From Eledone cirrhosa (Eukaryota), in assembly GCA_964016885.1 (NCBI GenBank), contig OZ024742.1, forward strand, positions 176,018,001 through 176,082,000: a stretch of DNA of 64,000 nt, read 5' to 3'. Positions 1 through 64,000 of the stretch are shown piece by piece; the first letter of the stretch is position 1; every line of letters starts with the position of its first letter. The position numbers and the translations under genes were made by a program. The notes beneath the pieces were generated by a model. The model saw only the letters and a list, made by a program, of their open reading frames with translations. It was not told the origin of the DNA and did not search any database.

Positions 1-99
1 TGCTGAAGCTCAGAAAGGAGATGATAAGAAAGAAACAAGTAGAGAGATGTTATACAGGAGAAGACTCCTCTAATCCACAGAAACAAGGAAAAGTGGACA

Positions 100-800
100 T
101 AAAAACGATCTTTGTTTTTATGACTGGTTTTCTATGCTTTCATAGGTTTGACAGGTCCTCTTTGGCACAGAATACTTACACTTGCCTCTTTCCTATGTCA
201 TCTCTCATGACAGAGTTTATTGAAACCAGCTTTACTATCTCTGCCCACAGCTTTCTTGGTCTTCCTCTGCTACAACCTCCTTCCACTTGGAATTCCTGGC
301 ACATCTTCACCAAAGAATCAACTATGCATGTTACATGTCTGCACCAGCACAATCTCCCCTGCATGCCACATATGCTCAGTTTTTTCTGTCAACTCATTTA
401 TGCTCCATTGTTTATACACAATAATATTACACATCCAAGAGAACATTCTGAATTTGCTTCTCTCCCACCTCTATTTTCACTGCTCATATCTCACTGTCAT
501 GCAACATCACATTTTGCACCCAAGTATCATACAGTTTCCCTTTGATCAGTGAGAGAGAACCCCTTTGTTGCCAACAGAGACAGAAGCTTCTTGAACATTT
601 CCTTCATTGTTCTTATTCTAGCTACTACATGTGCAGAGCAATCTTTTCTACAATTAATTAGGTCACCCAGGTGACTGAAGCTATCAACTTCTATAGAGCC
701 GTCACCAGATTGCAAAAAGAAATTATTTCATGGGTGATCATACAATTAAATACATATATGCATCTTCCACAGACGAACTTTACTGTTAGCCTGGCTACAA
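100..800 (-). mobile_element. Decayed RTE-clade LINE 3' fragment
   Basis: ORF pieces VDSFSHLGDLI...VVARIR...FKKLLSLLATKGFSL (527-715) and VEGGCSRGRPRKLWAE (176-364) match RTE RT-thumb/C-terminal motifs and the better-preserved copy at 58650-60465. Confidence 0.75.
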
Positions 801-1064
801 TCTTTATGTACTCATATTCGGCATTGAGTACATGATGAATAGATATCACTTTTGCTTTTATAGAGTTTCAACACAAGAACTTCAACCATGCTGATGGAAA
901 TCTTAATTCTCTCATCTATTAAGTTTGGATTTTCGAGGATAAGTGAATTACTTTTACCTTTTTAATATTTGATTAGCCTGCACAATTTGGGACAGAAATA
1001 ATTAAAAACAGATAACATTTCTTAATTAGGGCTCAATCTTTGGCAACTTTAAATATATTTATGT

Positions 1065-1175
1065 ACAGACATGACTGTATGGTTAAGGATTTCACTTCCC
1101 AACCATGTGTTTTCAGGTTTAGTCCCACTGCATGGAACCTTGAGCAAGTGCTTTTACTATAACTTTGGGTTGACA
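1065..1175 (+). mobile_element. Degenerate tRNA-derived SINE with CORE-like segment (similar copies ~4740-4860 -, ~11970-12055 +, ~44490-44590 -)
   Basis: Box A-like TGACTGTATGGTTAAG and box B-like GGTTTAGTCCC followed by ACCTTGAGCAAGTG. Confidence 0.5.
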
Positions 1176-1289
1176 AATAATTACTTAGACTTAGAAGCTC
1201 CTGCATCTTGAGATACATGAGGCAGTTAAAGTGCTACAATGAACACTGTCAGTTGCATCTATTAATACATTGTTCCAACTTTAGTTGGC

Positions 1290-1760
1290 GGGTTTCAGGT
1301 TCCTATCAACTGTTTGCCACACAGTTCATTTTGGGATGTTTTCTTCTCTTCTTTCCATTGGGCTACTAAACAGGACCTGATTAGCATGTCTCTCAAATTG
1401 ATGTTTTCACATGATGTTAGACACACATTGTTGGGTTCATTGATACATTTCTTTGTTGTTGATGTCATTTTACCAGATGTCAAGGCTTTTGTGTAGGCAT
1501 TTACTGTCAAAAGCATCTATTTGGTTCTCTTGTCTGGTCTTCACACTCCAGATTTTGCACCCATACAGGAGTGTTGAAAGCACATTGCTGTTGTATAATA
1601 TCATCCTGGTACCAAGCAAAATATTTTACTACACCAGTTCTTGTTGAGTTGCTTAGAAGGCAGCTAAAGTTTTGACTATTTTGCAATTAATTTCTTTCAC
1701 CATGTTCCCACTTCTGTTGATAGAGCTTCCAGGGTAGATGAAGTATTCCTCACAGATATT
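1290..1760 (-). mobile_element. Decayed RTE LINE C-terminal fragment
   Basis: Reverse strand translates YNSNVLSTLLYGCKIWSVKTRQENQIDAFDSKCL, the typical RTE LLYGxExW region, with stops. Confidence 0.7.
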
Positions 1761-3249
1761 AACCATTTCAGGACCATATTTTCAATGAAATAAACTATCT
1801 CAATTATTTAATGAAGAGTTGTGAAGAATTTACTAAAATTGTTAATTACTAAGATAGTATCTTAAATGTCTTCTTCACCTACTTATCCCTAAGATGATCA
1901 TGGGGGCAGAGAGACCTATAAGAAGCAACTGTATCCAAATGATTCAGCTGGGTCCCCAAGCAAGACCAATGAAACCTTTGGATTTTATCCAACCATCTCG
2001 CTTTGGTCTACCTTGGAGTCTCATGCTAGCTGGCACTACTCATAGGATGTGTCCAGCAACTATTTCCTTAGACATTCTAAACACATGTCCGTAGTACAAT
2101 AACATAACATATAGCTCTTGCATAAATCTATGTTAGTTGATTTTAAATTAAATACAAACTTTTTAAAATGGCTGGTTTTGTTTCACAGAACCAGAGTTAG
2201 TTTTGGCAAAGTTGGTATCAAAAGGGTTAACTATATGTTATATATCTGGACTTTATGGACAGTTGGAAACTAATAAAGCTGAAGTTATGTCACAGTTATT
2301 AGAGAATGTAGGATAAAATAAAATGGTAACTGATACCAAATAAGCTTTAAAATAAAACAAAATACTATATTTATCAAAAATTGCAGATAATCTTCAAAAT
2401 ATTTTTTCTAAATATGTTCAAATTATTTTTTAATACGATCAATGTTTTCTTCAGAACTAGCTGCACCTGCTCTGTGAAAACTAAAGAAAAATCAGATTAA
2501 AATTGCAAGATTAAGTTCCATCTATCTGATTAAATGATTCTGTCCTCAAATGTTGATGTTTAACACTATTAGAAAACTGATACATCATCATCAGTTAATG
2601 CCTGTTTTCCTTGCTAGCAAAGAATGAATGGGTTATCAGAGTGCATTTTATCATGGCATCAGTACGCGGAAGATTATATCTTTGACACACTTGAATGTCT
2701 TCCCAACTCTTTCTATGGTAGATTTTCTACAGCTAGATACTCTTTCTGTCACCAATCACTCTACAGAGTATACTGGATTTGTTACCATGCACAATTACAA
2801 ACATTGGACAGGTTAACTTGAAACAACTGAAGTATCTTCTTGAGCCTTGTAGCTATTTTACTCTTAGTGTAACATGCTGATTTCTGCCCAAGTATTTTAT
2901 CTCAATAAAAAGTCCAAAGACACTGAGCACCTTAGTGCTGCAATAAGGTAGTGCTGGCACCATGACAAAACACTCAGTCTTCCTTGTAAGGTGGTAGTAC
3001 CGGAGTTATAATAAAATATTCTGAGTATATGCTATAAAGTGGTTAGTGTTAAGAAGGATATCCAGATGTAGAAATTATGTTCCTCCCAGTATATGCTGTA
3101 AAATGGTTAGTGTTAGGAAAGACATCCAGCTGTAGAAACTATGCTCTTTCATACACTCTGTAAAGTTTTGATCCACAAAAAGGAATATACCCTGTAAGCT
3201 CATTCACAGGAAGGACATTCAGCTGTGGAAAACATGCCAAATATGATCC

Positions 3250-4100
3250 ATATTCTAGGATTAGGGAGCTGAAAGCAAAGGGGAGGTCTTGCCAGAATTG
3301 AAGGGCCAGTGATGTCACATTGGTAGTGTAGGCCAAGTCTCTCTCTCTTCGTCAAAAGTGAGGGAAATTGTTGGGCCACTATCCAATCGAAGGATGGCTC
3401 TGAATTGCATGCAGCTATTTCAAGAGATGAGTGAATGTAGTGAGCTAGGGAGACTGACTGGGAGAGAGAGGATGGTAGTGATGATATGGAAGATCATGGA
3501 AAGGGTAAAGGCAAAGGACCTAGTAAGTAGAAGCTGGTATGTACCCAAAATGGAATATGGGATTATATGGTTTGATGCCAGCAGCATATTTCTAGGGGTC
3601 ATTCTGGAAATAGTGAGATATTGAAGTTGAGGATGCAGCCTGGCTCAGGATGAAGGAGAACTGCAATCATTTGACGTCATGCTGAAGGGAGTGAATCTTG
3701 CTCTGAGATGGGGCTGCACACTATAGAGATTTGTACTGATTTGGCAGTAGATAAGCTAATAAAGCAATGCCTGGGAACTCAGAGAGCTAACGTTTGAGTT
3801 CAGCCTGAAGTTGTGTGTGGTCTTTGAGCCCTCGCAGAAAAAGAAGATGGACATCATAACCAGGTTGAAGAAAGCCTGACTGGAAGTGCCAGAGGATGTG
3901 GAAAAGGGGATAACTGCAGTGTGTCAGCTGAGTGCCTCAAAGTTGAGGACGTTGCACACAATGCATCACATGAGAGTAGATAGGACCCTTTTCCTAGCCA
4001 AGAAAGTCAACTGACGTTAGCAGACAGAGTGTCCAGAAAGTAATTTAGAGTCGCAACAGCTGTCAGTCTATCAACCCCGACCCAGGCATGCACAAGATGA
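3250..4100 (-). mobile_element. Heavily decayed non-LTR element, possibly an APE endonuclease region (CR1/Jockey-like)
   Basis: GC-richer block; weak similarity of LIYCQISTNLYSVQPHL to an APE N-terminus; many stops and frameshifts. Confidence 0.3.
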
Positions 4101-6148
4101 GTAACATCTCAGTGGAACACAACTGGAAGCGAGGAAGTCTGAGTCAAATCTCGAAATGCATGCTGCACATCTCAATGGGGAAAGGGAACAATAATGGCTG
4201 TAAATTCCTGAAATGAGTATGGATGAAATGCCGGCCCTACTTTGCAGAGATCACAACAGCATTTCCACACACCCAAGTGGACAACAGACTGACATGGAAT
4301 GAGATGATGGGGTAATTGATCCTTAAGATCAGCGTGTGTGAGTGTGTGTGTGTGTGGGTGGCTAGAGAGCAAGAAGTGCAGAGGAAGTCTTGCTGGAAGT
4401 GAGGGGCCCATGACCTCACATCAATAGTGCATGTCAGGTTTCTCTCTGTTGGTCCATCTGCAGCAGAAGAGTGTGAACGTCCTGTAATGAGTGGTGTGAA
4501 TGATTGTATGGATTTTGCTATGTTCTCTGGCTAAACGGGAGACAGGTGAGCATCACAAGGGAATTCAATCTGGACCTGAGTGGAGATGGTCACCTGTTTT
4601 TTGCCAGGCCAGAATGTCATTCCAACTTGTCTGGTCTTGGACTATGACAATACATCCAACCCAGGACAGTGTGGAAAGTTGAGTACAATGATAATATAAA
4701 ATGCTTCATCATATTTTCCAGTTATAAAATTCATTCACAAGATCTTGGCCTGTCCAAGAGTGTATAGTAGAAGTCACTTGCCTAAAATGCCTACAGTGAG
4801 ATTGAACACAAAATCATGTAGTTGCAAAGCAAAGTTATTAAGCACACTACCATGCCTGTAAAAGCAACAGTACTATTTTTAAGGCATTAGCATGTTGCTG
4901 AAATAAATTCTATTTTCATATATTTTTACTGACATCTAGTTTTGATAGAGAGTGTTTGTTTTGTTCTTTTTATGTGAAATAGTTTGACATGAAAACTAGG
5001 TAATGACACCCAGTCAACATGTTGTATGGTAACAATATGTCAAATCTTTCACACATTTGTTCCTACTGACTACTTTGTTTTCTTTGTTTTGTTTTTCATC
5101 TTAGCCTAGATGTATATATATATATTCTGACATCTCCTACAGAATAGAAAATGTACATTGAAATATAAACATATATGACAGTGAGTAAATAAAATAAAAT
5201 ATATAGAAAGAAATGTATAAAAATGGAATTATATAAATATATGCAAGCTTAGATATATGCAAATGTTCCAACAAACTTGCCTGTAAATTATAATATAGAC
5301 TTGATGAAGAGGAATCTTAAGAAGGTTTTCTTAGCAATATTTTGATTTCATATAGAATTCTCATTTACTTTTGAATATATTATAGTTCTTTGGGGATTTT
5401 TATATTATTTCTTCATTGTTAACTTTCATATATATATATTTTATGTGGAATCTTATGCTTCATGTTGACAGATCACAGAATCAACAGCTGTCAGAAGAAA
5501 TCTCTCTACATTCATTTCCTTCCACACATTGTGGCCAGATTTCTGATTAGGTAAATTCAAAAGCTACAATAATAACAATATTAGTTTAAGGTCAACACAA
5601 CCTAACTGATATATTTCATGTGATTTCTATGTATTAAATGATATAGAAATAATATAACTTTCTTTTTTATTCTTAAACTAAAGTTTCCACAAAAGCCAGA
5701 TTATGAAATAAATAATTATTTTTGTAAATATAAATGAGGTATTCATGTGTACATACTCTGGTAGCAAGCAGAGGCTACACCACATCTGGGTAGCCATCCA
5801 ACGAAAGAGTCACACAGAGCTCTCCATTCAATATGGCTACTGAGTGCAGCCCACATCTATCCAAAATCTGTGCCCAGATCAAAAAGACACTATACTTGAG
5901 TTTTAGGGGTGCATAATCAAGGAGTAGACTCTAGGCATCAAACCACCGCGCACCATATACATATTCCCCATCCAAATCCATTCTCTCGAGCACACTTAAT
6001 AGAGAGTGAACAAGCAGCAGACCTAGAAAATCTTGTTCCAACAACATTGGGGACTGGACAGGTGTTAACATTACAAACCTTCTGCAAATAAGAGGACAGA
6101 ACATAGGGATGGATTGAACATCAAGCAAAATATGTACAGGCTTAGCAT

Positions 6149-6265
6149 ATTAGAGGAACATGTTATTCAAGCTAATTGTATTTGTCATTAGAGGAACATT
6201 TTATTCAAGCTAATTGTATTTGTCATTAGAGGAACATTTTATTTAAGCTAATTGTATTTTTCATT
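6149..6265. repeat. ~37-bp tandem repeat x3
   Basis: ATTAGAGGAACATKTTATTYAAGCTAATTGTATTTKTC repeated three times. Confidence 0.9.
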
Positions 6266-6517
6266 CCCGAAAAAAATTATCTTAAAATTAATTGCCAGAC
6301 CAACAGTGGCATGCTAATGATGATTGGTGGCAACAGTTTTTAAAAGAGGAGATTTATAATTTACTCAGAAGAGCTTGCAACAAAGTGGCAGAGTCATTGT
6401 AATGTCAGCATACTTTGCAGTATATATTTCAGCACTCCACACTGAAATCTGTTGAGGTAAACTTTCCCTTTCATCCTTTCAAGAATGATGAAAGTACTGG
6501 AAGCAATCCTTTCTCTG

Positions 6518-6965
6518 ATCATCATCATCATCGTTTTACGTCCGTTTTTCCACGCTAGCATGGGTTAGACGGATTGTCCTTTTGTGGGCAGTGTCCAGTC
6601 AGCTGACCTTGTCTTGCTCATGCAGGAACTGATTCTGGCTTGATTTCTACAGCTGGATGCCCTTCCTAACACCAACCTCATTTACAGTGAGTGCTGGGTG
6701 CTTTTTTTTCTGTGGTGCCTACACAACCACTTTGCAGTGGGAGGGTGTTGGGGCATATTGTTTATATGCTTCAGCTTCGACTTGTTCCTGTGGAGGGTCG
6801 GGTCTTCTGTATTACTGTGTGACACCAGAGGTCACGGTCGTGTGTCATTGCTCTTGAGAGGTGCAATTGGAAATAATCAGCTGGAAATAATCAGCTCTAT
6901 TCAGACATGGAGATGGTTGGGTATCATTAGGTTTAAAACGTCCAAGCCACGCTGTGTATCATGAA
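6518..6965 (-). mobile_element. RTE 3'-end fragment with (GAT)n tail (related pieces at ~41452-41648, ~14300-14463, ~45175-45326)
   Basis: Near-colinear with 58650-59035; ends AACCCATGCTAGCGTGGAAAAACGGACGTAAAACGATGATGATG on the minus strand. Confidence 0.85.
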
Positions 6966-7578
6966 GATGCCCTTTTGACTTTATCAGGTGTTCAGTGATA
7001 AAGTAAAAAATTCAGGTATTGAATGCCATGGTTAGGTAGATTATTTTTCTTTTATAGTCTATAAGGTGGTAGTGCTGGTTCCACAATAATATGTACACAG
7101 TACACTCTGTAAAGATGTATTGCTGGTGCCACAAGAATATGCACCCAGTAAACTCTGTAAAGTTGTTGCTGGTGTCATGATAAATTGCATCTGGTCCATT
7201 ATAAATTGGTTAGCATTAGGAAGGGCACCCAGCTGTAGAAACTATGAAACTATGTAAATATTGAGCACATGAGGAAGTCATGTTCCTGTCACCTGTGTAG
7301 TCTCAGACAGTGACAACCCATTCTGTCAAGAAGAACAAATGTAAAATAATGATAATGATTATTTGGGATTGTGCAAAACATTAGCAATTATTCTAAGATC
7401 AGTAGATTGGCAGAATCATTAGAGCACCAGGAGGAATTTGTTACAGTAAGTGTTCTGGCTTTTTACATTCTGAGTTCAAAACCTGCCTAAGTCAACTTTG
7501 CCCTTCATCTTTCTGAGGTCGATGCATTATTTGCATGATGTTCCCTCTCCCTAAATTAGAATCCATTATTCTGTAATT

Positions 7579-7754
7579 TGGCAGTATCGGTAGAGGGTCG
7601 GACAATATGCTTTGTAGCACAGAGTTACGCCCCTTTCTGATCTGAGTTCAAATCCTGCCGAGGTCAAATTTGCCTTTCATCCTTACGGGGTCGATAAAAT
7701 AAAGTACCAGTAATGCACTGAGTAATTGCTGGCCTTGTGCCAAGAGTAGAAACA
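7579..7754 (+). mobile_element. tRNA-derived SINE (Meta-domain-like) with 14-bp TSD
   Basis: Box A TGGCAGTATCGG, box B GAGTTCAAATCC, central GCCTTTCATCCTTACGGGGTCGATAAAATAAAGTACCAG; ATTATTCTGTAATT duplicated at 7565-7578 and 7755-7768. Confidence 0.9.
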
Positions 7755-9763
7755 ATTATTCTGTAATTAGTTAGGAAGAGATTATTTTCGAAGAGATAGT
7801 TTACACTGTTGTTCACTTCAATATTTCAAAATAGATGCCCTTCTGAAAGAGGTTAGATAATCTGATGAGAGGGGATTAGCTGAAATTGTAATAGAATCCA
7901 ATTGATTGCATCTGTTGTCAGGAAGCGATGATTTATCATGTTTGGTGGTAATGTAGATAGGCGAGGAAATTTATCACAGAAGGGAATCACTGATGGGGAT
8001 TTTTCTTGCAAGTACAATGAGCAAAGTTGCAATCAAAGTACAAGACAGAGGTTACATTAACTTTGCTGATCTTAGCTGTGAAACCAAAAGTAAATGTTAG
8101 CGACATATTTATTAGAGTTCTTCTTCAATTAAAGCTGAATAGGAAATTAAATCTAGATAAATCTTGCTTAGTAAAAAAAGAATGATGAGATCTACTTTGG
8201 AATAAATTGAAGATTTTATCATGGAATCTTGAATACATTCAATGTTATATCTGAGTAAAACAATTAGGGTTGTAGCTGTTAAAGTAACCTTAAAACTGCT
8301 TCCTATTGGATTTACAAGAAACTATAAGCAAAAATCAGAATGTTAAATATTTTCCCTTTAAAACAAAATTGGGCTCTTGTGTTAAACGATGATGAAAAAG
8401 CAATATTAACAAGAGAAATATACACTGCTAATATAAACTTAAATGTAAAATCTAAAACAAAACCAAAAAATCCCTCGCAAAACCAAAATTATTTTTAGAA
8501 ATAAAAAAGTAAAAAAAGAAATCTCTTGCATCAGTAACAAAATATATACAGCTTACAGCAGGAAAACGTTTGGAAAAATAATGATTTGCAGTCTAAAGTA
8601 AAAGTCAAACCACTTTAATTAATAAGGAAGTAGTGAAAGCTAGTATTGGCAGGTTTAATACAGTATCTAATTTTTTTTTTTTTTTTTTGCATGCCCTGAA
8701 GTATTCAAATGATATGAGGGGAAAAAACAGAAACAAAATAGTTTCCATACAAACATGAGATAAGAGAAGTCATGTTTTTATTTCCTAATTTTCTAATTCC
8801 ATAAATTTCTTTTGTTTTGCTCTGTGTTTAGAAAGAAAACAGCTAAACATTCTTTATCACCATTTCATACTATTATTTATAGCGTACATTGGATACAAAT
8901 CCATCAAATTAAAATGCAAGCTTTTTTCCACTACATCAGATGTAGTCTGTATATCTATCATTCCTATATATTAACACTTCCATAACCATATTTCTAATGA
9001 AAGATCTGATTGATTGAAACAAAATTTACAGCTCACACATATCAAGGATTAATTGGTTTCTTATGAGGTTTCATCTCAAAGGAGGTTTGTTGTGTGTTTT
9101 AATAATAGGCTCACCAGTCCTATCATGATTTTCATAAAGCATCTTTCTCAAGACCTGTTTGGTTCAAGAATTGAACTCATGGCCATATTATCAAGAGTCC
9201 AACGCTCTAATCAAAAAGCCAAACTCATTGACTACCGAATCATTTCAAATAATTTTGAAAATAATCAAGAATTTTGAGGGATTTGTTAATATAAGTAACT
9301 TTCCCATTTTCAAACTGGCGTGTGGAACAAAACAAAAATCCTTACATAGAATTATAATGGAAGGTTCTGAGATAAAATAACCAGTTTTGTACCATAGAAT
9401 TAAAAGTGGTTGCAGGTAGTTTAGTATCCAGAAAGTTAAATCACTATACTCCTCATGACTATTTTAACCTTTAATGTTCTGTACCATATGAAACCACATA
9501 AAAAATGTTTAAAATGTACAAAACATGATTATGTTATATTAAAAAAGTAAATTATTAATACTGCAGATTTCTACATCATCCATTAATAAAGATACCGTAA
9601 AGTTTACAATTAACAAACTTAGTTTCAGATATTTTAATTTTCTGCTAAATCATTTCAGGATGTTAAAAGTTGAATATAGATTATTTTGTTATACTGAATT
9701 GTGTTTCTGTCACATGGATACTACAATCACAAAAGCATTCAAAGTGTTCATTTAAAATTATTC

Positions 9764-9928
9764 TACGCTTACAAAGTTCAACTCTTACAGGCACTCGAGC
9801 CAAATGATAAACCAAGATGAAAAGAGTTTGCAGTTAGGATGCTGGAACAAATTTCTGAGGATGAAACATTCCTCACCTGAGTTTGTTTTAGTGATGAGGC
9901 AACTTTTCGTGTTTCAGGAAAACTGAAC
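9764..9928 (+). pseudogene. Tc1/mariner-superfamily transposase fragment
   Basis: Translates YAYKVQLLQALEPNDKPR*KEFAVRMLEQISEDETFLT*VCFSDEATFRVSGKLN; FSDEA contains the first catalytic Asp of DDE/D transposases. Confidence 0.85.
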
Positions 9929-10018
9929 ACAATTAACAAACTTAGTTTCAGATATTTTAATTTTCTGCTAAATCATTACAGGAGTTGAATATAGATTATT
10001 TGGTTGAATATAGTTAAG

Positions 10019-10208
10019 GGCGGTGGATTGGCAGTATCAGTGGAGGGTCGGACGCTATGCTTTCCAGTATAGTTACGTCCCTTTACGATCTGAGTTCAAA
10101 TCCCGCCGAGGTTGACTTTGCCTTTCATCCTTATGGGGTCGATAAAATAAAGTACCAGTAATGCACTGGTGAATTGCTGGCCTTGTGCCTAAAGTAGAGA
10201 CAATTATT
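10019..10208 (+). mobile_element. tRNA-derived SINE, full length
   Basis: GGCGGTGGATTGGCAGTATC...GAGTTCAAATCCCGCCGAGG...GCCTTTCATCC...AAGTAGAGACAATTATT; same family as 7579. Confidence 0.9.
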
Positions 10209-10608
10209 TGGTTATACTGAATTGTGTCTCTGCCACATGGATACTACAATCACAAAAGCATTCAAAATGTTCATTTAGAATTATTCCATAGCTAATTAGA
10301 AACAAACATCAATTATTAATTATTAATATGACATTTAAATGCTTCATTTATATATAATATACAATACTTAATTACATATATTTGACAACATAAATTGAAT
10401 AAATTTAACAAATAAGTAAAACTACCAAAGTAGAAATTTTAATCATAATTTAAGGATAAACAATATTTTCTCTCACACATTCTTACCATCTTTCTTCAAA
10501 GACGTTTTACTGTTTGGGATTAAACAATTTCAGCACCATCACTCTCTCTTTCACACATTATACCCTTTCCACAGCATGGCCAATAATTCAAAAAGTTATT
10601 CCACTTTT

Positions 10609-10610
<2 letters not shown>

Positions 10611-10667
<57 letters not shown>
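10611..10667. repeat. (CT)n microsatellite
   Basis: Pure CT run. Confidence 0.95.
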
Positions 10668-10673
<6 letters not shown>

Positions 10674-11372
10674 TCTTACTATACATTTACCACAGCATGA
10701 CCAACATTTTCAAAAGCTATTTTTTGTCACCCCCCCCCCCTCTCTGAGACACACACACACCACCTCCTTTCTATAAAGATAGGAAATTAAAAATGTCAAT
10801 CTCAAACACATGCTTATCGTCTAGTTTGCAGCATGACATACATTTTACACCACAGAAAGACCAGCTGTAATGTTATAAAAGATTCATGGAATACAAATCT
10901 AAGGATAAAAATCATTAGGTACTGAATTCAATCCATCTTAAGAAATTATCATTTACCATAAGCTTGAGTGAACCCATACGTTGTGAGTGAGACCGGGTAG
11001 TCAAAAGCTGTTAGGAAGCCCTTCAGATGGACTGTTCCTGTAATTCAAAGAGCCAGCTTTGTCACACAGTCACACTGAAATTGCCCAAGTATTATATTAA
11101 AGGTAAACATGTTTGTAGAATTCTCAGTCACAAATTTTCTGAGCATGTCCTTCTGTTGATTGGACAACTGTAAAACACATATCATGGAAACCAATGGAGG
11201 TCCACCAATAAACTAGTTCTAAACTAATTTTGTATAGAAATAATGAAGGGTTAATAAGATACAAGTTTCAAATCTAAAATGTTTCCAACAGACAAAAACA
11301 GTAAATTCTATATGTCTGTATAGTTTCATGTACTTTTGGTAAGACTAATACAATAAAAGTTGAGAACATACA

Positions 11373-11414
<42 letters not shown>

Positions 11415-12074
11415 TATATATATGAAGCACTTATAACATAAATCTTTCAGCTGTAGTAAATTCATATTGGATTACATTATCTGCAAAAGTCTGGCTGCTA
11501 ATTCTCTTAGCTTTAATAAAGGTTGATGGACAAACAATCCATGTATCAATTGCATAGAAATATTATGAGTAGGAAATTGAATTTTTAGAAATGACATTTG
11601 ACTTGAAGTAGACAAGGACACATTTTCTCATTGGTCCCTTAATTAATTACAAGATAAATTCTATAAAAATATACATTAAGCTCTGGATAAAGGCAAAAAG
11701 AAAAATTATTGAAAGCCAGTGTCTCGTTTTATTTGTGGAAACGTGTATATTCAGAAAATTCAAATGCTTAGGAATCTGTCAATAATAGCCAGCGGTTAAA
11801 TAATAACTATAGATACTTGTAGGTTAGATTGCTTCCATCTAAGTTCTAATTTTAGTAAAATAATGACTAGGTTGTTGTAATTGATTTAAACATTGATGGG
11901 AATATAAAGAAAGGTTTGGCTGGATTTAGGAAACATTTTAAAAGTAAAATATAATACACACATTCAAAGCCATAGCTGCATGGATAAGAAGTTTGGTTTG
12001 TAATGAAATGGTTCTGAGTTTGATTAAACTATGCAGCTTAGCACCTTGGGCCTGAGAATATGATAACCTCACAA

Positions 12075-12478
12075 GTGTTGATGCCACAATAAAATGCACC
12101 CACTCCACTCTGAAGTGTTAGGGCCGATGCCAATACAATATGCATCTAGTCAACTCTAAATTGGTAATGCTATTGCAAGGATAAAGTGCACCCAGTCCAC
12201 TCAGTAATGTGGAAGTGCTGATGCAATGATAAAATACACCCAGTCCACTCAGTAAAGTGGTAGCTCTAGGGCTATGATAAAATGCACTCAGTCCACTCTA
12301 AAGTAATAGTGCTGGTGCTATCATAAAATACACACAGTCCAGTCTAAAGTGATAGTGCTAGTACTGCTATAAAATGCATGCAGTCCACTCTAAAGAAGTA
12401 GTGCTGGTGCTACATTAAAAGGTACCCAGTCTACTTCGTAAAGTGGTAGTGCCAGTGACACAATAAACCACACCCAAT
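12075..12478 (+). repeat. Degenerate ~40-bp minisatellite (~10 units)
   Basis: Unit approximately GTGCTGGTGCTATGATAAAATGCACCCAGTCCACTCTAAAGTGGTA. Confidence 0.85.
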
Positions 12479-12671
12479 TTGAATTCAAGCATCAAATATC
12501 TACACTTCTCTGAGAAAGAAGCACTTTGTTACCAGCAGAGTTAATAACTGCCTCAACTTATTCCACTCTCTTACCTGTGAGAGATCTAATGAACTAATTA
12601 GCAGATTAGATTTCATTCAGGTGAACACGTTCATTTGTAATTATGGAACAGAATTGCATTCTAATCTATAA

Positions 12672-12732
12672 TATGTGTGTGTGTGCATGTATTATATATA
12701 TATATATATAATATGTGTGTTTGTGCATGTAT

Positions 12733-12828
<96 letters not shown>

Positions 12829-12905
12829 TATATATATGTATGTGTGGGGTGTGTGTGTATATATATATATATACATATATACACAGACAAATATGTATGT
12901 ATATA
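12672..12905. repeat. Compound (TA)n/(TG)n microsatellite
   Basis: Dinucleotide runs that generate spurious YIYI ORFs. Confidence 0.95.
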
Positions 12906-13534
12906 GATATCCTGGTAGACAATATGTCTGGGAGAGAGGGAGAGTTAGTAAATATTTTTGACTGTTGAAAGGGTGTTTACAAGTTAATGGATTTGGTGTC
13001 TGGTAGGACAACTAACTCTTTAATGTCTTAGTATTTTTACTCTTTAAATAAACAGCCTTCTTCTATTTCTTATATTTACCATTCCAGATGGCCATTTAAG
13101 ACCAGATAACAGATGAAATGACATGCTTCTTATTTATTTATTTTTGTTATGTTGTTATATAAGATCAAAGTGAAAACATGGTTTATATCAATTTGCATTT
13201 GATATGGTTAATTGTGTGTAGTAGCATAGGCCATTTAATAAATACACTTCGTTTAACAATATCAATTAAACAAGCACATACTTAAATGTTTTACCATTTC
13301 TTTCTCTAACATGCGTGCACACACGTGTATTTATGTTTATGCCGTTTTATCAACAGTTAAGAACAGTTTCACAGATTCTAAGATTAGCAAGTGCCCACGT
13401 ATACATGCATAACTGCTTTCCAGCAAACAAGAAAAAATGAATAATTATACAGAAAGATAAGTTGGGTAAATAAAAGCTAAATTATGAGAATCCAAATGAG
13501 TGCACTGTCAAAGAGTTAAATGATTAGAAATATG

Positions 13535-13843
13535 TTAACCTTTTGTTGCCAACATTGCCTGAAACTGCCAATGAATCTACATTACAAATTCGTTTATTTT
13601 TAAATGTTCATGTTTATCTAAAAATAACTTACACCATAATATAAGAAACTTTGTTTAGTTATATTCCAAGCACAATTTTAATAAGAAAGTTATTACTAAA
13701 TCCCACAAAGTTCTCTATATTTAAAATGACTTAAAACTCATAGGCAGTGTTTTTCATTAGAAATAAGGCAATCATCATCATCATCATCGTTTAACGTCTA
13801 TCTTCCACGCTAGTATGGGTTTAGACGGCAATGAAAGGGTTAA
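13535..13843. mobile_element. piggyBac-like MITE (~300 bp) with a nested RTE 3' tail
   Basis: TTAA|CCTTTT...AAAGGG|TTAA termini; internal (CAT)n...GCTAGTATGGGTT insert flanked by GGCAAT on both sides. Confidence 0.65.
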
Positions 13844-15188
13844 ATAAATCCATAGCTAGTGCATGTGATTAGCTCTTTATGAAAGCTCTATACTATGTAC
13901 CCACTTCTCCAAAATAAAATAATTTCAACTGACAGTTTGGCAAACTGAGGAACCTAGTTTTAAACACTTCTTGCTCTAACCACTTTAAGAACATTACTAA
14001 GATTGCATTTTCTTACTTACACGATCCATACACACACACATCCACTAAATTTCAACAGCATATGACCCTCTCTACCAGTTTATATGTTTTCAATATGCCA
14101 TTATGTGACAAAAATGGTGAGCATTTTTATTTAATGATTACATGAAATTATAAAATGAATTATACAAATTTGTATAAACTGTGTTCTATTAACGTTCACT
14201 CATGTGTAGTTGGCCTTAATCATAGAACTCTGAATTCCCACTCTATACTGTAAAGTGATTATGTGGGTATCATGACAAAAAGCATGCACCATAGACTGTA
14301 AATGTGATTGACGTTAGGGAGGGCATCCAGCCATAGAAACCAAGCGAAAATCAGTTCTGTATGAGCAAAATATGCTCATCTGACCTGGCTTGCCTCACAA
14401 TGAGACAACTCATCTAACCCATGCTCAAGTGGACAAATGGACGTTAAACAGTGATCATGATGATACACACGAACACACACACACACATATATATATATAT
14501 CGTGTAGTAATAGGTAGGTACAATATGGAAATTCAAAGACCAGGACATAGACTTCTTCATTAAATGGAATATACTAGAAAAATATCAACCATATATAAAT
14601 GGGCTGAAGGCCTACAGATTATGCAATGATGAGAAATGATGGATGTTGGATACTCTCCACAGCAATAACACCACTTAAGACAAGTACAGAGTTTTTTGCA
14701 CAATGTCCTCACATTTCTAAAGTACCTTTTAATGAACTGGCCTCCTTAATATTGATTTACATCTTTCTTAATCTATCGATTTTTTCTTAGTCCCATCATA
14801 ATTATTAGTTAATTTTGTTTGCATCGTTTGTTTGCATCTTTTCGGCCAAATTGTCTCCTTTAGACCATCCAGAATATTAGACCCTGATTAGGCCTTCCTC
14901 TCTTTGTTCTGTATTTTTTTTTTTTTTTTAGTATACATTATCCAGTATATTTTCATTGGCACAGGTTGAACAAGTTGGTACTCATGGCAAACACCACGTA
15001 CATACCTGGTATGGCATCGTTGTAGTATTTATAACATATATATATAAATATATATATATATATGGAAAGTTATATTTAAATTGTTGGGTTACAACTAGTA
15101 AATATTTATAACTGATATAAAAGCACTCAACAAGTATTTGGAGTATATTTACGATATTAAATAAATGGAAACTATATTTATAAAACCA

Positions 15189-15263
15189 TATTTATTTCAT
15201 TATATATATTTCAGGGATATCATATTAACAATATGTTATGCCTTCTTCAGACAAAATACAATA
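15189..15263 (-). ncRNA. Minimal type-I hammerhead ribozyme (3' pLTR copy)
   Basis: Minus strand: TATTGTATTTTGT-CTGAAGA-stem II(AGG..CATATT/AATATG..CCT)-GAAA-T-ATAT-ATA-ATGAAATAAATA; stem I pairs; palindromic loop III. Confidence 0.85.
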
Positions 15264-15582
15264 TAGACAGTTTTATAGATAAATAGATTTGACATACCGT
15301 TCAACATCGACTTGTATTTGAAAAAGTTGATTTGGCAGTGAAAAATTGTAAACAGAAAGAAAGAAAGAAAGAAAGAAGGAAAGAAAGAAAGAAAGAAAGA
15401 AGGAAAACGAAGAAAAAGAAGAAAAAGAAGAAATGCATGCAACAAAATAGAGAGATGGAAAGATAGATGAAGAGAAGAACTTCATGTAAAGAAACAGAGA
15501 GAGATATAGAGAGAGAGGAAATAGATAGAGATAGATATATATAGAGAAAAGTAGGTAGTTGGACGACGTATCAATGATACCT

Positions 15583-15625
<43 letters not shown>

Positions 15626-16654
15626 GCTCTAGTAATAATGTAAGGGAGATATATGTCGTTAGGAAAGAAACCAGCCGTTATATAGAGAGAAAAATGAAAA
15701 GTAACCAGACATAGGCGAGGCAGAATTCAAAAACCCTATGTTTTAATGTAGAAGTATTAGTTCGTATAAAAACCAGGCACTATAATGTAAATATCAGTAT
15801 TCCTGAATGAGACACGTATCTATAATGTGTGAAAAGTAATGATCTTATGTCTAGTTTTAAAAATTCATATGTTTATATGATAACTACAAACATCGATGTG
15901 AATTTACGTGATCAACTCTGCAAACCCCTATTTCACACGGAGAACATTCTCATTGTGCTATAAAAATTTAAGTATACATATATGTGTATATATACACACA
16001 TATATATAGAGTCTATATTAATTTTAACAATACTATTCTTGTCTTTACTCTACATGATTATCTATCAAGCAGAAATAGAGAACAGATTTCAATATATTAA
16101 TAAAAATATCAGAAACAAAAACAAAAAATACAAAAAATAATAATAATAATAATAATAAAAATAAACAAATAAATAAAATAGAAAACTAAAAAATATTATA
16201 TATTAAAAATGAAAATATTAAAAATATTAAAAAATATTATTAAAAAATATTAAAATAATAAAAATAAAAATAAAAACATAATATGCCACGCAAATCGACC
16301 ACAAAGATCAACCCTTCAAAATTAATTGACAATATATTGCCAAGTTCATTATAAGCATCAGAGTCGAAAACAGATAAAGCTAAAAATTATTTACCAAATT
16401 GCGTCTAGCAGAAATCATTTCAAAAGTTTAGGATGCCCAATTTGGTCTACATATGTTCTTATATTTAATATAGAAGTTTATCTAGTGTAACGTTTATTCG
16501 ATATATTTGGAGCATCAACTTTTAGAGTAGTTTAATTTTTCATGAAGAATGTTTAAAATAAAAATAAAAATTAAAATAAAAAGAAGAATAAAAAGAAGAA
16601 ATCGAAAGATTTATCGGCTAGTTTCCCAAATAATTACAAATCAAACTAAATATA

Positions 16655-18345
16655 CTACATTTTAAATTTAAATTTATATTTAAAAGTTGAGTTCAATCTA
16701 TGTTTGCAGCAACTGAATAAATTTGTCCGTAGAATAAGGGAATTTTTAGATTTTAGTATAAAGAATATCTCCTCCGCGCAGAGGTCACATGTCTCAGAGG
16801 ATGAATTAAAAGGAATCCCTCTTGAGGCTATATTCCAAGCCGTCGAATATCTAACGTTATCTTGCCTAAGTTGCCAGAGTACGCCTGATAGTGCTGTTGA
16901 AGATTTTTTGCGTGGATCTGTGAAAGAATTCTTGTGGTTATTATAGCGAAGTTTAAATTCCGTCGATGTGGAACCGACGTAGTTAAAAGAATTAGAGTCC
17001 GTTTTAACATTACAGTTGTATATTATATTTTTAACTAAGCAGTTGTTATTTAACGGACATTTAGATCTATCTCTACAGTTACATTTGTTAACTTGTATAT
17101 TATTTATGCTATTATCGCTAGGTTTTAAGTTCCTATTATTTATTCTATTAATATTTTGTGCTAAATTTTTGGTGGATGAGTAGGTTAATTTTATAGTATG
17201 TCTATTGAAAATTGAGTGATACCTATGTGTTCTAGGGAAGCGATTATCAAGAGCTTTAAAAAATAGTTTAGCGATGTGGGTTTTAATGTTTAGTGAGAAA
17301 GGGGGGGGCAAACCATATTATGTTCCTAGTTCTATTTCTTTTTTGGCTTTTGGAATTATTGTAATGCTTTCTATTATAGTTGTTAAGATTGTGGCCGTAA
17401 TTAAAATAGTTGTTATTTTGTTTAGTTTGTCTATCATTATCTATGTACATAATCTTATCACTATATCCTGCTCTAGCTAACGCTTCATTGTAGTACTGGG
17501 CTTTTTCGTCGAAAATCTTTCTATTAGACGAGATTCTAGAGATACGTTTTTGAACAGAGTTTACTATAGTGTTTTTGACAGATCTGAGGTGGTTAGAGTT
17601 AAAGCTGAGATAGTTTAAGTTTTCATTCAACTTGTGAAATGGATAGTGAAGACATGTGTTGAGATTTAATGTTATATCTAGGAAATTGACTATTCTATGG
17701 TTGTTCTCAATTTCTATTTTTAGATTAAAGTAATTAAAAAATTGTGTAATTTGTTTTCTTTTTCTATTTAGTTCAGAGTTATTATTATCAATAAGTAAAA
17801 TTGATCTTCGGTTTCCTGGGCACGAAAGGTTGTGTTCTGTTCTCAATTTCCAACTCGTGCATTATACAAGATGCTTCAACATTCATTTTCTCAAGCTCGG
17901 CCTTATCTGCTACCTTGTACTTTTTCCTCAGTTCCTTCAGTATGAGGCCATTATACATGTCTTTCTGCACTCCATAGAGGTTGTTGGTCTTGTCAGATTT
18001 CACCAAGATCTTCTCAGTTTTCTCTAAGCTCTCAATATTATCCTTAATGCCTTTCAGATATTCCTGGCCTTTGAAGTTTCTCTTGAATTTGACCCCTTGT
18101 ATGATAGAAATTATATCGTTTTCAAAGTCAGATAAAAGTTTGTTAGGGGGTGGATTTCTTTTAGATTTGAAAACTTTGTTTAAGTCCGAGACATTTTCAT
18201 TTATATTAGATTTATCGAAGTGGAATGCTCGCCACCTGATTCTCCTTATAAAAGAGTCAGATTTATCTATTAATTGTTTTATAAAGTCTTTGTTTCTAGG
18301 TAGAGGTATGTCTTTTAAAGAGGAAGTAATCTTAAAGAATTCCAT
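16655..18345 (-). pseudogene. PLE polyprotein in three frames: N-terminus, RT thumb, Cys-rich linker and GIY-YIG endonuclease; RT palm deleted
   Basis: SLKDIP...FIRRIRWRAF; VNFLDITLNL...YLSFNSNH; IIWFAPPF; CNCRDRSKCPLNNNCL; NIIY...YVGSTSTEFKLRYNNH; CDLCAEE; no (Y/F)xDD motif. Confidence 0.9.
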
Positions 18346-18519
18346 TTTTTCAGTTATAATATAAAGCGCTCAACAGTATTGGAGCAAGATACATGGAAAG
18401 TTATATTTAAATTGTTGGGTTACAACTAGTAAATATTTATAACTGATATAAAAGCACTCAACAAATATTTGGAGTATATTTACGATATTAAATAAATGGA
18501 AACTATATTTATAAAACAA

Positions 18520-18594
18520 TATTTATTTCATTATATATATTTCAGGGATATCATATTAACAATATGTTATGCCTTCTTCAGACAAAATACAATA
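18520..18594 (-). ncRNA. Minimal hammerhead ribozyme (5' direct pLTR copy)
   Basis: Same sequence as 15189-15263, 3331 nt away in the same orientation. Confidence 0.85.
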
Positions 18595-18805
18595 TAGACA
18601 GTTTTATAGATAAATATTCCTCATATAGGAATACTGATATTTACATTATAGTGCCTGGTTTTTATACGAACTAATACTTCTACATTAAAACATAGGGTTT
18701 TTGAATTCTGCCTCGCCTATGTCTGGTTACTTTTCATTTTTCTCTCTATATAACGGCTGGTTTCTTTCCTAACGACATATATCTCCCTTACATTATTACT
18801 AGAGC

Positions 18806-18836
<31 letters not shown>

Positions 18837-19140
18837 AGGTATCATTGATACGTCGTCCAACTACCTACTTTTCTCTATATATATCTATCTATTTCCTCTC
18901 TCTATATATCTCTCTCTGTTTCTTTACATGAAGTTCTTCTCTTTATCTATCTTTCCATCTCTCTATTTTGTTGCATGCATTTCTTCTTTTTCTTCTTTTT
19001 CTTCGTTTTCTTTCTTTCTTTCTTTCCTTCTTTCTTTGTTTCTTTCTTTCTGTTTACAATTTTTCACTGCCAAATCAACTTTTCAAATACAAGTCGATGT
19101 TGAACGTTATGTCAAATCTATTTATCTATAAAACTGTTTA

Positions 19141-19215
19141 TATTGTATTTTGTCTGAAGAAGGCATAACATATTGTTAATATGATATCCCTGAAATATAT
19201 ATAATGAAATAAATA
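19141..19215 (+). ncRNA. Minimal hammerhead ribozyme (inverted pLTR copy)
   Basis: CTGAAGA 19154-19160, GAAA 19192-19195, AUA triplet 19201-19203. Confidence 0.85.
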
Positions 19216-19252
19216 TGGTTTTATAAATATAGTTTCCATTTATTTAATATCG

Positions 19253-19297
<45 letters not shown>

Positions 19298-22200
19298 GCA
19301 GGGACATAGAAATACCCAGTTTGATGCCCGAGTGCACATTAGCCAACCGGGAATGGGAGGCCCCTAGTTCTTGTTAGGACATCATTCTATAAGGAAAACT
19401 CTGATGTAAAACCTACAACTTGATGGCAGATATGATGTTGACCTGTTCTTTTGGGATACCTGTCACCATTGTTCAGAAAGTAGAATTAGTCCAGTTCAAG
19501 GCCTTTCTTCACTTACAAAAGCTTCGATTACAGGCATCACTTGATCTAAATGTCTTTCACATGTTTGTGTAATCGTGGCTTCTTTTTTTTTTTCACTGCA
19601 TCATATGTAGGAAGGAATCTAAGTCCTGTTCATGCCACGCATATCTGAGAACAAGGTCAAAGGATAGCAATTATCAAATTCGAGATGAGACCAATATATA
19701 CATACATATATGCATGCTTGCTTGCATGTGTGTATGTGGTGGTAAATGTAAATGTAATGTAGTGTTTGGTGATTGAACTGAGACAATATAGTGTCTAACA
19801 TTTAGAATGTGATAACCTTTCTAGTGATGGTGCCACGAAAAACACACCCAGACTACGCCAAAATGGTAGTGCTGGTACCACGATGAAACTCAGCTATTAC
19901 ACATGGCAATATGGTAGTGCTGGTGCCATGAAGAATGCACCTGGTACACATTGCAAAGTCATGGCGCTAGTGCTACTCATAAATGCACCCAATACACACT
20001 GTAAAGTGGTTGGTGTTAGGAAGGGTGTTCAATCTAATCAATCTAAATAATATAGTTTAGATGGAAAAACCAGTATACCGTGTTATAGCAAGCAGTTGTG
20101 TGTGCACGTCTTCTCTCATTTTCTTCTCCGACTAGCTTGTTTTCTGGATTTTTTATTCTTTTGTAAATCGTATTTACTTTATAAATTGTGTTGATACCAG
20201 CAAATGTAAATACTAAGCATTTAATACAAGATGAGTACACGGACAGAATTAGATGATTAGTCATATATACGTCAACTTGATAAATAAATCACTGATACCA
20301 CACACACAAACATATATAATATAATATAGTATAACAAAAATAAATAAATAGCTAAATTAATAAATAAATAAATACACACACATATATATATCCTAATAAA
20401 CATTGCTTCTGTAGAAAGATAAAACAGTGGACATTTATAGAAGTTGAAAACGGAACGATCCGTTTATGATCCCAAAATATCAGTATGAAGATAATTTAGT
20501 TAGAAAGTGCTTTCGTTTATAGACTGTTACTTATTTATTCATGGATGGAGTGATTCTAATGAGTCGGAACCAACGTAAAGGCGAGCTAACAGGCAAACGG
20601 AATTTAACATGAAAGCCGCAAAGAGGAAAGAGAGAGAGGGGGGAGCGTCGGTCGATTTCTTAACGTTTTTATATAACATTCACAGGAAGATAAAGCAGTT
20701 AGTCTGATATAGTTTATAATATAATCAGTCGACAACAACAAAGTTTTATTATAGCTTCTAAACAAGCGGATTGTTTTACGTGCTGCTACGTCAGCATTTA
20801 TTATCTCAGTTAGCGATTAGCTCTGGGAGATATAATAATAAGAAAAAAAAGAATCAAATACAAGAATACGGATTATGGCTGAATTTTCAGCTCATTGATA
20901 CAAAAGAGAATATTAGAGAAAAACCAAGGCTTCTAATGCGGGAATTCACCAACTCGACTGCCAACACACACACACATATATACACTTACATGCATACACA
21001 CACACAAAGAGAGAGACTCATCCCATTAACCTACAATTCATCATTGTTAGATTAGTCCGACTGTTAATTTCAAGTGGGTCTATCAACATAGAACAATAGA
21101 TTTATATTTCAATAGAAATGCCAATAAATTCCAGATATTTTCTAAAGGAAACTTAAACTGGACTGATGTTTGGAGGCACAATGCTAAAAACATTTTAATT
21201 CTTCAAAGCAGTGCCGGGTTGACTTAATCTCAAAAGTTAACAGTTTAGTTCTCCCCCACCACCACCAATTCTCTTTTCCCCATAAGCTTCTTAACTCTTT
21301 TGTGACCATATTTCCAGTAAAAACATACTGGCTTTGTATTTTAATTATCAACATAATCGATAATTATGAGACGCGTTGTAAAATAACTATCTTTATTAAC
21401 AAAAGACAAATATTTAACTGAAATCTAATATCTGTCACATAATGAGATTTCAGACGATCATTTGCATTTAAATTTGTATTTGAACTCTGTAATGGAGGCG
21501 ATTTCCGCTGGGTTGTTGTTTAAAGGTTTTGAATACTTTTTAATGAAATTTTACAAAGATAAATCTTTTCATGATGTAGATTATGATTATGTTTATGAAA
21601 TTAAAATGTTTTGTTTTGTTTTTTCGCAATTCATTAGTTTTAGAGATGACATAAGGTTCCTGGTGAAAAACTATGCTATTATCCTAAATGAGTTTCATTA
21701 TCAACATGAAATTGGAAGGCACAATGAAAAATATTTCCTAGTTTACGTTTAGTCAACCTACTACAAACAAATGGAATGTATTCATGAAAGTATAATGCTT
21801 TTTTAATGATATTAGCATAATTGTAATTACACCATGGAATGCATCACTGCAAAATTTCATTTAAAATTACGCATTATGAAGAAAGTTACGAGAAATTCAT
21901 TGGGGAAGGCGAGACACTAGGCTGCAGGTATGCGTTCAAGCCGTGCATCTTGGCGCATAGCTTGATATTGAAATGTGTAATAAAACTCGCATTCTATAAC
22001 TTAGCTCCATATATTAACTACATTAGCAATTACAAATAATTTTTCTATATTATATATATTTCTACATTATTCTATATATAAATACCTATATTTGATAATT
22101 TTTTGAATTTAAGTAGAAAAAGTGCCAAAATATTTTTACTTGCTCTAAAATACACCGTAAGTAAAAAAAAAAAAAAATAATAATATTGGGAAGTATCTGT

Positions 22201-22622
22201 ATATTATGTACAAGTTCTCATTTGAGTCGCCACAGTCAGTGACTATTGCTATTTCTCATATATTGGTTGATATGATAAAAGTGTGTGTGTTGGTGGGGGG
22301 TCACTAGTCGAACGGAATAAAATTCTAAAATACCAGGAATTATCGACAAAGTATTTCTCACAACCAGTAGCGTTCAGAAGGTTTGGAGGAGCTGGTCTGT
22401 TGACAACGAAGTCCTGGGCATAGTTAACATTTCACCTTATAGAGATATCCGGTGATGTCGGTGAGGGTACTTGGTTGTTCCAGTACCTTAGCCTCGCTGT
22501 TGCATGCTGTGATATTGCCAGTGTGTTGGCTTAAATTAAAAAGTATTAACGGGAACATTTATGGTGTGTGACCGATTGACAGTGTTGAATTAATGTTCTT
22601 TCGTTTTGATTTTATATTTTTA

Positions 22623-23693
22623 CTAGCCGTGGTACGCGGCGTTGCACGGGATAAGGTATTTTGGAACGCGGGCCACCAACAGACCTAATCGTGGAAAAAC
22701 TGCATGCCTTGACAATATGTAAAGAAAATAAACCGAATACTCTGATAGCTGGATAATTTTTAAGATTTTCCTCGATGAAGCAGGAAAAATGCAGGTTTAC
22801 ACCCAATGCGGGCCCTAGGGGATCAAGAAAATAATTTTTTTAATCTGCATAATATGCCTTGAAATTTCGGGAAAATCGGCTAGACGTTACGCCTCCAAAA
22901 AGCCCTAAAAAGCTGAAAAAATGAAGTTGTTCACATAATGCTGGCCGTAGGCCATAAAAAGTTGGATTTTCTTTGCTCACGGTATGAAGAATGTACTGAA
23001 TAATACATAGTTACAATTTCAAAGAAATCGGCTAGACGTAACGCCTCCAAAAAGCCCTAAAAAGCTGAAAAAATGAAGTTCTTCACCTAAGGAGATAAAA
23101 AAGTTGGATTTTCTTTGCTGACGGTATGAAGAACAGACTGACTAATACATAGTTACAATTTCAAGGAAATCGGTCTGACGTAACACCTAAAAAAAAACCT
23201 AAAAAGCTTTTAAAATGTAGTTTTTTACCTAATGCGTGCCATAGGAGATCAAAAAGTTGAATTGTTTATGTGCATAACACTCCCTAAAACATATGTAATA
23301 CACATGAAAAGTTTGAAAAAAATTGGTTGGCTACTTCTCGAGTTTTAGGGATTCAAACTCACAGACACACACACGCACACACACAGACATCCTTAGGGAA
23401 GTGACGCAACGCAGACAGTCAGATATACAGACAGATATTATAAGGCCGTGACGTTATATGTATGTATCTATATAAAAAGAGAAAGACTAAGAATTATAGA
23501 GAGAGATCGCTAAATCGCCTAATGCGGTCCCTAGGGCATTGAACATTTGGAAATTTCTTTTGCTCAGAACACCTCCTGAAACATAAGTATTGCATGTGTA
23601 AAGTTTGAAAACAGTCGGTTGGGTGGTTCTCGAGTTTTAGGGATTCAAACCCACACACACACAGACAGACATCCTCAGTTTTATATATATAGA
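22623..23693 (-). mobile_element. Non-autonomous Helitron with internal ~150-bp tandem repeats
   Basis: Minus strand begins TCTATATATATAAAACTG and ends CCCGTGCAACGCCGCGTACCACGG-CTAG|T; internal repeats at ~22865-23260. Confidence 0.75.
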
Positions 23694-24207
23694 CTAGCAG
23701 AAAACCACCCGGTGGGCGGTTTTCTACTTGCAAATCTAGTGTATATACTGATATTGTTGTGATTTGGATGAGAAATGTTTTCGGCACCACATGTTCACCG
23801 TCGCTCGGTGTGTCTTTTATGCATGTATAAATATATATGTTATCTATACGGTGAAATCTTTGAAATAAATATATGTTAAAACGAAAAAGGAGAAAAAGAG
23901 ATTAGTGACGGAAATATAAACGTTATGATACATAAACGTTATGATATAACGATGGAAATATATAAACGTTTACGATAAAACTATGGAAACAGAAACGTTT
24001 ATATATAATGATAAGCCGAAACACTCGTAAGCCGAAACACTCGTAAGTCGAAACACTCGTAAAGCGACACGTATAAATAAAGATTAATGTAATGAATTTG
24101 AAAAGCATAGAGATTTGAAACCGCGTCTATTTGTTTCCTTGGCATTTTTTACAGACGGAGAGACAGACAAACAAACAGAGAAATGCCCATTATATATTAT
24201 AAGTAGA
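23694..24207 (-). mobile_element. Non-autonomous Helitron
   Basis: Begins TCTACTTATAATATATAATG and ends with hairpin AGAAAACCGCCCACCGGGTGGTTTTCT followed by G-CTAG; internal 16-bp repeats AAGCCGAAACACTCGT. Confidence 0.75.
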
Positions 24208-24421
24208 CTTGGCATGGTATCAAGTCAGAACCGCCTCGAACTGGTTACTTCTGGCTTGTGCAAGGTGTCTCTATAGCAACCAGCGATTCCTTCGGCCTCA
24301 GTGACCAAAGTCAGTGGAGAGTGGAAGGTAATTTTTCTATAGCAACAGTGTTTCTCTTGGTAGTACCAAAGTGGAGAAAGCAAGGGGAAGGTAGACAAAC
24401 AGAGAAATGCCCATATATTTC

Positions 24422-24484
<63 letters not shown>

Positions 24485-24731
24485 ATAATAATAAAATTGA
24501 AGACTAAAATCCAGAGAGGGCTCGATAAGGAAAATATATATCAAATATATAAGAACCGAAGAGCAAATATATATATATATATATTACACACACAGAAATG
24601 TATATATATTTCTTAGAACAAAATTATTATTAATGTTTTGCTGTTCATAACAATTGGAATTGAAAAATTACTTTTGAAATTATTAGTTATTTTACTAATG
24701 CTTAGATATGCAAAAATGAAGCAATGTTTCT

Positions 24732-24922
24732 AATAATTGTTTCTACTTTTGGCACAAGGCCCGCAATTACCCAGTACATTACTGGTACTTTACTTTATCG
24801 ACCCCGTGAGGATGAAAGGCAAAGTTAGCCTCGGCGGTATTTGAACTCAGACCATAAAGGGACGTAACTCCATTCTATGAAGCATGGTGTCCGACTCTCT
24901 ACAGATTCTGCCAATCCACCGC
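24732..24922 (-). mobile_element. tRNA-derived SINE
   Basis: Reverse complement of the 10019 family. Confidence 0.9.
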
Positions 24923-25157
24923 CCTAATGTCTGTACGTAATGAGGGAGTGAGAGGTTAGAGAAAGAAAGGCAGAGGTGAAGTGACGAAGTGACTCTCTCC
25001 TCCTCCTCCTCCATCTCCCCATTCGTCAGAGCGATAAAGGGGAGGAATGTTAGTGTGTTACAAAGAGAAAGAGTGAGAGTGAGAGAAACAGACAGACTAA
25101 AAGAGAGGGATAGCTGGAGAGAGAGAGATAGCAACAGATACAGTACAGTAGCTAAGG

Positions 25158-25301
25158 GATGTATATATATTTCTGTGTGTATATATATATACATTTCTGT
25201 GTGTGTAATATATATATATATACACACAGAAATATATATACATTTCTGTGTGTGCAATATATATATATATATATACACACACGGAATTATATATATATTT
25301 C

Positions 25302-25344
<43 letters not shown>

Positions 25345-25553
25345 CACACACAGAAATGTATATATATTTCTGTGTGTATATATATATATATATATATAAC
25401 ACACACAGAAATGTTTATATATTTCTGTGTGTATATATATATATTACACACACAGAAATGTATATATATATTTCTGTGTGTATATATATATATATTTCTG
25501 TGTGTGTATATATATATATATTACACACACACATAAATGTATATATGTTTCTG
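25158..25553. repeat. Alternating-orientation minisatellite (TTTCTGTGTGTG / CACACAGAAA separated by (TA)n)
   Basis: Motif and its reverse complement recur more than 10 times. Confidence 0.85.
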
Positions 25554-26117
25554 TAGCACTCCTCAATTCACCCTCTCTCCCTCCCGCTATCCCCCTCTTG
25601 TAGTCAGTATCTTTCTTTCACTCTCTCTCTACGCGTCGTGTGCGCAAAAAACATTCGCACACGCGCACGTGTTTCCACTGTCGGACAGACAGACAGAGAA
25701 ATTGCTGGTTATATATTATAAGGAGATATGAAATATTTATGTGTTGGATATTTATTTGAGTGTATACTGTCATTCTGTAAGAGTTATAAATTGTGTGTAA
25801 TGTTATTTATATAATTGTAAATAAATATATTTTTTACCATATCTCGTTAAGCAAAACTATAGCACGAATTAGCGAGAACTTATATATTCACGTTTTAGCG
25901 TTAGAATAACCGCAATAACAAATTTACAATATGTTAGGGTTATGTTTCAAGAGAAAGATATTTGTGGTGCTATTAAGTTAGATAAGGCCTGGGCCAATAC
26001 TGACCGAAACCCATCACAGTTACTTTACATGTTTGCATAAGAAAGCTGTATAAGTGTGATATTCACGTAATGGCGACTCGCTAGTGAATCCTTAACATTC
26101 CTTGATAACTATCATTA

Positions 26118-26300
26118 TTGGATTGGCAGTATCGGTAGAGGGTCGAACGCCATGCTTTGCAGCATAGATTTACCGCCCGTTATGATCTGAGTTCAAATCC
26201 TGCCGAGGTTAACTTTGCCTTTCATCCTTACGGAGTCGATAAAATAAAGTACCAGTAATGCACTGGGTAATTGTGGCCTTGTGCCAAATGTAGAAACAAT
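26118..26300 (+). mobile_element. tRNA-derived SINE
   Basis: Same family as 10019. Confidence 0.9.
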
Positions 26301-26340
26301 TAATTATAATATATAATAATAATAATATAATTTTCTATTT

Positions 26341-26551
26341 CAGAGCTCCTACAGTTTAGAAGAGAAGCTGCCTGCAAGTGTATGGACACATGATCGTGTA
26401 CATTCTGGCAAGATCATGGAAGATGTGCGACATGACTTCACTGCAAGATTCGGCAAACGAGCTCATCCGAAGAGGACGATGCTTTTATGGGAGCATAAAC
26501 TGATTTTCATTACTTTTTGATAGGGGTGACAAGACTTTCGACCACCCTGTA
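26341..26551 (+). mobile_element. Internally deleted Tc1/mariner-type element: HTH (DUF4817-like) fragment plus terminal repeat end
   Basis: YSLEEKLPASVWTHDRVHSGKIMEDVRHDFTARFGKRAHPKRTMLLWEHKL followed shortly by ...ACTTTCGACCACCCTG|TA. Confidence 0.65.
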
Positions 26552-27764
26552 CATTGTGAAACTTAGAAAGTACTCATTCATGGTCCGTTTGTAAATTCAA
26601 TTTGTAGAAAAACGAAATAAAGTTAAATAACTGTTCCTGAGTTAATATTTCATTTGAATAGTAAAGAAGTCAACAACACAGAAATAAACAAATAGTTAAC
26701 GTACGTGTTTTCTGCTGTTGGTTCTGGTTTAACTAGATTATCAAATGTTTTAACATTCAGGTTAACATGTGCTGTCATTTATGACAGTCGAATATATGCA
26801 TAGAAAATCATCGGCCCTTTAAGCCTAGGAAATGAAATAACGGCTCAAAGCCTCATCACTTGATATTTGTACTTTGACACGTACCTGTTTGAATTTCGTT
26901 TACATAGTCAAATATGGCTGACGAATTATTTGTCTCTGATTGACTAATATAAAACACACCACGTGCATGTGAACGTCCCCGAATAAGATTGCTTAAACCT
27001 TCATTATTTTGCCCCGTATTCTACAATGGTAAGAACGGAGATTTTATACCTGAAACACTTTTATAACCATATTTATAATGATATGGATGAAGAATCTTGA
27101 AGGGATTTCCTGAAATTACGGTGTTTATTATTTCATTATTACGACGGTTTCTGTGACATTAGAAAATGTTGTTATGCCATATTATGATTGAAGATTTCAA
27201 TAGGTGGCATTGTTTCATAGCACCCACAGGCAGTTTCGGACAGGTTGGTATCAAAAGGGCTTAAAACCTATTTAGCTTATAAATGTTTTATTAATTTGAG
27301 GTAAATTTAGGGAAATAATCCTTGTGACATAAATGAGATATTTTGGGGGAAATGCTATGAAAATTGGCTTGCAGTATTTAGTTAGGTTCTGTTTGCAAAT
27401 TCCTGTGCAACTTCAAGCTGACTTTCGTTATCCCAGGGGCGATAAAATGCAGTCAACATTAATAAGCCCATGCAAAGCTTATAATAGGCTCAATCCACCT
27501 GTAAAATAGAGGCCCCTAAACCTGGTAACAGACCCATGCCACATATAAATTGTAAGTATTTCCCCACCCCAAAAGCTGTTAATAGACCCATGCTAGATGT
27601 AAATTGTAAGTTCCCTCTCCCCACCGAGCTGGTAATAGGTTCAACCATTTTAATGGCCTCTACTTCATGCAGGGATATCGTGTATCTCATTACGTATTTT
27701 AGTAATTAGTCTGAAATATGTATGGTTTGTAATTTGAAATGTGTACTTCCCAGAACAAATTTCT

Positions 27765-28790
27765 ATAATAATTGTTTCTACTTTTGGCACAAGGCCAGCA
27801 CTTATCAAGTGCATTACTGGTAATTTATTTTATCGACTCCGTAAGGATGAAAGGCAAAGTTGACCTCGACAGGATTTGAACTCATATCGTAAAGGGACAT
27901 AACTATGCTAAAAAGCATGGCGTCTGACTCTCTACAGATACTGCCAATCCACCGCAAACTTTTATAAAAATAGTTGATTTCTATAAATAATATTTGAGAA
28001 AATAGGGTAAAATACTGCTGGAAGCTGAAAAGAAGGAGTTGGTTGTGCATACAAGGAATGGGACCATTGTTAATCTCTACATAAAGAGCTGTTGGCTACT
28101 AATACTGTCTTTTTAGAAAATTTCATGACTAGCTAGAAATGTAAACAAAGTAGTTGATTAAGGAAGCAGTGAGAACATTTGAAATGAGCGTTCCCCTACA
28201 GTAATAAATGTTTCTACTTTTGGCACAAAGCCCGCGATTACCCCAGTTCATTATTTGTGCTTTATTTTATCGACCCCGTAAGGATGAAAGGAAAAGTTAA
28301 CCTCGGTGAGATTTGAAATCAGAACGCAAAGGGCCATAACTCTATGTTATAAACATGGTGTCTGACACTCCACCGATACTGCCAAATAACAGTAATAATA
28401 ATAATTGTTTCTACTTTGGTACAAGACCAGCCATTTGAAAGAAGGTAAAAATCAATTAAATCGACCCCACCATGTTATTGGTGCTTTATTTTTTTACCCC
28501 ATAACGATGAAAGGCAAAGCTAATCTCAGAACGTATAGGACCATAGCTATATGCTGCAAATCATGTTGCCCGATGTTCTACCAACACAACCAATCTACTG
28601 CCCTAATAATTGTTTCTACTTTTGGCACAAGGCCAGCAATTAACCAGTGCATTACTGGTACTTTATTTTATCGACCCCATAAGGATTAAAAGCAGGCAAA
28701 GTTAACCTCGGCGGGATTTGAACTCTGAACGTAAAGGGCCGTAACTCTTTGCTGCAAAGCATGGTGTCTGACCCTCTACCGATACTGCTA
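27765..28790 (-). mobile_element. Cluster of about four co-oriented tRNA-derived SINEs
   Basis: Copies at ~27765-27954, 28203-28385, 28400-28600 and 28605-28790. Confidence 0.85.
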
Positions 28791-31700
28791 GGTTACTGCT
28801 ATGCATGTGACATTTGATGTATTTACAAATAAATGAATTGGAACGAGTAGATCCCATCAAAACCAAAAAGCCATGACTTCTCAATTACCCCCCTGCACAT
28901 ATAGAAACTGTATCACTCTCTTTCCTTACTCTGAGAGTAATTGGATGGAAAGGGGATGGGCTCCACCAGGTTTAAACAAAATGCCCAAGAAATGCTGTAT
29001 GTCACTACAGTGCACCTATGACACTACCATGGGTTAAGGGTCTATAAATACATACTTGTAGAAAACTTGATGACTTAACAAGTAACAGGAAAGACTGAAA
29101 GAACTAGAACTTGGGGTGAGTAAACCACCACCCTTAAAATTGTTGGCCTATTTCAATTGTTCAACTTACTACTCCCCACATCTTACATGAGAAATCAGTA
29201 TTTCATTCATTAACATAATCGCAATCATTGGATTTTGTCTGTAATTTTACATGTTTGTTAATTAAACTGTTTTCCTGATTAATTTATTGATAACATTTTT
29301 GTAAATCATTATTTCCATCATTCCTGTGTTTACTATTTTAGTTATTATCAATGTTCACATTCTGAATAATTGTATTCTTAAATATCACATATATATATAC
29401 ATATATAGGCGTGTGTGTAAACTGATATATTTCATAACAGATATAATTATCTATATCTTAAATAGATATTTTCCCCATAATTAACATTTGGTTTTTAATT
29501 AATGATTTGAGGATACTTTTATCAATAACTTTCTAACCATAAATATCGTAGTGACTTTAATATACATTTCCTGAATAAATTGATGGTTGAAGAATAATCT
29601 TAATGTCAACAGGAACATATTATCATTAAACAATTTTATTATTTTTACTTTTATCATCCTCATCATCATCATCATCATTAAACAGGACAGTGGATTGACA
29701 GTATAGATAAATCATCTAGCTTAGAAGAGACTTTCACAGGGTTAGGTTATTGGTGACTAAACCTGCAACCCCTAAAAGCCTACTTGTTGAAGAGGGTGAC
29801 TTTTGGACACCACCTTAAGAGATGTATATTAAAACTCATCAAAAGGCAGAGGAATTCAGGAGAGTGAAGGGACATCCAGTGGTGTGTAAAGAAACCCTCT
29901 AGAGTGAGTCAATATCCTTGGTTGGCAGTTTGCCTAAATCAATCTGATTTCAAAACTGGGGTAGATGGGAGTCATTAGTCAGGTGACAACTTTTCAAGTG
30001 GCCAGTGGCTTCAACCTTTTGATGACAGTGAAAGAGCTTGGCTTGGTGAGAGTCATGTACATATATATCGTCTGTGTTCTCCAACCCTCAGTAATGATAA
30101 TAAGAAGAGTTATGACCAGACTATTATTAAAATGAAATATAATTTTATAATTATGCACCGTAAAGTTGCTTTGTGCTATTCATATTCATATGTCAATTAT
30201 AATGGAAAATGTTTAACAAATATGTCTACACTATCACCCCAAATGAGAATAACACATGACTATTGAGAACAATAGATTTATGTAATGGGGAGAATTTTTA
30301 CCCCTATTTCCTTCACGGAAGCCCCCATGTTTGTGCATTGGATTTAGTGGCCAAATCTGAAATTGTGTTTTGATATTGAGTCAGTTTCCTCCAACAATTC
30401 TTGCTTTTGTTGATTTGGTCATGCACTCTACCACACTTGAATTGAACTCCTCCATAAGGCAGTTGAGTCTGATTCCCTCCTATGATGGTGTAAATGGCGT
30501 GATGGACTGTTAAAAACGTGAGTCGGTACGATCAAGTTGGATCTTGAGCTAATAATATAGTCCTCACACATTTTTGGAATCCTGACTGACAAAAACTGTG
30601 TGTCTCTGTTTCAGATACTTTACTGTGGAATTACATTATTATACTTGAACAAGCTTTTTATTGGTTATATTATATGTACAGTATTTGATTGCATCTAGCA
30701 TCACCCAGATATATGTCATCTGCCTCAATTTCAGCAGTGAATATTAAGAAAAAATGGTTGAGTGTTACTTGTGAGCATTTACCCCTTTCAATACCATATT
30801 TCTAATGACACTGCTCATGATTTGCAAACAAAGGTTCTTACAAAGAATTATGATGGAATGTATTTAGATAAATATAAACATTTTAAAATAAACAGTTTTC
30901 TATCATAAGACAAAGGGAGGTTTCTGGAAGTTTGGTATCAAAATGATTAATGTATTGATAACACAATCTTGGATTATAAGACAAGAGTGTAGGTCTGCTA
31001 GAGTATTTTTACATAGGGCTAAACAACGACGACAATAACAGTAGCAATAACGAAATATCTATAGCACTAGCAAAATATTACCCCTATTACCTTCTTTGAA
31101 CAATTAATTACAGTGGAATTTATAATCAAATGAGTTGGTCCTGTGTTCATTTTCAAAACTGATAGCTTGAAAATCAATCTTCATTATCTCATTTTGAAAT
31201 TGGCAATTTAGCTATCTCTGAGAACAATGGGTAGTCTATGATTAAAACAATTTCTAATTTGTTTATTTAGAATAGATATAATCTTGTAAATATTTTGAAA
31301 GTTCTTGTTTGCGAAGAGGTTAGACATCTAGTACTGAACGACTGATGTTTGGTTGATGTCTTCACAATAAACATGACTCATCCCCTCTCTCACAAATTCA
31401 TCTCCTCTTTGCTCAATCCCAGATAAACTGTTTGATGTATGTGATGTTCTTTCTGAACTGTCCCCTAGATTCTAAATACTCTTACAAGCTTATCAGTGAA
31501 AACAATTGCTTTTGTTTAATCCTAGGCTAGCTTTGATCCAGATGATCTATGATGAAAGGCACTCCTTCCATGATTATCCCATCTATAATTTTTGTACAGG
31601 CATAGTATGTCTAGGACTACATTATTGGATGTATCCACTTCTTTTGAGATTGTAGGCTATGATTGATATAAGAGAAATTTGACTTCTAACAGTTTAAATA

Positions 31701-31885
31701 GCTACATAGAGGTTGTTTCTTTTCAATGGCCCTGTAGTAAAAGAATAACATGCTGGGAAACACTTGCAATGAGATATATAAATCAATATGGGATTCTTTA
31801 CATTCTCATTATTAAGTTATCATTTAGAGCAAGCATAGATTAACATATAATCTTGATAGAAATATTTTAAATAAATATAGACACA

Positions 31886-32139
31886 CTAATCTTTCAATTA
31901 CCATATTTCAAATAGGCACTGTCTATGATTTACAAACCATTCTGGAAATAATCAAGAATGTTGAGGAATTTAGTAATATAACTTTCTGATTACTAAGCAG
32001 GTGTTTTGTAACTAAATTGATAAAGTGTCTTACATAAAATTACTATTGAAGTTTTTAAATTAAATATAAACATTTTAAAACAAAGTTGTGCACCAAAGAA
32101 CCATGGTGGTTTCAAGCAGTTTGGTATCAAAAGGGTTAA
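31886..32139. mobile_element. piggyBac-like MITE (other copies ~30779-30950, ~33164-33418, ~47003-47285, ~52581-52822)
   Basis: Ends TTGGTATCAAAAGGG|TTAA; the other end is a degenerate TTAA-CCCTTT..TACCATATTTC. Confidence 0.6.
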
Positions 32140-33625
32140 TTACTTTATACTGCACTACACAGAGTTTTTAGATAACTTCAAATGTCAGATATTCTATATT
32201 TTGACTAATCAGTGTACTACATTATTCTGGAATGGATTAATCAATGTTGTCAGTCTTTGCACTGCTATGCAAATTGGACTGACCATATTAACTGAGCCCT
32301 GGTGTGATCATTATCCTCATCTTCATTAAATGTCTGCTTTTCCTGCTAGGAAGGGTGGGAAAAGTCATCACAGACCAAATCATAGCTACTAATCTCACAC
32401 TCTAGATTGCACCATACATTTTCTTGTGACACCAGTACTAGAGAGGTTGTTGTGTATTTGTGCAGCTCATTATATGACTGGGTGCTTTAATATCACCTAC
32501 CATTCCACAGTGTGTTCTGGTTGTTTTATTGTCTATTCTTTCTCTGATGTTCAATGAAGTCAAGAAGCTAGTCATATCAATCACACCTTTTCTGTTCACA
32601 GAAATATAAACTGTAGAGTATAATAATTTTGATACATTTTCATAGCCTGGCTAAAGTGGTATTTTTATTTTTAAATCTATATACATTACATTTCAAATGC
32701 TCTATTATTGCTGTAAAGGCATTGGCATGCAGAAGTGCATCCGACCAGAGTAAACAAACCAAAATATGGAATGGATAGGCAATGTGTGGTTATCTGAAAT
32801 CTCTTTCTTGTCTTAGATCATCATAACTTGCCTAATCTATACCAGCATGAACTATACATATAAAATGATAACATCGATGATGATGATGATGACGGTGGTG
32901 ATGTTGGTGATTGAAATGTTACATTTTCAGAAAATATGATGATTTCACTCTATTTATAATGAGTGGACATTGAATAATGATGACGATTAATATTTTGTTC
33001 ACCAAAAAGCTTCTAAATTGATTTATTCTTTAGATATCAAACTGCCTGAAACCACCCTCACTTTTACTATACAAAGCAGTTTATTTTAGAGTGTTTATAT
33101 TTATCTAAAACCTTCCATCATAATGTTACATAAGAAATTTAAAGTTATATTTAAAACACTATTTTAACCCTTGTGATACAAAACACGCCTGAAACCGCCT
33201 ATGGTTCTATAATATAAAACAGTCCATTTTAAAGTATTTATATTTACTTAAAAACTTTCAATCACAAATTATTGTGAGGTCTTTTGTTAAATTATGTTAC
33301 GCCTATTAATAAGAAATTTAGTTGTATTACTAAATCCTGCAAATTCTTGATTATTTTTTAAACATCTTAAAAACTAAAGGCTGAGTCCTTCATTAGAAAT
33401 GTGGTAATGAAAGGTTTTCACTATTTTCAGAATAATTTAAAAATTAAAGCCAGTGTCTTTTGATTAGAAATATGGTAATGAAAGTTTTAAAAGAAATAAA
33501 ATCTCCAAAATTTTAACTGATTTTACAGGATTCTCAATAGGTAAAATACTGAGACTAGCTCTTTCAAATTCCCTGATTGCTCTATAAAAATAGTTGACTC
33601 TTTCCATTACTTTGGTGTATATATT

Positions 33626-35218
33626 CATCGACCGCCTAGTAAAGCAAACCTGCCGGTGAGACAATCGCATTCTGGCTGGAAGCTACTGGTCGCAACAACA
33701 CGATTTCACTGTTCTGCATCATGAGGGAGTTGACGCAAGTGCTGAGCGGTGCCAACATGCCAGTGAAGGACAAAAATGGCAAGATGTTGACAACTGGAGC
33801 AGAACATGACCAGAGATCGATGGAGCACTTTCGGGAGATGCTGAACCAACCAAATACAGTTGACCTGATAGACTTGACTGCAGAGACTCCAGCAACTGCT
33901 GCAGTTCTGAAGGTCTGCGAGGACCAAATCACCAAGAAGCAGGAGACGAGAGATGCGATCAGTGACTTGAGGAACGTTAAAGCAGGCGGGCTGGATTACA
34001 TCTCTACAGAGTTGCTCAAACTGGGTGAGGATAGCATGATAACAGTGATGAACCACTGTTGGAGGGTTGGTCGGGTTCTTTTTGAGTGGAAATGCGGTGT
34101 CATCTTCAAACTGCTGAAAAAGGGAAACCTGGCCAACTGCAACAACTGGCGAGGTATAACATTGCTGTCAGTCCCAGGCACTGTGCTGCTGTGTCAACTC
34201 TGGCAGGCTGTCGACTCTGTGCTCCAGGAGGAACAAGCCAGCTTCCAAAACAATCAATCTTGCACAGAACAGATCTTCACACTATGTGACATCCTCGAAC
34301 AATGCGTTGAGCTCCATTACCCTTTCATGGTCAACCATTGATTTCTAGAAGGCATTCGACAGTGTGCATCAGGAATCGCAGTTTAATATCGCGCACTCGT
34401 ACGGCATTCCTGCAAGATTCATCGCCATTTTCAAGTCCCTCTACCCAAACTCCAGCTGCTGCATGTGAACTGAGTCCGGTGTGATGGAGTTCTTTGACAT
34501 TGCCTCCGAGTCAGACATGTTTGTATTTTCTCTCTGCTGTTGTTCCTGTTGGCAGCCGATTTCATGCTAAGGTGAACAGAGGAAGGACCTGGTCGAGGAA
34601 TCCCATGGGGAGGCCACACGAGGCTGAGGGACCTGGCATTCACTGATGACATCGCTTTGATTGCTGAAAACTGTGTAGATCTGCAAGCCCTAACAACATC
34701 TCTGCAAGGGAGTAGGGAAAAGATCGGCCTCAGAATCAACACCAAAAAGACCAAGGTGATGAGAACAGCCAACAACACAGGTCCAGCAATGAGTCAACTA
34801 ACAAGACTTGGAAGAAGTCGATCACTTCACATATCTGGGCAGCATCTTGGCAAGCAGTGGTGACATGCTTTCCACCAGCGGTGCCTGCGAATGATCTTTC
34901 ATGTGTCCTGGCATGACCGAGTTCGAAACAAGGAAATCCTGCAGAGAGCCGACTTATGGATGATCGTAGAACACTGTTGCCACCTGACTGGCCATATTCT
35001 GCGTTTGCCCGACGAACAACACTTGGAAACAGTGATGAACTGGACTACACCTGGCGGCCAATGGAGGCGGGTTTGCCCTAGAATAACCTGCTAACAAACA
35101 TTCCTAAAAGACTTCAACATCACTTGGCATGGATGTGAAAATGCCGCCGCTGATCATAACCGTTGGCGAGTACTTACAGCTCGATGCACCGAACGGTGCG
35201 GAAGAAACTAAGTCTAAG
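33626..35218 (+). mobile_element. 5'-truncated RTE-clade LINE (RT pseudogene)
   Basis: KAGGLDYISTELLK, EWKCGVIFKLLKKGNLANCNNWRGITLLSVPG, EEQASF...SCTEQIFTL, DLAFTDDIAL, GLRINTKKTKVM; ends in AACTAAGTCTAAG. Confidence 0.92.
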
Positions 35219-35816
35219 ATATATGTTAATACATGTATATATATTTAAATGCATATATGTATATATTTAGTAGGTGTATACATAGACAGTTAGTTGTAGT
35301 TTATTTGTTGGATGGTAGTTGGGGTTGTGAAATGAGTTGAAGAAGTGAGTCAAGAGAATTGTTGCTTTGAAGTCTCGATATGGTCAAACAAACTAGTAGT
35401 TGTAGTTGGTTGTTTTTGTGATGTGAAACATTTTCCCCCAATTACATGTGTATGAATTTACAAGTGAACAAGAACCTACCATTTTTTTGTTTTTTATTGG
35501 TTGTATGATTCACTTTGGACTCATGTGCAGTAATAATGAACAACGGATAAAGGTGTACATATAATTATATTGCTGATTTTGTGTGTGAATGTTGAATCTC
35601 AAAGTAGTTAATTTACTCGTAGTCAGGTGCTGAGCCAGCAGAGCAGACTAGCAAGTGTGTGTGTCTGTGTAACTACATGATGAACTGTGTGTGGTTGACT
35701 GTCTGTGGTAGAGCTAAAAACAGACTGTGCTAACTGGGATCAAAATCTCTTGCTGTTCAACAAATTTTAAACATGTCCCTTGATAATTTTCTTTTAAACA
35801 GAGGCAGTTAAAATAA

Positions 35817-36593
35817 ATGGAGACATTGTCAGCTCATATGTATACATACATATACGTATATAGAGACAGAGTCAGAGTATACGAAGGAGCCATGGAAAAG
35901 TATAAGACCCTCATAGAACTGGACATGAAAGGAATTTGCCCACTATACAGGAGCAAATCATGGAATAGCTTAGATAGGGCTAGACATAAGATAGGGAAGG
36001 CCACATCATGGTACGACAACCAGAGATATCAGAGTGTCATGTTTGTGGACGCCACCCCTGGAGGGAAATTAGCTAACCAGTGTAGAAAGGCCCTGAGAAA
36101 GACCCACTTAAAAATAAAGGTGGTAGAAAAGCCAGGAACCACCATAAAATCCCTGATCAGCAAAACCTACCCTTTTAAGAAAACCCACTGTACCAATAGG
36201 AAATGTATCATATGTAAGGTGAACCCCCGGATAAACTGTAAAACTAGAAACGTAGTCTATAGCATAAGATGTACAGAGGGTACTTGTAGAAACACGACAA
36301 CAACATACATAGGTGAGACAGCTCGTAGCATAGGTGAAAGGATAGACCAACACTGGGGGGAACTAAAAGGACGAAAAAACGGGTCAGTACTATACGAACA
36401 TGCTAGACAACATCATGACGGTAACATAGACAACATAGAAATTAGAATAATATCTAAACATAGGAATGACCCAGCAGATAGGCAAATCAGAGAGGCCAGT
36501 GAAATAGAAATTAGAAGACCAAAGCTAAACAGAAAGAATGAGTGGAACAACAACAACACCCAAACAAACAACACTGACCTAAGAGAAGTATAA
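35817..36593 (+). CDS. C-terminal part of a Penelope-like polyprotein: thumb end, Cys-rich linker and GIY-YIG endonuclease (5'-truncated; the ATG lies in flanking DNA)
   Basis: MFVDATPGGKL, IKVVEKPG, CTNRKCIIC...CKTRNVVYSIRC...YIGETARSIGERIDQH...EHARQHH...RQIREA...LNRKNEW; frame uninterrupted. Confidence 0.9.
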   Translation: METLSAHMYTYIYVYRDRVRVYEGAMEKYKTLIELDMKGICPLYRSKSWNSLDRARHKIGKATSWYDNQRYQSVMFVDATPGGKLANQCRKALRKTHLKIKVVEKPGTTIKSLISKTYPFKKTHCTNRKCIICKVNPRINCKTRNVVYSIRCTEGTCRNTTTTYIGETARSIGERIDQHWGELKGRKNGSVLYEHARQHHDGNIDNIEIRIISKHRNDPADRQIREASEIEIRRPKLNRKNEWNNNNTQTNNTDLREV

Positions 36594-36844
36594 ATAAATA
36601 AGTAAATTAAATTAAATAAAATAAGATAAATAAATACATACACAAGCACATAAACACACACTAGTCACCCAGCAGACACAACACTATACACACTAGTCAC
36701 ACATCACACACGCAAACGCATGCGCAAAGAAGACAAAATAAAATAAGATAAACAAACAAGCAAACAAATAAATAAATATATAGACGGACTGAACAAAAAA
36801 AAATGGCGTAGACATACAACACAACAGGAGGAACAATGAATATA

Positions 36845-36893
36845 ACACCACTGACGATGTTGCAGATGTGCAACGAAAGATTTATGTAAACTA
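36845..36893 (+). ncRNA. Hammerhead-like motif in the PLE 3' region (stem I weak)
   Basis: CTGACGA-T-GTTGCA-GATG-TGCAAC-GAAA, ~260 nt downstream of the GIY-YIG stop. Confidence 0.6.
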
Positions 36894-37096
36894 TATATAT
36901 ATGTGTTTGTCTATATTGTATCTGTATTATTTTATTTTTGACCGCCGGTCAGTCAATGGCAACATTGAGGACCAAGTAAGTTAGATCGCAGATATATATA
37001 TATAAAAGACAGCGAGAAGCGAAAACCAACCAAACAGTGAGTGTGTTCTGTTATTAATTCTGGCAATATTACGCAAATATGACCCTCCCCAAATAT

Positions 37097-37138
<42 letters not shown>

Positions 37139-37176
37139 TTATATATAAAATACAACATGTAGAAAGGGTAACGCAT

Positions 37177-37208
<32 letters not shown>

Positions 37209-37323
37209 ATGTGCCATCAATAAAACAGGGAAACCACCGGTGTATGGAATCTATAACATATGGAAGGCAGGGCAGACACACAATAATTAAAAATATAAAT
37301 TAAAATGCGCATACGCACCTCTA

Positions 37324-38130
37324 TCTATAATATTATAAAGCTGAGTGTCGTGTGTATGTATTATGTATGTATCCTACACACCTCACTATAGTTTCTTAGC
37401 TTTATTCTCTCCATCGCTATTCCCTCTCTTTATAATAGATCATTCCCCCTCTCTATAATTTAACTGCTTTACTCTCTCTGTCGCTGTTCACTCTCAAATA
37501 TTATAAAGCTGAGCCTCGTCTCTCTCTCTCTCTCTCTCCTTCTTTCACCCTCTCTATAATTTAACTGCTTTACTCTCTGTCTCTCTTTACTCTCTATATG
37601 ACAACACTCTTTTACTTTCAGTAGGTGAGAGAAAGAGACAGGGAAAGAGAAACAGAGGGACGGGCAAGCAGGTAATACATACATCTAAAATCATTTGGAT
37701 ACAAATATCATAATATAATGGTTGCAGAACGATAATACAGACAAATATAATAATGTATGTATCCCACACACTTTTTCTGTCGTCGCTCGCACACACACAC
37801 AAACTTTTTCACACCTGCTTTTACCAATTGCCGGATAACATCAAAACAAAACACAAACACACACATACACACATACACAAACACACACACACATATCTAT
37901 ACTTTATATGTATGTAAGATCATTTCCCCTCTCTATAATTTAACTGCTTTACTCTCTATGTCGCTCTTCACTCTCTATATGACAACACTGTTTTAGTTTC
38001 AGTATCTCCCTTCATAGAGAGAGAGAGAGAGTCGGAAGGACAATGTGACACGGAGGGTGTGTGGTATATTTGTAGTGGAGTGGTGGGGGCAGGTATACCT
38101 AGCCGGACGCCAGTCGGACGGGTCAGCTAG
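37324..38130 (+). mobile_element. Non-autonomous Helitron
   Basis: A|TCTATAATATTATAAAG 5' end; GC-rich CCGGACGCCAGTCGGACGGG then CTAG|T at 38127-38131; internal repeats CCCTCTCTATAATTTAACTGCTTTACTCTCT x3. Confidence 0.7.
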
Positions 38131-38607
38131 TAACTATATAACACACACGTACAAATCCAAAAAGATCTGTTTCGCCAAGAAATTATTGACTGAAATGGAA
38201 GCGCCTATGGGTCATTAGCGTGTGTAAGACAAATACATTCCAGACAAGGATTCCTTTTCCTTTGAGCACATAATTTACAGGGAATAATGAGAGTCTATGG
38301 CTCCATTAATTTATCTTGATATTTCGCTCCTTCTTCTAACAGTCATTGCTCTCTCTCTCTCTCTGTTTGGTTGAACACATCTCTTTGAGTTTTTTTCCGT
38401 ATCTTCCCAATTTAAAATATATAAATATAAATATTCTTATTAACTCAGTTAACTTAATTACTTACATTAAATATAAACCAATATCTCTCATAACTCATTA
38501 AAACAATTATCTATAACACGATATACACATCTATCCATTTATCTATCTATTTATCTATTTATTGACTTATTTTTCTATTTACTTTTCTATCTATCTATTT
38601 TTCTTTC

Positions 38608-39670
38608 CGGACAACCGGTGTGGGCCCCGTTCGTGAGGCGAGCCTTCCCACGACTCGTCTCGCTGACCGAGCTGCAGTCCTGGGTCAAGCAGAGACCGAG
38701 GAAAATGGGCGACTGGCACATCGAATGTGCTCAGGCGATCACAGCCCTCTGGCAGGCGGACCCGGCGATCAGTGGAGACTCCACTTCGTCATTCTATAGA
38801 GGGTTGGTCCGCAGCAAGTGCGACGACGCGCTCGGTGAAACTCTAGGCGTGGAGGAAGATGAACTGGCCAGTCTGTTCGGTAGGACCTTCCGCCCGGGAC
38901 CGATGGACAACTTCCAAAAGTCCCTGGCCTGGCAGTGCTACCGAGGAGCTCTACCAGTTCGAGACAAGCTCTACAGACATGGGCGCCCGGGCAGGGACCC
39001 TGCAAACAAGATCTGTCCGAGGAGCGTGCGAGACGAAGAAACCGTCGCGCACGCATTCATACACTGCCCGGGCGTCACTGACCTGTGGGGCTATGTAGAA
39101 CGACTATTGTCGCGGGTGGGACCAATCCAGTTGACCACCGAGTCCATTGTCATGATCAAACCGCCACCCTCCTTCAAAAACGAAGGAGAGGCGGTTTTCC
39201 TTTGTGTGATAGCTATGGCGAAAGAGATTGTATGGTGGACAAGGTTGAAAGGGCTGAGGTCAGACACCTTTCTCTCCGGCCAACAACTGATTCTTTTTTT
39301 CAAATACCACTTTGGAAGAAGAATCAGGATGGAGAGAGAGGTGCTGTACCCCAGCAAGTTTTATGAAAGGTGGGTGAAAGTGGCGAGAATGGCCCGAGTG
39401 AATGGGCCTTCTCTCTATATCAGCCTGTAGGTTGAGGAAAAGGAGGAGGAGAGGAAAGGAGTACAAGCTCTTCGTACTCCTGGAGATGAGGGTTGCACAT
39501 TTTTTTTCGGGGGTATGTGTTACCCATATAAACTGTCTCCCTCTATTGGGGAAAATCGACTAACTTTTAAATTCCATCTGTGATAACATTTTACACGTTT
39601 TTATTGTATGTAAACTTCCCCCTTTGTATTTGTCCCCTTCGTTTGTGCCCCTGTGGCTAATAAAGAAATA
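38608..39670 (+). mobile_element. 5'-truncated Tx1/L1-clade LINE with 20-bp TSD
   Basis: Open frame 38618-39430 with zf-RVT motif LAWQCYRGALPVRDKL...CPR...EETVAHAFIHC; AATAAA at 39659; TATCTATCTATTTTTCTTTC at 38588-38607 and 39671-39690. Confidence 0.92.
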
Positions 39671-40146
39671 TATCTATCTATTTTTCTTTCGATTTTTTTT
39701 TTCATATATTTTTCTATCTAATTTTAAATATATTTATTTTTCTATATATATCTATTTATTTTTTCATCTACTTATAACAGTAAATATTATATTAGAAAAT
39801 AATTTTAACAACTAAATAATCGTAAATACACGTACCATTAGTAGATAGATACTTAAAATTTATTCCCCCATATTAACGTTACATGAGTTCTATTCATCCT
39901 CTTGTTAATTTCTTCACTCTATCTCTCTCGTAATATTAATATTTTTTCTCTCTCTCTCTTTCTCCTCTCTCTTTCTCCAGTGTCATTTAAATAAACGATT
40001 GTTTTTCAATTATTTACATATTCATTTGCATATTTACATATAAGTTTGAATAATCCCTAATATGCAGTGAATTTCCCACTATCCAGTGAATTTCCAACCG
40101 ATAAGGTATGATTTTTATGGGTACGTCTCTATTTATAAAACAAACT

Positions 40147-40254
40147 TTGTATTTTATCTGATGAAAGCGTACCAATGTTGTCTTGGTTGCCCTTTAAATA
40201 TATATAATAAAATAAATATGGTTTTATAAATATAGTTTCCATTTATTTAATATC
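40147..40254 (+). ncRNA. Degenerate hammerhead and pLTR end of a PLE related to the 15-19 kb element
   Basis: TTGTATTTTAT-CTGATGA-stem II-TAAA(G>T)-TATATATA-ATAAAATA, then AAATATGGTTTTATAAATATAGTTTCCATTTATTTAATATC identical to 19211-19251, ending at (TA)n. Confidence 0.75.
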
Positions 40255-40317
<63 letters not shown>

Positions 40318-40944
40318 ATGTATATATGTATATGTATGTATATATTGCAACTATATTTGGTTATATGTTCATAATAAATGAACTACTATATTATTGACGG
40401 AAATCTGCACAAAATATTAGACCACCTACTGATGAAAGAAATTGGTTTGAAGATCTAAGTTAAGTTAGTCAGACGGACGTAATAATAAGAAATATGGAAA
40501 CGATAATAATAATGGTATTTTGTCTTGGTCATGATTGAGAGATAGTTATAAATATATAAAATATATATCAACAAAGAAAAACTACATAACTCAAAGTATG
40601 GATGGATAAAAGGAATACAAAAAATAAAATGAATATTAGCAAAAACAAATACTATATAAATCAAAGTATGGATGGATAAAAGGAATCTAAAAAGAAAAAA
40701 TGTGTGTAAGAAACAGAGGGAACTAATGGCTAAGAAAATCTATTTTATGTAAACGTCTGAATATTTTCAGCCAGTTCTAAAGTATTTGTCTTGTTGCAAA
40801 GAAGCTTGGAAAACACCATTTATAGTAAACAGCATACAAAAAGAAAAGGAAAGGAAAAAAATAGAACATAAAACAAGTAGAAAGCATGGATGCATGTACA
40901 TGTCTGTGTATGAGAATATATATATATATACATACATACATCTA

Positions 40945-40949
<5 letters not shown>

Positions 40950-41028
<79 letters not shown>

Positions 41029-41137
41029 TATACATATATGTATATATAAATATATACATATATGTATATATAAATATATACATATATGTATATATAAATA
41101 TATACATACATATATGTATATATAAATATATACATAC

Positions 41138-41170
<33 letters not shown>

Positions 41171-41190
41171 TATACACACACACACATATA
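40950..41190. repeat. (CT)n-(TA)n followed by a 22-bp AT-rich minisatellite
   Basis: TATATAAATATATACATATATG-type units repeated. Confidence 0.9.
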
Positions 41191-41669
41191 TAATGTAAAG
41201 CAGAAGTATTAATGAAATATGTTGTTTGATTGTATATTACACATCCTACAACAATCTTTTGATGTATTTCCACACATTTTGTCAAGGGTTTGTGATATGA
41301 AGGGCATTCAACCATAGAGATCAATAAAATATGCTCAGTTAACTCTGTGCAGCGCACACTACAACAAAGGTGGCTAGTTTCCATTGTTACTCTGTGTAAA
41401 AAACATTGAATTGGACTGATTGTCCTGTTGTCTCTCTAATTTTTTTTACCGTTTTTTTACGTCTGTTCTTCCACGCTAGCATGGGTTAGACGGGTTATCC
41501 TGTTGTGGGCAGTGTCCGGTCGGCTGACCTTATCTTGCTCATACGGGAACTGATTCTGGCTTGCTTTCTACAGCTGGATGCCCTTCTCATTTACAGTGAG
41601 TGCTGGGTGCTTTTTTGCCGTGGCATCTCCACGACCACTTTGCAGTGGAATGATAGGGACCCTAGTCCT

Positions 41670-41813
41670 ATCATCTCATTTCTACAGCTGAGTAAACTGG
41701 AGCAATATGGAATAAAGTGTCTTTCTCAAGGAAACAACACATCTCCCGGTCTGAGAATTGAACCCACAACCTTTCGATTGCAAGCCCAATTCTCTAACCA
41801 CTAAGCCATATGC
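41670..41813 (-). mobile_element. tRNA-derived SINE, second family
   Basis: GGCATATGGCTTAGTGGTTAGAG...GGTTCAATTCTC tRNA-like head followed by TTCCTTGAGAAAGACACTTTA...TGCTCCAGTTTACTCAGCTG. Confidence 0.75.
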
Positions 41814-41841
41814 CTATATTAGCTGTGTAAAACAAATATAG

Positions 41842-42082
41842 AATGATGATGGTGATGAAGATGATGAAAATGCAGACGATGACATGATGATGATGGCGGC
41901 GATGACAACGATGACAACGATGATGACAATGATTATAAGGATGATAACGATGATGAAAATGATGACTATGATGATAATGACGGTGATGTTGCTGACAATG
42001 ATGATGGTGATGCTGACAATGATAATGAATATGATGGTGATGGTGGTGACATGATGTTGATGAGAAGAATGATGATGTTGAT
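41842..42082. repeat. Degenerate (GAT)n trinucleotide repeat
   Basis: GAT/GAC/AAT/GGT triplets. Confidence 0.9.
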
Positions 42083-45000
42083 ACAAGTTAATACATATAA
42101 AAAAAAAAAAAGAAAAGTAGAGTGTCCTCAATACTATAAGTAAAATATTTTAATTAAGTTTTCCAGTAAATAACCCCCCAAATTATTATTGCTAGTTTCT
42201 TGTCAATGTTCAGCTAATCACTGTATATCATAATCATCATCATCATCGTCTAATGTCAGTTTTTCTTGTTAGAAATGGTTGGATGTGTTGTTAAAGACTA
42301 GTCAGTATGAAAGCACAGCCACTGTTCTCCAGGAACCTGACATGGGATCCCATGCTTTACCAAGGGCATTTTATTATAACCCCAATACTTTAGAAGCTGC
42401 CGTGTCTTTGACACAGATGAAGAAACTTCCCAACCCATAATTTAGCAGACTTTCTATGACTGGATTTCCTTCCTAAAACCAACCACGTTCCAACATACAT
42501 ACTGTATATATATATATATATAGCTGGATGGATATCTTAACAGTTAAGTGTAAACTGTTTCAATGAAAAGATGGGAAATTATTCCAGGGATTATGTTCCA
42601 ATCTTGCCATCAAATTGGTTTATGCTTGACAATTGGGCATCCTATCTGACACTCTATTTATGTTTGGTAACCAGAGGGTCAATTGTTGTTGCTATTTTTT
42701 TTGTGAAAGACACTGCACATGATTTTCAAATAATTTTGGAAATAAAGAATTTGGAGGGGTTTAGTAATATAACTAAACTTTTCATTATTAAAGTGGTGTC
42801 TAGGATCTAATGTAACAAAAGTTATTATTTAAAATTATGATGGAATTTTTAAAATAAATTGGTTTCTAATTTGAAATGATGATATCCAAACACAGAATCG
42901 CTACAATGATAATAGGCATCGGAAAATAAAAGGCTGTTGGGCACCTATTTTCTGTTTTTAAGGGTATTTTACGCAGTTTTCTAATGCTATTATCATTGTA
43001 GTCATTCTGTGTTTGTATGTTTTAGATTGTAAATCATCCGAACACCTCGATAAATAAGATTTTAAACTGAATAATAGAATCAAGTGAGGTTCTAAGGGGT
43101 TTGGTATTGAAGATGATTAGCCTGTCATGGGGCCCACAAAGTTAAGCCCTACTTTCACAAGGAGACTGTGGTTAACATATGTATTGCATTAATAATTAGT
43201 TTGTTCAGATTGTTGAGAATGTATTTTGGTCACACAGTCTGTGACTTTCTCAATTCAATTATTTCTTGTAACTGATTTTTTTTTTTTTTTCTTGTTTATC
43301 GTCTATGTGTTGCTAAGTGTTATTTTTGATGTCAAGGATGTATGTGATGTGGGTGTGCCTGTGTGTGTCGGTGATGCTAAGTATGAATATGTGCATGTAT
43401 GAGTATGTTGTACTGCTAATGTGTGAATGTGTGTGTGTGTGAGATATTGCTGTGTATGTTTTGCTGTATATCTTTACACACTTATGCTCACATATGTGTG
43501 TGCATATGCATATATATTTGTGTGTGTATGTATATATATGTGTGTGTGTGTGTGTGTATGAATATATATATATGTGTGTGTATGAATATATATATATTTG
43601 TGTATGAATATATATATATTTGTGTATGAATATATATATATTTGTGTATGAATATATATATATTGTGTTCTTGAAAGAAATACCAGACTTTTGTTTTCAT
43701 TTTCATAAGAGATTTCTTCACTCCCAAGATAAAATATCATCAAGAAACTTGAAAGAGGACTGTAGTTCTTTCTTCATGCTTAAAAAGCTACAATTTTTAT
43801 GAGAAAGCTATTACTGTTATTTAATTACTTTCTGTAACAATGACAATAAAAAGCCAATAGCTTACAATATATTCCGATTGTTTCTATAGCTATAACAAAA
43901 GTTTGTTACCTCCTAACATTCCATTATTATGGTGCTTCGTGTATATAATAATATAAATAGGACTTACCGTATATACTACTGAATTACTATATAAGAACAA
44001 AAATGAAATTTATCATTATATCTGCTTTAGAAACTTATAAAATATGATTGTATCATTACATGATTTTTTTTAAAATCTGACTGTTAACCCATCTCTTCAC
44101 AACTACTTCTAACTGAATTTGCCTCTTCTATCTTCTCTTCTCTACAAAGGCCACTTCATATTACAATGTTACGTAAGAGAAAGAGATCTGTATTCAAATC
44201 TATGAAACATAATTACTTCGTATTGCAAATATTTTATTACACTTGGAACGAATTGGCTCTCTGAGGGTTTGCACAATGAATGTTCAAGTTGTTTGATCAA
44301 CAAAACAGCCTGGTTGTAATATTAATGTATAAGTGAGTGAGCCTTCCTCAGATATTTGTACTTTTATTGTAAGTCTGTGGGAGATTCAGCATATCATAGT
44401 GTGTGATTACTGTTACAGTTCATCCAACAGGCATTTAAAATGTTTCTGGCTACCCAATTTCACTCATGAGACATGGATCAACACAACTCTGTGGTAAATG
44501 ACACTTCTGAAGATGCCTTAAAGTGGGATTCAACCCAAGACTTACTTATTGCTAATCCAAATCGTTAACCATTCAGTGATGCTGCCATATTGGCACTAAA
44601 TCATCATCTTTTGAAAACTACACCTATGAGGATTATGACCACTTGTAGTTACAGTTATTTATATTTCTGTGCATGTACATAATTATTTTATCTTGCCATC
44701 CATAATACAACAATGCTATGCCTTCCTTTTTAATCTTTCTTTTTAACCTGTTTCACTTGTAATGAAAATCACTGTATGAACTAAAAATGCTGTTTCCATA
44801 ACATTGTATCATGATTTTGTTTTATATTTGCTTTGGTCCATAAGACATAAAAAGACTTTCAATTTGGTCCCAAAACCTACATTTACTATAAAATACTTCC
44901 TGTAAAATGTACTACTGTAATATCATATATTCATCATCTTTAACATCGATTTGCTCTGCTAGCAAGGCACCTATATTTTATATTAGGACTGAGAGCCCTA

Positions 45001-45358
45001 TCATTAAAACAGGCAAGAAAGTTCACCTGTGATGAAACTTTGTAGAAGACCCACTATGCCTGTATATATGTGAACTGTAACATTAAGATTTTTTATAAAT
45101 AGTTGGTTTTCTTTCATGGAAACATTGGCAAGTTGATATCAAAATGACAGAAATATATTTATCATATACATATATGTTGGCGTTAGGAAGCACATCCTGC
45201 TGTAGAAATCAAGCCCAAATCAGTTCAGAATGAGTAAGACCTAGCATTGCCCACAATGGGACAACTTGTCTAACCTATGCTAGCATGGAAAAATGGATCT
45301 AAATTGGTGATGACAATGATGATGATAATATATATATATGTGTGTGTATATATATATA

Positions 45359-45419
<61 letters not shown>

Positions 45420-45523
45420 ATATATATATATATATATAATCAGTTCCCCCCATCCACCCCCCTTGCAAGCAGGGAAAAAAAGTGGACGTAAAATGAAATG
45501 ATGAAATGATATGTGCGTATATA

Positions 45524-45571
<48 letters not shown>

Positions 45572-46245
45572 TGAAGAGAGAGAGAAACAACTGAAGAGGG
45601 AAATTATTGTCTTATGTTTGTGTTTCCATTACATTTCTAAACACTCTTTATTAGTAACCACCCACCACCTTGTTCCTTTTAATTCTTATTAATTTATTGC
45701 TTTGACCTTTCTTCTATTCTCTTTATCTCGCTTGTTGATTAACTCTTTTCCATCCTTCTTTCTCCCTCTTTCTTTCTCTCCCTTTCTCTCTCTCAATCCC
45801 ACTCACTCATCCTCTTTCTCTCCCACCATCTATCCCTTTTCTCCCACTCTCTCTCTGCCCTCTTACTACTTCTGTTTTCCTTAGTCTCTCCCTCTTTGTA
45901 CCTGTTCTCACTAAGATCAGACGTGTTTCTCTTCGCTCTCTCTCTTGCTGTTAATAAGGTCTCAGGGCTTATACCTGGTTGCCTTTTTAACTTCTTCCTC
46001 TCTCTCCTCCTGATTACTGCTACATACATGTTGTTGTCTTGTGTTCACCCCTCTCTATCAGTATGTTTTCTGTTTTTTTCTTTCTGTTTATTTCTTTCTC
46101 TTTGCTATCGTCTTCTTTTGTCTTTTCTTTCCGTAATAACTTCCTGGAGTTATTGATGTACTGTGGATAGATGTATTGTCTTTCTAAACACTCTTTATTA
46201 GTAACCACACAGCACCTTGTTCCTTATAATTGTTGCATTAAATAT

Positions 46246-46352
46246 AAAAATATGGAACACTTCATGAATTTGTGTGTCATCCTTTTGCAGGGACCATAAT
46301 AATCTTCTCTGTATTGTTCCAATTTTAGAATATGTACTGCCGTAGCTAGTAT
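46246..46352 (-). pseudogene. U6: Full-length U6 snRNA pseudogene
   Basis: Minus strand ATACTAGCTACGGCAGTACATATTCTAAAATTGGAACAATACAGAGAAGATTATTATGGTCCCTGCAAAAGGATGACACACAAATTCATGAAGTGTTCCATATTTTT (107 nt); ACAGAGA box intact, AGC triad mutated. Confidence 0.93.
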
Positions 46353-46440
46353 ATAATCTAAAGTTGGAATGGTACAGAGAAGATTAGCATAGCCACAGTG
46401 CATGGATGACATGAAAACTCGTGAAGCGTTCCATATTTTT
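46348..46440 (+). pseudogene. U6: U6 snRNA pseudogene, inverted copy
   Basis: CTAAAGTTGGAATGGTACAGAGAAGATTAGCATAGCCACAGTGCATGGATGACATGAAAACTCGTGAAGCGTTCCATATTTTT. Confidence 0.93.
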
Positions 46441-46673
46441 ATACTGAATGCAACAATTATAAAATGATTTATTCTCTCAGATTAAAGAAAAGAATAAGCT
46501 TTAAATATACTGTGCATTTTCACCTTCACATTTTAACTATATACATGTATATATATATATATACACACACACACACGCATATACACTATTTGATATAAAT
46601 TTAGTCAAAATTTATATTGTCATTAATGATATATTTGGAAAAAAGACATAGAAATTAACTTGCTGTATTTAGT

Positions 46674-46940
46674 TAAATAATTGTTTCTACTTTTGGCACA
46701 AGGCCAGCTATTAACCCAATGTATTACTGGTACTTTGTTTTATCGACCCCGTAAGGATGAAAGGCAAAGTTAACCTTGGCGAGATTTGAACTCAGAATGG
46801 CATAAATAATTGTTTCTACTTTTGGCACGAGACCAGCAATTACCCAGTGCATTACTAGTACTTTATTTTATCGACCCCCATTAAGGATGAAAGGTAAAGT
46901 TTGCCTCGGTGGGATTTGATCTCAGAATGGCATAAATAAT
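46674..46940 (-). mobile_element. Tandem dimer of an identically 5'-truncated SINE (~130-bp unit)
   Basis: Both units end at CTCAGAATGGCATAAATAAT on the plus strand. Confidence 0.85.
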
Positions 46941-48111
46941 GCTTTCAAATTACTGGGATGATAAAATATGTATCAGTCAGGTTGTTAATCTTGGTGGGTT
47001 GGCATTAAACATGTCAACTCTTTTGATACTAAGCTACCTGAAACTACCCTTGTTCTATGATACTAAGCTATATAATATAAATAAAGTGTTTTTATTTATA
47101 TACAATATTTATGTAGAAACCTGCCATCATAATTTTCTGTAAGTCTCTTTGTTAAGCTATAATTATAATTAATACCAGATGAATAATGAAGCTTACTAAA
47201 TCCTTTCTCATTCGTTATTATTTTCAAACTTATTTGGAAAGAATAGGCAATGTCTTCATTACAAATACAGTAATCAAAGGGCTAATTTTGTGCTAAAATA
47301 TTTATGGTAGTAGCATCGAATATGTAATTAAATTAAAAGGTGAGAAAATACAATAGTTATGTTTGTGTTAACATATTTAATGTAATCATCATCATTTGAT
47401 ATCTGTTATTCAATGGTGGCATAGAATGCACATCAAAATATATAGTCAGAAAGAACTAAATTATTAAATTATACAGTGAATGACTTCTAAAGACGATTTA
47501 AATTTAGTAAACATACCCTAGAGGAAAGAACAGAATTTTAAGCAGCTGATATTTTGGTTGTTGTCATGTTAGCTAGTTCTGATCAAATTTATGATACTAT
47601 TCAGAGTCATGTTGACTGTTGACCTAGTGTGCTAGAGAGGACCCATCTATAAGTACAAGCACTTAAGCACCAAAAATATATTTGGTGAGAGACCAAAAAC
47701 TGCCATGGATAATATCTCTAGTTTTGGTGTAATGAGGAAACACATTCAGTACACCTTGTAAAGTTATTGATGAATAGACCAAAACAACACAGAATAGGAA
47801 AGACCTTTTGATCGTATTAAAGATTAAATAACCTCAATAGCATTGGTGCAATGATAAAATGACCCACCCCTAATCACTTTGTAAAAGTGATTGGCAATCA
47901 AATAGAGACAATATAGAATAGAAAAGACTCTCCAGTATTGCTGAGTTGAGGACAACCTTTCTAGTAGTGCTGCTATGATAAAATGTACTCAGTGTATGCT
48001 TTAAAGTGGCTACAGTTAGGAAAGGAATCCAACTGTAGAAACTATGCTAAAATATGGAAGATATGAGAAAGATGTGGTTATCTGACACATCTAATTACAG
48101 GCCATAACAAT

Positions 48112-49199
48112 TCACCCAACACATGATAGCAAGGAACATGGACTTAAAACGATGATGATGATAATGGGGCATATATAATTAAGAGCTGAAACAAACTCTT
48201 GAAGAAAAACTGAGTTTCTTATTTCCCATTGTGGAAAATGTTCTCCTTTCAACAATCTGAAATGCAAGATTCTGTTTTTATTCAAGAAATTCAAACTTCT
48301 AACTAAATTGATATCAACTATTTTTTTCCCCCGATTCAAAACACAGATGCTCACAACACCATCCCTTCTCCCACAGAAAAGTCCCAACACAGGATCCTCA
48401 ACCATGTTAGAGTTGCCAGATTAACAAATTGTCACCATCCAGTGGCTGAAGGAGTTAGCAGCAATGTCTTTCTTTAAGCCTTTACCATATTTCTATATCC
48501 ACTCTACACCAGAACATGCATTGAGTTGTCTGCCCAGTCTCCAAAATGTGGATATATCATAAACGATGATAGGAGTCGTCCTGGTTGACTTGGCTTTGAA
48601 CCAGTCATGTGGTTTTGATGTCTTCTTTATCAATGTTGTCAGTGCTGACATGTAGTATAAAGTGTTTCATAAAATTTTCCATTTCTGTGTACCAATGGTA
48701 TTTCCAGGTTCCAAGATGATGTGTTTGCCATTAATGTTTTCTTTTCATTTTTTTCAACTTCTCAATGAACATGTTATGTAGAAATAGGTGTTAGATGATT
48801 TGTTGTTGAAACCAGATTTGACTTACTGTTCAGGGTCCTTGGCCATCAGTAAAAGAAAGGAATTACCTTTCGATGAAAGGCTGCTGACAAGGTGAATCAT
48901 TATACCTGACTGAAGAGGGAGAATGGAGGCTCAGTAACAACATTAGAATTATTAAAGTTCATGCTGTTTTGACAGGTTGAGGGGGATGGAAGTAGCTGGC
49001 CTGGAATCACATCAGACTCATTTATTGTCATACAGTTTTGATACATTGAGTTGGATGGAAATAATTGACCCGAAATCACAACAACATACTTATTTAATGT
49101 GATGTTCTTTTGACAGTTTGATGTCAGCAGAATCATCTGGCATGGTGTCACAGCACCAAATTCATGTAATTGTGTACTGCTGTGTAGGAGTTTCATCAC
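48112..49199 (-). pseudogene. Unidentified decayed coding sequence
   Basis: One frame runs ~48740 to 48112 with only three internal stops; the upstream ORF 48900-49199 has ~23-aa repeats. Confidence 0.45.
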
Positions 49200-50275
49200 C
49201 TACATTGGTGAGTAACTCCGAGTAGCTCTGGTGTAAACAATGGAATGGCCAAAACACCTACAGAATTGCTGCATCACTCAATGAGACATCAACTCATGCA
49301 TTTGGGGATGGTATACTTTCAGCACATAAGTGTGTTTACCCTAAATATTTGGCTTGTAATAATATGGATTCTTGCATTATCATTAATTGATTGGATGTTT
49401 TAGAGACATCTATATTAACAAGATTATTCTTTGTCATAAATAATAATTTCTTAAAAACAAAAACATGACACCTAAAGATAGTTCTTAGCCAAAAACAAAA
49501 CAAAGAATTAAAAAATACTAAGCAGTTATTTTCTGTTATTTTTTAATTTTCATTTCCCCACACTCATAATTTCAGTACGATCAGTGCAAATAGCTCATTC
49601 TCCTTAACCACAGAATCTCTTCAAAAAGCCATTAGGCATATATTAAAAGCTTGTATAAGGATATGTGACGCCACAAATGCTATAGCTTCTTCTCTTATGT
49701 CTAATATGATGAGTGGGTGGTTTTTTTGTGAGTGACTGGGTGGGTCTATGATTCTCAAGTTGCCCATGGTACTTGGTACTTTCTTTTGGTAGATTGTATC
49801 TAAAACAAATATATTCCTAACACTTTCTACCTTACAAATACAAATATATGCTCTCAAACACATATACACACTCACACATACACACTCACTCACACTAACA
49901 CACACACTCACACAAACACACGTGCTCACACAAACACACACACATACATACATATTTGGCTTTGTTTTCACCAATATGAATTGTTTATGTTAGAGCATAT
50001 GCTGAATTGTTTGGGTGTTTATGGTGCAGGTGGAGTTTTGAGGGGGCTGGCGGTGTTGAGGGTGGTGGAGTAATTAATATTTGATATCTTTATTTTGAAT
50101 ATCATATAAATAGGTTCTTACATTTATATCATATGTGTGTGTGTTCATAGTGATGGCTTACTTTGAAGTTTCATGGAAAATACTGGCTATTCAAAACTGC
50201 TTTGAAAATAAAAATAATATATCATGTAAGCACAGAAAAGTGGATGTAAAATGATGACTATACATACATACATAC

Positions 50276-50349
<74 letters not shown>

Positions 50350-53300
50350 GATATATATATATAATATATTTTCTATTCTATGTGTTATCATGTATGTGTG
50401 TATATATATACAGCCAACGGCAGGACAAGCAAGGAAGATGTTTTTTGATACTAAAACCCTAGTGAGAAAATTTGTTCCGAAATTATTGGAAGTGTTCAAC
50501 GAACCTACAGTTCCAGAATCAGACAGATCCATACAAGGATCGTGTCTCGAGCTGTCTGCCGGCAAAACAATTGTAACACACAATAAATTGAGCCCCGATG
50601 CATCACTGATTTTTCGTTTTATATTATATAGAATAGAAAATATGAACAAAAGAACATTTGTGTCTATTTATAAATTGTTACATGTTATATTATATTTGTA
50701 AGTTAGATTTTACATCAATATAATTTCTATTTAAACTTAACTTTGTTTAATAAAAAATACTGTTCAAATATATTATAATATTCAGCACTGTTTAAGGAAT
50801 TGATGTTTAAATTACTGTTAAATGTTTTATGAGTGTATTTCTAATCAAATACACTCTATTTCAGTTCAGTTATGAAGAATTTTGAAATTATAAGTTTATC
50901 ACTAAGACAGTAATTTAATATAAGATTCATATATAAAATTGTGTTGGAAGATTTTGATTTAAATAAAAATCCTTTAAAACAAATGTTTTATTTTCATAGA
51001 ACCACAACTGGTTTTGGTCAACTTGATATTAACTTGCTATATAGCTTTTGTTAATTTTGCTTGAAGAACTTAATATCATGTACCACATGGAACCACATTC
51101 TTGAAAAGTATAAAACTGCACTATGATTGTATCACATTAAAAATTGAAGTCTTCAATCAAATACTACAAGTGTTTACTGTAATCTGTCCTCTAATGAAGA
51201 TACTATAAACTTATGTATTAACAAACCTGTTTTTAGCTATTTTCTGTTACATCATTGTACCTAAAGCACTGTATCATATAAAAACTCATTTGCAAGACAT
51301 TCTTGAAAAGTATAAAACAGCATGATAACTGCATTACATTAAAAAGTAAAGAATCTGCATTAGTTTTTTGCAGATTGTCACAGTAATCTGTCCATTAGTA
51401 ATGATACTATAAACATTTGGAATAAGAGAGTTTTTCAATATGTTATACTAAATCATGACAGGATATTAAGAGTTATATACTGATTAAACATTTGGGAGCA
51501 CCTAAAACACCTTGCATGGATCCTGGATATATTGAGGTTTGCTCTTTCAAGTACTAAACCAGTACTTCCCAAACAAATTCTTTACTTACTTAAAATAAAT
51601 ACAACTATGCTGGCACACTTCATTCCAAAATTTCAAATTCTATTCAAAAGAGGTATTTATACATTTTAATATAGATTAAAGCAGGTATAAAGATCATTTA
51701 AAATAAAAGAATGTCATTGAAAATACCAGAATATCATTTCAAAATGCTCCAATCAACTTTTACACACTCTATCTATACAGTCAACACTTACACACTGTCT
51801 ATCTATCTATATAAATAAAGAAAGATATCTATCTATATATACTTTATCTATATAGTCGAAATATGCACACTGTCTATCTATCTCTATATATTGTGCATGT
51901 CATCTCTATATATTGTGCCTGTATATACATATAGAGAGTCAATGTCTATACTCCATGTTTATCTATCTATACATTAAGTCAACAATTACCAAATGTGTCT
52001 ATATATACACACAAATCTATATGTGTCGTTCAAGTGCACTTTAGAAATAAATATATTTTGGTACATTTTATACCTAAATTTGTAAATTTATTCCGAAGAG
52101 CTATTCATACATATTAGCATAGCAAAAAGCAGAAATATAGATAATTTAAAATACAGAAAAATGATTTTTACTTCCTTATTAAATTTTTACTTCCTTATTA
52201 AGTTATCAACATGCTTGGCAAAGTTTAATGTTTAAATTCTTAATTTCATTGTTTCCCACTTTGATAGTTTTACATGAATATTTTACACAATTCAATATGT
52301 ATGTTTCAGTACTCTTTTGTGGTACACCTAATTACATCTTGTAGTGCGCCATTGTACTGAAGCATATGGTTTGGAAAGCACTGTTCTACACATTCTGACA
52401 TGCAGCATTTCACAGTCTGTACAGACAGCTCATGTGTGATTTATGATTTTTCTGGAGTTCTTTCTATTCAAAGCAGAGACTGATAACACATAGTTAGAAT
52501 ACAAGTCATGATCCCTTTGGAGTTATGGGATTTTACAGATGTTGCTGCTTAGCACCAGTCACCCCAGAGTTGTTCTTTCATTAACCTATTTCTATTAAGA
52601 CTGCATATAATTTTCAAATTATTTTGAAAATAATTAAGAATTTAGGAAGGATTTAGTAATCTAACAATTTTCTCATTATGAAGCTGGTGTTTGGAACACA
52701 TCTTAAACAAAAGGTTCTTACATAAAATTAAGTTGAAACGCTTTTAAATGAATATAAACTCGTTAAAATAAACAAATTCATATTATAGAACCAGGATTGG
52801 TTTCAGACAGTTTGGCATTAAAATCTACCATCATCACCTCCAATTATTTTAGGCCATTTTTTTCCTGCTGAGCATTATTGAGTCCTTTTTCAGGCAATGT
52901 TTTATGGCACCATCCCTATTAGTCAACGCTTACAACATGCAGTGATATAGTGTAACTATTCTAGACTAGTTACAGAGTTTGTTTACAACAGTCATGAGAA
53001 AAAGTGTTTTTAGAATAAATGTTGTAATCTTATTATTCCAATGTAATGATAGACTATATAGCTGTTTTGTGGCTACTTGGGTGTATAATGTGTTGGAATG
53101 TATCTGACAGCATTCTTCATGTTACCAATACATCAACAGCTAAAAGTCAAAGTAAATAAAGTTAATCTGTAATGACCATTGTACCTAATAAATATTGATT
53201 AAGTCTTCTTGTGGTGCATCTTCGAGAATTTCCTGTGTATATTCAGCTATGTTAGATTTTTTTAATCAATATACACTAAATATTTGTGTACATTCAGTTT

Positions 53301-53867
53301 CTTTTGGGACAATCCTATATGATAGTATCATACATAGATTTGATATGATAACATATCTCATTGTATTTTCTATCTTAACAAAAATATAGAAGGAAAAAGT
53401 AGCTTAACTACTTTGTATAAGATTCTTTGAAAATTCTCCATACAAAACTGATAGACAGAGTAAATTCTAAAAACCTATTTAATGTCAGATGCAAACAAAA
53501 CCAGATATCTTAAAATGTTGACAAGCTATTTCTTTATGCACTGTTTGGTTTTATATGCTCTTGTGTAACGTGTAAGTTAGAGTGATAGGAGTTGTTGCGT
53601 AGGAATATTTTCTTTGGAAATATTCTTGGAAACCAGTTTTGAAACTAGATTTGCTACAGTCTTTATCTTCGCTATTTACATGTTTATATCTATTATGTAT
53701 GTATGTACGTACGTATGTGTGTGTGTGTGTGTGTATGTGTGTGTGGATGTATGTGGGTATGTGTGCGTGCACGTATGTGTGTGTGTGTGCATGTATGTGT
53801 GTATGCATATATGTATATATGTATAAGTGTATAATTATATATGTATATATATATATGTGTATAAGTA

Positions 53868-53910
<43 letters not shown>

Positions 53911-54063
53911 GTATGTATATATATTAAAGAGTTAAACAAGATTCAATGAGTACATCAAAGAATAAGTTTTACAGTAGATTGGAAGCACTCTACAGTAAAA
54001 ATATTTTCCAGAGGTATTAATATTAAAATACAAATATTAATAAAATAGATGTTCTTTTGATCA

Positions 54064-54126
54064 ATTAAATGTTATTATACATATTTCAGAGGTACAACAG
54101 TACGTCCTCATCAGACAACATATAAT
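54064..54126 (-). ncRNA. Minimal type-I hammerhead ribozyme
   Basis: ATTATATGTTGT-CTGATGA-GGACGTAC-TGTT-GTACCTCT-GAAA-T-ATGT-ATA-ATAACATTTAAT. Confidence 0.88.
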
Positions 54127-54827
54127 GGTACATGACATACCCTCAGATATTAAATGATTAAGATTTAATCAAGGTAGTGATTAACCTATGAGAAAACTCA
54201 ATATTTATACCCTAATAATGAGAAAATGCGAAAACGTAATAGATTCAATAGAGAAGGTATGAGAAAGGAAAACGTTGCTTTAATGCAACAGTTATAGAGA
54301 TTTTAAAATGTGGGATACTACAAATTAGGATTATTGAGGAAGGCATCTCTGGAAATATAATTTTATTACAATTTATGAAGGCAACCGAGAGATAATTAAA
54401 GAGAGGGAGAGATAAAGGGGAGTAATTTATGCAAACATTCATTTTTCTCTCCATATGCACTTAGCGGTTAAGTTTCAAAATATTTAATTTATGTTATTTT
54501 AGGGTGAAGAATCAATATTTTAAGTTTTTAAAAGTTGCTGGTTATTTATATTAATTTCATAAATTTTATAAATTTTTTAAAAGTGTTACATTACTACAAT
54601 TCTGAATTTTATGAAAACAAAATTAAAGGATTTACTAGGCCCGCGAAAGAAAAATATACAATGTTGAATTATACCTTAAATGTAATCTTTAACAACAATT
54701 ACATATAAGACTGTCAAGATTTTCGGTATGTAAAATTTCTGAAGTACTTACTGTTACAAATATCAAAGAATTTATTGTCAAGTAGATACATTGTCTAAAG
54801 TATAATGATTAACACAGAGTTTTCAGC

Positions 54828-54884
<57 letters not shown>

Positions 54885-55732
54885 TAGTGTGTGTGTGTGC
54901 ATTTATCGTAATAAATTAATATTTATTATATTATATTAAATCACTACATTAGTTCTACCTTTATGGGAAGAATGAACTCTAAATAATGATTATGTTATTG
55001 TACAATATATTTATATTTGCACAACCTATATATAGCGTTATACCGAAACAATAATTATGATTAAGTTATTATACATTATAAATATAGATCCCCAAAAAAC
55101 CAAATTTAGATGATATACATAAGTAATAATATGATTATGTTATTATACAATATACACATATTTGCAAAAAATTAGGTATAGAGAGATATACTAAGTATTA
55201 ATGAGACAGTATACTTATGGTAAATGATAACGATTATACTCTTAGAACATAGATTCAAACATGCATAAGTTAAATACATACATATAAAAGAATGTAAACG
55301 CATGAATGATTCACAGTTCAAAATAAGGTCCGTAAAAATTTACAGGTTGGATATTTGAACTATATTTAAAACATATATAGAAAAATAAAGATAGAGAAAT
55401 AATTGTAGGGTCAAAGTTAGTAATATTATGTTATCTATATCAACGTGTCAGCATGTTATTAAACAAGTGTCATTCATTCAAACGTTATTTCCTTTATAGA
55501 TAGTTATAACATAAAGCAATATTAAAGGCCATTAAGGTTTTCATCTGTTGATTATGTACGTCTAAAAACCATGTTTGGTTGGTTAGTGTTTTTTCCTGGT
55601 CTTATGGGAAGCTTGGAATGTAGACAAGGCTTTATGGATGCAGTTAGAAAATAATTCAGTTTTTTTGTTAATTAAGGTCTCATAATTATTAATAAACAAA
55701 AGGGTCTCCATTGTACAAAGCGCGCAGTTACT

Positions 55733-56251
55733 TCATATACTTGAGTTGTTGTAAACTCCACTATTCCGAAGTTTCGTCCAAAAAATGGAGTATTTTAAGT
55801 TCTTCTCTTTTAATGACCATATAAGCTGTGATAAAGAAGTGGATGATTTCCTCTTGGAGTTCGAAAATGAGCATTTATGATTTGCAAATCTGGCTTTAAA
55901 TGTAGAAGTCGATCCTATGTAGTTGCATGTGTTGTAATCAGTTTTAACCGTGCATTTATACATCAAATTACTATCCAAACAATTATTTTGCAGAGGGCAA
56001 TCAATTCTATTTCTACAATTACATTTTGGTTTATTATCATTTATGTTAACACAATTATTAAGATCATTATGCTGATTCTGCTTTAGAATTTTACTGTTTA
56101 ATTTAGCAATGTTTTGGGCAATATTCATAGTTGTAGAATAAAACAATTTAATAGTGCATTTATTAAAAATGGAATGGTATTTATGTTGAGTAGGGAAAGA
56201 GGTGTCCAAAGCATTATAGAATAATTTTGCAATTTGTGAATATGGCCCCAA
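55733..56251 (-). pseudogene. PLE linker and GIY-YIG endonuclease fragment (mirror copy ~56253-56960 on +)
   Basis: IAKLFYNALDTSFP..HKYHSIFN, CNCRNRIDCPLQNNCL, LMYKC...YIGSTSTFKARFANH; homologous to 16655-17311. Confidence 0.9.
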
Positions 56252-56314
56252 TACATTGCTAAATTAAATAATAAAATTCTAAATCAGAATGAGAATAATG
56301 ATCTTAATAATAAT

Positions 56315-56498
56315 TGTTTCTACTTTAGGCACAAGGCCAGCAATAACCCAATGCATTACTGGTACTTTATTTTATCGACCCCGTAAGGATGAAAGGCAAA
56401 GTCAACCTCGGCGGGATTTGAACTCAGATCGTAAAGGGACGTAACTATGCTGGAAAGCATGGCCTCTGACCCTCTACCGATACTGCCAATCCACCGCC
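56315..56498 (-). mobile_element. tRNA-derived SINE with 18-bp TSD, in the right PLE arm only
   Basis: AATGATCTTAATAATAAT at 56297-56314 and 56499-56516. Confidence 0.95.
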
Positions 56499-57643
56499 AA
56501 TGATCTTAATAATAATGTTAACATAAATGATAATAAACGAAAATGTAATTGTAGAAATAAAATTGATTACCCTTTGTAAAATAATTGTTTGGATAGTAAT
56601 GTGGTGTATAAATGCACGGTTAAAACTGATTACAACACATGGAACTACATAGGATCGACTTCTTCTACATTTAAAGCCAGATTTGCGAATCATAAATGCT
56701 CATTTTCGAACTCCAAGAGGAAATCATCCACTTCTTTATCACATTAAAAGAGAACAATTTAAAATACTCCATTTTTTGGACGAAACTTCGGAATAGTGGA
56801 GTTTACCGCAACTCAAGTATATGAAGTAACTGCGCGCTTTGTACAATGGAGACCCTTTTGATTATTAATAATTATGAGACCTTAATTAACAAAAAAACTG
56901 AATTATTTTCTAACTACATCCATAAAGCCTTGTCTACATTCCAAGCTTCCCATAAGACCAGGAAAAAAACACTAACCAACCAAACATGGTTTTTAGACGT
57001 ACATAATCAACAGATGAAAACGTTAATGGCCTTTAATATAGCTTTATCTTATAACTATCTATAAAGGAAATAACGTTTGAATGAATGCTGACACGTTGAT
57101 ATAGATAACATAATATTACTAACTTTGATCCATACCATTATTTCTCTATCTTTATTTTTCTATATATGTTTTTATTATAGTTCAAATATCCAACCTGTAA
57201 ATTTTTACGGACCTTATTTTGAACTGTGAAACATTCATGCGTTTACACTATTTTATATATATGTATGTATTTAACTTATGTATGTTTGAATCTATTATGT
57301 AAGAGTATAATCGTTATCATTTACCATAAGAATACTGTCTCATTAATACTTAGTATATCTCTCTATACCTAATTTTTGCAAATATGTGTATATTGTATAA
57401 TAATATAATCATATTACTTGTTGCGTATAACTGTGCATTTGTTTTTTTTTTGCATCTATATTTATAATGTATAATAACTTAATCATAATTATTGTTTCGG
57501 TATAACGCTATATATAGTTTGTGCAAATATAAATATATTGTACAATAGCATAATCATTATTTAGAGTTCATTCTTCCCATAAAGGTAGAACTAATATAGT
57601 GATTTAATATAATATAATAAATATTAATTTATTACGATAAATG

Positions 57644-57797
<154 letters not shown>

Positions 57798-58501
57798 GCT
57801 GAAAACTCTGTGTTAATCATTATACTTTAGACAATGTATCTACTTGACAATAAATTCTTCGATATTTGTAACAGTAAGTACTTCAGTAATTTTACATACC
57901 GAAAATGTTGACACTCTTATATGTAATTGATGTTAAAGATTACATTTAAGGTAAAATTCAACATTGTATATTTTTCTTTCGCGGGCTTAGTAAATCCTTT
58001 AATTTTATTTTTTTTTCATAAAATTAAGAATTTTAGTAATGTGACACATTTAAAAAATTTATAAAATTTATAAAATTAATATAAATAACCATCAACTTTT
58101 AAAAACTTAAAATTTTGATTCTTCACACTAAAATAACATAAATTAAATATTTTGAAACGTAACCGCTAAGTCCATATGGAGAAAACAAAATGTTTGCATA
58201 AATTACTCCCCTTTATCTCTCCCTCTCTTTAATTATCTCTCGGTTGCCTTCATAAATTGTAATAAAATTATATTTCCAGAGACGTCTTCCTCAATAATCA
58301 AAATTTGTAGTATCCCACATTTTAAAATCTCTATAACTGTTACATTAAAGCAACGTTTTCCTTACTCATACCTTCTCTATTGAATCTATTACGTTTTCGC
58401 ATTTTCTCATTATTAGGGTATAAATATTGAGTTTTCTCATAGGTTAATCACTACCGTGATTAAATCTTAACCATTTAACATCTCAGGGTATGTCATGCAT
58501 C

Positions 58502-58564
58502 ATTATATTTTGTCTGATGAGGACGTACTGTTGTTCCTCTGTAATAAGTATAATAAAATTTAAT
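58502..58564 (+). ncRNA. Hammerhead copy with mutated core (GAAA>GTAA)
   Basis: ATTATATTTTGT-CTGATGA-GGACGTACTGTTGTTCCTCT-GTAA-TAAGTATA-ATAAAATTTAAT. Confidence 0.8.
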
Positions 58565-58649
58565 TGATCAAAAGACATCTATTTTATTCATATTTTTATT
58601 TTAATATATGTATGTATATATATATGTGTGTATATATATATGTATATGT

Positions 58650-60465
58650 ATCATCATCATCATCGCTTTACGTCCATTCTCCCACGCTAGCATGGGTTGT
58701 CCTGTTGTGGGCAGTATCCAGTCGGCTGACCTTGTCTTGCTCATACAGGAACTGATTCTGGCTTGATTTCTACAGTGGATGCTCTTCCTAACACCAACCT
58801 CATTTACAGTGAGTGCTGGGTGCTTTTATTCCGGGGCGCCTACACGTCCAGTGTGGGCTGGGTACTTTTTTGCCGTGGCACCTCCATGACCATTTTGCAG
58901 TAGGTGGGTGTGGGGGAATATTGTCTATATGCTTCAGCTTCGGCTTGTACCCGTGTGGCGTCGGGTCTTCTGTATTACTGCGTGATGCCAGACTTCACGG
59001 TCGTGTGTCATCGCCTTTGAGAGGTGTAATTGGGTAAGGTCGGCTTTTATCACCTCATCCCAGGTCTTCTTGGGTCTCCCCACTCAGTGGTTTCCATCGA
59101 CTTCTACTGTTCTGCACCTTTTTATGCAGCTGTCATCCTTCATACGCATCATATGTCCATACCAACGCCACCGCCTTTACTGCACACAGCATTTGATTAC
59201 TCTTATGCTCAGTCTCTCAATTCGTTTATGCTTTGCCGTTCGCGTATATTACTATTACACATCGATTGGAGCATGCAGGCTTCGTTTCTTTCTAATCTAC
59301 GCATGTCTTCCACTTTCAACGCCCAGGTCTCACTACCATGTAACATTGCTGTTCGTATATACGCATCATACAGTCTGCCTTTCATTTTGAGGGAAAAGCT
59401 GTTGCAGCTAGCAGTGGCAGTAGCTCCCTGAACTTCTTCCATCGCGTTCTTACCCTAGTTATTGTACTTTCCGAACACCCACCCCCGCTGCTAATTCGGT
59501 CACCTAGGTAACAGAAGCTGTCTACTGTTTCTACAGATCCCACCCAGAGTTTGGTGGTACTTGTTTCCTGTGGCCATTTGCTGCTTGCTGTTCCAGCACA
59601 GTTGCTACATGTGAAGGCTACATTCTTATTTAAGCTTCCTGATATCCCGCTACATCTCTTGTGTACCCATTGTTTGCATTTTGGGAAGAGAATGGAGTTC
59701 CTACATACTGAGCAAGGCCATTTTCCTGGGGGGATCTGGGTTCTGTTTACTCGTCTACTTAGAAATACCTTAGTCTTTGTCAGGTTGACTTTGAGACCCT
59801 TTCTTTCTAGTCCCTGCTTCGAAGTTTGGAATTTCTTCTCTAGTTCTACCATAGATTCAGCTATAAGTGCGAGGCCATCTGCATACAGGAGTTCCCATGG
59901 GCATCCGGTCTTAAACTCCTCCGTTATTGCCTGCAGGACTATGATTAACAGGAGAGGGCTATGAACGGAGCACTGGTGGACACCGACCTGTACGCTAAAT
60001 TCTTCTCTATGCTCATTGCTAATCCTAACTTTGCTGACTGCTCACCTATACATGGCTTGTACAGCTTTCACAAGCCATTCATCTAGTCCTAGTTTGCTAA
60101 GAGCCCACCAGATTATAGCACGTGGAACTCTGTCAAAGGCTTTCTCGAGATCGACAAATGTCAGGGAGAGTGGCTTACTTTTAGCTAGGTACCTTTCCTG
60201 TAACTGCCTCACAATTAAGAGGGCATCAATGGTGCCTCTTCCTGGCACAAACCCCAAATTGCATCTCGTCTAGTTTCAACCGGTCCCTAATCAACTGTGC
60301 TATAACTCTATCTGTTACTCTCATGACCTCGTCCATCAGCTTTATACTCTATAGTTTCCTCTATCTAGTGCATCACCTTTACCTTTGTAGCAGTGGACAT
60401 TGATGCTACTGCACCAATCCTTTGGTATGACAACTTCTAGTATTACCTGGTTAACAATACGTGTG
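58650..60465 (-). mobile_element. 5'-truncated RTE LINE (RT pseudogene) with (GAT)n tail
   Basis: YKGKGDALDRGNYR, GFVPGRGTIDAL, FVDLEKAFDRVP, PWELLYADGLAL (YADD mutated), GLKVNLTKTK, Cys cluster, MLHGSETW. Confidence 0.93.
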
Positions 60466-60483
60466 GATATATATATATATGTG

Positions 60484-60555
<72 letters not shown>

Positions 60556-60928
60556 CATGTATATATATTTATATATATATATGTATATCTGTGTGTGTGT
60601 GTGTATATATATATATGATGTAAGAGGAAGTGTACAAAGAGACGTAGAGTTGTACGCATGTGGTAAACAGCAAAGGCCACATGTTGTCCTTCTCCGACAC
60701 AACAACTTTTTCCCCTCGGAAAACCTTCAGTTGATGGATGTGAAATCTGAAATGTGAAATCTGAAATCTATCACGTGTAATTTTTTTTTTCACTTCTCCT
60801 ACATTTGTTTACGCTCTCAACGTCTCTTTCTAGACTTCCTCTTACCACTCTCTCTCTCATTACCACCTGATTCTGTTACCCAGAGATTTACCCATCTGCA
60901 TTGTTGAAGCTTCCAAAACGACTATTTT

Positions 60929-60985
<57 letters not shown>

Positions 60986-61126
60986 TTATATATATGTGTG
61001 TAAGTGTGTATATATGTTTATGTGTATATATATGTATATATGTATGTATGTGTGTATATATATGTATCTGTGTGTATATTTATATATATATATATGTTTG
61101 TATGTACATACGTATGTATGTGTGTT

Positions 61127-61157
<31 letters not shown>

Positions 61158-61422
61158 CTATATCTATTTGTATGTAAAATAAAGTTAAATAAAAGTCAAA
61201 TGATTAAAATTTAGCTTCGTTTATTACTGCTATATATATTTCAGTGACAGCCATCTTTGGCTGTGACCTCGTCAGGCAGTTTGAATTTGTATGGTTTAGA
61301 CAAGTACATATGTTGTTTAGGTGTATAATATTGTCAATACTCTGATATGCCCAGTTCCTTGTTGGGTTGTTAATTCACTGAGGAACTGGAGTCATATGAA
61401 TTCAAACAAACGAATTTGTTTG

Positions 61423-61567
<145 letters not shown>

Positions 61568-61707
61568 CTATTTATATGTTATCTCTTTCTCTTAATTTCG
61601 AGTATATTGTTTTGACCGGCCACCTTCCTGGTGGCAAGGTTGTAAAAGAAAAGAAATTGTCATCCCTTGAATCGCAAGAATGTTTTGCAAATTTTGAAGG
61701 TGCCAGC

Positions 61708-61739
<32 letters not shown>

Positions 61740-61783
61740 TGTATGTATGTATGTATGTATGTATGTATGTATGTATGTGTGTC

Positions 61784-62210
61784 AGGTCACCAGTTGGTGC
61801 TACTGGTAACATGTATTCGAGTACAACCTGTCCCATGGTCGGGTCGTTGGCGATTAAACTGTCAACCCCACCAATGTTTCTTGGTTAGTAGGGCGACTTT
61901 GGACATCCTGCAGGACTAAAAACAAAACCTGTCAAAGGGCAAAGGAGCTCTTAAGAGTCAATGGCCATCCAAAATCACCGGGAGAGATGACCCCTTAGCC
62001 TTTGTTAAGGCAGAATTCTAGTAGAAGGAAAACTCTGATATAACACCTGCAACCCTGATGGTATCCAATGATGTTGACTTGTTCTTCTTTTTGGTAAATA
62101 CCATCTAGGTTAACAGAGTGGGACTGGCTTTGTGCAGTGCCTTTGCTCACTATAAAAGCTTCACGGCACAGGCATTACTTTATATCTGGAGATCTCTCTG
62201 CACTTGTCGT
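61784..62210 (+). mobile_element. Dispersed repeat resembling an RTE 5' UTR (related ~19320-19560, ~29740-29960, ~63820-64000)
   Basis: Shared GGGTCGTTGGCGATTAAAC..CAACCCC and GAAGGAAAACTCTGAT...ATGATGTTGAC motifs among copies. Confidence 0.5.
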
Positions 62211-63131
62211 CACATGGTACCATGGGCCCAGCACTATGTGTCAATAATTGTCACAGGTGTAATGTTTGTCCCAGAGTTTTCAAGTCGCTGGCTGGACTAA
62301 AAAGTCACACTCGTTCAGCGCATCCGTGGGGGTTCTCCAACATGGATATAAAGTAGTAGCGTACTAGAAAACGAGTTGGCAGCCACCATGTATGTATGTA
62401 TCTAGTTCATTTGTATGTATCTAGTTCATTTGACAAATGAACTACTGAACATCTCAATGCGTCCGCCACCACTATAACGTCTACACTCACTCCCCACCAT
62501 CACATTTACATTTACACATGTCATTACCCTATCTAGACAAAAGTCACCGACCTGTTGTCAAACTCTCTACTCTGTGTTTAATGTGTGTGTGTATATATAT
62601 ATGTATGTATATGTGTGTATATACATCACTCAGTCAAACGACCAGATTTGAACCCCAATATCTACAACAACAACACCGGCACAAATGTTTACAGCAACAA
62701 CAGCTTCAGAATGAATTGAAATGAACATTTACAACAACAACAACAGCAGCAGCATCAAACGATAAAACAAAAACAAAAATCAAACAACAAACAAACAAAA
62801 AAACTAAAAATAACAAAACACACACACGCACACAACGCAACAACAACAACAACAACAACTGCCACCACCACCGCCGCCATCACTGGGCCTTAAGGAAACA
62901 ACAACTTTAATAATACTTTTTCTGCTTGTCTCAGCACATTACTGGTACTCTCTTTTGTTGACTCCGTGGGGATGAAAGGCAAGGTTGACCTCGGCAGATT
63001 TGAGCTCAGAGCGTGGAGAGCGATAGCTCTATGCTGTAAATACTGAACTGTAACACGAACGGCTTCATCTATGCGAACTCTTGAAAGTCAACAGTTGACA
63101 TAATCTTGTAATCTTGTATCAGTAATGACGG

Positions 63132-63180
<49 letters not shown>

Positions 63181-63187
<7 letters not shown>

Positions 63188-63595
63188 GTGAGGTTTTTTT
63201 TACAAAATGAAAAGTAACCGAGGTGTCCTACACGAGTAAAAGTATAAAGAAAAAGAGATGAAATCGAAAATGCAACTGAAGTCTTATTTTAAAAAAAAAT
63301 ATATATATTTATTTGGTTCCTTTACCGGTTTCGCAGTTCTTCTGCTTTTCAAAAGGTGAGTTGAGATGGAGGGTCTGTGGTTTTTCTCACATGGGCATAG
63401 TTCTTGAAGATAAGCAGATCAAAATGTGTTGATATAGCAAGAGTGCTTAGTTTATCCATGATGGAGGCAAATGGTAGCATCTCAACTCACCTTTTGAAAA
63501 GCAGAAGAACTGCGAAACCGGTAAAGGAACCAAATAAATATATATTTTTTTTTAAAAATAAGACTTCAGTTGCATTTTCGATTTCATCTCTTTTT

Positions 63596-63602
<7 letters not shown>
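63181..63602. mobile_element. Miniature inverted PLE-type insertion in (TA)n
   Basis: 63244-63368 is a near-perfect reverse complement of 63478-63602; ~110-nt spacer; ~60-nt unpaired tail on the left; each arm carries a hammerhead-like motif. Confidence 0.75.
63490..63527 (+). ncRNA. Variant minimal hammerhead with UUGAAAA core (mirror copy 63319-63356 on -)
   Basis: CCTT-TTGAAAA-GCAG-AAGAA-CTGC-GAAA-CCG-GTA-AAGG: stems I and II pair, palindromic ACCGGT stem III, GUA triplet. Confidence 0.7.
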
Positions 63603-63659
<57 letters not shown>

Positions 63660-64000
63660 CTAAGTGAGTAGCGTGTGTGTGTGTGTTTGTATGTATGAGT
63701 GTTGGTATGTGCGCGCGTATGTATGTGTGCGCGTGTGTGTATGCGCATGTGTGTATGTTGTACGTATAAGTGTCAATAAGTGAGTTTTTTTGTTTTGTTT
63801 TTTGCGCGGGTACATAGAAATAATCGGGCTGGATGCCCGATCACGCAGTTAAACCACTGGAGGTCAAGAACCCCTAGCCCTTGTCAGGGTATTCTTCTAG
63901 GAGACGGCATCTCAAGAAACTGGGTCAACTCCGACATAAAACATGCGGCTCAGTAGTTCCCGATGATGTTGATCTTTTCTCCTTTTCGGGTTATAGCTAT

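Follow-up and report, generated by a model that had tools for sequence, protein, structure and literature searches.

How can a small nuclear RNA of the host come to stand in the genome as its own mirror image? In the window, the 64,000-nucleotide stretch of Eledone cirrhosa DNA analyzed here (GCA_964016885.1, contig OZ024742.1, positions 176,018,001 to 176,082,000), two copies of U6 are arranged head to head around one 5' end, and both continue past their terminal T-tract into the same sequence. The explanation preferred, with a probability of about 0.72, is that the RNA of a Penelope-like element (PLE), cut by its ribozyme, gained U6, that Penelope enzymes copied this hybrid from both strands, and that the cDNAs paired on the 5' stem of U6.

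The U6 model RF00026 matched the minus strand at positions 46246 to 46352 with 94.9 bits and the plus strand at 46334 to 46440 with 78.8 bits (cmscan). The inverted arms (46224 to 46338 and 46348 to 46462) are 115 nt long and 79% complementary, and the fold had a z value of −20, with none of 200 shuffled sequences being equally stable. This agrees with the original prediction of a double U6 palindrome with a full-length minus arm, hinged on the 5' stem of U6 itself. The match is full length in the minus arm only, and the plus arm has no positions 1 to 19 of its own. These 19 positions, the 5' stem-loop, exist as a single copy at 46334 to 46352 with one mismatch to the reverse complement of the U6 gene and eight to the sense reading. 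The hinge is thus one minus-oriented copy of U6 1 to 19, and the plus-strand U6, placed at 46348 to 46440 before, is indeed present but really comprises U6 20 to 107 from 46353 to 46440. The left arm contains the complete U6 1 to 107 (46246 to 46352, minus strand). Both arms end with five T residues, and the 22 nt that follow are identical at 20 of 22 sites, as predicted; only 11 of the next 30 sites agree, so that the match ends there. The left flank occupies 46224 to 46245 on the minus strand, and the insert continues on the right to 46540, so that the palindromic arms but not the whole insert were located within the span 46224 to 46462 proposed earlier.

On the left side, the insert adjoins a repeat (45587 to 46234, plus strand), which was named family Y, is different from the family of the flanks, and is likely the target site. 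It is composed of about one unit and a second 3' end that has lost internal sequence near 46180, and its final 11 nt overlap the insert at the left junction as an imperfect microhomology. Family Y has hammerhead-like words, a one-sided tail, and TA targets; in the copy in the window and in the loci L063 to L091, the order of the hammerhead words is unusual, with the cut site and GAAA ahead of the CUGA core. On the right side follows a TA/CA microsatellite (46541 to 46590), the usual target beside the ends of both families. The borders show no direct repeat, hence no target-site duplication, and no poly(A), and neither arm carries a PLE tail. Further downstream, between 46674 and 46950, the minus strand carries the 3' part (about 129 nt) of an abundant SINE-like repeat twice in tandem.

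The true U6 genes form a tandem array of at least 33 copies in units of about 1.8 kb (G000:C19:31.777-31.841 Mb), one copy being inverted, one truncated at the edge, and some units carrying a SINE-like insert upstream. Two singleton genes on C5 and C9 represent a second variant with a different 5' end. The minus arm differs from the array gene by 10 changes in 107 nt and has the array variant at three of three diagnostic sites; the plus arm differs by 12 changes in 88 nt, none of them common to both arms, which is weak evidence by itself (chance 0.25). CpG sites were enriched among the changes in the U6 arms (P = 0.0008), again with none in common. The palindrome is an old genomic structure, and its arms decayed independently.

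The partner of U6 is a high-copy repeat, designated family X. A search with positions 46441 to 46540 gave 500 candidates, of which 40 were scored, and most of the matches listed start where U6 ends or no more than a few bases away. Compared to the majority sequence of 18 copies, the 22 nt of the left arm agree at 22 and those of the right arm at 20 of 22 sites. The right arm is 93% identical over 98 nt, with 7 of 98 non-CpG differences, and ends at the tail-less terminus of the family about 100 bp from its first base (+1), where the TA run begins. One family X copy has a broken frame about 460 to 700 nt upstream, 65% identical to the C-terminus of a 777-amino-acid frame that was found in many copies, and the nearest Atlas clusters of the latter (0.97 to 0.98) carry GIY-YIG or RVT_1. 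We therefore interpret family X as the 3' end of a PLE that encodes an endonuclease; reverse transcriptase and GIY-YIG are assigned to it by proxy, from the Atlas neighbors of the 777-amino-acid frame. The X end is also located downstream at three other of 20 loci with such a frame. Pfam contained no match for the 777-amino-acid frame or the family X frame fragment, NCBIfam returned one weak reverse transcriptase row and did not identify the family X frame, and neither did a pairwise comparison with a PLE frame of the window nor tblastn of the window PLE frames against family X loci. A young PLE family at L212:1036-3366 possesses many open frames of 777 amino acids, again with no Pfam match; about 1 kb further downstream it carries a hammerhead-like motif with U3-A8. 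The window itself harbors kilobase PLE fold-backs at 15144 to 19260 and 54053 to 58575 with arms 90 to 99% complementary and GIY-YIG-like frames. The kinship to local PLE fold-backs, suspected from the letters alone, is borne out by these structures and by the PLE end as partner. So is the notion that this is not a typical LINE-made copy: the partner is a PLE, and poly(A) and target duplication are missing.

Directly upstream of +1, family X copies contain a minimal type I hammerhead in which the core is U3-A8, stems I and II are 5 bp each, and stem III is palindromic; core residues and stems I to III occur in order. In an alignment of 16 copies, 89.8% of the cells were paired versus 25 to 45% in slid controls; there was no covariation and no double-sided change among these decaying copies, and no hammerhead family was present among 150 of the 222 Rfam rows. 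The cut triplet is of the GUU type, which is the weaker type, and TT immediately precedes the cut. The core variant is known in PLEs, according to the available parts of PMC4209133. In the palindrome, U6 is joined exactly at the cut predicted for this hammerhead, a feature absent from the earlier description of the locus. Of the 18 family X copies, 6 have no hammerhead just upstream, and 2 or 3 of these resemble true starts at the cut, albeit in a set chosen by the query.

The same join was found elsewhere. A search with a junction pattern gave 17 matches, which were sorted into seven arms at five loci with U6, four or five T residues, and base +1, seven array genes, and three matches judged to be chance, one of these from the match text alone. 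The pattern had been built for this join, so the count of five loci is biased. One of the five is a second U6-family X palindrome (L112:1336-1640; G000:C2:400423236-400423540), with the same join, a hinge on an internal palindrome of U6, and a tail on one arm. When joins away from this site were sought in family X, nothing matched, and the on-site control was likewise unmatched. Because of the bias of the junction pattern, an unselected set was used as well, namely every dispersed copy (17 in total) among the top U6 matches in the 3.0-Gb assembly. Four of the 17 had partners with a hammerhead. U6 was joined at the predicted cut in L044 (GUA cut, CUGAUGA core), L096 (GUC cut), and L104 (GUA cut, with an A-run that leaves a doubt of 1 nt), which represent three further families; these joins follow A or C, with no T microhomology. 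In L102, one extra base places the join one base off the predicted cut. The 5' half of the ribozyme was not found directly across U6 in L044, L096, L104, L102, L134, or L135, which argues against an insertion of U6 into a resident element. The other 13 copies were seven near the 5' ends of SINE-like repeats, four inside LINE- or SINE-like repeats, one in TA, and one with no class; the LINE- and SINE-like labels are based on appearance. Seven of 17 copies near SINE-like 5' ends indicate that U6 attaches to non-ribozyme ends, too. These seven belong to two short SINE-like families (L026, L093, L097, and L103 in one; L095, L100, and L105 in the other). Two U6-PLE hybrids (L044:1480-1640 and L104:1430-1735) have an inverted, U6-less piece of PLE on the 5' side of U6, which is taken to be a second cDNA from another template.

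From these data, a course of events can be proposed. The family X hammerhead would have cleaved in the germ line, leaving a PLE fragment with a 5'-OH, the end left by hammerhead cleavage; this step is considered highly probable. U6 with its cyclic phosphate end may then have been ligated to the cut end by RtcB, a route given slightly better than even odds, or the reverse transcriptase may have jumped onto it end to end, for which the odds are slightly worse than even. Both routes require the cut. Since a jump from a cut RNA end yields the same DNA as ligation, the DNA does not separate these two; the joins to SINE-like ends indicate that such jumps, or some further route, occur as well. RtcB joins the cyclic phosphate of U6 to 5'-OH ends and thereby produces U6/L1 hybrids with four to six T residues and no preferred L1 site (Moldovan 2019, PMC6789731, available text). 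In the simplest reading, the cDNAs would have been primed on both strands of the target, the border between the family Y end and the TA run, the left one at +22 and the right one at the tail-less terminus. Their ends would have been joined via the 5-bp stem of U6, either as two hybrid cDNAs or after a snap-back that met an ordinary PLE cDNA. Priming on both strands with joining through this stem, both variants taken together, is rated as probable. The inserted copy would subsequently have decayed neutrally.

The two arms are unequal. Only the left arm contains U6 1 to 19, and only the right arm contains family X from +23 to about +100; each arm holds sequence missing from the other, so that simple self-priming alone is insufficient. 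Of the fold-back self-priming predicted originally, the hinge on the 5' stem is retained, but not the single self-copying cDNA, because the 79 nt of additional PLE in the right arm, absent from the loop-bearing left arm, require two primed cDNAs or a later deletion. Among 10 family Y loci mapped, five were tight fold-backs, and in all five the tail-less arm extended further 5' than the tail arm (BLAST ends, which are approximate). These arms also each have sequence missing from the other, indicating that they were templated separately. Three family X fold-backs that were read (L117, L130, and L160) have the loop on the tail arm, which is compatible with either route, including a snap-back. Searches with hinge patterns for more palindromes yielded one and then two matches, old or differently hinged copies such as L112 being missed, and a head-to-head pattern found the present locus and one unrelated site compared to three plus three matches in the controls. 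In vitro, a PLE protein from anole (PAc) nicks and extends both target strands, and two start sites define the tail; ribozyme mutants were inserted normally, and among the RNA reads none had its start or end at the cut (PMC11167929, as far as its text was available).

Alternatively, a single U6-PLE cDNA could have snapped back on the 5' stem of U6, the longer left arm being shortened later by a deletion or the insertion of family Y. This is rather unlikely. The end of the cDNA forms a hairpin at the hinge (−3.6 kcal/mol with DNA parameters), and the snap-back following a full-length cDNA is known with R2 proteins, as described in the available part of PMC11371274. At L110:1485-1526 (G000:C1:141701571-141701612), where a symmetrical 42-nt fold-back of U6 1 to 29 around the 5' stem lacks a PLE partner and has a 13-bp target duplication, self-priming suffices. 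The imperfect 11-nt overlap at the left junction fits as well. Family Y diverged by 2 to 6%, compared to 5 to 12% for the insert (7% for the X arm, 5% and 12% non-CpG for the U6 arms), which allows a later arrival of family Y, but these ages do not decide the route. Against the snap-back stands the need for a second event, and no remnant of a lost arm was found in 6 kb leftward, where the best local score of 32 was a 22-nt AT-rich match. The second arm is not contained in the loop-bearing one, and the right arm ends at a terminus common to the family. The hybrid in L133 also stops at about +21 beside TA, making this point plausible as a start site. Moreover, the fold-backs of family Y cannot be self-copies.

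The explanation by a cut, hybrid, and two-strand copying has to be compared, too, with one that needs no cleavage, in which the folded hammerhead halts the reverse transcriptase, or a match of TT is used, and the enzyme switches to U6. The TT preceding the join in family X would fit a switch at a 2-nt microhomology, template switching was the first explanation of the U6/L1 chimeras (PMC4476161, available parts), and ribozyme activity was dispensable in vitro in the accessible data of PMC11167929. In the three other families, however, the join at the predicted scissile bond follows A or C and involves no match to T, the 101-nt fragment offers 12 TT ends plus four longer T runs, and a 6-nt match to the U6 end just past the cut was unused in the seven arms found. 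A switch with no cut is regarded as rather improbable.

A function of the locus as double-stranded RNA kept by selection, be it a substrate for editing or small RNAs or a regulator of U6, is very improbable. If transcribed, the plus strand would form a fold of −123 kcal/mol that includes a helix of 30 bp, but the minus strand folds alike (−121 kcal/mol), changes that keep G-U pairing were not enriched (10 versus 5, P = 0.30), no compensatory shared changes occurred, and the divergence is the same as that of dead family copies. The true U6 genes of the array and the singletons have a TATA-like word about 30 nt upstream, but neither arm of the palindrome has an upstream promoter region. Such a promoter is not possible because the DNA upstream of each arm is the opposite arm; the original prediction that there is no room for PSE or TATA elements was correct in this respect. 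The conserved residues of U6 are not intact, with 10 and 12 substitutions, and the minus arm is altered at positions 54 and 55, part of the AGC triad. The locus is probably an inert pseudogene.

Two origins can practically be discounted. One is that a true U6 gene was duplicated at the DNA level in inverted orientation, together with its 3' flank, or that two insertions occurred independently. This would agree with the earlier suggestion that the 22 nt are the flank of a true gene, and this sequence does match the array flank at 15 to 16 of 22 sites (shuffle P = 0.017), while the right flank weakly aligns to two of four array spacer variants (0 to 1% of real-sequence controls); but the agreement of these bases with family X is 22 of 22 sites, and 93% over 98 nt, and the arms have an identical join and are locked together by a single shared 5' stem. 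The candidate origin from a gene flank had marginal scores in AT-rich DNA and was overturned by the high-copy match to family X; the likeness is an AT-rich chance match. Also dropped, on the 22/22 match to family X, was an inverted duplication of the target, the family Y end resembling 11 of the 22 nt. An artefact of assembly or library such as a chimeric palindromic read has hardly any standing because artefactual palindromes have identical arms, whereas these differ at 21% of sites with their own CpG-biased changes, and related inserts exist at other loci. Three of six sequencing runs listed, all of one sample, contained 0.20 to 0.48 of the queried words, and no RNA data set was listed among the runs with such words.

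The structure resembles several known systems, each in part, in the available texts of the papers cited. Like U6/LINE-1 chimeras (PMC6789731; Doucet 2015, PMC4476161), it has U6 with four to six T residues joined directly to the same-sense, 5'-truncated end of a retroelement, and the RtcB model for these chimeras also needs a 5'-OH on the partner; unlike them, the partner is a PLE, the attachment point is a single, fixed bond where the ribozyme is predicted to cut, poly(A) and target duplication are missing, and the copies form a head-to-head pair. The head-to-head arms, the palindrome at the junction, and the AT-rich target are shared with inverted pLTR insertions of endonuclease-bearing PLEs (Arkhipova 2013, PMC3846280; Craig 2021, PMC8557442), and the defined 3' termini with or without a tail and the extension of both strands are shared with these and with PAc (Frangieh 2024, PMC11167929), but here the hinge and most of each arm are host small nuclear RNA, and the optional tail is on neither arm. 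In contrast to the in vitro work with PAc (PMC11167929), in which a cleaved template was not needed, the 5' boundary is fixed at the cut, which suggests a cleaved template. In engineered R2 insertions (Zhang 2024, PMC11371274; Palm 2024, PMC11331408), the 3' end of the cDNA primes an inverted copy, and the additional RNA at the 5' end is usually U6; the present case differs as a natural germ-line PLE event with both features together and a second arm that is not within the first. The hammerhead is similar to minimal PLE hammerheads (PMC4209133), type I with a short palindromic stem III and the U3-A8 core variant; these have low activity in vitro, whereas here a genomic join marks the predicted bond.

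A literature search, with supplements and subscription papers outside its scope, found no paper that describes U6 as joined to PLEs at their hammerhead cuts, and the available texts of PMC11838501, 10.1101/2024.12.14.628481, and 10.64898/2026.07.22.740005 contain no U6-PLE join. The U6 joins at the predicted bond in four families provide a test, precise to the base and readable from a genome, of whether minimal PLE hammerheads such as those in PMC4209133 and PMC11167929 cut in vivo, and for what, and they name the RNA junction to seek. The uneven arms bear on how inverted insertions of PLEs are formed. The same join across several element families is likely a fossil record of weak ribozymes cutting in living germ cells. 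More generally, and tentatively, at somewhat less than an even chance, U6 may be a natural tag of 5'-OH RNA ends: RtcB would join it to hammerhead-cut PLE transcripts, and PLE enzymes would insert the hybrids via two-strand priming, with cDNA ends paired on any small hairpin. If so, U6 retrocopies would locate ribozyme cuts in animal genomes with single-base precision, and the cut RNA would be a real template of PLEs.
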